This document shows, piece by piece, positions 1 through 64,000 of a stretch of DNA of 64,000 bases; within the stretch, counting starts at the first letter, position 1; every line of letters begins with the position of its first letter. The stretch spans positions 35,712,001-35,776,000 of the forward strand of contig OX597820.1 of assembly GCA_951406725.2 (NCBI GenBank), in the 5' to 3' direction. The translations under genes and the position numbers were made by a program. The notes under the pieces are model-generated. The model did no database searches. It saw nothing but the letters and a program-made list of their open reading frames with translations, and was not told where the DNA came from. This DNA is from Octopus vulgaris (Eukaryota).

Positions 1-1454
1 TTCGTCCTGTCCCTTCTAACACTTATACAACCAGTTATTCACTTTTGAATTAATGCGATTTATATAACTTTCACCTAGGTTTATTCAAAGTAACGGCCAC
101 ACTATTACTCGTCATATTTTTCTCAAAATTTTCTAATATTGCACTAAATATTTTCCCAATCGTTCTCCCAATCGTTCTCTTTCTTTCTCTCTGGGACCGA
201 CGACAGTCTTCTTCTGCCTTACCAAATTTCTCTCAGGTTCCCTATCGGTAGCAACCTCATCAACATTGCCAAGTGAAACAATCTACAAAGCATAAGGTCA
301 GTTTTGATTTTTCCCACGACTAAAGTAATGACCTCTAACGAAGATGCAATGCCATATATCTGAGGTAAGAAGAGATGTATATTCGACTTAATCGGCCCTA
401 GTATAAGACTGATACTTATTTCGGCGATCCCAGGAGAAATAACAGTCCTACGAAGGAATCTTTACGAGGTTACACGACTTGCTAGAAACAACAGCAAATT
501 TTCCATCACATTATACGCTACCGTCTAAAAACGGCAGGAGTAAATTATAGGTAATGAATTCATAGTCATACTATGTTTAAACAGAAAGAAAGACAGGAGC
601 GTCACGGCAGCTCCATTGAATTTAACCTGGGACTAGACAACATAAACGACAAGTGTAGCTGCAGACCTTAACATTGAAAATTAAGAAACGAAACAAAATA
701 TCACAAGGTATATTGTCCGTTGCTCCGCAGATTCTTCTAATTCATCCCCCGCGCACACACTTTTCAGATTAAACTATATGGTATAAAAATAACCCAAATG
801 AAAGCAGAAATAAAGGGTTTGAGTCTTAAACCGAACATTTCCTTGAGAACAAAATGAAGTTGGTTTCAATGAACTAAATGTCTTCATTTATAAACGGGAT
901 GTCCACATATGGAGTCTTTGGTCGTAGGTCTGCTCGATCAGGCTTCACATGGGGTTAAACAAGCGACAGCAGCAACAGCCGTTCAAGAATTTGGACCTGG
1001 AGATCTCCATTTCCAGCGACTTCGAGGGCCACCTCCCAGTGGTGTCGGGCGTCAACGAAGAGCCCTCGACTACAACAAGACGACCAAAGTTTTTTGTTTC
1101 CCAAGGTCTGGGGTCTCCCGCCCCTAAGCCCTAGACCATCACCTAATCACCCTTACTCGTCTTGTTGCTTAACAACAACAACAACAACAGCAGCAGCAGC
1201 AGCAGCAGCAACAATTATAACGACAACAGCGACACCAACGACGATAACCAGAACGACGATGATGGCAGCAATAGCGACTACAGTAATAACGACAGCAATA
1301 ACAACAGCATCGGCAACAACGAAAAGTGCAATAACCTCAAAGACAGCAATATACCCGGCACCAGCGTTGGATTAACGATTAAGCACGTAGTTGGAGCATC
1401 AAGGCAAGACAAGCATCACAGAAATGGTACATGGTTTACTACACAAAAGAAATC

Positions 1455-1778
1455 ACTTTGAACTTGCTAAAATAATATTCGAGATGCCTTATCTCAAATA
1501 AGTATAGACGCAGAAGATTTGTAACATAAGATTAATTTTGAGAATCTAGTCAAAGACTTCGCGATTTAAAAAAATTGTTGGAGAAAGCTTTTGAAATATA
1601 AATAAAGCGGAACTATACAAAATAGATATTATTTTCCATGTTATTGTTTGTTTTGCTTCGTTTTGAAAAATAAAAATTTATTTTGTTTTATTATTGTTTA
1701 TATTTTGAAATACATATATATGGGGACACAAAAATCCTTTAAATCCTTAGGGCCTCTGCGAGTCTTTATCCAGCCCTG
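1455..1778 (+). mobile_element. Probable 3' remnant of a hAT DNA transposon (C-terminal dimerisation region plus TIR)
   Basis: Degenerate frame reads SIDAEDL..INFENLVKDFA, resembling hAT C-termini. Ends in atccagccctg (reverse complement CAGGGCTGGAT, a hAT-Tip100-like terminus). Confidence 0.35.
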
Positions 1779-1957
1779 TCCTGCAACACCCTACCAGTTA
1801 AAATTCCTCACAACCAATATTCCATCTGAATTTCTTGTCGAGGTTTTTCACAGAAGCTTGTATTGTAAGCGAATTTTATGTCTATTGAAAGTAAGTGCAC
1901 ACCCATCAGGGTCGAATTGTGACCCATAAGTGCTTACAAGATTTTGGTGCCCATCTA

Positions 1958-2150
1958 TTCTTTTATTTGCTTCAGTCATTTGACTGCGGTCATGCTGGAG
2001 CAGCGCCTTTAGTCTAGCAAATCAATCCCAGAACTTATTCTAGCAAATCAACCCCGAACCGCTAGATTACGGGGACGTAAACACACCAGCAGCGGTTGTC
2101 AAGCGATGCCGCGGGGGACAAACACAGACACACAAACATACACTCACACA

Positions 2151-2191
<41 letters not shown>

Positions 2192-2375
2192 ACACACACA
2201 CACACACATACACATATGACGGGATTCTTTCAGTTTCCGTCTACCAAATCCACTCACAAGGCTTTGGTCAGCCTGGAGCTTTAGTAGAAGACACTTCCCC
2301 AAAGTGTTAGGCAGTGGGACTGAATCCAGAACCATGTGGTTGGTAAGCAAGCTACTTAACACACAGCCACTCCTG
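1958..2375 (-). mobile_element. tRNA-derived SINE family A (internal (TG/TA)n microsatellite)
   Basis: Head caggagtggctgtgt..ggttctggattcagtcccactgc (A/B-box-like) and tail ggcgctgctccagcatgaccgcagtcaaatgactgaa. Many copies in the window. Confidence 0.85.
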
Positions 2376-2455
2376 ATATATATATATATTTTCTTATATA
2401 CATTACAATCCACCACGTGGGGACAACCGAAATTCCTCTTTTCTGTTACTACTAC

Positions 2456-2528
<73 letters not shown>

Positions 2529-2530
2529 TT

Positions 2531-2739
2531 CAAAATGTGACCGCATGTGTACCGTTGGCGATTTTTTTCCTCTGTCTTCCCTTCTCTGGATCTTTCCTTC
2601 TCCTATGTTTCCGACGAAGAGCTCCGCTCGAAACGTTAAACCCTCCTTCTTTCCTTCTTTCCTGAGCGTCCAATAATACTATATTTGTTCCACGACCTCG
2701 CGTTGTTGTGTTTTTTTGTGCTTTCTTGTTTGGATTAAC
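2531..2739 (+). mobile_element. Short PLE pseudo-LTR-type fragment between (TA)n tracts, carrying a hammerhead motif
   Basis: Flanked by (TA)n. Shares ttcctgagcg..aatac and the GAAGAGC..GCTCGAAACGTTAAA block with the Neptune pLTR. Second copy at 58438-58630(-). Confidence 0.7.
2607..2641 (+). ncRNA. Minimal type-I hammerhead ribozyme motif, U4C core variant
   Basis: GTTT-CCGACGA-A-GAGC(TCC)GCTC-GAAA-CG-T-T-AAAC: stem I GTTT/AAAC, stem II GAGC/GCTC, palindromic stem III ACGT, GUU triplet. Confidence 0.6.
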
Positions 2740-2750
2740 TATATATATAT

Positions 2751-2922
2751 ATTGTTATATTTCGGAATGGTCATATTGCCAGTTTAGCCAATAAAAACAC
2801 ACGCACTATATATTTGGTGTTATTTTGCTTCAGTGATATTTATTTTTTACATTAATCTTAATCTTATTTCGGCCAGAATTCTTTCGTCACACTCCTGGCT
2901 AAACATTCCGAAATATAACAAT
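2751..2922. repeat. Small inverted-repeat-bounded element next to (TA)n
   Basis: attgttatatttcggaatg (2751) is the reverse complement of cattccgaaatataacaat (~2904-2922); inner tttagcca/tggctaaa. Confidence 0.6.
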
Positions 2923-3855
2923 ATCTGTCTCAACACACGACTTCACATAAAAAATCTTGCACAACAAATATTTAAACGTATATATATATATGCATACATA
3001 TATGTACGTATCTTCATTTCTTACTTTCTTTTCTTCGTTGCAAAACATATGTGCGCGCACACAAGCGCACGGCTTAGAGCAAACAGCGCTCCGAACTGTT
3101 CCACACATGAATGAGGAAAGCAACAGGAATTTTTTCACAAGCATCATAAATGCCATAGTGGAATGAGTTCCCCCATGAGACAGAATAATGTTAATTTTTG
3201 TAGGATTCAACAATGGCATCACAATCACTGATGGAGACACTACAGTACAATACATTCAGAAATACCACAACCACCAATATATCGCGCCTATAGTGCATAT
3301 ATTCAGTAATATCACACAATTAACAACATATGGCAATGCGGTTCATTTATTGAACAAAATACAGATGCGCCCCACAAAACCATATTCCATGAGGAAACAT
3401 AAAAAATACTGCATAAATATCACTTTATAAACTACCAAACCGTGAGAGAGAGTGGGGGGGAGATAGAGAGAGAAAGACAGACAGACAGACAAATTATCCT
3501 CAAATTCAGCACAGCAATACACACACACACACATACACACACACACAATCAGAAGAATGTAACTCCGTATCAGGCAATCAAAGAGGGGGTGGGGAATAAT
3601 AAACCATAACAGAAATCGGCATACATTTGTATTCCACATAAAGCATAAAACTAACATTAAAAAACACTATGTATGCATACCTCTACTTACGTTGTTTCGA
3701 GTTACGTCTTTTTCCACTTTACATAGTTTTTAAGAAATTAGTGGAAAGAAAAATAAATAAATAAATATCAACTTCAGTTGATTTTTCCGAGCGAACAAAT
3801 TCAAAAGCGTAAAAGTTTAAAAAAAACACCTAGAAGCCAATACTGAAGAGAAACA

Positions 3856-5043
3856 TTTGATCAATAAGTATCCGGAGTGTTGCCATAGTAACGAAGCTAA
3901 AGCAAGCAGAGTGAAGACACTTAACACAGAGTGATCTTGAATGTTGCTGTGTATGCGCACTAAGTTTTAACGTTCTAGATCACTTCTTTTGTTTACAGCA
4001 ATACTTGGAAGGAACGTATGTAGCGTGTGAACATTGCATTGATTTTTATAAAGAGGAAAAAGTCGCAAGAGATATGGGGAATACGATGGCTGTCAGACCT
4101 GGGGAATGCTGTGCCTAGCCAGAAACTGCTGCACAAGCTGCGCTGAATGGGCATGTCCGTTGTTATCGTGCAATTTCCACTCACCGGACGTATGCAGTTG
4201 TGGCCTTCTCCGACGAATAGCACCCCGCAAACGCCGCAAAACGTCACGGTAGTACTCCTTGTTTGTTGTCTGACAACGTGGAGCATACTCATGATGAACA
4301 ATCCCCTTGTAGTCAAAGAAAACGGTCAACAGTGTCTTCACATTGCATCGACTGATTCGTGCTTTCTTCGGTCTCGGTGAGGTTGGTGTCTTCCACTGCG
4401 AAAACTGAGCCTCTGTTTCGGGGTCATAGCTATAGGACCCACGATTCATCACCCGTTATGACCTTTTTCAAAAAGTTTTTCATCGTTCTCGACACAAAGA
4501 GATCTTATGCAACTGAAACCCGCGAGTCAATTTGGTTAGCTGAAAGCAGTTTTGCCACAATCTTGCTATACTGAACTGAACCGTAACTAATCTACACATC
4601 CTTTGATAACCCATGAACGGTAATTCGACGATTTCCCCTCACAGCTGCACGCACATCTGCGATATTTTTCTCAGTTCTGCTGGTTGCAGGTCTCATAGAA
4701 CATTCGTCACTATCGACATTTTTCGGCCATCTTGGAAACGTCTAAAGCACTCATACACTCCTCTCCATACACTTTCTGCAGGTATCGCCAAACTTTTGGC
4801 AAAATTTGATGCAAGTTCTCTACTCAACTTCCTTTGTCATGGTCAGTGCAACGATCACACACTACACACGTTTCATCCAAGCACTGCTGAAAACAGTGGA
4901 AGTGAGCTAGAACGTTCAAACTTAGTGCACTTGCACAGCAGAGATTAAGGTCAATGGTCAATCTGTGCCATGTGTCTTCACTCTGAATGCTTTAGCTTCG
5001 TTACTATGGCAACAGTCCGGATATTTATTGATCAAACCACGCA
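3856..5043 (-). mobile_element. Decayed mariner (Tc1/mariner) DNA transposon with ~50-bp TIRs
   Basis: TIRs tttgatcaataagtatccggagtgttgccatagtaacgaagctaaagca (3856-3904) and its reverse complement at 4988-5036. ORF 4093-4452(-) has mariner motifs YDPET, SPRPKK, VFFDYKGIVHHEY, LHDNN.HAHS. Confidence 0.9.
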
Positions 5044-5094
5044 TGCGAAAATATGTACAAACTATTTATTCAAACAGATATAACCTAATAGATT

Positions 5095-6020
5095 ACCACT
5101 ACAATTACCAACACCACTACCACTACAACCACCACTACTACCACTACCAGTAATACTACTAGTAGTATATTTGACTAAAGTACAGTAAAGAAACAGTCAC
5201 TACTACACTCACCACCAAAAACAACACTACCAACACCACAAATACACCATAGTACACTTACAGTAAACTACATAAAACCAGTTCCACAACAACCATCACC
5301 GCCGCAACCACCACCATCATCACAACTACCACCACGACCACAACCAACACCACCACAACCACCACCACAACAACCACCACCACCACAACTACTACCACAA
5401 CAACCATCATCGCCACAACCATCACCATTACCACAACCAATACCACCAAAACCGCCTACATCATCACAACTACCACCACGACCACAACTAACACCACCAC
5501 AACAATCACCGCCACAACCACCACCACCACAATCATCACCACCACCACCAAAACTACCACTGCCACAGCCACCACAACCACAATCACCACAACCATCGCC
5601 ACCACAAACACCACCGCCACAAACACCACCACCACCACCACAACCATCACTGCCATAACCACCATTACCACAACCATCACCCCCACAACCACTACTACCA
5701 CAACCATCACCACCTAAACAACCACCACCTAAACAACCACCACCACAACCACCACCGCCACAAATATCACAACCACCATCACCACAACCATCACCGCCAC
5801 CACTACAACCATCACCGCTACCACCACTGTGAATGCCATCACCATCATCGCCTTACACTGACACCGCATTAAAAGTACACATCACAATCAGCCTCACCAA
5901 TACCAATGCAGGACAGCACACTACACACAAACTACTGCCAACACCACACCACTTTACTATACACTACGCCACACTAAAGTACAAACCATGACACCACTAC
6001 AGCCACTACCACCGCCACAG
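5095..6020. repeat. Degenerate (ACC/ACA/CAC)n low-complexity array
   Basis: Direct reading; gives poly-V ORFs on the minus strand. Confidence 0.9.
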
Positions 6021-6245
6021 TATAGTCCAGTACAGTCTGAACAAATGTAGGTCAATGTCGGTGAAATCATTAGGTTATCGATTTTTTACTCTCTGTTTCA
6101 ATAGTTTAGCGATTGAAATGTAACTTCAAAGGAGATGTTGTGATGGTCATGCCTGCAACAATCATTGATTCTGTAATGCCCATTCCTTTTCTTTCTCTCT
6201 CTCTCCTTCCCTCTCCCGCACTCTCTCCCTCTCTTTTCTCTCTCT

Positions 6246-6277
<32 letters not shown>

Positions 6278-6361
6278 ACTCTCGCTCTTTACGTCGTGGC
6301 TAGCTACCAAAGCTGTGACGTCTTATAAATTTGAAACCGTGTACATGCTTCTCCCAGTGTT

Positions 6362-6722
6362 GATCAGCATCATCATCATCATTATCATCATCCTCATCCT
6401 CCTCCTCATCATCATCATCATCATTCATCTTTTTCTTCTTCTTCTTCATCTTCATCATCATCATCATCATCGTGTCGCCGTCATTATCATCTTCATTTTT
6501 CTTCGTCTTATTTTTCTTCATCATCATCATCATCATTTTCCTCTTTGTCGTCGTCATCGACACCGACTTCGTCTTCTTCAACTTCTTCGTCTTCATCTTC
6601 ATCTTCATCATCACTATCATCATCATCTTCGCCTTCTCCTCCTTCTTCCACTTATTCTTTTCCTCCTCCTTCATCTTTGCCTTCTTCATCTTCGCCTTCT
6701 TCGTTTTCATCTTCAGCTTCTT
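6362..6722. repeat. (CAT/CTT)n trinucleotide low-complexity tract
   Basis: Direct reading. Confidence 0.9.
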
Positions 6723-6908
6723 CGCAACATCTCTCATACCACTGCTCTGCCTCCCTCCATCCCTTTCTTATTAAAATCTTTTCTTCCGCTTACTTCTCCT
6801 CTCGCTTCTGTGATTTTCCTTCGTTTTTTCCTCTTTCCTTTGTCCTCTATCATAATTTGCATAATTCACAGATTTCTCGCCCTATCTCCTTCCCTTCCAC
6901 CCTCCACA

Positions 6909-6949
<41 letters not shown>

Positions 6950-7045
6950 TTATTCCATTACACAATCAATAAGCATTCCAATACGCAACCGCCTCCCGCC
7001 ATCTCTCTATTTCTGTATGTCTTTCGATTCGGCTCTCGTTCTTTT

Positions 7046-7046
<1 letters not shown>

Positions 7047-7088
<42 letters not shown>

Positions 7089-7250
7089 CTGGCTGACTGG
7101 CTGGCTGGCTGGTTGTCTGTCTGACTGCCTGGCTGTCTGGCTAGCTGGCTGGCTAGCTGGCTGGATGGATCGTTGGTTGGGTGTCTGACCACCGTCGAGT
7201 GGCGAGCTGGCTGCCTGACTTGGTCGTCTGGCTTCCACGTTGGCCGTCTG
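7047..7250. repeat. (GGCT)n tetranucleotide array decaying rightwards
   Basis: Direct reading. Confidence 0.9.
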
Positions 7251-7830
7251 TCTGATAATTAAAGTTCTCTTCAACTTTCACTTTCACTTCAGATTGCATC
7301 CTTTACGTTGCTTGTATGGATTAGCTTTGCAATTCTTCCTTTATATTTTCCTGCTAATCTTATAACCATCCTCCCAGTCTCTCTTCCTCCTTCTCTCCCT
7401 CTCCCTCTCCTCCTCGCAATTTCTCATTCCTTGGTGGTATTTTCTTTCTTGCCTTAATGTCTTCAGCTATTATTTTGCTCACTTGAAATTTTAATATCTG
7501 TGCTTCTCTTTCCCTCTCCCGCTTTCTTTCCATTCTTTCCAGCACAATTGGTATTTCTCTGCTGCCGGTGCTGCTGCAGCCGCTGCTGATGTTGCTGCTA
7601 TTGCTGTCGTTGCTATTGCTACTGCTGCTGCTGCTGCTGATGATGATGATGATAATAATAATCATTATCATCAGGATCAAGAAGACGATGAAGGAATATC
7701 CTGATCTTATGTTTAAATAGAAATCCGACACATAAAAATACACACACACACAAATATACATATATGTACAAACATGTGCATATATATACACACACATACA
7801 AACACACACACACACACATATGTACAAACA

Positions 7831-7870
<40 letters not shown>

Positions 7871-7918
7871 CATACATACGTACACGCATTGCATACATAC
7901 ATCATATATATGTATATA

Positions 7919-7958
<40 letters not shown>

Positions 7959-7992
7959 CATATATATATGCGTGTGTGTGTGTGTGTGTGTG

Positions 7993-8027
<35 letters not shown>

Positions 8028-9730
8028 TATGCAGCGTTGAGAAGTATCATGCAACAGGAAGAACAATAGAGTATTTCTTCTTCTTCTTCTTCTTCTTCTT
8101 CTTCTTCTTCTTCTTCTTCTTCTTCTTCTTCCTCATCTTCTGCTTCTTCTCCTCCTCTCCTCCTCCTTTTTCTTTCCTTTCACTTTCGCCATTCTCCTCC
8201 TCTACTTCTCCTCAGTTCTTCTTATTTCTTATCTTTCTCCTCGGATCTACTTTTCATTTTTCTTTGTACTCTCTCCATTTTATTTCCACCACACCTTACC
8301 CTCTTCTCTCCTTTTCCTCGTCCTCTTTCTTTTTATACCTCCCTCCCTTTTATTATCTTCATTTCGTCTTCATTTTCCCTCACTCTCACTCTCTCTCGCT
8401 TTCCCTCTCTCCTTCCTCATTCTCTTCTTTCCATCTCAACACCTTCTATCCATTTTCTCCGGTCACAGTGAAGGTTAAAAAGGAAGTTGGATTTCCATGA
8501 TGAATAACGTTCAATATCAAATACGCATACATGCATGCATACATACATACATACATACATACATACATACATGCACGCATGCACGCATGCATACATACAT
8601 ACATACATACATACATGCAAACATGCATACATACATGCATGCATGCATGCATGCATGAACGCATGCATACATACATACGTACAAACACAGGCATATTTAT
8701 AGTCCTGCAAAATGCACACAAATGCATATACATACATACAGAGGCAAAAATGTATGCATACATGCATACATATTTTTATATAGGTGTGGATGTACATATA
8801 TGAGTGTGTATATATATATATATAGGTATGTGTGTGTGTGCGTGTGTGTGTACAGGTATGTCTTTGAATGCTTCTATGGATATGCATGTATCCAAGTAAG
8901 TATAAATGCATACATGCTTTAATGTGTGTGTATATGCATGCTTATATATATGTATGCACGCATGCATTTCTATGTTTATCTATGTAAGCATGAATTCATA
9001 CATGTGTGTGTACATGTGCATCTGCATTTATATGTGTGCATGAATGTATAGATGGTTGTATGCATAAATGAGCGTTTATGTGTGTATGCGTGTGTATATA
9101 TGGTTGAGGTAACTCAGCGTACACATATACATGCATATATGTATGCACACACACACACACACATATAATAGTATTGCTCCATGTGCATTTGTGCATGTGT
9201 GCATGCGTGCACTCCGATGCATGCATTTAATGGTACAAACGTGCATTGGTGTAGAGATGTGTGCAACTACGTACATGTAGTATTGCACGTATGTCTCTGA
9301 GGAATACATTTGTCTCTGTGAATGCATTACTGTGCACAATAAATGCACATAACTGTGTCAGTGAATGTATACGTATATGCATAAATAAGTATGTGTGTGA
9401 GTCTACGCATGTATGCGTGTATGCATATGAAAATATAAGTACATATACATAGACACTTATACATATACAAATCATTGTACTAATATACACACACATATAT
9501 ATGTATATCTGCATATAAACGCATACATGAATATATATAGATATGTATATATGCATATATATATATACATACATACAAACATACACATGAATATACATAT
9601 GTATGAATATATCTATGTGTGTGTGTGCATAAATATGTGTGTGTGTGTGTCTATATATATATAGAGAGAGAGAGAGAGATAGGGAGGGAGAGAGAGATAG
9701 GGAGGGAGAGAGAGAGAGAGAGAGATAGAG

Positions 9731-9783
<53 letters not shown>

Positions 9784-9863
9784 TACATGCACATACATAT
9801 ATGTTCTATATGTGTATGTATCTATGTATGTGTGCGTATGTATGTGTGTGTACGTATTTGTGC

Positions 9864-9897
<34 letters not shown>

Positions 9898-10168
9898 GTG
9901 GGGATAGACTGAGGAAGAGAGGAAGAGTGTGAGGAAGAAATAGAAAGGGAGAGGTGTCAAAATTGTCCTTTATCAATTCGATAGAGATAAATCCTTACTG
10001 GAGGGGATAACGTTTGCTTTAATGGATTAACTTCTAAAGATTTTCATCTTTGTAGATTATATACTGTGACGCGCACACATGTTAACGCAAACAGACACAA
10101 ACATACATACATACATACATACATACACGCACACATACATATGCACGCAAGGATATAAATATAGATAC

Positions 10169-10210
<42 letters not shown>

Positions 10211-10228
10211 TGAGATAGAGTGAGAGAG

Positions 10229-10279
<51 letters not shown>

Positions 10280-10322
10280 GTTAATGATATAAATAAACAA
10301 TAAAAGTGTTTAGGTTTGACAT

Positions 10323-10389
<67 letters not shown>

Positions 10390-10394
10390 GAACG

Positions 10395-10790
10395 TATATA
10401 CAAGTGAATAGAGAGAAGGCAAAAACCAAAGATTTTCAGACAATGAATGTTGAAGTAAAAAAGTAAAAATACATAGCTAGTTATACATTAACCGAGCAAA
10501 CTTACACAGAGTACAAAAAGCACAGTAGATTAAAGGGGGAGAAAGTATGGTGCTACAAGTCCGACAGCTGTTTCTGAGGTCTCGAGGTTACTTCAAACGT
10601 TATGAAGTAACTCCGTTCTCTCAGAAACAGCTGTTGGATTTCTAACACTATACGTTCTCACCTTTAATCTCCTGTTGTTTTTTGTACTCTGTGTAAGTTT
10701 GCTCTGTAAATATATATTAATGTATAGTTATACTTGAATATTCATTGTCCGAACATTTTCTGTGTTTGCTTTCTCTCTATTTACATGTAT
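10395..10790. repeat. ~400-bp imperfect palindrome between (TA)n tracts (inverted PLE-end pair)
   Basis: gagcaaacttacacagagtacaaaaa pairs with tttgtactctgtgtaagtttgctct; ccgacagctgtttctgag pairs with ctcagaaacagctgttgg. Centre near 10600. Confidence 0.8.
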
Positions 10791-10859
10791 GCATATATAT
10801 ATATATATATACAGTTTGTATATCAAACCCGAGCATTGAATTTGCCTTTAGTAGCTGTT

Positions 10860-11260
10860 AAGGTGGCGAGCTGGCAGAAACGTTAGCACGCCGGGCGAAA
10901 TGCGTAGCCGTATTTCGTCTGCCGTTACGTTCTGAGTTCAAATTCCGCCGAGGTTGACTTTGTCTTTCATCCTTTCGGGGTCCATAAATTAAGTACCAGT
11001 TATGCACTGGGGTCGATATAATCGACTTAATCCGTTTGTCTGTCCTTGTTTGTCCTCTCTGTGTTTAGCCCCTTGTGGGTAGTAAAGAAATAGGTATTTC
11101 GTCTGCAGTTACTTTCTGAGTTCAAATTCCGCCGAGGTCGACGTTGCTTGTCATCCTTCAGGGTCAATAAATTAAATATCAGTTGCGTACTGGGGTCGAT
11201 GTAATCGACTGGTCCCCTCCCCCAAAATTTCGGTCCTTGTGCCTAGAGCAGAAAAGAATA
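10860..11260 (+). mobile_element. tRNA-derived SINE family B (dimeric form)
   Basis: Head aaggtggcgagctggcagaaacgttagcacgccgggcg, B-box gagttcaaattcc repeated twice. Homologous to 56970-57340, 57691-58083 and 50890-51106. Confidence 0.85.
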
Positions 11261-11557
11261 TATAAATGTCTGTATATTTATACTTGAATATTCATTGTCC
11301 GAACATTTTCAGTGTTTGCTTTCTGAACCCGAGCAGTGAATTTGCCTTTAGCAGCTGAAATATGTCAAACGTATTTTAACTAACCAAAAGTTTGCTTATG
11401 CCTAAACACTGCTTGGCGCTGATATTACTGTAATTTTCATGACGTTGGCGGTCAACTGGTGCATATCAGTCATTGTTGTTGACTGTATTCTATTTAAAGT
11501 CAACGGCTTTAATTAGGTCTGTCCAGAGCTGCCTCTTTTGGTATTTTCAATTGATAA

Positions 11558-11588
11558 CCACTGAAGAGCTAGAAAAATCGATGTCTGG
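11558..11588 (+). ncRNA. Ultra-minimal hammerhead motif lacking stem II
   Basis: CCA-CTGAAGA-GCTA-GAAA-A-ATCGAT-G-TC-TGG: stem I CCA/TGG, near-palindromic stem III, GUC triplet. The surrounding segment ends in (TA)n at ~11700. Confidence 0.5.
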
Positions 11589-11711
11589 GAATCCGACCGG
11601 CGGCAGCACTGAACAGACATAGTTTATTTTACATCTTTTTACCGTAAGAGGAAGTTTTTTCTCCACGATAATAGCACAGAATTTGATAACTTATTTGAAT
11701 TATATATATAT

Positions 11712-11845
11712 ATCTCAAGATTAATCAACCGAAATTGCTACGATGATCCGGTTCTTGAAGATTGAGGGCTTCGAATGTCCCGTCCGTGTTTTTTGTATCG
11801 TCTTCTAGTGTTTTGCGTTCTTGTCCCAGTTTGTATTTTCCTACA
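11712..11845 (+). mobile_element. Short (TA)n-anchored repeat (probable PLE 3' end, second family)
   Basis: ctcaaga.taatca.ccgaaattgc ... gttttgcgttcttgtccca is shared with 30909-31095; both copies are bounded by (TA)n. Confidence 0.55.
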
Positions 11846-11874
11846 TATAATAATAATAATAATATATATATATA

Positions 11875-12733
11875 TCTTCCCCTTCCCTCTGCTCCCTCAC
11901 TCCCTCTCTCCCCTTCTCTCTCTTTCCTCCTTCATCCCCCTCATCCCCTTCCTTCTCCCCCATCCTCTCCTCTCCCCCCTCCTCCTCCCCTCTTCTTCCC
12001 CTCCCCTTCTCTCCCCCTCTTCTCCCCCTCCCCCTCTTCTCCTCACTACACCACATGACTTTACACATCACATCACATATGATGTGCCATACTAATACAC
12101 ACACCAACTAATACATACTAATACGTATTAATACATACTAGTACATACTAATACTTACACCAACCCTATACATACACACGTCCAGACCCCGCATACGCAC
12201 TTATACTCTCTCTCACACACACACACACACTTATACATACCAATACGTACTAATACATACTAATACATACTAATACATACACCAACCCCATACATACGCA
12301 CGTCCAGACCAATCTTACGCACTAATACTCTCTCATACACACACACACACACACCCTTATACATACTAATACATACACCAACCCTATACATACACACATC
12401 CAGACCCCTCCCACGCACTTTTAGCTGGTCCCCCAACCCATTTATCAACCCTATTATCTCCCCTTATTTCGCTCTCGCGTCTCATGTTTGATCTTTGACC
12501 TCTGGCCGAAATCAGATCGCCATGTTGATTCGTTAGCTACTGCACGCATTTTTTTCTCTCCTTCTTTCTGTGTTTTTCTCTCTCTGTGTATCTTTCTGTT
12601 GAAGAGCGTAGGCTCGAAACGTTAAAGACTTGTTTTATTTATATTTCCTGAGCGCCATACTAATACAATTGTTCGTTTGTTTTCCACCTGCCTTCGTCTT
12701 TTGTTTATTTTCATAAAGCTTCCCGTTATATAT
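11875..12733 (+). repeat. 5' pseudo-LTR (5'-truncated copy of the element 3' end)
   Basis: Matches 16369-17240 apart from small indels in C/T and (CA)n runs. Contains three ~110-bp internal subrepeats (atactaatacatacaccaacc..tccagacc). Confidence 0.92.
12591..12628 (+). ncRNA. Hammerhead ribozyme motif in the 5' pLTR (A6U core variant)
   Basis: TCTTT-CTGTTGA-A-GAGC(GTAG)GCTC-GAAA-CG-T-T-AAAGA; predicted cut after 12623. Confidence 0.65.
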
Positions 12734-13349
12734 TATGCACTCACGTGGTCTCACTTTCATCCTATATTCTACCAATACCACTATCAACACTTACCTCTAC
12801 CTTGGATTTTCTTTACCTCTTGGATACTTACCATTGGCTGCACCTCTCTTTCGCGGATCAAAGTGACTTTGCATTGATGTGAAATCCTTAAAAAATATAC
12901 CACGACGTCTACACATTTCTCACCTTGAACTTTCAACCTTGAACTTGTTCGCATAAACTGTCCCGTTTGTTGTATTTTTATTTCTTCTTATATTACCACT
13001 TTTTTTACATTCATTTCATGCTTCCCACATTTTCCTGAATTTTTGTTCTCCTTTCCGTCTTTCTTCCCTCTCTGGATGTCCATACTCCGTTTCCTCTGCC
13101 TGCACCTCCCTTTTTTTGCCTCCCCCTCTCTCTGCTTCCCTTCTTTCTTTCCCTTTTCCGTTTGCCCCGTCTTTTCTGCCCCTATCGCTTACTTATCTAG
13201 TTTTTTCATACGATTATTATTTTTTTGTTTTTTTGAACGTTTGTTTTTTCCCCTTTTTTCGCTATCCTTTTTTTCTATTTTTTTCATACGATAATTTTTG
13301 TTTTTTGTTTTTTTTGTTTTTTCGAACGTTTTTTTTCCGCTATCCCATC

Positions 13350-16300
13350 ATGCCGGATCCTAGGTCCTACCTCCTCACCCTCCATCACCGTTTGAAGGAT
13401 CATCTACGTTCGCTTCCTGTATATTGCCTTCAGCCGTCCGTTAATCGCTCTCTACTTCTTTTTAAAAAAACCCGCTTCTCTAGCCATGTCTCTTTCCTAA
13501 GCCGCTGCCTACATCACCGACTCATCCCTAAAGGTTTCCGCCTCCACTTCCACCCTGCTCTCCACTCGGATTCTTCCATCTTACCCATACTCCGCACCAC
13601 ATCTTACCGCCTTATGCGGGCCACCATTCGCTCCAATCTCTCCAAACTACATGCCATCAACCGCCTTCTTCCTCCTGCTTTCTCCACCTTCTTCTCCTCT
13701 CTGCCGCCTCTATATGCTCCAAACACGCTACGCTTCATTATCCATTTGCATCAACTCTTCCATCAATTTCTTTCTGATACCAAACTTCGTAAACTCCAAT
13801 CACTCTTCCATTCCACCCTACCCGACGCCACTACCCCAACTCCTCCACCACCCTTCTCCCCTCCCGATAGGCTCCATCCACCCACACCTAACCCCACTGC
13901 CCCTCCCTACAACCCCTTCTCCCCTCCCGTTAGGCTCCATCCACCTACACCTAACCCTACTGCCCCGCCCAACCACCCCCCACACACCTCTCCAATCCCT
14001 CCCCCTCAGACCTCCACGAGACCTACCACCCCTCCTACTTCTATTCCATCCACCCCTTCTCCACTTCCGTCTGTTGTTACCATTCCCCCCGATCTTCCCC
14101 TCTCTGCGGCTGAACGCTCCGTCCTTGGTAGGGGTCTGCGTTTCATCCCCCTCACTCCATCCTGTAAGGAATTCCAGACGCGAGTTGATGTCCACAGCTT
14201 TGTGCGCCGTGTCCGGTTGGGTGCGCATTACCACGACTCGCCACCCACACCCAACGAAGAGGACGACTGCTTCACTGGCCTGGGTCGCCGACCATCCCCG
14301 TGGACGCCTGCCCCTGGCCAGATCCTAGCAGTGGATCTTTTCGCGGGCGCTTGTCAGCGTGCATTGGAGCGGTTCAACTTCTCCAGGCGCCAACGCCGCC
14401 TCAACATCTCCCCGGCTGAGCTCTTGGCTCTTCGTTCCCTCCAACGGCGCGCTGACATTATCATCAAACCGGCTGACAAGGGTGGAGCTGTAGTGGTGTG
14501 GCGCGCGGACCTCTATAGGGCCGAGGCTTTCCGCCAACTCAATGACACCTCCTTCTATTCCCCTCTGCCCTCTAACCCCACACGTAGCTACCAACAGACG
14601 GTATCCTCTACTGTCCAAGACCTCATCTCGTCCTCCCGTCTCCCCCGCACCGCATCCAACCTAATTGTGCGAACCCCACGTACCCCCACCATTTACTTCC
14701 TCCCCAAAATCCACAAACCCAAAAACCCTGGCCGCCCCATCGTCTCCGCCTGTAACTGCCCCACGGAGCTCATCTCTAAATACCTCGACCGTGTCCTTGC
14801 CCCCCTAGTGGCATCTCTTCCCTCCCACATCCACGATACCAACCATGCTCTCCGGCTTTTCAACTCTTTCTCCTTTCCTCCCGGCTCCTCCAAAATCCTT
14901 TTTACTATGGACATCCAAAGCCTCTATACTGTTATCCCTCACCACGAAGGACTGCAGGCCCTTCGACACTTTCTTGACCTCCGCTCTAACCCTGTACCTG
15001 ACACCTCCACACTCATTCGTCTGGCCGAACTTGTCCTTACTCTGAACTGCTTCTCGTTCGCGGGCGAGTTCTACCATCAGGTCTCGGGAGTGGCCATGGG
15101 AACGCGAATGGGCCCCAACTATGCGAACCTGTTCGTTGGCTATGTTGAGGCTCAAATATTCTCTAATTTCACTGGTCCCACTCCTGAACTATATGGTCGT
15201 TATATTGACGACATTATCGGTGCCACCTCACTCTCCCGCGAACATCTAGATTCCTTCCTCTCTTTCGTCCAATCTTTCCATCCAGCCCTCCACTTCACTT
15301 CCACTATCTCCAACACCTCTGTCTCCTTCCTCGACATTTCGGTTAGCATTCTTCACTCCACTCTTACCACCTCCATTCACTACAAACACACAGACTCACA
15401 CTCATACCTCAACTTCTCTTCCTCCCACCCAGAACACACCAAGCTTTCCATCCCCTATTCCCAATTCCTCCGTCTACGTAGGCTCTGTAGTGACGACCAT
15501 GACTTTGAGACTCAGTCTCAACGTATGGCTCACCACTTCACCCTACGTGGATACCCCGTCACCACTATCCACACCGCCCTTGCCAGAGCACGGTCCGTGG
15601 ACCGTGTATCTGCTCTCTCTCCCCGAACCCGCCCTGTAGTCTCCCGCCTCCCTTTTCCCCTCACTTACCACCCCACGACCCTACGTCTCCAACGCACCAT
15701 TCTTCGAGCTTTCCGTCATCTCCAGTCCGACCCGTCCACTTCACACCTCTTCCCTAACCGACCCCTCCCCTCTTTCAAACGAGCCCACAACCTTCGAGAC
15801 CTTTTGGTCAATAGCTCCTTCCCTGACCCTACCTCCCAACCCGGCTCGTTCCCCTGCTCCCGCCCACGTTGCCGCACTTGCCCTTACCTCTCCAACACCA
15901 CCCGCCTCACTAGCACCCACCATCGACCCTATCCCATCATCCACTCCTTCACCTGCACCTCCAGCAATATTATCTATTGCATCTCTTGCTCTCTCTGCAA
16001 TTCCTTGTACATCGGACAAACGGGACGCCGCTTGGCTGACCGGTTCGCGGAACACCTTCGTGACATCCACCTTGCGAACGACACACCGGTCTCACGCCAT
16101 TTCCGCTCCACCGGTCACTCCTTGCAACACCTATCTGTGTTCGGTTTGTCCTTACACAGAGGCCATCCGGATTCCCGTTTGCGCCGTGAACAGGAATTAA
16201 TCTTCTCTCTTCGCTCTTATACGCCATTTGGTCTCAACTCTCCCCCCTCCTCATCTAACCCCCCTCTCCCCCTTCCTCACCTATCCTTTCTCCCCACGAC

Positions 16301-16565
16301 CCCTACTTCTTCAGTCCTTCATCCTTTCACCCCTACTCCCCTTCCCTTCTTCCCTCTTTCTCCCTCCCTCTTCCCCTTCCCTCTGCTCCCTCACTCCCTC
16401 TCTCCCCTTCTCTCTCTTTCCTCCTTCATCCCCCTCATCCCCTTCCTTCTCCCCATCCTCTCCTCTCCCCCCTTCTCCTCCCCCCTTCTCCTCCCCTCTT
16501 CTTCCCCTCCCCTTCTCTCCCCCCTCTTCTCCCCCTCCCCCTCTTCTCCTCACTACACCACATGA
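13350..16565 (+). CDS. PLE polyprotein (1071 aa): reverse transcriptase, CxxxxCxxC linker and GIY-YIG endonuclease (Neptune clade)
   Basis: First ATG in the open frame is at 13350 (MPDPRSY). Motifs KPADKGGAVVVW, PKIHK..PGRPIVS, TMDIQSLYT, GVAMGTRMGPNYANL, RYIDD, FLD, CSRPRCRTC and IIYCISCSLCNSLYIGQTGRRLADRFAEH. No stops or frameshifts. Confidence 0.95.
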   Translation: MPDPRSYLLTLHHRLKDHLRSLPVYCLQPSVNRSLLLFKKTRFSSHVSFLSRCLHHRLIPKGFRLHFHPALHSDSSILPILRTTSYRLMRATIRSNLSKLHAINRLLPPAFSTFFSSLPPLYAPNTLRFIIHLHQLFHQFLSDTKLRKLQSLFHSTLPDATTPTPPPPFSPPDRLHPPTPNPTAPPYNPFSPPVRLHPPTPNPTAPPNHPPHTSPIPPPQTSTRPTTPPTSIPSTPSPLPSVVTIPPDLPLSAAERSVLGRGLRFIPLTPSCKEFQTRVDVHSFVRRVRLGAHYHDSPPTPNEEDDCFTGLGRRPSPWTPAPGQILAVDLFAGACQRALERFNFSRRQRRLNISPAELLALRSLQRRADIIIKPADKGGAVVVWRADLYRAEAFRQLNDTSFYSPLPSNPTRSYQQTVSSTVQDLISSSRLPRTASNLIVRTPRTPTIYFLPKIHKPKNPGRPIVSACNCPTELISKYLDRVLAPLVASLPSHIHDTNHALRLFNSFSFPPGSSKILFTMDIQSLYTVIPHHEGLQALRHFLDLRSNPVPDTSTLIRLAELVLTLNCFSFAGEFYHQVSGVAMGTRMGPNYANLFVGYVEAQIFSNFTGPTPELYGRYIDDIIGATSLSREHLDSFLSFVQSFHPALHFTSTISNTSVSFLDISVSILHSTLTTSIHYKHTDSHSYLNFSSSHPEHTKLSIPYSQFLRLRRLCSDDHDFETQSQRMAHHFTLRGYPVTTIHTALARARSVDRVSALSPRTRPVVSRLPFPLTYHPTTLRLQRTILRAFRHLQSDPSTSHLFPNRPLPSFKRAHNLRDLLVNSSFPDPTSQPGSFPCSRPRCRTCPYLSNTTRLTSTHHRPYPIIHSFTCTSSNIIYCISCSLCNSLYIGQTGRRLADRFAEHLRDIHLANDTPVSRHFRSTGHSLQHLSVFGLSLHRGHPDSRLRREQELIFSLRSYTPFGLNSPPSSSNPPLPLPHLSFLPTTPTSSVLHPFTPTPLPFFPLSPSLFPFPLLPHSLSPLLSLSSFIPLIPFLLPILSSPPFSSPLLLPSSSPPLLSPLFSPSPSSPHYTT

Positions 16566-17232
16566 CTTTACACATCACATCACATATGATGTGCCATACT
16601 AATACACACACCAACTAATACATACTAATACGTACTAATACATACTAGTACATACTAATACTTACACCAACCCTATACATACACACGTCCAGACCCCGCA
16701 TACGCACTTATACTCTCTCTCACACACACACACACCTATACATACCAATACGTACTAATACATACTAATACATACTAATACATACACCAACCCCATACAT
16801 ACGCACGTCCAGACCAATCTTACGCACTAATACTCTCTCATACACACACACACACACACACCCATATACATACTAATACATACACCAACCCTATACATAC
16901 ACACATCCAGACCCCTCCCACGCACTTTTAGCTGGTCCCCCAACCCATTTATCAACCCTATTATCTCCCCTTATTTCGCTCTCGCGTCTCATGTTTGATC
17001 TTTGACCTCTGGCCGAAATCAGATCGCCATGTTGATTCGTTAGCTACTGCACGCATTTTTTTCTCTCCTTCTTTCTGTGTTTTTCTCTCTCTGTGTATCT
17101 TTCTGTTGAAGAGCGTAGGCTCGAAACGTTAAAGACTTGTTTTATTTATATTTCCTGAGCGCCATACTAATACAATTGTTCGTTTGTTTTCCACCTGCCT
17201 TCGTCTTTTGTTTATTTTCATAAAGCTTCCCG

Positions 17233-17240
<8 letters not shown>
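16369..17240 (+). repeat. 3' pseudo-LTR (overlaps the ORF C-terminus)
   Basis: Direct repeat of 11875-12733; ends ..aagcttcccgtt followed by (AT)n. Confidence 0.92.
17098..17135 (+). ncRNA. Hammerhead ribozyme motif in the 3' pLTR (A6U core variant)
   Basis: Identical to 12591-12628; predicted cut after 17130. Confidence 0.65.
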
Positions 17241-17284
<44 letters not shown>

Positions 17285-17605
17285 CGAATAAGTTGTCATT
17301 ATCTATAAAAATAATGATAAAGTGACCGGCAAACATAATCCAAAGAAGCAAATTATACAATAAAAAGCCAGGGTATAATATGAACCTGTTTGCTTGAAAA
17401 AGGACTTAAAACCCTCCAAAATCGTGCATCTCTCATTATATGTAAACAAGCGCGGAGAATACAGCAAATATATTTCTCCTGAACAGTCCTTCCACTTAAT
17501 AATGATATCACTTGTAAAATAAGTTTAGTAAAATAACTCCTATTTCAAGCAAAATATGTACTATTTCATTGAACAAATATGTTCCATGACTTTTTTATTA
17601 TTACT

Positions 17606-17644
<39 letters not shown>

Positions 17645-17848
17645 CGCACAAATGAATGTATATATGAATGCTTGAATGTGCGTATGAGTGTGTTTCTGTA
17701 TTTGAGTACAGAAATATAGTGGAGTGTACGGCCGAGGTGTAAAGGACTATTTCTCAATTCCCGTATTTCCCGGTGTTGAAGATACTTCGTCCTCCAGGAC
17801 GCACCCTAATTTTGATAACCAAAAATTTGAAAAAATATAATAAAAATA

Positions 17849-18100
17849 GTGGAGGCGCGTGGCTTAGTGGTTAGGGTGTCAGCATCATGATCGTAAGATT
17901 ATGGTTTCGATTCCTGGACCGGGTGACGCGTTGTGTTCTTGAGCAAAACACTTCATTTCACGTTGCTCCAGTCCACTCAGCTGGCAAAAATGAGTAACGC
18001 TGCGATGGACTGGCGTCTCGTCCAGCTGGGGAACACATACGCCATTGAAACCGGGAATCCAGGCCCATGAGCCTGGCTAGGCTTTAAAAGGGCGCATTTA
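17849..18100 (+). mobile_element. tRNA-derived SINE family C
   Basis: gtggaggcgcgtggcttagtggttagg (A box), ggtttcgattcc (B box), ttgagcaaaacactt core; homologous to 21008-21260. Confidence 0.85.
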
Positions 18101-18652
18101 TATATTTTTTTTATAATAAACATAAAAATAAGGTCCCTACACTTCGGGGCTTGTTACCTTTACAGATGTAATGGAAAAAGAACATCACTGTAACTTCTAG
18201 CACGCCACTTAAAATATTCCTAGCATTTATTTTGGCTGTTCGTCTAATACATATTTGCGCTATTCCTTACGTTGGTTAACCGTAACCGCCACCCGTTGTG
18301 ACCCCACACTCGTGTCTGCAAAACAAAGAAAAGGCAACACTCACCTACCTTACCAATTTGTTTTGTGGGACCGTCAGTACAGAAACATGGTATGGTAAGT
18401 ATATTCTCAAAGTTTACCCCTACCGTTACGTACTTACTGTAATACTGAAAGTAAAGTACGACAGGGATGGATTCAGGAGGGAGTATAAGGGGGTGCACCC
18501 CTCACTCCACCAACCAAGAAATTTTTCAGATTTGACTGTTTTGTTTAAATATGTATGATGGAAAGCATATTCTTGTACCCAGCAAAATACAACCCTTCAA
18601 GGGTTCAGTATAATAAAAGTAAAATAAAGATTACAGTAAAAAGTACACAATA

Positions 18653-18869
18653 CTCTTTTACTCTTTTACTTGCTTCAGTCATTTGACTGCGTCTATGCTG
18701 GAGCACCGCCTTTAGTCGAGGAAATCGACCCCTGAACTTATTCTTTGTAAGCCTAGTACTTATTCTATCGGTCTTTTTTGTCGAACTGCTAATTTACGGG
18801 GACGTAAACACACTAGCGTCGGTTGTCAAGCGATTTGGGGTGGGGGACAATCACAGACACATAAACACG

Positions 18870-18901
<32 letters not shown>

Positions 18902-19068
18902 AATATATATATATACGACGCGCTTCTTTCAATTTCCGTCTACCAAATCCGCTCACAAGGCTTTGGTCGGCCCGAGGCTATAGTAGAAGACACTTGCCCA
19001 AGTGGGAATGAACCAGGAACCATGTGGTTGGTAAGCAAGCTACTTACCACACAGCCACTCCTGCGCCT
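18653..19068 (-). mobile_element. SINE family A, full length
   Basis: Head, internal microsatellite and tail as in the other family A copies. Confidence 0.88.
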
Positions 19069-20138
19069 AAAAACATTTCAATCATAAAATACTGAAAATA
19101 TTTTGCTTGTTGCTACCATTTATAGAAGTACCATAACATCCCAAATAGAACAAAATAAAAACAGAACAGAGATTAATATCTGCACTGTTGAAATATTACA
19201 AATAAGTAAAACATAATTTAATCTTCAAATTCTGAAAATATTTCACGTTATTACCATTTGTAAAAATTTCAAACGGACATGACAAAACAAACATCACAAT
19301 TTAGTTACAATGGGAAAAGATTAAAAAGTGAACAAATATTAAACGTACAAATATAAGGAAAGTATTTTACTCTTCAAATCCTGAAAACTGACTGCAGTCA
19401 TCCATTTCCCCAAAACCTGAAGAATCAACCGGGTCACCAAAACTGTCCGAAGTGTCACTATCTTCAAACAGAATGTCATCTTCTGTGCCATCTAATGCAT
19501 TACTGACGCCACATTTTTAAAAAGATTCCACTACTACTTCAGTTTTCACACTGTTCCATGATTTCAGGATCCATTCGCAAACCTGAGCAATAGATGGCCT
19601 TTTCAAACGAGCTATTGATATTAGGTCATTGTCCTTGGCTCTCATCCACTGATTCCGCTCTTCTTTCATAAATGCCTTTAAAGGCTTGTTGATTGATAGA
19701 TCCAGTGGCTGTAATTGGCTTGGGATCACTGCCATTTTCGTTTTCAATTTCAGTACCCTATCTTTGACAGCCTTTGTTTTGTGGGCACGAAGCTAGTCCC
19801 ACACAAGAAGGAATATTTTTTTAAAGGAGACTACCAGAACGCCTTGACCAGACCTTATCTGGAATTATTTCATTCCCTCTTCATCCATCCACCCCTTTGG
19901 GTGGACGTGAACAAAAATTTTACGTGGAATTTTGTCTTTTGGTAAAGTTTCCCCCTTGAAAATAAGCAGCGGTGGCAGTTTTGTTCCATCAGTACAACAC
20001 AATAGTATCGCAGTGTAATGGGTTTTCTCATGTCCATATGTCTTTACACTTACAGTTTTGGACCCTTTAACATCCACTGTTCTATTTGATACCACATCCA
20101 TTTTCCCGATCTGGCCCGGTACGTAGTCAGTCTCTCTC

Positions 20139-20169
<31 letters not shown>

Positions 20170-20998
20170 TTTTTCGCTCTGAAGCCTGCGAAATTGGATT
20201 ATTTTGTCATCATAATCTTCAGACATTTTTTGTGGTATTCTTGTTTTCATTCTCATTGCCAGTCCATGCCTCTTCATAAATCTATAACACCAGCTTGATG
20301 TACCACGAAAATCATCCAGACCTCTTGCTGCTGCTGTCACTTTTGATTCATAAATAATCATTTTTATTGATACTGCAAGACCCGAATTCTTCTCCAAAAC
20401 TATCCACTCCTTTTCTTGCTCCAGTTCTAGCCACTTAGCTGCAGTTTGATGCAGGTTACGTTTAAGTATTGATGCAGGCTTCAACAGGTCCATTTGTTTT
20501 TGTTGTTTTTTGTTTTTTTTACAGTAGTGTATCATTTTTTCAGTTGGCGGTGCTACAAAATGCCTCTCTGCAACCGTGATGTCATGCTGTTTGGTATATT
20601 CAATCACTTGTAGCTTGTAGCCGATTGTATAAGAGTATCTTGAGGTTGCCACAATAACAACGGTTGTGCTAAAGATTTTAAGTAAAATATTCTGAAGTTG
20701 CGGATCACTCCCAACGTCAGCAGGTCCAGGTTTGAACTGGTTAAGACCATGGTTTTCAGAGATCAAGGTGGAAGCTTATATTGCTGTCTGAACACAACAC
20801 GTTTCCTTACAGAAAGTAAGTGGCAACTGAACGCAACACAGAAAGTAAATTTGCTCGTAAACCCTTTTTAATGTTCCTCAGTTCTACATCTTTCGTCACT
20901 TAAATATATTCCCTTAAAGTTAGGTTGCTTGATGAGTGGGACAATACCTGCAATACACACATGTAAAATATCACTCCTCAGTTGCCTCGTCTAACATA

Positions 20999-21261
20999 AA
21001 TAATAATAAATGCGCCCTTTTTAAAGCCTAGCAAGTCTCATGGGCCCAGTTTCCCGGTTTCTATGGCGTATGTGTTCCCCAGCTGGACGGGACGCCAGTT
21101 CATCGCAGCGTTAATCATTTTTGCCAGCTGAGTGGACTGGAGCAACGTGAAATGAAGTGTCTTGCTCAAGAACACAACGCGTCGCCCGGTCCAGGATTCG
21201 AAACCACAATCTTACGATCATGGTGCTGACGCCCTAACCACTAAACCACGCGCCTCCACTT
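20999..21261 (-). mobile_element. SINE family C with a 13-bp TSD
   Basis: TSD ctcgtctaacata at 20986-20998 and 21262-21274. Confidence 0.9.
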
Positions 21262-21814
21262 CTCGTCTAACATACTCTGCCCATATTTTTATGATGCTTT
21301 TGTTTATTAACGACTTTAACAAAGTATAATTTACACACTTCACTGAGCGGTCATACAGAGGCGTTCAGATTACTGGCTAGCATAGATAATTTTCCTCTGG
21401 GCTTAGGATATGCCTATCAAAAATGTAACTTTCGGGCTTCAGGACGCATGGTAGATTTTCGAGGGTTAGTTTAAGGAAAAAAAGTAGCGTCTTCGACGCC
21501 GGGAAATACGGTATGTTGTTCCAGTTTCGATGTCACTGGGTAAAGTTTTTGGTTGACGCAATCAGCGTGAGTTAAGCAGGGGAATAAAACCGAGACGGAA
21601 TCTGTTGGTTGGCTCTTATTTTGATTTCAAAGAGCCAAACATATCGCATGACCCTGGTTCTACCTGAGAAATACGTTAAAGTTGCTGATGACTGTGGCAT
21701 TTTCAGCCATACTTATTATTATTAGTATTATATTAGTATTTAGAACCGACGCAGAAATCATGTTTCTGTTTTACTGTTGTTGTTATTTTTATGCACCTTT
21801 GACGGATATATGCA

Positions 21815-22023
21815 GAGAAGAAGAAGAAGAAGAAGAAGAAGAAGAAGAAGAAGAAGAAGAAGAAGAAGAAGAAGAAGAAGAAGAAGAAGAAGAAGGAGGA
21901 GGAGGAGGAGAAGGAGGAGGAGAAGAAGAAGAAGAAGAAGAAGAAGAAGAAGAAGAAGAAGAAGAAGATCACCATCATTATGTTAACAGACTAAACATAC
22001 AGATAGAAAGACAGACATACAAG

Positions 22024-22101
<78 letters not shown>
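21815..22101. repeat. (GAA/GGA)n followed by (GATA)n microsatellites
   Basis: Direct reading. Confidence 0.95.
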
Positions 22102-22102
<1 letters not shown>

Positions 22103-23277
22103 TATCTATCTGTCTTTCTATCTCTGTAAACGAACAGTGCAGATAGTGTTCGTTTATGATTGTCAACTCATCACTTGATTTGAATGGACGTGACTGACAT
22201 CATACACAGTTTCATAACATCAACGGAAGCTGTTGTTGTTACTGCTGCCCTACCCCAGCGCTATGGCTCATGCTGCTGCTGCGGTTGTTACAGCAACTGT
22301 TGCTTCTGTTGCTGTTGCTGGTGTTACACATCAGCCTCCTTCTTCTCTTTTATCCGTCAGTAAGCAAACGTCAAGGCCCTACTCATGTACGTAAAATGTT
22401 TTTTACGCGATTTCATCATCCGACCTAAAATAGAAAACAAACGGTTTGTGTATGGAGTGCAGGCATGGTCGGCAGGCGGTATGCTTAACAAGTTCATTTC
22501 GCAGCCACGTGGTTTCGGGTTCAATCCCACAATCTTGCATGTTTTAAATGCCCCTGCCCATCCACCTCTTTAGGCAAATATCGTAAGGGTCTTCCCACGG
22601 CCCTCTACTCCAACAATTGTTCATTGAGAATGAAATATGATAGACAAAAACGGATAGCAGGAAGTTCTGTCGAAGGGGGAGACGGGATCGACGCTGTGTT
22701 TTGATCAGTAGCTGTCACCCTGTTTACAAACATCACGTGGTCGTTGTTCCTCCTAATCTAGATATAGGCAAACTTTTTCGACAATCGGGCCGCATGTGAC
22801 ATAGCGCCCCACTTGGCGGGCCGCACTACTAAAAAGAAAACTGAAGGTAATTTTTCGTTAGAAATTTACGTGATAGGGGTCGATATGTAATTAACGATTC
22901 CACGAATGGGTCAATGGCACCGGCCCATATTTTACACGAAATTTGGGAGTAGCCCATGGATTAAGATCCATAGAGGCCCTGAGCACTTAAAAGCTTACAA
23001 ATACATGTAATTTAAAATATAAACAAGAATAAACCACGATCTTTAATTTTTCGAAATGAAACGAAACAGTAATTTATTTTATTCTTTTATTTGTTTCAGT
23101 CATTTGACTGCGGCCATGCTGGAGCACCGCCTTTAATCGAACAAATCGACCCCAGGACATATTCTTTGTAAGCTTAGTACTTATTGTATCGGTCTCTTTT
23201 GCCGAACCACTAAGTTCGGTTGTCCAGCAATGGTGGGGGTACAAACACATACACACAAACACACATACATACATACA

Positions 23278-23324
<47 letters not shown>

Positions 23325-23326
<2 letters not shown>

Positions 23327-24612
23327 CCTTAAATCCTTAAATCCTTAAAAATGTTTTAGCCCGAAGGCCGCGGCCATGCTGGGGCACCACCGCTGAATGA
23401 GCTACACTAGTTTATGAATCCACCTCTGATACGTGGCACTTGATCAACAAGGGAGTTCGATGCTGCTGCCCGCATCCGTGTCTCCTGTCGTGAGGTAGGT
23501 TCATCTGGGACTCCCAACAAGAAGAGATCCAGTTTAGTTTTAAAGAAACCCACATCCACACCATGTAAGTCTCTCAGGCATTTAGGGAGGATGTTAAAGA
23601 GCTGTGGTCCTCTGAAACCCAAGCTGTTGCAGTATCTGGACCTGTATTTTGATGGTGATGTTGGAATCCTTGGCACCACGCAGCGGCGCCCCGTTCTGCG
23701 GTTGGAGTAACTTTGAATGCCAAAGTTTGGGACAAGACCCTCCAGGATTTTCCAGATGTATATCACTGCATATCTCTCCCGCCTCCGCTCCAGGGAGAAG
23801 AGGTTTAATACCTTCAGTCTTTCCCAGTAGCTGACATTTTGCATTGAGACGATTTTCTTTGTGTAGCTTCTCTGAGTTGCTTCGAGTTCTGCTGTTTGTT
23901 TTATATTGTGTGGTGACCAAAGTTGGGAGCAGTAGTCCAAGCGGCTGAGGACGAATGTTTTCCATAGGACCATCAGTGTCTCCTTCTCTCTTGTTCTGAA
24001 AGTTCGGAGAATCCATCCAGCTAGCCGTCTGCATTTTATCACCAGATTAGCAATATGCATTTGGAAAGATGCATCATTGCTCATGTCAATGCCCAGGTCA
24101 CGCACTGATTTTGACTCAGGGATTGCAATTCTTCCTGGGCCAGTGTATCCAGTCTTCACGTCCTTTACCTTTGTGTGCCAGTAGCGCAGGGCCTGGAACT
24201 TACCTGCATTAAACTGCATATTGTTGTCCTCAGCCCACCTGTATATTGTGTCCAGCTCATGTTGCAGATGCGCAATATTTTCAGGGTTTTGTATTGCGTG
24301 GGAGACTTTTGTGTCATCTGCATAGCTAGCAAGGGTGGTCATCGTAGCAACTGAAGGCATGTCTGGAAGGGCCACTATGAACATCAGTGGCCCCAAGACA
24401 GTGCCTTGTGGGACACCGCTTGTTATTTGCGTTTCCTTGGAGGTGGCTCCATTGCTCACAACTGCCTGTTTTCTGTCTTTTAGGAAGTTGTGCAGCCACT
24501 CTCCAAGTTTCCCGCCTATGCCGAGACCACGCAGTTTGTGACAGATCATACCATGGTCGACTTTATCAAAGGCTTTTGCAAAGTCAAGATATATTACATC
24601 CACATTTGAGCC
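23325..24612 (-). mobile_element. 5'-truncated CR1/L2-group LINE (RT C-terminal half open for 398 aa) with (TTAAGGAT)3 tail, inserted in (TA)n
   Basis: ORF 23407-24603(-): YLDFAKAFDKVDH, SGVPQGTVLGP, YADDTK, LDYCSQLWSP, SLERRRER. Tail at 23325-23348; (AT)n at both ends. Confidence 0.92.
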
Positions 24613-24620
24613 ATATATAT

Positions 24621-24931
24621 AATTTTAAAAAGTAGGAGAAAACTTTTCAAATGGAAATGAAAAGTTAAACTATACAAAAACAACTATTTTTTTCCATCAT
24701 AGGCGCAGGTATGGCTGTGTGGTAAGCTGCTTGCTTACCAACCACATGGTTCCGAGTTCAGTCTCACTGCGTGGCACTTTGGGCAAGTGTCTTCTACTAC
24801 TGAACCCGGAACTATGTGGTTGATAAGCAAGCAACTTACCACACAGCCACTCCTGCACCTAAGATGGCAAAAAATTGCATAGTTCCTCTTTTTATTTCCA
24901 TTTGAAAAGTTTTCTCCTACTTTTTTAAATT
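24621..24931. repeat. ~310-bp palindrome made of unique flank plus SINE-A head and its inverted copy
   Basis: aaaaagtaggagaaaacttttcaaatggaaat pairs with atttccatttgaaaagttttctcctactttttt; SINE heads at 24700-24800(+) and 24798-24862(-). Confidence 0.8.
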
Positions 24932-25473
24932 GCAAAGTCTTTGATAAGAACTTCACTGTGATACCATGAACACTTCGAAATTATATTTTCGATCGTATAA
25001 ACCATTTCGAATATCATTTTAGCATGTTTAAAGTGATTTCTTTTGTGCCGTAGACCATTTACCATTTCAGTGGTGTCTCCACCTTCCATTGATGCCGCCC
25101 TAAGTACGAGCTTATTTTGCTTAACGGTTAATCTAGTGCTAGATGCAAGACTCTCTCAAGAGAAATGCTACTGATGTGGCCTGATGTAGATTGGTATTAG
25201 ATTTGTTAGAGGCATTATTGTCAGAAAGAACGTAGCGAGAGGAATATAATTTTCCCCAAGGCCCTTTAAGAAATGCCAATCAACCTCAAAGGGAAGAAAA
25301 GAAAAGTTGGCCTCTGCGTCATTTCAACACAGAGCGAAGAGATTTTGGAAGAAATTCCTCAAAGTATTATACGTTCTAACAATTCTACTTATTTGCCGAA
25401 CTGTTTTAGAAACCGATAAGAAATCAATGAGCACAAGAGAATTCAATGTTAGGCACAAGAAGGTTAGTAGCTG

Positions 25474-25598
25474 TCAAAAATTAGGTTATGTATAGTAATG
25501 CATAGCATTGTGTGTGTATGTGTGTATGTGTGTGTGCGTGATGTAGGTTCGGTAATGCAAACAATAACTTAAAACATAAATATATGTATGTATGCATG

Positions 25599-25645
<47 letters not shown>

Positions 25646-25839
25646 ACACACATGAATTTCTTTCCTTAATAATCGGCAAAAGCTAGAGTAACTCAAGGAC
25701 TGAGAGTTTCTCTTTTTATTTATTTATTTATTTATTTATTTTGTTCTCCCTCCATTTTTCCTCTCTCAGTCCTTTCTTTTGAAAAGTGTAGCCTCGAAAC
25801 GTCAAAGATTGTCTTTGCCTTTTGCTTTCTGTAAATTTG

Positions 25840-25881
<42 letters not shown>

Positions 25882-26075
25882 CAAATTTACAGAAAGCAAA
25901 AGGCAAAGACAATCTTTGACGTTTCGAGGCTACACTTTTCAAAAGAAAGGACTGAGAGAGGAAAAATGGAGGGAGAACAAAATAAATAAATAAATAAATA
26001 AATAAAAAGAGAAACTCTCAGTCCTTGAGTTACTCTAGCTTTTGCCGATTATTAAGGAAAGAAATTCATGTGTGT

Positions 26076-26122
<47 letters not shown>

Positions 26123-26252
26123 CATGCATACATACATATATTTATGTTTTAAGTTATTGTTTGCATTACCGAACCTACATCACGCACACACACATACACA
26201 CATACACACACACACACACAATGCTATGCATTACTATACATAACCTAATTTT

Positions 26253-26255
<3 letters not shown>
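25474..26255. repeat. Near-perfect ~780-bp palindrome centred on (TA)n 25843-25878
   Basis: Near-identical ORFs on opposite strands (25481-25696 - and 26025-26243 +); the arms differ only in (CA)n length as far as I can see. Confidence 0.93.
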
Positions 26256-26317
<62 letters not shown>

Positions 26318-26318
<1 letters not shown>

Positions 26319-26440
26319 TTCCGGGTTCAGTTCTACTGCGTGACACCTTGGGCAAGTGTCTTCTACTATAGCCTCGAGCCGACCAAAGTGAGTGGATTTG
26401 GTAGACGGAAACTGAAAAGAGCCTGTCGTATATATACATA

Positions 26441-26471
<31 letters not shown>

Positions 26472-26682
26472 GTGTGTTCCCCACTACCACCACCATCGCT
26501 TGACAACCGATGTAGGTGTGCTTACGTTCCTGTCACTTAGCGGTTCGGAAAAAGAGACGGATAGAATAAGTACTAAGCTTACAAAGAATAAGTCCTCTGG
26601 TCGATTTGTTCGACCAAAGACGGTGCTCCAGCATGGCCGCAGTCAAGTGACTGAAACAAATAAAAGAAAAAAGAATAAAAGA
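26318..26682 (+). mobile_element. SINE family A (5'-truncated)
   Basis: ggttccgggttcagt ... ggtgctccagcatggccgcagtcaagtgactgaaac. Confidence 0.85.
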
Positions 26683-26849
26683 ACATATATATATATATAT
26701 ATATATATACAAGAGTTAAAGAATGATGTAGATAAAATCCGGGCTACATATGTTTTATAGCAAGTGGAGCCTCGGAAGTGGTAATTATCCAAGCGATGTG
26801 TATACCGCAGTAGGGCAGGTTTATTTTCCACACTTTTGTAGTTAATGAC

Positions 26850-28975
26850 TATGGACTAATTGAGATAGTGAGGGTTTAATATGATAATAGCTGACAAAAA
26901 ATCCATCTCCCTAGCTTTAGCCGGTTTTTTTTTTTTTTTTCTTGAGGAGACTGTTTCAAGAAATTTCAAAATACTGCAAATTAAAAACACTGCATTTTCA
27001 CTATTTTCGCTCGAAAAAAAAACATATTATTGTCATTTAAAAATTTCACAAAAAGATGCGTCTTTATTGAAACGAGTAAAAACATGCACAAACTCTATAG
27101 AGTCAAATAAGACAAACTTAGATACCAAAATCATCATAATTCCGCTGTAAGAGCCCTTAGAAGTAAAGGATGGCCTCATACGTCGGCTTAGGGCTTTGAC
27201 TAGGATATGTTTGTGTCTTGATTCGAGTCCATAAGCAATATGGGAAGCTTCAGATGTCAGCTTTACTGCCCTTTCAACACTCTGAGAATGTGAAAACAAA
27301 TCAGGCAGCTCCAGCTTGTTGCCATTCAGTAATGCTTCTTGAAGTTCCTGGTCAGAAAACTCTTTTGCGAGAACTGGTTCGCAGATCCCATATTGAGAAA
27401 GGTTGACTAATGCTGATCAGTGTGTGGCGTCGATGTTGATGTATGTGATCATCTTCGGCCTCTTCTTGGCTGGCTTCCCACTTCTGCAAGAATAATAAAA
27501 AATTTAGCTTTTATTTCTCTATAAAATTAGAGCTCACGTGGCCGAGTGGATAAAGCGCTGGATTTCCATGCCTTGGTCTAGGGTTCGATCCCCAACGAGA
27601 GTGGACGCAAAATAAATATTTCGTCCGACGGGCGGGGCACCGAGACTTGCCCATGCGCAAGGTGCTCTGTACTCAACACACAGAACATAACAGTATTATT
27701 TTCCTTCTCTTATCTGTCTTCACACTCATAACACATTAAGCTACCATCTCTCGGAGCCCACATAAGGGGTTTTAATACAGTACCCCACCCATCGCAGACG
27801 GATAGCGCTACCTTGGGCTGTAGAAGGGCTCCCTTAGTTGGTAGCAAAAACTTATTTATGCGATTTCTCCTGCCCCTTCCACCTTAGGTTAAGTAAAAGC
27901 TTGATAGCTCCTTAAGGGTGAGAAGTGGCTTAAACCCTTAACCTAACCTAACCTCACTTTAAAATTTAATCCCGATTAGTGTCAAAATTTCTTATTTTGA
28001 ATTAAACTTTAATAATAATAACAGTTCGATAAATCCCCATAATCAAATATTTTTACATTTTAAAATTTATAGATTCTTACCTGATGGAGATAATTTTCTT
28101 GGGAGCAGCTTCTCTCACTTCCAAGTCATCAGACTTCATCATCGATTATAGCACATTCTCGGGCAATAAGACAAACGCATTGTACTCCAGGTGCCTGAAA
28201 GCAACATCTTGGATTTCTTGAGACTGCTGCCTGATCATCTTTATGATGTTGAAGATGTACAGCTGCTGATTGTGGAATTTGCTGTCCCTTTTGATCTCAA
28301 ACCAACTGATTGCATACACTTCGACAATGAATTTAATGGCTAAGTAAAGCTTATCATGCATGCTTTAATGGACCAATTTTCCAGGCAGCAAACCTTGGGT
28401 TGATATTATCCCTGGAAATTCCTAACACATACTCTAAAACCTCTGATCACAACTGAGATCATCCGGTGTCACCTCATCAAGTTCCATGTCATCCAGGGGA
28501 CCACTGAGTTTGGTGCATTCCACTTGCAGCTGATCTTGGTAATCAATTTCAGAGTTTTCCCAGGAGACCACTGATAGTAGTAGGAGATTTGGTACTGCCA
28601 TCAAGATGTTTAAAAACAGCTCCAAAAGGAAGCTCATTCTGATGGAGTGAACAACCAATTGTGTGCAATTTCCGTTGAATTTTATTTTCTAAACATGTTA
28701 CAAGGCCTTCCTCCCAGCCAGTGTTTGTGTTTGTGTTGTCAAGGAGGACAGCCTTCAAGGTATGAACACTGTTAAACTCTACCAAGACACTAACAATTTC
28801 ATCACTAAGTAGAACACCAGTCGCACCTTTAATCGGGATAACTCAGTAAGATATGTTCCACTTTCAGTTCCCAGTATTTTTGTGAAAATCAAATGGCACT
28901 CATGATCCCTTCCTTTCTTCAGCTTCATCTTTCTATTTTCATCCTTAACCATCAACTGTTTCAAGAACCCTGAAA
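26850..28975 (-). mobile_element. Decayed hATm-type transposase gene with a GT-AG intron (27484-28080)
   Basis: Motifs DNTNTNTGW..G..LE, GCSLHQNELPF (CxxH), AF.LLPENVL and HSQSVERAVKLTSEAS. Splicing cag|gtaag...ttgcag|a joins KKIISI-R-SGKPAKK in frame. Confidence 0.8.
27531..27606 (+). mobile_element. tRNA-like Pol III head (SINE or tRNA pseudogene) inside the hATm intron
   Basis: A box tggccgagtgg, B box ggttcgatccc; differs from SINE families A-C. Acceptor stem is imperfect. Confidence 0.6.
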
Positions 28976-28979
28976 AGTA

Positions 28980-29990
28980 TTAAAGAAGCTGGAAATTATT
29001 CAAGCCGCAATCGCTTAGAAAGACCATGAATAACAACACCTCAAACTGGTCGTTTTATTTACCGCTATGCAAGAGCAAATTCTTTCTCCTCTACTAGTGA
29101 GATACAAGCACAGTTATAGATAATAAAGCCCCAAGTTTATCAAGAAGTAAAGATCGTTTGTGAAAAGTTTTTAAGCTCAGAGCATACAAACCAGAAAAAA
29201 AACCTCGGTCGCACAAGAAAAATACTCAATATCGATTTAAATTTCGCAAAAGATCTGAGCGTTAAATACCAATTAAATGGAGCAAAGTAATATTTACTGA
29301 TGAAACATTAATTTCTCAGAACCGTAGTTATCAACCTCAAGTAAGAATACCAAAAGGTGAGCGCCTGAATGAAAGGTGTACATCAAAAATTGTTCGTTCT
29401 GCACCTACAGTTATGATTTGGGGGTCTATTTCAGCCCAGGGCGAGTGTGGGTTACATTTTGTGCACAGAGTAGCAACATTGAAAGCAAAAGATTATCAAG
29501 AAATTTTAAAGGAAAAAGTGCCAAGATTTATGGTAACCAGAAATTGCTAAATCATGCAACAAAATGGTGCTTAAATTCACTCAGCAATATTGGTTAAAGA
29601 ATGGTTTTGAAAAACAGCATTCATAGTTACTACAGAGTTGGCCAGGAAACTTTACCAATTTAAAATTTAAATTGCGCTGAACATTGTTAGAGTCTACTTA
29701 AGAAAAAGCTTCAACAAAAGTAGCCATCAAATTGCCAAGAAATGATGGATGAGTTAAAGAAAATAAGAGTGACTGAAATAACACCAGGATATTGCCAGAA
29801 GCTGGTCGAATCCATGTCTATGAGAATAAAAGCATATCGGAAAGCGAATGTGTCATATACTAAATATTAATTTATTTATTATTTATTGCTAATCTTTTTA
29901 CTTGAGATATTCATTTTAATACGATAAAGTCTTATTTCATGGATTAAAAAAAAAAACTTCTTGCAGTTTCTAAACTCTCTGGCAAGACTA
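28980..29990 (+). mobile_element. Decayed Tc1 transposon (3' part)
   Basis: Frames give WSKVIFTDET, VMIWGSIS, WPGN, LVESMS.RIKA and TKY*. Terminus aaactctctggcaagact+TA. Confidence 0.8.
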
Positions 29991-30025
29991 TATATAGTAC
30001 ACATATGTATGTATGTATGTATGTG

Positions 30026-30069
<44 letters not shown>

Positions 30070-30124
30070 AACATACACACACATACACACGTACTGACAT
30101 ACATATCATTTTACACTTTTACAC

Positions 30125-30888
30125 TTGTACTTGTTTCAGTCATTTTGACTGTGGCCATGCTGGAGCTCCGCCTTTTAGTCGAAGAAGTCGACCTCTGGAC
30201 TATTCTTTTGTAAGCCTGGTACTTATTCTATCGGTTCCTTTTGCCGAACCGCTAGTTTACGAGGACATAAGCACACCGACATCTGTCGTCAAGCGATGGT
30301 GGGGGTGACAAACACAGACACTAACACACAAAGGAATGGCTGTGAGGTAAGTAGCTTGCTTACTAACCACATGGTTCTGGGTTCAGTCCCACTGCGTGAC
30401 ATCTTGGGCAAGTATCTCTACTATAGCCTCGGGCTGACCAAAGGCTTGAGAGTGGATTTGGTAGACAGAAACTGAAAGAAGCCTGTCGTATATACGTATG
30501 TGTGTATGTGTATGTTTGTGCGTCTGTGTTTGTCCCCCACCCGACATTGCTTGATAACCGATGCTGGTGTGTTTATGTCCCCGTAACTTAGAAGTTTGGC
30601 AAAAGAGACTGATAGAATAATATGCTTACAAAGAATATGTCCCGGGGGTCGACTTGCTCGACTAAAGGCGGTGCTCCAGCATGGCCAGAGTCACATGACT
30701 AACACAAGTAAAAGAGAATATATATATATATAGGCTTATTTCAATTTCCATCTACCAAATTCACTCACAAACCTTTGGTCGGCCCGTGGCTATAGTAGAA
30801 GATGGCAAGGTGCCACGCAAGAGAACTAAACCCGGAAACATGTGGTTGGGAAGCAAGCTTCTCACCACACAGCGACGCCTGCGCCTAT
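30125..30888 (-). mobile_element. SINE-A (minus) interrupted at its internal microsatellite by a plus-strand SINE-A (30331-30720)
   Basis: Minus tail at 30125-30325, complete plus copy at 30331-30720, minus head at 30732-30888. Confidence 0.8.
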
Positions 30889-30908
30889 ATTTATACATAT
30901 ATATATAT

Positions 30909-31092
30909 GGCCAGATTGGTGCAATCTCAAGAATAATCAGCCGAAATTGCGAGGATAATCTGGTGCTTCACTGAGGAAAGAAAACTTCGAATGACTCGTT
31001 GTTGTGTTCTTTGTATCGTCTATCTGGGTGTTTTTTTGTCCCTTTTTGTATCACCTAGCTGTCTGGATGTTTTGCGTTCTTGTCCCATTTTG

Positions 31093-31095
<3 letters not shown>
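30909..31095 (+). mobile_element. (TA)n-anchored short repeat, same family as 11712-11845
   Basis: Shared sequence blocks; flanked by (TA)n. Confidence 0.55.
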
Positions 31096-31152
<57 letters not shown>

Positions 31153-31324
31153 ACGATATTAATAATGATTATTACGAAGTAGCTTAGCATTACCTTCAAT
31201 TCTTTTACAACTTTACATAGGCCAACATATATTTCAACTGCACTGATTAGTATCCGTTGCAATTGCAACCCTGCTGTAATACCAGGGCAGTTTCTTCAGG
31301 GTCTTTACTTAATATCCTTCGATT

Positions 31325-31658
31325 TGGCGCATGGCTCAGTGGTTAGAGCGTCGAGCTTACGATCATGAGGTTGTGAGCTCGAATCCCGGACCGGGCTGCG
31401 TGTTGTGTTCTTGAGCAAGGCACTTTATTTCACGTTGCTCCAGTTCACTCAGCTGTAGAAATGAGTTGCGACGTCACTGGTGCCAAGCTGTATCGACCTT
31501 TGTCTTTCCCTTGGATAACACTGGTGGCGTGGAGAGGGAAGGCTGGTATGCATGGGCGACTGCTGGTCCTCCATAAACAACCTTGCCCGGACTTGTGTCT
31601 AGGAGGGTAACTTTCTAGGTGCAATCCCATGGTCATTCATGACCGAAGGGGGTCTTTT
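31325..31658 (+). mobile_element. tRNA-derived SINE family C variant
   Basis: ggcgcatggctcagtggttagagcg.. head; homologous along its length to 39706-40038. Confidence 0.85.
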
Positions 31659-32138
31659 AACTGCTTAAAGATCTTCGTTTATCTACTCTGTGTTGTATGA
31701 TGTAGAGTTGTCTGTTAAGTTAAATGCGAACAATCTCCATTTCAAGTTTTGATTGGATAATCAGTTATAGTCTACTATTTCAAACCATTTTGTTGTTTAT
31801 ATTTAGCAAATGTGAAGTTTCTCAAGTAAACGTATCTCAGAGCTATAAATATATGTGTGTGTGTATGTGTGTGTGTATGTGTGTGTGTGTTTGTTTGTGT
31901 GTGCGTGTGTGTTTGTGTGTGTGTGCGTGTGTGCGTGTGTGTGTGTGCGCGTGTGTGTGCGTGTGTGTGTGTCCGTAACTTAGCTGTTCGGCAAAAGAGA
32001 ATAAGTACCAGACTTTAAAAAAGAAAGTGAAAGTACTGGTGTCGAGTCATTCGACTAAAAATTCTTCAAGGCCGTAGTCTAATGACTGAAGCCAGTAAAA
32101 GATAGATGATGAAAGATATATATGTATACGTGTATGTG

Positions 32139-32204
<66 letters not shown>

Positions 32205-32446
32205 AAATTGTGAACAGATACATTTAATTAATAATCAAATGCCAACATTGTCTGATTTCACGTTTTCACTTTTGTATCTCCACATTATTACAAAGTACTT
32301 TATGAAATGCATGAACTGTTTAATAATGCAACGACAGAAATTTATCTGAAGATTTGTTTTAAAGCATGACAGCATTTGTAAGGTTGTCAATTGTAAATAT
32401 ACAAAAGCAAGCAATAAAAATCAGACTATGTTAGAATTTGATTAAT

Positions 32447-32536
<90 letters not shown>

Positions 32537-32699
32537 GACTAGAATGAAACAGTTGAGATAAAGTGTTTTTTGTGTTACATCTTTTATTGTCGCTGTTTTT
32601 CTTTGTATCGATGTAAAACCAACCTTTTGTGCAGTCCTCAGTGTCTTGGGCCCCTGTGGCAAATAAAGCAAATCATTATTGTTGTTGTTTTCGTTGTCA

Positions 32700-33664
32700 G
32701 ACGCTCACTGCTCTCTACCAGTCGGGTAACACGCTTAGTGGAAGTTCTGCGGGAGTAATATGTAGAAATCTAGTTGTAGCTAAGAGCGGTGATGTTCTCG
32801 GGGAAACTCTAGGTGTCGACGTGGATGAAATTGCTGGTCCGGCACCACCATGAAATTGGTGGTCCGGTACCACCATAGATAACTTCCAGAAATCCTTTGG
32901 TTGGCAGTGCAACCGAGGAGCATTGCCAGTTCAAGATAAACTCTACAAGAACAGAAGCGCTGCCAAGCGGAGCCGTCCGAGATGCGCGCAGAGCGGCGAA
33001 GCTGATTTGCATGCACAGGTGCCGTATCCGAGCATTGCTGACTTGTGGAGTTATGTCGAGCAGCTGTTATCACGTGTGGACTGAAACCGACTATCAATCA
33101 AATCCATCGTGAGTATCACCCCATTATCCACCTTTAGTAAGGGATGGCAAACGGCGTTCCTCTTTCTAGTGGCTATGGTGTAAGAGGTCGCTTGGTGAAT
33201 GAAGCTGAAAGGTTTGAAGAAAGAAACCTTCCACTTCGGCCAAGCTCTCATCGACCTTTTTCTAAGTCCCACTCGGAAAAGAAGGTGCGGGTGGAGAGGA
33301 AAGTGCAACATACTTCCCAATGAATTTGCGAAAATATGAGTGATTGTGGCAAAAATGGTTAGAACAAATAGCCCTGCTCTAAATATACGCCTGTAGATTG
33401 GAGAGCTCAAGAAAGGGCTCGTACCTTTGGTGGTCAGAGTAATCCTAGATCTGTTGCGCTCCTTGATTGGCACAAGGTGGGGTTTCTCCTGCATCAGAAG
33501 GACTGTGTAAATGTTATCACATACTTTGTATACTATGTATACTTTTATCGTATTTCAGTCTTTTCCATTTCGTTCTTCCCAATCTTCATGTAAATCTCCA
33601 CAAAATTCGCTGTCTGTCAGTGTGATGCCCCCACTCATCTATGCCCCTGTGGTTAATTAAAGAA

Positions 33665-33665
<1 letters not shown>
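32700..33665 (+). mobile_element. Decayed Tx1/L1-clade LINE 3' end (zf-RVT region plus 3' UTR) ending in (ATT)n
   Basis: Frame reads DNFQKSFGWQCNRGALPVQDKL..PRCAQSGE..LHA..PSIADLWSYVEQLL..FLFLVAM..LKGL, homologous to 44221-44440(-). 3' end gcccctgtggttaattaaagaaa. A further Tx1 3' end lies at 32570-32675. Confidence 0.72.
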
Positions 33666-33704
<39 letters not shown>

Positions 33705-33705
<1 letters not shown>

Positions 33706-34082
33706 TCAGTAGTCTTATTTTTATCACGTGCTTTCCCTGCACTACTGAGCGCAGCTCTGCGTGCCTTGGGTATGTGCTTTTTTTTTTGTGTGATGCTCTT
33801 ATTTTTACTGTATTGAAAGTGTTTTACGTAGGATGTGTGCGATGCCTAGTAGTGCTTTTTTCTGTGTTACATACACTTGTTAGTCCTGGTGTTTTAGATA
33901 TATATTTATCTGAATGCGTTTTTTTTTATCATACGTAATGCATCCACTATGATAGGAATTATTTCTGTTTTTAGACTCTACATTCGAATTACCTCTATTT
34001 CCAGGTCTTGGTATTTTGAAAGTTTCTCCATTTCTTTTATAGAAACATTGTCATCTGATGATAATGATACATCGATTAGAAA
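33705..34082 (-). mobile_element. R4/Dong-clade LINE 3' fragment (restriction-like endonuclease) between (TAA)n tracts
   Basis: Minus frame IDVSLSSDDNVSIKEMEKLSKYQDLEIEVIRM..IPIIVDAL..KALLGIAHILRKTL*. (AAT)n tail at 33665-33704. Confidence 0.8.
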
Positions 34083-34998
34083 AGTTATTATTATGTTCAT
34101 TATTATTCTAAAGTAAACTTTTCCTCTTTAATTCACAATCTTTCTGTCTAATGTACCGCAAGTAATTCCTAAAGCCACGAAAACGCCGAAAATAGCGTCT
34201 ATTTAATAGAAACACGTAAACCAATTGATCTTACTTCCCCAAGGCTAATTTAAATAAGAAATTTTCTCTCAAACTGAAGCACTCAGGTGTGATATTTAAA
34301 TCAATATTAAGGAACTTAACCTTTTCATGGATAGTTTCATTGACGATGACGGCTACGGTGGCTTCAGTCATATCTTTTACTGAAGGGGGTTAATAAAACT
34401 GAAACATACTTGTTACTTTCACAACCTCACTTTAAAGACCAGACCCACTTCACTCAGCATTCAGATAGTTCACAAATTTACATCATTTGATCGTATTAAA
34501 GTTATCTACGTTGCTTGCTTTAGAATTTTAGAATTGTTTTAGAATTTTTTCAACATCTCATGTGGCATTTTGTATTCGCTAATTGCTTCGATAATCTTTA
34601 ATTGATACATAAAACTATAAGTACATATATACGTACGTACACACACATACTCACACACATACACACACACACATACTCACACACACACACATACACCCGT
34701 ATGCATGATTCAGATAAAATCATGTACTTGAAAAGATATGCACAGGTAGGGTTGAATAGACCTGCAGTTCCGGCCTATGGTTGTTAAGTGTCAAATAGGA
34801 TATTCCGGTTGCGTACACAGAGAAAACCAACCATGTGAGTATTTGGTGCCTAGGGGCTGGTCTAAAGCACATGTTACGTTGAATTGAACGTTATTGCTAT
34901 ACTCTAGGGTGCCCAACAAGTCATAAATCCCCTTAGTGTATTATAATTAAATGAATAATAACAGACAATAATTAGCTATCATCTATTATTATTCATTT

Positions 34999-35062
<64 letters not shown>

Positions 35063-35197
35063 GTATATTTAAACACAAAGAAGCGAGCCATAACAGGTTG
35101 CCTGACATACTAGAAAGAACAGTCAAAAAGTCCAAAACAACTGTTAAGAGCAATTTCGAAAGGAATGAAAAATAAAAACATTTACCATGTTTTACAG

Positions 35198-35265
35198 CCG
35201 GACCTCAGATTTCGAACTTTAATTAGCAAATAAAATAATTTGCAAGGCGAAGTTCTCATCAGCGG
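35198..35265 (-). ncRNA. Type-I hammerhead ribozyme motif, canonical core
   Basis: Minus strand CCG-CTGATGA-GAACTT..GCAAAT(tatttt)ATTTGC..AAGTTC-GAAA-TCTGAGG-TC-CGG; GUC triplet. Confidence 0.75.
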
Positions 35266-35537
35266 ATACGCCAAAACATTAACATATGAATTAGAGAACA
35301 AATAACACGCGACTCATCCTTATATATTATAATTTTTCAAATCCTCCGCGCAGAAAGATAACTAACTTCTTAGTTTTACATTTTTTACGAAGGACAGACG
35401 CAGGCGTGATTGTTTAGAAGTAGGATTGCTTCCCAATCACATGGTTCCGGGTTCGGTCCCACTGCATGATATCTTGGGCAACTCTTTTCTACTATAGCTT
35501 CGGGCCTACCGATGACTCATGAGGGAATTTGTAGGCG

Positions 35538-36363
35538 AAAAATGCGAGCAAGAGAAATAATATTCTTAAGATTATAAATCTGGAAAAGTTCAGGACAAGT
35601 TACTACATCTGGTAAAGTACAGAAAAAGAAAATTGTTACTTAAAATATTGCAACTAAGGATAAAATTTCAAGTAAAATATTCGTATTTAGAAAACATTAG
35701 CTTTTATTAAAACTAAAAATTTTATAACAAGTTGTTACTTTTATTTGTTATTACTTGTTACTTCTATTAAAAATAAAAACTCAAAATATTTTCTGTACTT
35801 TAAAAAAATTCATTTATTTATTTATTAATTAATAATTAGAAATTTGAGAATAAGTTATAAAAATAATACCAGTACATAATTAGTTAGTACAATAAATAGA
35901 ATAATACAAAAGTTAGTTATATATTACGATATAATCTACTTATAGCAACAAATTCACAGTAAAATTTGCTTGAATTATTGTGAAGTCTTCAAATTTATAG
36001 TCTTAAACAATGCCTATTTTTGACATAATGAATTTGCCTACCATATATATACTATTCTGCTTTACATGAAATTTTAGCTATATTGGTACTTCTGGCTCTC
36101 ATTTTTTTAAGTATTCTACTGTGTCAATATTTTAGCAAAATGATGGCATCTTTTTTAATTATAACGTTACTTTGTAAATTAAAATCAAATAATTTCAATA
36201 TTCATATTTTATCCTTAGCTGCAATATTTTAAATAAAAATTTTCTTGTTCTGTACTTTACCAGGTGTAATAAGTTGTCCTGTACTTTTCCAGGTATAATA
36301 GCTTGTCCTGTACTTTTCCAAGTTTATAATCTTAAGAATATTATTTCTCTTGCTCGCGTTTTT
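35538..36363. mobile_element. Foldback/MITE-like element with ~130-150-bp terminal inverted repeats
   Basis: gcgagcaagagaaataatattcttaagattataaa..ggataaaat (35544-35667) mirrored at 36206-36358; ~28-bp subrepeats in the TIR; very AT-rich interior. Confidence 0.7.
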
Positions 36364-37121
36364 CCATGTAATCCATGTTTTTCCAGTCAATTCTATTATG
36401 CTAATTAATAATGTATCAAATATGTCAATTAGCGGTGTCGTTGATAATTTTTTCCTTACCTTAATGATGCCGGTGACATATATTAAAAGTCCCCGTATAG
36501 AACTATATTATCATCCTGAAATTTGAGAAACAGACACTCATAACTCTTTTCTTTCAAAACTTCATTGCATGAGATTGATACCTTGAAATTCCTCGAATTG
36601 GGCTCTATCATTTAAGCTTAATTAGAATATAGTTTGTTTTTAAAATAAAAAAAAGTTAATTATACTTAAATCCAATTTTTTGCCTTACTAATATCTTTTT
36701 CGTGATATTTTACCCCACAACTTTTTTGATACAAATTTTTGTTGCATGGGACCAAAACTATGAAATTCTTCACGCTTTCTTCTATCATTGAAGCTAAGAT
36801 AAATATATTTTTCTTTTAAAATAAAATAAAAAAAGTTATTCAGATGTAAACTTGATTGGTGGTGTTACTTACTCTCCTATAACTTGTTACAAATTTTGAT
36901 GTAAACTTTTTTCTACTGGACCAAATCTCAATTTTCTCATGCTAAAATGTAGCTAGGAACCAGTCCTCTTCAAAAATGTTAGCAGTTTTCCATTTAGTTA
37001 AGAACTGAATTAGCAACAAGCTCTGAAAGATGCTACTTGTGAGTAAATTACGGCCTTAAAATTATTATTCAACTACTACTGTAGTTGAATGATACACACA
37101 CACGCACACACACACGCACAA

Positions 37122-37161
<40 letters not shown>

Positions 37162-37807
37162 TATTCAAAGGAATTCCAACTCTGTCTGTTTTTTATGTTT
37201 TATATATATATTCTTTATAATATTAATGTAGAATGTAGAATATTTAGTATAAATAGTATATATAGTAAAATGATATGAAGTCTGTTTGTGTTTGTCCCCA
37301 CCGCTGCTTGACAACTGGTGTTGGGGTGTTTACGTCCCTGTTACTTAGCTGTTCGATAAGAGAGAGCTAAACAATAGGTACCTGGCTTAAAAAAAAAAGT
37401 AATGAGGCCGATTCGCTCGACTAAAAGTACTTCAAAACGGTGCCCAAGAATGGCCGCAGTCTAATGACTGAAAAAAGTAAAAGATACAAGATGCTTTGTC
37501 GCTATTTTAATGTTGAACGATCATACAGACGTTTTCTAGTTTCTTCCTGTTGCTATAGTTATTGTTTAGTTCCCGTTGAGCTCTGATCAATCAAAGGCAA
37601 TCCAGCCATGGCTTTCCTGTTTAATTTTCAAGCATGGAACATTCAGATTTCTAAGTTGGTTGGATGTGTCTCAAAGAGGTCTAGCTGTTATTTTTAACAG
37701 ATCTGACGACAGAGTTTCTCGTGTTTTTCTCTCCCTCACTCTCTCTTTCTATCTTTCTCTCTTTCTAAACCTCCCTCTCTCCTTCTCTTTCTTCGCCTCT
37801 CCTTTTC

Positions 37808-37864
<57 letters not shown>

Positions 37865-38007
37865 TCTTTGCCCCTCTTTTTCCTCTTTCCCTCTCTCCGT
37901 CTTTCTTCCTCTCTCTCTCTCTCTCTCTCGCGTTTGCTCTCTTTGGCCCTCATTCATTCTCATTCTTCCACATTCCTTTCTCTTCTTCTCTACCTCCTTT
38001 TCTCTTT

Positions 38008-38040
<33 letters not shown>

Positions 38041-38598
38041 ACTCTTTATCACTTTCTCTCCCACTTCCTCTTTCCCCCTCCCCCTCCTCCACTTTCCCTA
38101 CATCCTTCCACTCTCTTCTCTCTTCCCCACCCCACCCATCCCTCTCACTCTATCTCTTATTCATTCATTCATTCATTCATTCGATTGATTTAACAAAAAC
38201 GAATTCGTTACAACCGGGAAAAATCGAAACGCAGTCCTAGAAGAAATGCCTTAGAAAAACAAAAAAATAAAAACGAAAACAAAAACAAAAACAAAAAGGC
38301 CAGATGTTCGTGGTTGGAATGTCTTTTTCATTCTGGGTTTTGCTTTCACCATAACTGACCTTGAGTTAAACAACAGGAAAACCAACAAAAGCAACAATAG
38401 AAAGAATTGTGGGCAACCTTGAGTGAATAGGCACAGATCCGATCGCAGAGACACTAGCACAATAGACGAGTTACATAATCTATTGTGTAGGAGCTTGTGT
38501 GTGTGTGTGTAGTATTATAGAAGTGTTGTAGAAACATTAGCATATGTACTTCATACACACGCGTACAGACACGCACACACAGATGCAGACGCACACAC

Positions 38599-38642
<44 letters not shown>

Positions 38643-39163
38643 GTAATGAGGAGTCGGAGAGACGAACACCCACGCCCCCAATGTAGCATTAGATGTTCGA
38701 CTGCCTTTCATATACAATGTTTAGACATACATATATGTATATGCGTGTGAGATTGTGTGTGAAATTGCGCATGTGTGTGTGTGTGAGTGGGTGTATGCAT
38801 TTGTATAAACATACATACATACATACACACATGTACATTTATATATTTGTATATATATATATATATGTATGTATGTATGTACGTATGTATGTAGATATAT
38901 TTTATGTATATGCATATATGTACATATATATATATATATATTTATATATATAGTATGTGTAATATACAAATGACTGGCTGTATGTGTGTATATGTACATA
39001 CTTGCATACGCATGTGTGTATGTATTCATATACACACACATATATATATATGCATATATACATATATATATACTCATGTATATATATGTGTGTATGTATA
39101 CAATAGGAGTATATATATATATATGTATGTATATGAGTATATATATATATATGCATGTATATG

Positions 39164-39203
<40 letters not shown>

Positions 39204-39705
39204 CGTAATTATCTAATATATACAGTTAGTATTATGTAATTGTGTAATGTGTATGAGTGTGTGTGTGTTTATGTATGTGTGTTTGCGTGTGCATGTAAAT
39301 ATGTATGTATGCCCTATATGTGTGAGTTCGTCTCTGCATCTGCGTTTATGGCGTGTGAGAGTTCGCATGTATGCATTTGTATGTGTGAGCGCGTGCGCGA
39401 ATTCGTGTGTGTATGTGTCTTTGTTTTAGTTGTATTTATTCTTTTTTTTTTTGTTCTTTTTAGTTAGAACATTTGTTGACGTAGGTGTTTCTTTTCCGAG
39501 TGTTTCAATGATAATAGTAAGATGATTTGCTGAAAGACTATGTGTGTAGGTGTAATGATGCTTTAAACTTTTACTCCCACACACCTGTCATTACGCCGTT
39601 ATTTAAAATGCTACTATATGCTTCCAACTTAAAAGATTGAATGAAAAAAGAATCCAGAGTACATTATTGCAGGGATAAAATAACTGTAATAATGCGGTTT
39701 TGTGA

Positions 39706-40038
39706 AGGCGCATGGCTCAGTGGTTTGAGTGTCAGGCTCACAATCATGAAATAGTGAGTTCAATTCCCGGACCGGGTTGTGTGTTGTGTTTTTAAGCAAG
39801 ACACGTTATTTCACATTCCTTCAGTTCACTCAGCTGTAGAAATGAGTTGCGATGTCACTGATGCCAAGCTGTATCAGCCTTTGCCTTTCCCTTAGATAAC
39901 ATCGATGGCATGGAGAGGGTAGGCTGGTATGCATGAGCGACTGCTAGTCTTCCATAAACAACCTTGCCCTGATTGGTGCCTCGGAGGGTAACTTTCTAGA
40001 TGCACTCCCATGGCCATTCATGGCAGAAGGGGGTCTTT
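39706..40038 (+). mobile_element. SINE family C variant
   Basis: Homologous to 31325-31658. Confidence 0.85.
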
Positions 40039-41317
40039 AATGTGGTTTTGAACCATAATCCGCACGATGAAGTAAGGGGCTAAACAACAATTACAAAAAC
40101 CGCAGCCAACAACAACAACCACAATAGCAATAATACTATTAGTAACGACTGAATGACGTAGATTATATGAAGCAAATTAGCCTTCTTGATACAGCAGAAA
40201 AATCGCCCTCAATCTACACCCAGTTACCTTCGTAAAAGAATGGGTATAGCAAGTAATATAGTCGTAGATATGTTATAATTATGAGATATTTAGGTTTCAT
40301 CTACAACGCATTTTATTATGGGTCTGCTTAGTGAGGGCCAACTCGGTATTAAATAACAATAACTATGCAAGCAGTAAACCTCTGACATTAAGAGTTAAGG
40401 TTTATTACTTCGAGCAGATTATAAATTATTCATATATATAGACGCAGGCATGGTGGTGTGGTTAACAAGCCTGCTTTGCGGCTAGGTGCTTTCGGGTTCA
40501 ATCCCACAGCGCCGCACCCTGAGCAAGTCTTCTTTTATAGCCCCGGACTGACTCTGCCATTTCGCGGGTTTTTCAACAAGAACAAGTAGACCTACAGCCA
40601 GTATAGATAAGCCAGAATAGGCTTTGGTTCGAAAACGGCGAAACGAAACGAAACGGAGGAGATCTAGCTAATTCAGAGTTCACATCTCCATTAAAATATG
40701 AAGTTTTTAACTTAGATACAGAACCTGAAATTTCAGGAGCAAAGGGCTTAATCCATGAAATCAAACCTAGTATTTTACCGATACTTTATTGTATTGATAT
40801 CTTCCAAAATAAAAAAAAAGTGGGGGATTATGAAACGCAGAATTAACCTTGACGGGTTTTGAATTCAGAACGTAAACGCCGGATCAATCACTGGTTGGCA
40901 TTATTTTCCCCGATGCTCTAACGAGTCTGTCAAATTCCTGCTCTGAAGTAATTGTCTCTTACACAGGTACAAGACATCGATTTATTCTGGGGATCATAGT
41001 AGATTACATGGAATGTGCTTCTTGTTCGGCACTTTATCTTATCGACCCGGGAAAGAGGAAAGGCAAGGTTGACCTCAGCGGGGTTTGAAATGATATGAGG
41101 AGCAGTAAAGCATCTTGTCAGAGAGTCTAACAATTTTGTCAATTCACTACTCTAGAAAGCTGATAAATATAATTCCTTCCATAAAAATTCTGTCATTTTC
41201 TCCTACACCTAGTCTCTGTGTCTTTATGATTCATTCTCTCTCGGTGTGCAGCGTTCAATTACTCATTGCCTGCCACTAAAGCTAGCATGTGCACTTATCA
41301 TGCACCTCCTATGTCAA

Positions 41318-41351
<34 letters not shown>

Positions 41352-41523
41352 TTTTCTCTCTCTCTCTCTTTCCCTCTCTCTCTCTCTTTCTCTCTGTATC
41401 GCCCTCTTAATTCTTCTCTACCTCTCCCTATTCAACGAAAAGCGAGCCCGGAGAAAATAATCAATCAAATAACCAGTCAACCAACCAGACAACCAATATC
41501 TATATCAGCTATTATTATAAGAT

Positions 41524-41837
41524 GTGGAGGCGAAATGGCTCAGTGGTTAGGGCAGCAGATTCACGATCGTAGGATTGCGGTTTCGATTCCCAGACCGAGC
41601 GTTGTGAGTGTTTATTGAGCGAAAACACCTATAGCTCCACGAGGTTCTGGCAGGGGGTGGTGGCGATCCCTGCTGTACTCTTTCGCCACAACTTTCTCTC
41701 ACTCTTTCTTCTGTTGACCTGTTCGCTAAGCCATCGCGGTGGCGTCATTTGAAGGCTAAAACAATGCGAAGCGCGTTTTCACCAGCGATGTGTAGCAACA
41801 TCTGAGAGCCTGGTCGGTCAAGTGGTCACGTGACGTG
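41524..41837 (+). mobile_element. tRNA-derived SINE (family C-like head, different body) with a 13-bp TSD
   Basis: TSD attattataagat at 41511-41523 and 41838-41850; A/B boxes present. Confidence 0.85.
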
Positions 41838-41979
41838 ATTATTATAAGATAGATATATTCAGCGTCATCTCTATAGCCAGCATTTGACCTTAAATACTCA
41901 ATGTATATAATACGTCAATAATATGTGCTTTTATATTATTGCGGTTTCCATGACAGCAATTGTTGTATTCAAAAGAAAT

Positions 41980-42015
<36 letters not shown>

Positions 42016-42185
42016 ACACACACACTCAGAGGCTGGTGGTGGGAGAGACTGAAACGGACAATGACTCGATGTCCTTGGTATTCAGTGAGTGGCCATTGGT
42101 AAGCTTGATTTCTGTACCAACGCATGAAATAGAAAAAGGAGCAAAGAAAATACGGACAATTTTATAAACAAGATTAACGCCCCCG

Positions 42186-42455
42186 CTATCATCATCATCA
42201 TCCTCTCAATCATCAATGGTACTAATCGTTACCCTTTACCACAACCATCACCATCGTCATTAACACCATGATCATTATCCTCATCATCATCATCACTCTC
42301 ATCTTCATCTTCATCACTCTCATCACTCTCATCATTATCGTCGTCGACGTCGTCGTCAACATCATCATCATCATCATCATCACCAACATCAACGTCGTCA
42401 TCGTCGTCATAATCATCATCATCAACATCATCATCGTCATTGTCGTCATTATCAT

Positions 42456-42510
<55 letters not shown>

Positions 42511-42835
42511 ACATTATCGTCAGCGTCACCTGCATCATCATCACCATCACCATCATCACTAACACAGTCATCTCCATCATATCAGCAGCTGCAGCAGTAC
42601 CATTGGCAATATTACCATCATCGTCATCGTCGTCGTTGTCGTTGTCATCATCACCATCCTCATCACTATCACCATTGCCATCATCATCCTCATCAAGATC
42701 AACATCATCATCAACATCATCATCATCAACAATCATCAACATCATCATCATCATCATCATCATCGTCAAGACCATCATCATCACCGCCGCCGTCAGCATC
42801 GCCTCGCTGCCACCGTCGATGCCACCACTGCATTC
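42186..42835. repeat. (CAT)n degenerate trinucleotide array
   Basis: Direct reading. Confidence 0.9.
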
Positions 42836-43054
42836 CTCCTCTGCACACTGTCTCCGCAATCACCGGGAAAATGTCAAATGTACTGTGCATTGTAAAAGTT
42901 TCTGCGTATAAGATGTATGCACGAATAAATACAATAAATACACATATGTACAGACATAGCTATATATATCGTGTGTGTATGTGTGTGTGTGTGTGTGTTC
43001 GTGAGGGAGTGAGTGTGTATGTGTGTGTTTGCGCGCTTGTACATAAATATATGC

Positions 43055-43194
<140 letters not shown>

Positions 43195-43290
43195 AATATA
43201 GGATGAAGTCCCTTACTCTACAGCAAAGGAATTCATCAGGAAGCGTGGGCAGTATATTTTAAAAAAACCGTTACGGTTGCAATATACATC

Positions 43291-43570
43291 ATATAATTAA
43301 GGGCTAAAGAGGGTTATTCTAAAGCCAAATACACTGTTTTATCCACTTATAATACGCTTGTTACAGGAAAATTGAAACTGAAAACGGGCAACTAACCTTT
43401 AGAAAATTTAAATTTCGTTATCTCTATATTGAATCAATTTCGGACTTAATCTTATAAAAAAGATATATTCCTTCTTCAGTAGAACTTTCGATGGGATATA
43501 AATAAAATACTCACGTATGATCATGGAAAAAGAACAGTGTATTTGGCTTTAGAATAACCCTCTTTAGCCC

Positions 43571-43580
<10 letters not shown>
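43291..43580 (-). mobile_element. 290-bp element with ~48-bp perfect inverted ends and an internal hammerhead, abutting (TA)n
   Basis: atataattaagggctaaagagggttattctaaagccaaatacactgtt (43291-43338) mirrored at ~43533-43580. Confidence 0.8.
43422..43484 (-). ncRNA. Type-I hammerhead ribozyme motif
   Basis: Minus strand TTCTA-CTGAAGA-A-GGA..ATCTT(ttttat)AAGAT..TCC-GAAA-TTGATTCAA-TA-TAGAG; AUA triplet; quasi-palindromic stem III. Confidence 0.72.
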
Positions 43581-43603
<23 letters not shown>

Positions 43604-43630
43604 GCCTTAGATAGATAGATAGATAGATAT

Positions 43631-43684
<54 letters not shown>

Positions 43685-43731
43685 GATGGATAGATAGATA
43701 GATAGACAGAAAGAGGGATAGGGAGAGACAG

Positions 43732-43780
<49 letters not shown>

Positions 43781-44442
43781 TGTTTCTTTATTAGCCACAC
43801 AGGGCTGCACACAGATAGAACAAATTACAAGGTAGAGCTTTTCTTTTGAAGGTTTAAGAAAGAAAAAAAAAAAAAAAAAAAAGGAAGGGGGAGTTTCGAT
43901 CAAAAGGGATCGTAAAAGGAGAGAAAGAGGACAAAAAAAAGGGGGGTTTAAAAAAAAGGGGGGGAGGAAAACAAATTGATCAATAGGGATCGTTATCACA
44001 GAAATGTCAATATGAAGTGTAAAGGGGAGGACAGGTGAGGTTTACCCGTGCAAAGAAAAGCCTACGGAAAAGACCACGGTAACCTCGGTCAATGATGTCA
44101 CATTTTATATTTCTTTTTTTTTTTTTTTTGCAAATAAGCAACTCTCTGTTTTCGATTTCTGGGTTCATAGGACTATGCTCAAGGTGGCTTCGTCATTCAT
44201 ACGTGCCATTCTTGCTACATTCACCCATCTCTTTTTAAAACATTCGCTAGACAAAACTTGCTCTCTCTACTCTCACTTTCCTTTTCAAGTGGTACTTGAA
44301 GAAGTTGATGAGAGATTGACCAGAGAGGAAAGTGTTTGTCTCCAATCCTTTCAGACGCGTCCACCAGATACATTCCTTCGCCATAGCCACAAGGATGATG
44401 AAAATAGCTCTTCCTTCCCGTTTGAAGGAAGGAGGCGTGACA

Positions 44443-44444
<2 letters not shown>
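43781..44444 (-). mobile_element. 5'-truncated Tx1-clade LINE inserted in (GATA)n
   Basis: Minus frame VTPPSFKREGRAIFIILVAMAKECIWWTRLKGL..FFKYHLKRKVRVER..KRWVNVARM. 3' end gcagccctgtgtggctaataaagaaaca; (GATA)n on both sides. Confidence 0.75.
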
Positions 44445-44526
<82 letters not shown>

Positions 44527-44857
44527 ATGTATACACACACACACAAATATATTGGCTGTGTGATATATATATATAGATATATTATATTAAATTAGAGACA
44601 AAACCACTATTAGGCAAATCAAACAATGAAAAACTTAAGCCAATACATAAATCTGATTTTTCCCTGTAAGTTTGGATTTATTCCCTAATATTTATTATAT
44701 ATATATATCAAAAGGTGTTTTATAATACTATTACACAGTCATACATACAATCCGACATACTTCCATCATCAGCTGCCCCACAGATATCATTATGGTATCG
44801 ACACCTGGGCAGTACCATTCAATCGGGTGATATATAAACATGCATACATACACACAC

Positions 44858-44935
<78 letters not shown>

Positions 44936-45075
44936 GTTAAAGATTTTATCAGTGGTTAGCATATAACATAGACATATTAAGGTGAATTCATATATAGAGA
45001 TTTATAATAGTATGAAATGCAATTATAATTAAAGACAAAGAAGAAACCATGCCTATGCTGAAAATAGATGTTAAA

Positions 45076-45340
45076 TTGTCGAGAGTCATTCTGTTTTAAT
45101 GCCTTATTAATTAAAAAACTCAACGGTTTCATTTCCATTCATTTACTTATTTCTTCTAAAATGTTCGTTGCTTCTTGCAGTCTCTTTGAAGAGTCAACGT
45201 TGACTCTTCAACAGCTATTGAAGAGGTTCTAAGAAGCAAAGAAAATTTTAGAAAGAATAAATAAGTAAATGAGTGGAAATAGAACTGGTGGGTGTGTTGA
45301 TTAATAAGGCATTAAAACAGAATGAATCCCCAGACAATAA
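45076..45340. repeat. Imperfect ~265-bp palindrome with a perfect 26-bp palindromic core (45186-45211)
   Basis: cattctgttttaatgccttattaat pairs with attaataaggcattaaaacagaatg; core ttgaagagtcaacgttgactcttcaa. Confidence 0.8.
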
Positions 45341-45395
45341 AATATACTTCAACACACGAATTCACATAAAGAATCTTGCAAACCAAATACAAAAA

Positions 45396-45468
<73 letters not shown>

Positions 45469-45658
45469 AGTAGTTGAATGAATTATCCTACTATGGATAA
45501 TTCTGTTAACCGATACCTGGGTAGCAAATTCACGTCAGAAAACACGGTTGAAGTTACATGCTAAGGGCAGAGATCACGTGCTTTCGTGTGGAAATTTGTG
45601 TGTTTTTTTTACTATAAATAAATGAAAGAATGGAGTCGAACGACGATTTAACAAAATT

Positions 45659-45753
45659 CCTTTATTCTCGACATATGTTTCGAAGACTGCATATTCCTAA
45701 TTCCGAAGGAATAAGGGGTGCATTATGCCGCCTTCTCATCAGGAAAGATAAGG
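45659..45753 (-). ncRNA. Type-I hammerhead ribozyme motif, canonical core (minus copy)
   Basis: Reverse complement of 45970-46064. Confidence 0.78.
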
Positions 45754-45969
45754 AACTTATGTCAGCATCATGACAAACAAAATTTTTTAGATGACTGCCC
45801 ACACGGAGTCCATAGTGATAATGAGTGTTTCTTTAAAATCTTCTCCATTCAACCAATTTTGACGTCACTGCTTATAACGGAATATTTTAAAGAAACACTC
45901 ATTATCACTATGGACTCCGTGTGGGCAGTCATCTAAAAATTTTTGTTCGTCATGATGCTGACATAAGTT

Positions 45970-46064
45970 CCTTGTCTTTCCTGATGAGAAGGCGGCATAA
46001 TGCACGCCTTATTCCTTCGGAATTAGGAATATGCAGTCTTCGAAACATATGTCGAGAATAAAGG
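45970..46064 (+). ncRNA. Type-I hammerhead ribozyme motif, canonical core, long stem II
   Basis: tttc-CTGATGA-GAAGGCGGCATA..TATGCAGTCTTC-GAAA-CATATG-TC-gaga: palindromic stem III ACATATGT, GUC cut after 46053. Confidence 0.8.
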
Positions 46065-46099
46065 AATTTTGTTAAATCGTCGTTCGACTCCATTCTTTC

Positions 46100-46162
<63 letters not shown>

Positions 46163-46769
46163 TACATATATAAAATACATTCATATATATATATATATAT
46201 ATATATGTATACATATGCGTGTGTGTATGTATACGTATATATATATATATGTATGTATGTAAATATACACTTATATATTATCTATTACTGTCATACAGTC
46301 ATGCCAATCTTATATCGGTAGGCGTTTTTCATATCACCCATGTCATATAAAGAAATATACACCTTTACAGACCAGTCTCCATACCTCTATCATAAATAGT
46401 GAAATGCTAAAAACAGGACATCCATGGTTTTCAGCTTAACTAATATTGAATATTTGTGCATGCGCGGTTTTGTATTACAATGATGTATCTTTGTCGCCAA
46501 TCGTCCTGATGTTTTCCTCCCACGTCAATGAAGTAAACGGCTGTATCTATTGACAGAACAATATTTCATTCACCCATCCCTTTCGTCTAATTATTCATTG
46601 TTTATGTCGATGAGTTTCGTGGCTTTAATTACAAAGATACATGTGAATATATAAATATGTGTGATTACTTTTATGCGTGCGTGCGTGCGTGCGTGCGCGT
46701 ATATGTGTATGTGTGTGTGTACGTGTAAACGCACATACATATTTATATACAAATATACGCATATGCACT

Positions 46770-47950
46770 TCAGTGGGAATCCATTTGTTGTTTTTGTAAC
46801 ATGGTTCTTGGGAGCAGTGGTTACAAGTTTTATTTAAGGATTTAATAGTGGTACCCCTATCTGCTATATCAATTCTACAATTTGTTTCACTAGAAACTGG
46901 CCCTATAGTATCTTTATTTAAACTATTACTAATATTATGACTAAGTCTATATCTATTATTTGCGGCTATAATTGAGCCTAAATTTGGAGTTGTCGAGTAT
47001 GACAATTTCAAACAATATTTGTTGAAAATTAAGTGGTATTTATGTCCTTGGGGGAAGTTTTTCTCAACACTCTTATAAAATAATTTATCGAGGTTCCTAA
47101 TTTGGAGTCAAAAACGAGGACTGAACCAAATTATATCTCGTTTCCTAGATTTCTTATTGTCAATTTTATTAGCAGTAACAGTCTGCCTATAATTCGTGTT
47201 TCTAAAACCATATGGTTTATGCACAAATTGATTGTTTGAATAATTTATCTGGTTGCTTATTACTGACTTATCCTTATTTAATTTGTTTTTAAAAATTGTA
47301 TTAGATATATAATAAATTTCCTGGTTAAATCCACTATTTCTGAGTGCTTGATTATATAGAGGGGCATGATTATTAAATATATCTTTATTACTGGACAAAT
47401 TTGATATTCTAATGGATATCCCAGTTATGACACTACGTTTATGACACTACGGGAATGATTTGATTTACAATTTATGTATTGTAATACCTTATTCGGATTA
47501 TGGTATGGGGAATACTGGTCATTCTTTTAATTGGGGGTAACATCTAGGAAATTAGCTATTTTGGTAGTATTATCATCGGTTATATTAAAATTCTTTTTTC
47601 TTTAAAAATTTTTATAAAGCTTTTCTAGTTTTATCTGTATTTCGTAGTGATGTATTAGGGATCACAAATAAGCCATCATCTCTATAAAGGCCTCCCTTAA
47701 TAGTGGGAAAACTATTTTTATTTCAGAAAGTTGAAAGTGGCCCACCAAATCAGTAATCTGCGCCGAATCTGCTGACCCCATAGTTATATTCTGATTATCA
47801 CTTCGAGTCCATTCCTTCTTATTAAATGCGATTAGGGTTTTCGTAGCCTTTAAAATGATATCTTTTTCCAAAGGGAATATCATTGCCTTATCCAAAAGCT
47901 CTGGAGATATTGATAGGTAATAATTATCAATATCAAACTGCAAAAGTTTT
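46770..47950 (-). pseudogene. Decayed Naiad-type PLE reverse transcriptase
   Basis: FDIDNYY.SIS.ELL, ITMGSADSAQITDLVG, GLYRDDGLF (47665-47692, frameshifted), YNQALRNSGF, IIWFSPRF, KLSYSTTPNL. Confidence 0.82.
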
Positions 47951-48942
47951 ATGCTTGTATATTTCTATATTTTATCATCTATGTCTTAATATAAATATGT
48001 GGTTATTTGAATGGAATAATATCTCATGTCATACATCTGAATTATGAATTTGCTTGGTTGAATGTTTAAGACAAATATCTGAAATTTTTATCTTATATCA
48101 AATTTTATTAATTTTTAGCTCATATACGAGCGAAAAAACAGTTGTACTATATACTGGAGCTTTATCTCCATTTAAATTCTCGTATTCTATATGCATATAA
48201 CGTGTGTGGGGGTGTAACGGTATGGTTAGGTAGAGTCAGCGGTCACTAGTTGCAACGGTAGTTGAGGTGATGATTGTTGGTTGTTAGCAGTTAGCGATTT
48301 GTAACGGGTGTTGATGCTGCAGATGTGCAAAATGGAAGAAAAAGAGTGATCGAAGTTGTAAACAAATATTTATTTAGCGTTACTTTATATAATGCCATGC
48401 CTCGACGGGCAGGTGTGTAATATAAGTGGAAAAGCATACGAGGTTAAGAAAATCAGTTTCTTACATGTATGTAATTCTATCAGTAAGAAAAATAGAGACA
48501 GAGTGATGTTGCAGAGAAGAGAAAGTGAGCTAGTGAAAGTTAGAGAGTCGAGGGAAGTTGTATGTCCCATAGTAGCTGATTGTAAGTTTCTTTCTCCCTT
48601 TGGCCGTTTGTCTCAAGTGGCTGTCTGCCTGTGGCCATCTCTAGTTATCCCCCGCTCAGTAATTGATTTTGTCTTAAGAAATTCTAGTATTTGTAACTAT
48701 GCAGAACCAGTAAGAAGGAGAGACATATTGTTGAGAACAATAGATTTCGTGAGGAGTTTGTTATCCCAATTCAACTTTTGGTGAAATAGCAGAGGTTTTT
48801 GAGGCTACAAGGGTTAAATGGTAAGGATATAAATCAGCTTAGCAAAAGCCATGTGTTCATTTTAATTGGTGTTAACTCAATGTTTCTTCTGTGAGAAAAG
48901 TGCTGTTGAAATATGGGAAATTTGTCGATTCAGGTTCGAATC

Positions 48943-49028
<86 letters not shown>

Positions 49029-49299
49029 CATATATGCATATATATGCATACATACATATATGCATACATACATATATGCATACATACATACATACATACA
49101 TACATACATACATACATACATACATACATACATACATACATACATACATACATACATACATACGTATAGGAAAGGAAAATACATGGAACAATTATTTACG
49201 TCATATACTCGTATATATAAGTGTCTGTGCGTATTAGATATCTGTACACACATATTTCACACCGACACACATCTGTGTGTGTATATACCTGTGTATGCA

Positions 49300-49331
<32 letters not shown>

Positions 49332-50269
49332 CATACATACATATATTATAGATATATATGCATACATATAAGTACAATAGAACAATAAACAATATACATC
49401 GTGTACAATACTTACAATATACAATGTAAACACCACACAATATACACAGTATGCAATACATACTGGATACAATATACACATTATACTTGAAGACTTGAAG
49501 GCTTTAATGCCAATGAGTACGTATGTTTACTGCTAGATTGCTCTTATGACGTGAGTTTTGCGTCTGTGAATGTGCGTGCGTGTGCATGTGTGCGTGAGTA
49601 TATAAGCGTGTGTGTGCCTGTGCGAGTGTGTATGTGTGTTTTATATTGAAAGCAGGATCTTGATCTGCTTTTTGTTTCATTTCATCAGTTCCTATATATT
49701 TCTATTGTTTAATGTAGCGATGTTTCAAATTTCATCTTCAGTATTAACTATACTTTCACAAACTCATGTTCAGGATGCACTGAAGCTGTCGCACAATACT
49801 TGCTCGCTATAAGGAGCATAACCAGTTTGATTATTGTAGACATTGCAGCCAGGATTTGAATATTTTACCGTTACATTTTTTGTCATCAGTTTTATATTCA
49901 CTTTTGTTCGCTGCTGGTATATTATTTTTATGTTTATTTTAACAATGTGCCGTGTTATGAATATTGTTTCCATCATTAATTGTTTTCTTATGAAAATTTT
50001 TTTAAGAATCTATGTGTCTTTTTACTAATGAGTTATCAGTATTGCTTCAATCATTAATCGTCACTTTTGTAAGATGTTTTGTAAAGTATACGTTTTTTAT
50101 TTACTAATTTATATAAACCTTGCTTCTATAATTAATTATCTGTTTTCTAATTAAAATTCTGTAAAGTGTCGATGTGTTGTCTACTAATGCTTTATCAGTA
50201 TTGCTTCTTTCATGAACTCTCATTTTCAGTGGGAGATTTTGTAAAGTATACATGTGTTCTTTTATCTTT

Positions 50270-51440
50270 TCCCTTGTATTGGTTTCAGCCAGAAGCTGGG
50301 ACCAAGCTGGAGAATTGCCTTTTCTGTACTGTTTCAAGTGAAGCAACGAGTTGGACGGAACTAATCTTCTTTGTACTTGCTGCTGCGACGTGGCTTCATC
50401 TGGTACCTCAGATAAAAAAAATTGTCCAGATGCGCTTTAAAGACCTCTGCACTTACGCCTCGCCAATCTCTGAGGTTGTTTGTCAGAATGATGAATAGTT
50501 ATGGACCCTTGAAACCTAAGCTTTTGCAGTACTGAGCCCTTCTATTCTAGATGGAGGAGATAGGATTTTTGGTACTATGTAGTACCGTGCAGTTCGGTGG
50601 TTGGTATAGCTTTCCGTTCCAAAGTTGGGAGCTAGACTTTCCCGGATCTTCCACATATATATATCACTGCACATCTTTCACACCTCTCTAGGGAGTAATG
50701 CTTCAGTTCCTTTAGCTTCTCTCAGTAGCTCATCTGTTTCACCGGATCAATTATGTATGCGTTGGGTCGCTGGATTGCCTCAAGTTCCACCACCAATTTG
50801 ACGGTCTGTGTTGACCACAGTTGGAAGCAGTAATCAAGATGACTTAAAACGAAAATTCTCCATAGCAGTAGCATGGTATCCTTTTTACTATTTCTTTACT
50901 ACTCACAAGGGGCTAAACACAGAGGGGACAAACGGATTAAGTCGATTATATTGACCCCAGTGCGTAACTGGTACTTATTTAATCGACCCCGAAAGGATGA
51001 AAGGCAAAGTCGACCTCGGCGGAATTTGAACTCAGAACGTAACCGCAGACGAAATACTGCTAAGCATTTCGCCCGGCGTGCTAACGATTCTACCAGCTCG
51101 CCGCCTTATCCTTTTTACTGATTCTGAATGATCCCAGAATCCATCTAGCAACTCGCCTGCGCAGTGTTGCCATCTTGGAATATTGTATCATTACGTATGT
51201 GGATTACCAGGTCACGCATGTGAATTGCCAAGTCACGCACCGCTGGCCCTGTGTATCCGATTGTAGTCTGTCTATGGGCCGAGAGATGTTATTTTCACCA
51301 GTCCTTTTATATATCGCATTGAAGTCGTTTTGCAGTTTTAATACGTCAATAGGGTCTTTGATCGTCTGTGATATCTTTGTATCATCACTGAAGGCGGTGA
51401 GAGTGGCTGACTGCATAGCTAAGGGCATGTCTGAGAGAGC
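50270..51440 (-). mobile_element. Older decayed CR1/L2-group LINE 3' fragment, same group as 23325-24612
   Basis: AFSDDTKISQ..LQNDF, HLDYCFQLWS, AVIYMWKI, GFKGP and DEATS..SNSL, with multiple stops. Confidence 0.8.
50890..51106 (-). mobile_element. SINE family B (monomer) with a 13-bp TSD, inserted in the LINE
   Basis: TSD tatcctttttact at 50877-50889 and 51107-51119. Confidence 0.9.
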
Positions 51441-51745
51441 GTATACGTTTACTAATGTTTTAAAAGCATTGTTTCTATAATTAATCATCTGTTTTCTGCT
51501 GGAAATTCCGTAAAGTATCGATGTGTTGTTTACAAATATTTTATCAGTATTGTTCAATCATTAATTGCCTGTTCTCTGGGGAATTTCCGTAAAGTAAAAA
51601 TGTTCAGTTCTCTTGTGATTTCCTGTTAAATTTTGCTTATTCAAAGAGTTTTCAAAGACGTTTAAGGTAAGTGGTGAACTAGGCAATATCTCCAGCTTAG
51701 ATATACAACATTTGTTAAGCAAATTTTCGAGTGCAGAATTTCTGC

Positions 51746-51962
51746 TTTGGTTTGCAACAGTGGATCTCGAAGCATACACCAAGCTATGGATAATAGTAAG
51801 TAAATATTGAGTTGGAAATCTCATTTGAATAGAAATAATCGAAGGCTGCTCGTGGGACCGACATCCCCTTTCACTTATTCTATCCTAAAATGTTTTCCAA
51901 CTCAATATTTGCAAGCTTTTATTTATAGCTTTATGCGTGCTTCGAGGTACACTGTTCCAAAA
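51746..51962. repeat. Imperfect ~215-bp palindrome
   Basis: aacagtggatctcgaagcatac..aaatattgagttggaaa pairs with tttccaactcaatattt..gcgtgcttcgaggtacactgtt. Confidence 0.65.
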
Positions 51963-52377
51963 TGTGAGTTATTTCACGATCTCCTGAAAGTTTATAAATT
52001 CTCATGACGTCAACATCTATACACACAGACACATTTACGTATCATATATATGCATATGTGTGTCTGTGTGTACGTACGTACATACGTATGTATGTATGTA
52101 TGTATGCATGTATGTATGTTTGTATGTATGTATGCATGTATATTCAATGAGGACAAGCAATATTACTCACAAAACTTTGAGGGTTGTAACCCAGATGAAT
52201 AAATCATTTGTTTATTATAACTTCGGCTTCAAACACGAGATTCGTGTTGTTCTGGCTCTCAGTTACGTAAAACCGTTGTGGTCACGTGGAATATTGTTTA
52301 TACGAAAACGTGTAACAACTAACGGTAAACGATAAAGATTATAATAACTATTATATATATATATACATACATACATA

Positions 52378-52564
<187 letters not shown>

Positions 52565-53065
52565 TAGGGAGGGCAGGAAATTTATGCGAAGTTGCGAAGA
52601 ATTACGGCTTCATGAAATCCCGTGCACTGCATCCCACCTGTTTGGCAAGTTTTGAGAAAAGACATAAATCGTGATTTTGAGGAATAAGTGAGCAAGAAGA
52701 AACATTCGTATTTATAGAAGCATCTGTTCTCATCTCTGATATCCATTACATACAGTAATGGATGTTTCCTTCGTCCATATATCTATATACATATATATAT
52801 ATATAATAACTGTATATAATATATGCCATATATATATATATTTGTGTATATATATATATATGTTGTTATATTTGAGAAGAGTCGAGTCATAATTAATAAC
52901 GCCTATAAACACACAGATTGTTGTTGATGTTGCTGTCACTGTTGCTGCTGCTGCTGCTGCTGCTTCTGCTTGTTTTAGTATATATTACACTTTTTTGTAT
53001 ATATTCTCAAAGTATTTGATGTTTATTTATGTCCCCGAAAATATATTTTGCTACACAAATCTGTA

Positions 53066-53107
<42 letters not shown>

Positions 53108-53200
53108 ATACACACACACACACACAAACACACACACATACACAGAGTCACACACATATGCATGTATATGTATTTATACTTGTGTATATATACATATACG

Positions 53201-53276
<76 letters not shown>

Positions 53277-53980
53277 CAGACAGATAGATAGGAATAGACA
53301 GTTAGACAGATGGTCAGACAGGCAGGCTGGCATATAGAGCCAGAGTGAGAGTTAGAAACATTATGTACGTACATACATACGCGTACACACACGTACATAA
53401 AAATATATGCTGGCAAGGTATGGCCAAATGTTTAAGAAGTTCGCATCACAATGAATGAGATCTCGGTTTCTATTCTTCTGCATGGCGTTTTGAGTAACTG
53501 TCGTTTTCTATAGCCTCGAATCAATCCGTAGCTTGTCAGCGAAACTGCATGGTTGGAAACTACCTAGAATTCTGCTGGATAGAGTGTGCTCAAAGCTTGA
53601 AGTTGTCACACCACAACACTGATTCCATGTGAGAATTCCATTAAGGGTAAAATGTCTGTGGAATACGTAGTCACTTCAGACAATAAATCAATAAACGTAG
53701 TAATTTAATTATCCATAGAATTATAAACTCAATCGGAAATTCTAACCGAAATCTTCCTACAAAATGCAGTCTCTATTACCAACTCGTTTAATTTATCTTG
53801 AAACGAAGATAATTTCACTAAATCAATAATTTATCTTGTGTAGTATTTCTTGAGGGTAAAAAGAGAAAAACAAAAAATAAATTTTACCTAAACTTCATAA
53901 TTTGACTGTGTTCAACAGCCGTTTCAATGGCATAAAACATCACTATTTATATAAGTACGAGTAACTATATACATATATAC

Positions 53981-56303
53981 TGCCCCTAGAGAGGACACTC
54001 CAGAGTCGCGATTCGCGATGGAACAACATGGAAACAGTAGTTACCGGCAATAAGTCTTCGCTCAGTTGACGTAGAACTAGGCGCCAGTGGCAGTTTTCGA
54101 CGGTGGGAGGGACCTCAATATCTTACTGGATAGCTATCGCCCGCCTCAAGCTGGGCAGTCCCCAACCAAATAGGTCCTGTCTCGTCACAGTCTGTCTGCC
54201 CTACAGGGTGTGTAGGATTCAGGAATATATATGTTCTGAAACATATACTGCAAACTTTGCACCAAACAAAAACGAAAAATCGAAAAACAGGAAGCCAGTC
54301 CTTAAACTAGGTTACTGGAATATTCGGATTCTATTTCCGGGATTGTCCGACGACTATCAAGAAATCGACACCGCACGCAAAACAGCCACCATCAACAACG
54401 AACTACTGAAGCTCCAAGTGGACATAGCGGCTCTTCAGGAAACGCGCCTGTCGGAGAGAGGAACTTTACGCGAGCAAGATTATATATTCTTCTGGCAAGG
54501 GAAAAGCAATGGGGATGTTAGAGAACATGGAGTTAGGTTTGCAGTGAAAAACTCACTTCTGAAAATAGTGGAACTCTATGATGAAGGAACAGAGAGGATG
54601 CTATATCTTCGACCGCACACGTCGGACGGACCGGCCACCTTGGTCAATGCTTACGCACCTATCTTATACTCCAATCAGGACTTGAAAGACGAGTTATACA
54701 GCCAATTGTCATCGAAGAGAAACCCTGATACTTCTAGGAGATTTCAATGCTAGAGTGGGTGCCCAATCTACATCTTGGCCGGCTTGTCTAGGAAAGCACG
54801 GTATCAGGAAGATGAATGAAAATGGACAGCGCTTGCTGGAACTATGCACACTCCATGGATTGTGTGTAACTAACACATATTTCTAACTGAAACAGCAGTA
54901 CAAAGTATCGTGGATGAACCCACGTTCCAAACATTAGCACCAGCTGGACCTAATACTTACAAGACAGTATCATATGCGGAACGTGCTCATCCCCCGCTCC
55001 TTCCAGTGTGCTGAATGTGAAACGGGCCACTCTCTGATTTGCTGCAAGATCAAACTCCTCCCCCAAATCCTTCATTACGCCAGACCTGCTGGTAGGCAGC
55101 ACATCGACGCCAATCTGACAAAACAATCAGGCAAAGTCGCTGAATTCAGCAAAATCTTCAAACAGTCTAACACAGCTATCCCACCTGTCATGCTGAAGTA
55201 TACATTTCGTACGCAAAACGTCGGCGTTTGCCTCCACATAACTTTGGATGGTAAACTATTCAATCTGTCAAAGCTCAATACGAAGACCAAAATCCGCAGG
55301 GTTTACGTCTGAGAGATGCTGTTTGCCGTCAACGCGACTCTAGTAGCTCATTCAGAACTGCAACTTCAAACAATGATGGACAATCTCAACCGGGCGTGCT
55401 GTGCCTTCAGCTTAACAATCAACCAACAGAAGGCCAAGGTAATGGGCCAAGGCGTCACGGTTCCTCCACCCCATCATTACCATCGATAACCACTCACTCG
55501 ATGTGGTCCGTAAGTTTACGTACTTTGGCTCAACAAATACGGATGGCCTCACACTCGACCAAGAACTGAACAGGAGAATCGGGTTAGCAGCATTGACCTT
55601 CGCCAAATTAGCTCGAAAAGTGTGGTTAAACGGCAAGCTGATGAGATCCACCGAATTCACAGTCTATAAAGTATGTGTCCTCAGCACCTTGCTATATGGT
55701 GGTGGGACCTGATGCTTTTACGCCAGACAAGAACGCTGCCTGAATGCTTTTCATCTGCGCAACTTTCGGAATATTCTTGGGGGTCAAGTGGAACGATCAC
55801 ATCACCAACAACTAGATACTTACCCGTTCCCAGCTATTAACTACTTTCATGCTACTTCGGTAATGCCATCTCCGCTAGCTGGGACACGTGTACCGGATGC
55901 CTGGTGGAAGGTTACCGAAAGATATACTGTATGGGGAGCTAGCCTCCGACAGACATGCTCGCGGACGACCACACCTCCGTTTAGGGATGAGTGCAAACAT
56001 GACATGAAGGCCATGAGTATGAATACCAAAACCTGGGAAAACATGGCAAAGGACCGTTCCTGCTGAAGACAGACGCTGAGTACCGCCCTGATGGTAGAAG
56101 ATCACATACGTCAGGCAGCAGAGAACAGACAGAGACGCAGGAAGACCGAATCACCAACAAACGACCAACCGACCAACCATATTTGCGACCGTTGCAGCCA
56201 TGTCTGTTACTCACGTATTGGCTTTGACAGTCACAAGCGATGCTGCAACACCAAGCCAATCGAAGACGAAGATCCATAATCTTTCGAGACTAACGGATAT
56301 CAA
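53981..56303 (+). mobile_element. Decayed RTE-clade LINE with an internal deletion (5' UTR, APE endonuclease, RT C-terminus, C2H2 finger)
   Basis: LKLGYWNIR, DIAALQETRL, FFWQGK..EHGV.FAV, VNAYAP, GDFNARVG, NENGQRLLELC; jump near 55175 to GKLFNLSKL; FTYFGST, LSTLLYG, CDRCSHVCYSRIGFDSH; tail ccataatctttcgagactaacgga. Confidence 0.9.
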
Positions 56304-56401
<98 letters not shown>

Positions 56402-56456
56402 CATATCGCTGGCCACTGGTATAATCATTTTAATGATTATATCCTCAATTTATACA

Positions 56457-56555
<99 letters not shown>

Positions 56556-56969
56556 GCGCGCACGCATGCTCACATACATATATATGTGCAAGTTCTATCC
56601 TAGAATCACGACCCATTCATTGGATATGCACAACATTATGTTCTTGCTTGCAAACTGAAGTTGGTAGCCAATCAGCTGTCCTGGAATTGAAACAAGATTC
56701 TCATGAACGCGAAAGGAATTTCTCAACATAGTGATACTTTACTCGGTAATTTACAGTGATTGGCGGTTTTGATTTTCCCAGGACCAGGAATTTCTCCCGG
56801 AACTGCTTTGTCAATCCAGAGCATTGAATGGTAAACCCATAATTTGAGTTCTACTTTAAAATACACTTGAAACACTTTAACTATTTTTGTCTATCAAGAT
56901 TGTAACATTGCGCTTAAATTGTTTAAGACTTAGTTTAAATAGTTTAAAGATTAGTATTTCGTAATATAG

Positions 56970-57340
56970 AAGGCGGCGAGCTGGTAGAAACGTTAGCATG
57001 CCGGGCGAAATGCGTAGCTGTATTTCGCCTGCCGTTACGTTCTGAGTTCAAATTCCACCGAGGTCGACTTTGCCTTTCATCTTTTCGGGGTCGATGAAAT
57101 CGACTTAATCCGTTTGTCTGTCCTTGTTTGTCCTCTCAGTGTTTAGCCCCTGTGGCTAGTAAAGAAATAGGTATTTCGTCTGTCTTTATGTTCTGAGTTC
57201 AAATTCTGCCGAGGTCGACTTTACCTTTTATCCTTTCGGGGGTCGATAACTTAAGTACCAGTTGCATACTGGGTTCGATCTAATCGACTGGTCCCCTCCC
57301 CCGAAATTTCGGGTCTTGTGCCAAGAGCAGAAAAGAATAG
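56970..57340 (+). mobile_element. SINE family B (dimeric)
   Basis: Homologous to 10860-11260. Confidence 0.88.
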
Positions 57341-57433
57341 ACTGTTACTATAACTTATCGTTCCCGAAAGGATAAAAAGCAAAACTGACCTCGGCGGGAT
57401 ATGAACTTAGAACATCAAAAGCCAGCATAAATA

Positions 57434-57605
57434 TCGATATCAACTTTTGACACAAAGGCAGCAAATTTCAAGATTTACATCGAACTATTACTTATTTTAT
57501 CGACCCTGGAAAGATGACACCGAAAGTAGATCCGGCGTAAAGACGTATAAAATGTCGCTAAGCGTTTTGCCCAGCGTGCTAACAATTCTGCCAGTTCGCC
57601 GCCTT
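57434..57605 (-). mobile_element. Diverged SINE-B with a 16-bp TSD, nested in another diverged SINE-B
   Basis: TSD aaagccagcataaata at ~57417-57432 and 57606-57621. Confidence 0.75.
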
Positions 57606-57694
57606 AAAGCCAGCATAAATAATAACTAAGTATTTCTTTTCCCCCAGAACCCTAACGATTCAGCCCACTCACTTCTTTAGTATGCAAAAATATT

Positions 57695-58084
57695 CTTTTC
57701 TACTCTAGCCACAAGCACCGAAATTTGAGGGGAGGGGTCAGTCGATTAGATCGATCCCAGTACGCAACAGGTACTTAATTCATCAACCCCGAAAGGATGA
57801 AAGGCAAAGTCGACCTCCGAGGTATTTGAACTCAGAACGTAAAGACAGACGAAATACCTATTTCTTTACTACCCACAAACACGGAGAGGACAAACAAGGA
57901 CAGACAAACGGATTAAGTCGATTACATCGACTCCAGTGCGTAACTGGTACTTAATTTATCGACCCCGAAAGAATGAAAGGCAAAGTCGACCTCGGTGGAA
58001 TTTGAACTCAGAACGTAGCGGCAGACGAAATACCTGCTAAGCATTTCGCCCGGTGTGCTAACGTTTCTGCCAGCTCGCCGCCTA
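57695..58084 (-). mobile_element. SINE family B (dimeric) with a 16-bp TSD
   Basis: TSD agtatgcaaaaatatt at 57679-57694 and 58085-58100. Confidence 0.9.
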
Positions 58085-58352
58085 AGTATGCAAAAATATT
58101 GCAATATGCTACTGTATGGGTGCACATAATTGTGCAAATATGCATGTGTGGGCACGTTTGACTTGTGTAAACATTTGAACAGACATACATGTGTACACAT
58201 CTGAGTAGAAGTACGTGTACTTTTGCGTATACACATGTGCATATCTATATGCTTTTTGAGTATATACGTTTGTACACACAGTACTATACATATGTTTGAA
58301 CTTTTGAGTATAGATGTGTGTACATAAATTTGACTATATAAATATATGCACT

Positions 58353-58437
<85 letters not shown>

Positions 58438-58629
58438 AGTTAATCCAAACAAGAAAGCACAAAACAAAAACACAACAACGCGAGGACGTGGAACAAATAT
58501 AGTATTATTGGACGGTCAGGAAAGAAGGAAAGAAGGAGGATTTAACGTTTCGAGCGGAGCTCTTCGTCGGAAACATAGGAGAAGGAAAGATCCAGAGAAG
58601 GGAAGACAGAGGAAAAAAATCGCCAACCA

Positions 58630-58630
<1 letters not shown>
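58438..58630 (-). mobile_element. PLE pLTR-type fragment with the U4C hammerhead (58540-58574), between (GATA)n tracts
   Basis: Reverse-complement homologue of 2555-2739. Confidence 0.75.
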
Positions 58631-58718
<88 letters not shown>

Positions 58719-59114
58719 GTTATGTAATTGGTGGGGCAGTTCCTCCAACAACTGCCAATAAAAAATGATAATTTCAAAATTTTGACACCTAAAAATATCG
58801 TCCCCCACCCACCAGACTGTTGCAAAAAATATCCACTTTCTTATGGGTGTCATTGGAAACCTTATGCAGCTGTAAGCTCTTCAACCATGCGGCTACCATT
58901 TTATTCTAGTACTCACCCTGAGTTTGCTTTCTGCTTTCAGTTTGGGCCTCTTTCTCATATTCCTCAGACACATCCAGGATTAAGTATTTTTTTCTGCTTC
59001 CTTCTCCAGTTCACCAATCACTGCTCTGCTATATTTATTAATTCCAATGGCAAACAACCAGGATGTTTCGTGGATCTTGCTGCAAACCGGTTACATGGAC
59101 TTCCATCATCATCG

Positions 59115-59172
<58 letters not shown>

Positions 59173-59184
59173 ATGTATATATAT

Positions 59185-59254
<70 letters not shown>

Positions 59255-59329
59255 GATAGATAGATATAGATATAGATATATATACATACATGTATATATA
59301 TATATATATATATTTGTTTCAGTCATTTG

Positions 59330-59500
59330 ATTGCGGCCATGCTGGAGTACCGCTTTTTTTTAGTCGAACAAATCGACCCCAGGACCTATTCATTGTAAGT
59401 CTAGTACTTATTGTATTGATCTCTTTTACCGAGCCGTTAAGTTACGGAGACGTAAACACACCAACATTGGTTGTTAAGCAATGGGGGAAGAAACACAGAC
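59330..59500 (-). mobile_element. SINE family A tail half
   Basis: tttcagtcatttgattgcggccatgctggag..gacgtaaacacacc. Confidence 0.8.
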
Positions 59501-59542
59501 ACACGTACACACGCACACACGCACACACACACACGCACACAT

Positions 59543-59628
<86 letters not shown>

Positions 59629-59631
<3 letters not shown>

Positions 59632-59795
59632 TTCCCTCCTTGTTTCTCTCCTTGTTTTTTCTGTGTCCCTTTCTGTAGAAGGGCGAAGGCTCGAAACGTA
59701 AAAGACTTTTTCTATTCCTGAGCGTTATACTAATACATCTGTTTGTTTTGTACACCACCTGTCTTCGTCTTTTGTTTTTTTCGTAAACTCTCCCT
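59629..59795 (+). mobile_element. Neptune-related pLTR fragment between (TA)n tracts, with a hammerhead at 59669-59704
   Basis: CTTT-CTGTAGA-A-GGGC(GAAG)GCTC-GAAA-CG-T-A-AAAG; downstream ttcctgagcg..ctaatac..ccacctg.cttcgtcttttg matches the pLTR 3' end. Confidence 0.8.
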
Positions 59796-61669
59796 ATATA
59801 TAGGCTGACACGAACACTCGCATGGAGATCCACAGAGCTAACGCCAACCAACGGCGGCTACGGCCACAAAAGGGAGGCTACAACGGCAGGTAGGAAAATA
59901 GAAGGGACGAGACGAGCGAGCGGCGAGCGCAAACAGATCGGACGGCGGCACGTTCGTCGAGCAGTACCGCGCGGGAACCTCTATCATTTTCGTTCGTCGT
60001 CCGCGCGTGCGAACTCCCTGTTGCTCGGCGGGTCTGCTGCTGCTGTGCTCCGTTACGTGTCCGCCGCGCTTTCGAGCGAGCGGCCGTCGCTGCGCAACGA
60101 TGACGGTCTGGCATGGCGGAAGACGGAGGATCGAGCTGCGCGCGCTAGTCGGGCTGGAAGGAGACCAACGAAAGAAGAATTCCGTTCCTTCCCTTCCCCG
60201 GCGTTCAGGAAATGTCACCGGCTCAACGAAACCACCCAGCTGATACGACCCGAACGGTGTCGTGACGTGCTTCCTAAAACCAACGTTTGCCCCCACGTCG
60301 CTAATTTGACCAAAAACGCTATTCAAGAGCACGTATTTTCCTTATATAGCGCCTTCAGATTTATTACCCCGACAGTTTCGTTCAACCACGATATGGAGTA
60401 GGAAACATGGCTTCCTGAATTCTTCGAATCAACGCCAGCTGATTTATAGTTATTGACAAGTTAGTGGAATGTTGGTTAGAAGATGTAAACAACGATAGAG
60501 AATATATCATTGACTGATTTTTTTAAATTGTTGAAAAATAAAAGATTAAAAATAGGAAAGGAAAAAAAACGAACGAATTTATCTGCCAACTCAATATATG
60601 TTTATTTTTTATATACAACTACTGTGAATGTTTAAACATCTCGCTTAGCTCATCCTTCACCTATAATCATCACTATCAGCCTCTGTTGCCTCTCCCCCAT
60701 CTCGCCTCTCTCCACCTCTCTCCGCCTTCCCTTCACCTTTATCACCTAATTCCCTTCAAATTCATCTCACAATTGACGATTATGAAAGATAATTAACCGT
60801 AGATAATCTCCTCGCTAAATTTAGCGTATGAGTACGAAGTTAAATCTAATCGTCAATACGTGAGTCAAAAACTAAAAAAATTATATCATCAAGGAGATGG
60901 TTGGTGCAGAGGTGAGATAAAATTATTTTGTAAGCAAGGTTTCATTCTAAATAAAGAATTTAAACTATATATAAACACGCATATATATGATTTCTGTTAA
61001 TTCAATAGATAGTTTTAAAGGTCAGAAAGTTTTCATGGCATCATTTTATATGTATATATACTATCCACACTACTTTTTTAAAATCAAAACAGCCATGGCA
61101 CTTACGAGATCTTAGAATGTGTATCTGAATCAGTGTCAATGCAGGTATACACACACCACACACACACACAAATACACACCACACACATAACACACGCGCA
61201 CATACACACAAATACATACCATACACACGCACACACAAGCACACACATACATAAACCACACACATACACACCGCACTCGCGCACACACACATACACACAC
61301 CACAAACACCACACAAGCGCGCATACACACAAATACACGCCACACACACCACACACTCGTACATACATGCTCTCGAATACACACGCAAACACCGCGCACA
61401 CACAAAGAGTCACACACACACCACACACACACACACACATACAAATACACACTACACAAACTCCCACACACACACTTACATACACACCAAGCATACATAC
61501 GCACACACACACATACACACACACCACATACACGCAAAATTTCTTTCAAACTTAAACCTTTATCACATTATACCTGTTATGAGTTGCCCTATTTATCAGT
61601 TGTCCTAGATGTCAGTTGTCTCGGTTTGAGTTGTCCTGGTATCAGTTGCTCTAGAACCATATATATATA

Positions 61670-61706
<37 letters not shown>

Positions 61707-61708
<2 letters not shown>

Positions 61709-62800
61709 TTCTCGAGAGTGGCCATGGAGACGAGAATGGGCCCCAACTATGCGAACCTGTTCATTGGCTACGTTGAGGCCCAAATATTCTCACGATTCAC
61801 TGGTCACACTTCCGAACTTTACGGTCGTTATATTGATGACTGCATCGGTGTGACCTCACTTTATCGCGAACAACTAGACTCCTTCCTCTCTTTGGTCCAA
61901 GTCTTTCATTCTGCCCGCGAATTCTTCTGCACTATTTCCAACACTTCCGTCGCATTTCTCTACATTTCTCTCAGCATACACCACTCCGCTCTCACTACTT
62001 CCATCCACTATTAACACACCGACTCACACTCCTACCTTAACTTCTCCTACTCCCACCCTACCCGCACCAAGCTCTCCATCCCCTACTCCCAATTCCTCCG
62101 TCTGCGCAGGCTCTGCAGTAACAACCAAGACTTTAAGACTCAGTCTCAACTCGTGCCTCGCCACTTCATTCTTCGTGGATATCCATTCACCAACATCCAT
62201 ACAGCCCTTGCCAGGGCGCAATCTGTGGGCCGTGCCTCTGCTCCCTTTCCCTGAGCCCGCCCCACCGTTACCCGTCTCCCGTTTCCACTCTTATACCATC
62301 CCTCTAGCCTGCCCCTCCAACGCACTATTCTCCGAGCCTTCCGCGACTCCAGTCGACCTCTCCATCTCACACATTTTTCCCAACCTACCTTATCCCTCCT
62401 TCCCTAACCCCACCTCACAGCCTGGATCGTTCTCCTGCTCCTGCCCATGATGCCGTGTCTGGCCCTACCTCTCCATCACTACCATCCTCACAAGCACCCA
62501 TCATCGTTCCCATCATTTCACCGACTCCTTTACCTACACTTCCAGCAACGTCATTTACTGCATCTCCCGCTCTTTCTGCCCTTCTCTGTACATTGGTCAA
62601 ACGGGATGTCGCTTAGCTAACTGGTTCGTGGAGTACCTCCGAGACACAGACTCTGAGTTCGGATTGTCTTTGCACAGAAGTCATCCGGTCTCCCGTCTTC
62701 GTCGTGAACAGAAATTATCTTTTCCCTTCGCTCCTTTGCGCCACATGGGCTCAACTACCCTCCTTTCTTCATCTGACACTTCCTCTATTCACCTCTCTTC
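61707..62800 (+). pseudogene. 5'-truncated decayed Neptune PLE copy (RT C-terminal half to GIY-YIG) starting at (TA)n
   Basis: VAMETRMGPNYANLFIGYVEAQIF..YGRYIDD and FLRLRRLCS, homologous to 15082-16260; stops and deletions present. Confidence 0.92.
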
Positions 62801-63191
62801 ATTGATACCCACCCCGGCCCCACACCCACTCCCCACACTCTCTCGAACACCCTAACTACCACACCACCGCACCACACCACTCCACACACACTAGCACCGA
62901 CCACTTCCCAGCACTTAAACCACACACCCACACACAGTCTTCAATAGTGTTACCACACATACCACTACATGAGCAGCCACAGGTTACAGACTCACATACT
63001 TACAGAACCACACACGTCAAGGTCACTAGTCCCTATCCAAATACACACACTTGGGGGAAAAAATATGACTGAATATCCCATATCGGGGATATCCCAGAAA
63101 CAACTAAGATTTTGAATATTTTTTCCTGTAATATTATTGTATATGACTTGAGATATTTGGCTTACCTTAATATTTGACGTCCTGTTTAACA

Positions 63192-63383
<192 letters not shown>

Positions 63384-63462
63384 GGTCCCGGGTTGAGTCG
63401 GGGTTAACCACAGTAAATAAGGTACTCAATACATAGCAGAGTAAATTAATTTATTTTATAGA

Positions 63463-63513
63463 AGCTTCCTGATGATTTCTTTTGAATGAAACAGCTCTAG
63501 TCCTGTAGAAGCT
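63463..63513 (+). ncRNA. Type-I hammerhead ribozyme motif within short inverted flanks between (TA)n tracts
   Basis: AGCTTC-CTGATGA-TTTC(TTTT)GAAT-GAAA-CAG(CTCTAGTC)CTG-TA-GAAGCT: 6-bp stem I, GUA triplet. The first stem II pair is T-T (imperfect). Confidence 0.7.
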
Positions 63514-63528
63514 CCTTCTATAAAATAA

Positions 63529-63585
<57 letters not shown>

Positions 63586-64000
63586 TGTATATATACTTCC
63601 TCATAACTTAGCGGTTCGGCCCAGATCCGATAGATTAAGTAACAACACACACACACACACAAGGGCACGTACTATGATTGTCCCGGATGTCATGCAAAAG
63701 TGTGCATAACTTGTCTATTAAATGATGCATGTTATTCAAAATGAACGTATTGGTAGAATATGTCTTCCTCCACAGGGACTGTTTCACTGCAGTAACTTTT
63801 CTTCCTGCTCTTCGTCATTAATAGTGATTAACTTCAAGAAATTAGATGCAATTATTGGGAATAATAGTCGCATTAATTACACAAGTATGTTATGTTTTTG
63901 CTATTTTATAAATGTATTGAAATATCAATTCTAAGTAGATTTAATTATACATGCGGGAGATGGGGTCATTTTAGGGCGACGTTTACTACTGCGAAGCATA

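What the first reader, a model, noticed from the sequence alone, without database searches (positions are those of the whole stretch)
12591..17135. Non-canonical hammerhead (CUGUUGA plus extra A) in both pLTRs would release a 4507-nt unit-length RNA
Seen: identical motifs with predicted cuts after 12623 and 17130 bracket the whole ORF. Position 6 is U instead of the normally invariant A, and an extra A precedes stem II. The related copy at 59669 keeps U6 (CTGTAGA) with a G-U-tolerated stem II change. The cleavage-site base varies only among U, A and C across copies (12623, 59700, 25803), never G, matching the NUH rule. Inference: a lineage-fixed core variant processes the PLE transcript, possibly through pairing of the two motifs via the ACGU palindrome and possibly followed by circularisation.
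Basis: partly seen in the sequence, partly recalled or inferred. Interest (0 to 1): 0.75.

Follow-up and report, generated by a model that had tools for sequence, protein, structure and literature searches.

The report
Retrotransposon hammerhead with family-wide A6U core
A young, very abundant jumping gene in an animal genome carries at both repeated ends a hammerhead self-cutting RNA motif with one normally fixed core letter changed across the whole family, and its two ends look copied from one template, so it likely still cuts slowly and may help make a circular RNA template, though cutting is untested.

Summary
Observation confirmed: identical minimal hammerhead motifs (12591-12628, 17098-17135; predicted cuts 4507 nt apart) lie in the repeated ends of an intact Neptune-type Penelope-like element. 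The extra A, the ACGU dimer and the circle idea are published features; only A6U is unusual. U6 is family-wide: 23,726 U6 versus 8,267 A6 motifs in the genome. In 69 copies picked by their flanks, only N7 and H17, the two positions a hammerhead tolerates, vary at 10% or more (2/37 sites versus 44/105 in flanks). So the motif is under hammerhead-shaped constraint; selection on U6 itself is not shown. A linear 4507-nt RNA cannot be the template: insertions end 103 nt past the cut, keep both motifs intact, and show no excess of 5' ends at the cut. The two repeats within a copy share private variants (0.11% versus 0.56% divergence), so both come from one template: a religated circle (favoured) or a template jump. 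No cleavage, transcript end or circle was observed. The scan noted a fixed A6U family in another genome before (e1-9559914). Lünse 2017, the likeliest prior report, was not readable. New variant of a known kind.

The parts
11875..17233 (+). Penelope-like retrotransposon, partial tandem (about 1.19 units), inserted in (TA)n
11875..12733 (+). upstream repeat (pseudo-LTR): 5'-truncated second round of the element's 3' part
   Evidence: 857/859 identical to 16369-17240; start varies among copies
16369..17240 (+). downstream repeat (pseudo-LTR)
12591..12628 (+). minimal type I hammerhead motif 1, U6 at 12599, extra A at 12603, predicted cut after 12623
   Evidence: sequence; constraint pattern; cleavage untested
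17098..17135 (+). minimal type I hammerhead motif 2, identical, predicted cut after 17130
12727..12733 (+). internal TATATAT directly after the family's fixed 3' end; inferred priming site by microhomology with (TA)n targets
   Evidence: exactly TATATAT in 17 of 18 tandem junctions; role inferred
17131..17233 (+). 103-nt tail between predicted cut and the fixed 3' end of insertions
   Evidence: 19 of 20 terminal ends at +103, one at +104
13350..16565 (+). single ORF from first Met (frame open from 12957): RT, Cys linker, GIY-YIG endonuclease
14709..15278 (+). reverse transcriptase core (Pfam RVT_1, YIDD at 15201)
   Evidence: E 2.3e-07
15855..15881 (+). CX4CxxC linker (Neptune/Nematis type)
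   Evidence: definition from PMC8557442 passages
15969..16103 (+). GIY-YIG-type endonuclease with CCHH residues
   Evidence: motif match and tblastn to relatives; Pfam gave no EN hit
17234..17281 (.). (TA)n target microsatellite, right flank (left flank 11863-11875)
59669..59705 (+). short copy of the older U6-A7-A17 subfamily, two private changes in stem-loop II
25771..25808 (+). decayed copy (G5U, broken stem II), mirrored in a 352-nt perfect inverted repeat

Best explanation
The two identical motifs lie in the repeated ends of a young Penelope-like retrotransposon and are its standard minimal hammerhead with one family-wide core change (A6 to U), which likely still works as a slow, helper-dependent self-cutting RNA that would let the element's RNA be cut and rejoined into a circle. 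Steps: (1, shown) intact element, fixed U6, constraint confined to the motif. (2, predicted) a single motif folds into an inactive rod in which U6 pairs with A15.1 and hides the ACGU palindrome. (3, inferred from published PLE work) the element's own protein helps two motifs pair through ACGU and cut after 12623 and 17130. (4, inferred) the 4507-nt product is religated. (5, end point shown, mechanism inferred) the endonuclease nicks (TA)n, reverse transcription primes at UAUAUAU 103 nt past the junction and runs 1.1-1.4 times round, producing partial tandems whose two repeats come from one template (shown).
For: Only N7 and H17 vary at >=10% among 37 motif sites in 69 flank-anchored copies, against 44 of 105 flank sites (Fisher p 1.4e-5). 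Along a ladder-like tree N7 runs U,C,G,A,C,U and H17 A,U,A,U while the rest stays (backbone partly unresolved). No G17 subfamily in the U6 family (1/69; 1/100). In all 8 public runs laid, four organism labels, contigs from other subfamilies stop matching at 12583-12593 and 12626-12631, the motif's edges. Upstream repeat vs own downstream repeat 0.11%, vs other copies' 0.51-0.56%, in 17 of 17 copies lower (Wilcoxon p 1.5e-5); 8 private and 7 shared variants occur in both repeats, 0 are upstream-only or downstream-only lineages. Fixed 3' end, variable 5' ends, upstream repeats about 0.63-1.6 kb in 17 of 21 long copies, precise junctions. A PLE hammerhead cleaves only with the element's protein (PMC11167929). 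A natural A6C variant keeps low activity (PMC3088659; PMC7151607).
Against: No cleavage, transcript end or circle seen. Mutations in CUGA give low activity (PMC9901934); A6C cut the Mg2+ rate to 3.6e-6 per min against 0.3 in one ribozyme. In the anole element, hammerhead mutants inserted normally in vitro, uncut RNA was the dominant substrate, and no RNA-seq reads ended at the cut. The active dimer is predicted about 9 kcal/mol above two monomer rods (-12.9 vs -21.6; A6 version -18.6). 5' ends of short copies show no excess at the cut: 8 of 37 at cut+1 versus 9 of 37 at another TA site; 4-5 versus 4-5 of 32. Stem II and loop II are invariant, so there is no covariation, and the constraint could be for protein binding. 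U6 being invariant is not itself significant, since about 60% of flank sites are also invariant at that threshold. One copy (L145) has repeats from different templates (6/861), showing that template switching occurs. A sister family is dominated by another core change (U4C, 67/100) and holds 4/100 G17 copies, so weak cores amplify well here.
Confidence: 0.45

Rival explanations
1. The motif no longer cuts appreciably; its fold or sequence is kept as a binding or regulatory site for the element's protein. The template is uncut RNA, and the second repeat arises when reverse transcriptase transfers between the RNA's redundant ends or jumps to another RNA.
For: A6 changes are damaging; U6 zips the core into a rod (P of G5-C15.2 0.98 vs 0.02 with A6); cleavage dispensable in vitro for the anole PLE; no excess of ends at the cut; L145 chimeric; loop II as invariant as the core; Naiad PLEs thrive without canonical hammerheads.
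Against: The only free sites are exactly N7 and H17, with G17 avoided at subfamily level; junctions are precise in 17 of 18 tandems and all 38 motifs are intact; variants shared by both repeats reach to within about 120 nt of the cut, leaving little room for a separately inherited upstream end.
Confidence: 0.3
2. The U6 hammerhead cuts slowly, but cutting serves another end (trimming the message for translation or limiting element RNA), while the uncut fraction is the template; U6 tunes cutting down so that enough template survives.
For: Hammerhead-shaped constraint; insertions need sequence on both sides of the cut; the two most abundant motif groups sampled in this genome both carry weakened CUGA cores; no A6 subfamily arose by reversion (9 A6 copies need 8 changes).
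Against: Needs a separate mechanism for same-template repeats; purifying selection on U6 not shown.
Confidence: 0.18
3. The motif is a dead relic hitch-hiking on a successful element, and repeats are homogenised by gene conversion after insertion.
For: Pairwise identity alone cannot exclude conversion; the youngest subfamily is nearly clonal (RT 99-100% identical in 116 scored copies).
Against: 35 of 37 motif sites unchanged across subfamilies whose flanks differ at 44 of 105 sites and whose endonuclease pieces are 65-93% identical to this one; conversion would have to be near-complete in 16 of 17 very young copies.
Confidence: 0.07

Closest known systems
Minimal type I hammerheads (min-HHR) in pLTRs of metazoan Penelope-like elements (Cervera and de la Pena 2014, PMC4209133)
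   Same: Place in both pLTRs, 4-5 bp stem I, extra nucleotide between 9 and 10.1, G10.1-C11.1, CG palindrome at 15.2-16.2, U-rich flanks, dimer and circle model.
   Different: U at position 6. All 44 rows seen in their alignment have A6, but their descriptor demanded 'cuganga', so it could not find this variant. 33 of 33 sense-strand motifs beside related RTs in 78 metagenome loci have A6 under a scan that left position 6 free (some loci are near-duplicates).
Natural A6C hammerhead of phage Bcep176 (Perreault 2011, PMC3088659; Naghdi 2020, PMC7151607)
   Same: Natural pyrimidine at position 6; low activity in Mg2+, rescued by Mn2+.
   Different: A single phage example with C6 and a full stem III; here U6 in about 24,000 copies of a dimer-type motif.
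Poseidon element PAc of Anolis (Frangieh 2024, PMC11167929)
   Same: Hammerhead near the pLTR end, internal start of reverse transcription at the tail end, AT-rich targets.
   Different: PAc is a Poseidon-clade element whose cut site lies inside the ORF start; here a Cys-linker element with the ORF about 730 nt downstream of the cut.
Neptune clade of EN+ Penelope-like elements (Craig 2021, PMC8557442)
   Same: RT, CX2-5CxxC linker, C-terminal GIY-YIG with CCHH, microsatellite targets, partial tandems.
   Different: Clade not tested with reference sequences; Nematis shares the linker. Tail here is 103 nt past the cut.

Membership tests
EN+ Penelope-like element | Single ORF with RT and C-terminal GIY-YIG endonuclease | tested here: met
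   RVT_1 hit; GIY-YIG/CCHH motif and tblastn to relatives
EN+ Penelope-like element | Pseudo-LTRs from partial tandem arrangement, fixed 3' end, variable 5' truncation | tested here: met
Neptune clade | CX2-5CxxC linker between RT and EN; microsatellite targets | tested here: met
   CSRPRCRTC at 15855; (TA)n flanks
Neptune clade | RT phylogeny groups with Neptune rather than Nematis | not tested
   no named reference sequences fetched
PLE minimal type I hammerhead | Stems I and II with G10.1-C11.1 | tested here: met
   sequence; both stems in the predicted fold; no covariation within the family
PLE minimal type I hammerhead | Extra nucleotide 9.1 and palindromic 15.2-16.2 | tested here: met
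   A12603; ACGU 12619-12622; published features
PLE minimal type I hammerhead | Core consensus CUGANGA | tested here: not met
   U6 in 68 of 69 in-register copies; other ten core positions canonical
PLE minimal type I hammerhead | NUH cleavage triplet | tested here: met
   GUU here; A 50, U 17, C 1, G 1
Hammerhead ribozyme (functional) | Site-specific self-cleavage | not testable with these tools
   only contig data available
Retrozyme-like circular RNA intermediate | Covalently closed unit-length RNA | tested here: inconclusive
   same-template repeats fit a circle, a template jump or conversion; no RNA evidence

The most novel reading that the evidence does not exclude
Probability: 0.3. Interest if true: 0.8.

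Novelty: new variant of a known kind. Interest (0 to 1): 0.5.

Why it matters
A6 is treated as an invariant hammerhead core base and is written into the search descriptors, so tens of thousands of U6 motifs per genome are missed. If U6 cleaves, it widens the natural catalytic core and offers a conditional ribozyme. Separately, what hammerheads do in Penelope-like elements is an open question; this family is young, intact, and its copies record that both repeats come from one template, which makes it a good system to test circle versus template jump directly.

Tried and rejected
Rfam scan: no hammerhead family among 150 of 247 matches shown. Alternative registers that would restore CUGAAGA (reading UUGAAGA, or a 3-nt bulge) break stem I or II by inspection: rejected. 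Idea that A6U and the sister family's U4C converge on stabilising the same inactive helix: rejected, A6>U ranks 7 of 33 and 23 of 33, U4>C 22 and 16 of 33 core substitutions in the two backgrounds. An A6 subfamily with the same stem II: not found; 602 non-U6 copies, first 100 are C 71, A 19, G 10, A6 copies scattered on the tree, though three sit among the basal rows. Fossil cleavage signal in 5' junctions: none (small samples, confounded by a TA at the cut). No RNA holder listed on record; only contigs, so no transcript ends. The variant tables omit 12599 but also omit the known variable 12600, so they carry no weight. No ORF found within 1.5 kb of 50 loci of the U4C family. Lünse et al. 2017 was not held. 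First repeat comparison included low-complexity tracts; it was redone on clean sites, same direction.

Full report
Observation. The motif is at 12591-12628 and, identically, at 17098-17135, with U17 at 12623 and 17130, 4507 apart. Both copies sit in a direct repeat (11875-12733 and 16369-17240, 857 of 859 aligned bases identical) around a 1202-codon open frame with an RT core, a CX4CxxC linker and a GIY-YIG/CCHH-type endonuclease. The insertion lies in (TA)n. This is an endonuclease-bearing Penelope-like element of Neptune type by its linker (definition from passages of PMC8557442; no clade tree built). The host is a 2.8-Gb animal genome.

What is ordinary. Cervera and de la Pena 2014 (PMC4209133; parts 1-2 of 4 of the text, passages and part 2 of supplementary file 2; supplementary file 1 could not be searched) describe the nucleotide between 9 and 10.1, the palindromic 15.2-16.2, dimer cleavage and the circle model for these motifs. 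Beside related RTs in 78 metagenome loci, a scan with positions 6 and 7 free found 33 sense-strand motifs in 31 loci, all A6, 31 with the extra nucleotide; four antisense hits gave 3 A6 and one weak C6. Only U6 is unusual.

U6 is fixed in the family. Exact motif: 6,181 copies, control 0. U6 with any N7: 23,726, against 8,267 A6 motifs under the matching pattern. Same stem II with another base at 6: 602, of which the first 100 are C 71, A 19, G 10, as expected of mutation after insertion. In a tree of 61 family copies and 4 outgroup rows, 9 A6 copies need 8 changes (shuffled mean 8.7). The family is young at its tip: 116 scored RT matches are 99-100% identical and free of stops. Older members have RT or endonuclease pieces 65-93% identical. 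Four coded organism labels hold the stretch.

Constraint. I sampled copies by flanking anchors only (15,515 matches; first 70 of the 100 listed were fetched; one with a deletion dropped). In 69, only N7 (U 26, A 19, C 14, G 10) and H17 (A 50, U 17, C 1, G 1) vary at 10% or more among 37 motif sites, against 44 of 105 flank sites (Fisher p 1.4e-5). These are the two core positions a hammerhead leaves free (established knowledge; consensus). On the tree N7 changes about five times and H17 three times along a ladder (36 of 62 inner branches unresolved). Contigs from eight public runs peak in depth on the motif and lose similarity at its edges. Limits: stems and loop II are invariant, so there is no covariation; and U6 being invariant is not by itself evidence of selection for U.

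Could U6 cut? Untested. A natural A6C ribozyme has low but detectable activity (PMC3088659, section 8 and passages), poor in Mg2+ and rescued by Mn2+ (PMC7151607, parts 1-2 of 4); CUGA mutants were low in a deep scan (PMC9901934, passages). Folding predicts that U6 pairs with A15.1 and zips the monomer into a rod (probability of G5-C15.2 0.98, 0.44-0.98 across N7 states, against 0.00-0.10 with A6), and the active dimer lies about 9 kcal/mol above two monomers. The anole PLE hammerhead cleaved only with the element's protein, was not needed for insertion in vitro, and left no read ends at its cut (PMC11167929, passages). So a slow, protein-assisted ribozyme is plausible and a dead one is not excluded.

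What RNA is copied. I fetched 20 of the long-frame copies listed and added the window. Of 20 terminal ends, 19 lie 103 nt and one 104 nt past the predicted cut; 17 of 21 copies carry an upstream repeat of about 0.63-1.6 kb with variable start; all 38 motifs are intact; 17 of 18 tandem junctions read exactly TATATAT. A linear RNA cut at both motifs would give only a 103-nt product from that start. Such products are not enriched: of 37 distinct 5' junctions in a 22-nt window, 8 fall at cut+1, 4 at +2 and 9 at the TA in loop II (counted by hand from 100 of 619 rows); 4-5 versus 4-5 of 32. The template is therefore uncut or rejoined.

Same-template repeats. On clean sites (low-complexity tracts left out), an upstream repeat differs from its own downstream repeat by 0.11%, from other copies' downstream repeats by 0.51% and upstream repeats by 0.56% (17 of 17 lower, p 1.5e-5). 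Eight private and seven shared variants occur in both repeats of a copy; none marks an upstream-only or downstream-only lineage; 14 occur in one repeat only. Plain read-through of a tandem parent predicts separate lineages, so the repeat is regenerated often from one template. A religated circle explains this and the precise junctions; strand transfer on uncut RNA or gene conversion can also. L145 (6 differences in 861) shows that switching between templates happens. No clean informative variant lay downstream of the cut; one at 17227 in L134 is at an indel edge.

Novelty. Searches for a natural A6U hammerhead found none: 'hammerhead' with 'A6U' gave one paper on twister ribozymes (listing only); core spellings gave 15 of 56 listings, none evidently on this. 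Lünse, Weinberg and Breaker 2017, on PLE hammerhead variants, was seen only as a reference and may hold U6 examples. Also seen: PMC6765202 and PMC3846280 (passages), PMC2377424 (abstract), PMC11014351 (one passage), bioRxiv 2026.07.22.740005 (part 1 of 5, supplements closed).

Verdict. A real, constrained core variant of a known motif in a known element. Interest 0.5.

Noticed in passing
window 2608-2640 (+) and 58541-58573 (-); loci L269-L318: A sister repeat family (stem II GAGC-UCC-GCUC, 10,288 matches) is dominated by a second core variant, U4C (67 of 100 listed), and holds a small G17 group (4 of 100). No ORF within 1.5 kb of 50 loci, so it may be non-autonomous.
   Followed up: partly
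window 25509-26212: Perfect 352-nt inverted repeat centred on (TA)n, carrying a decayed hammerhead copy on each arm, tail to tail; 100% identical arms around an old copy suggest a recent fold-back or an assembly artefact.
   Followed up: no
window 61712-62749: 5'-truncated, stop-interrupted older copy of the same element lineage, 55-76% identical in protein, starting after (TA)n.
   Followed up: partly
loci L131-L150: Upstream repeat lengths cluster at 0.63-1.6 kb with none between about 80 and 630 nt and none longer except one multi-unit copy (L137); unexplained, and the sample was chosen for long open frames.
   Followed up: no
window 12600 (N7) across subfamilies: N7 changed about five times along the lineage, faster than the flank average; may be chance, hypermutability or tuning of activity.
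   Followed up: no
G000:C1:3779215 and C1:4092822: Two U6 copies share a different stem-loop II (UUCG loop, U-U mismatch), a possible minor subfamily.
   Followed up: no
window 59790-60300: GC-rich stretch directly after the short copy at 59669, unlike the AT-rich surroundings; possibly another element or a promoter island.
   Followed up: no
window 12957-13349: The reading frame stays open for 131 codons upstream of the first Met, through a T-rich leader; open-frame lengths vary widely among copies, so likely not coding.
   Followed up: no
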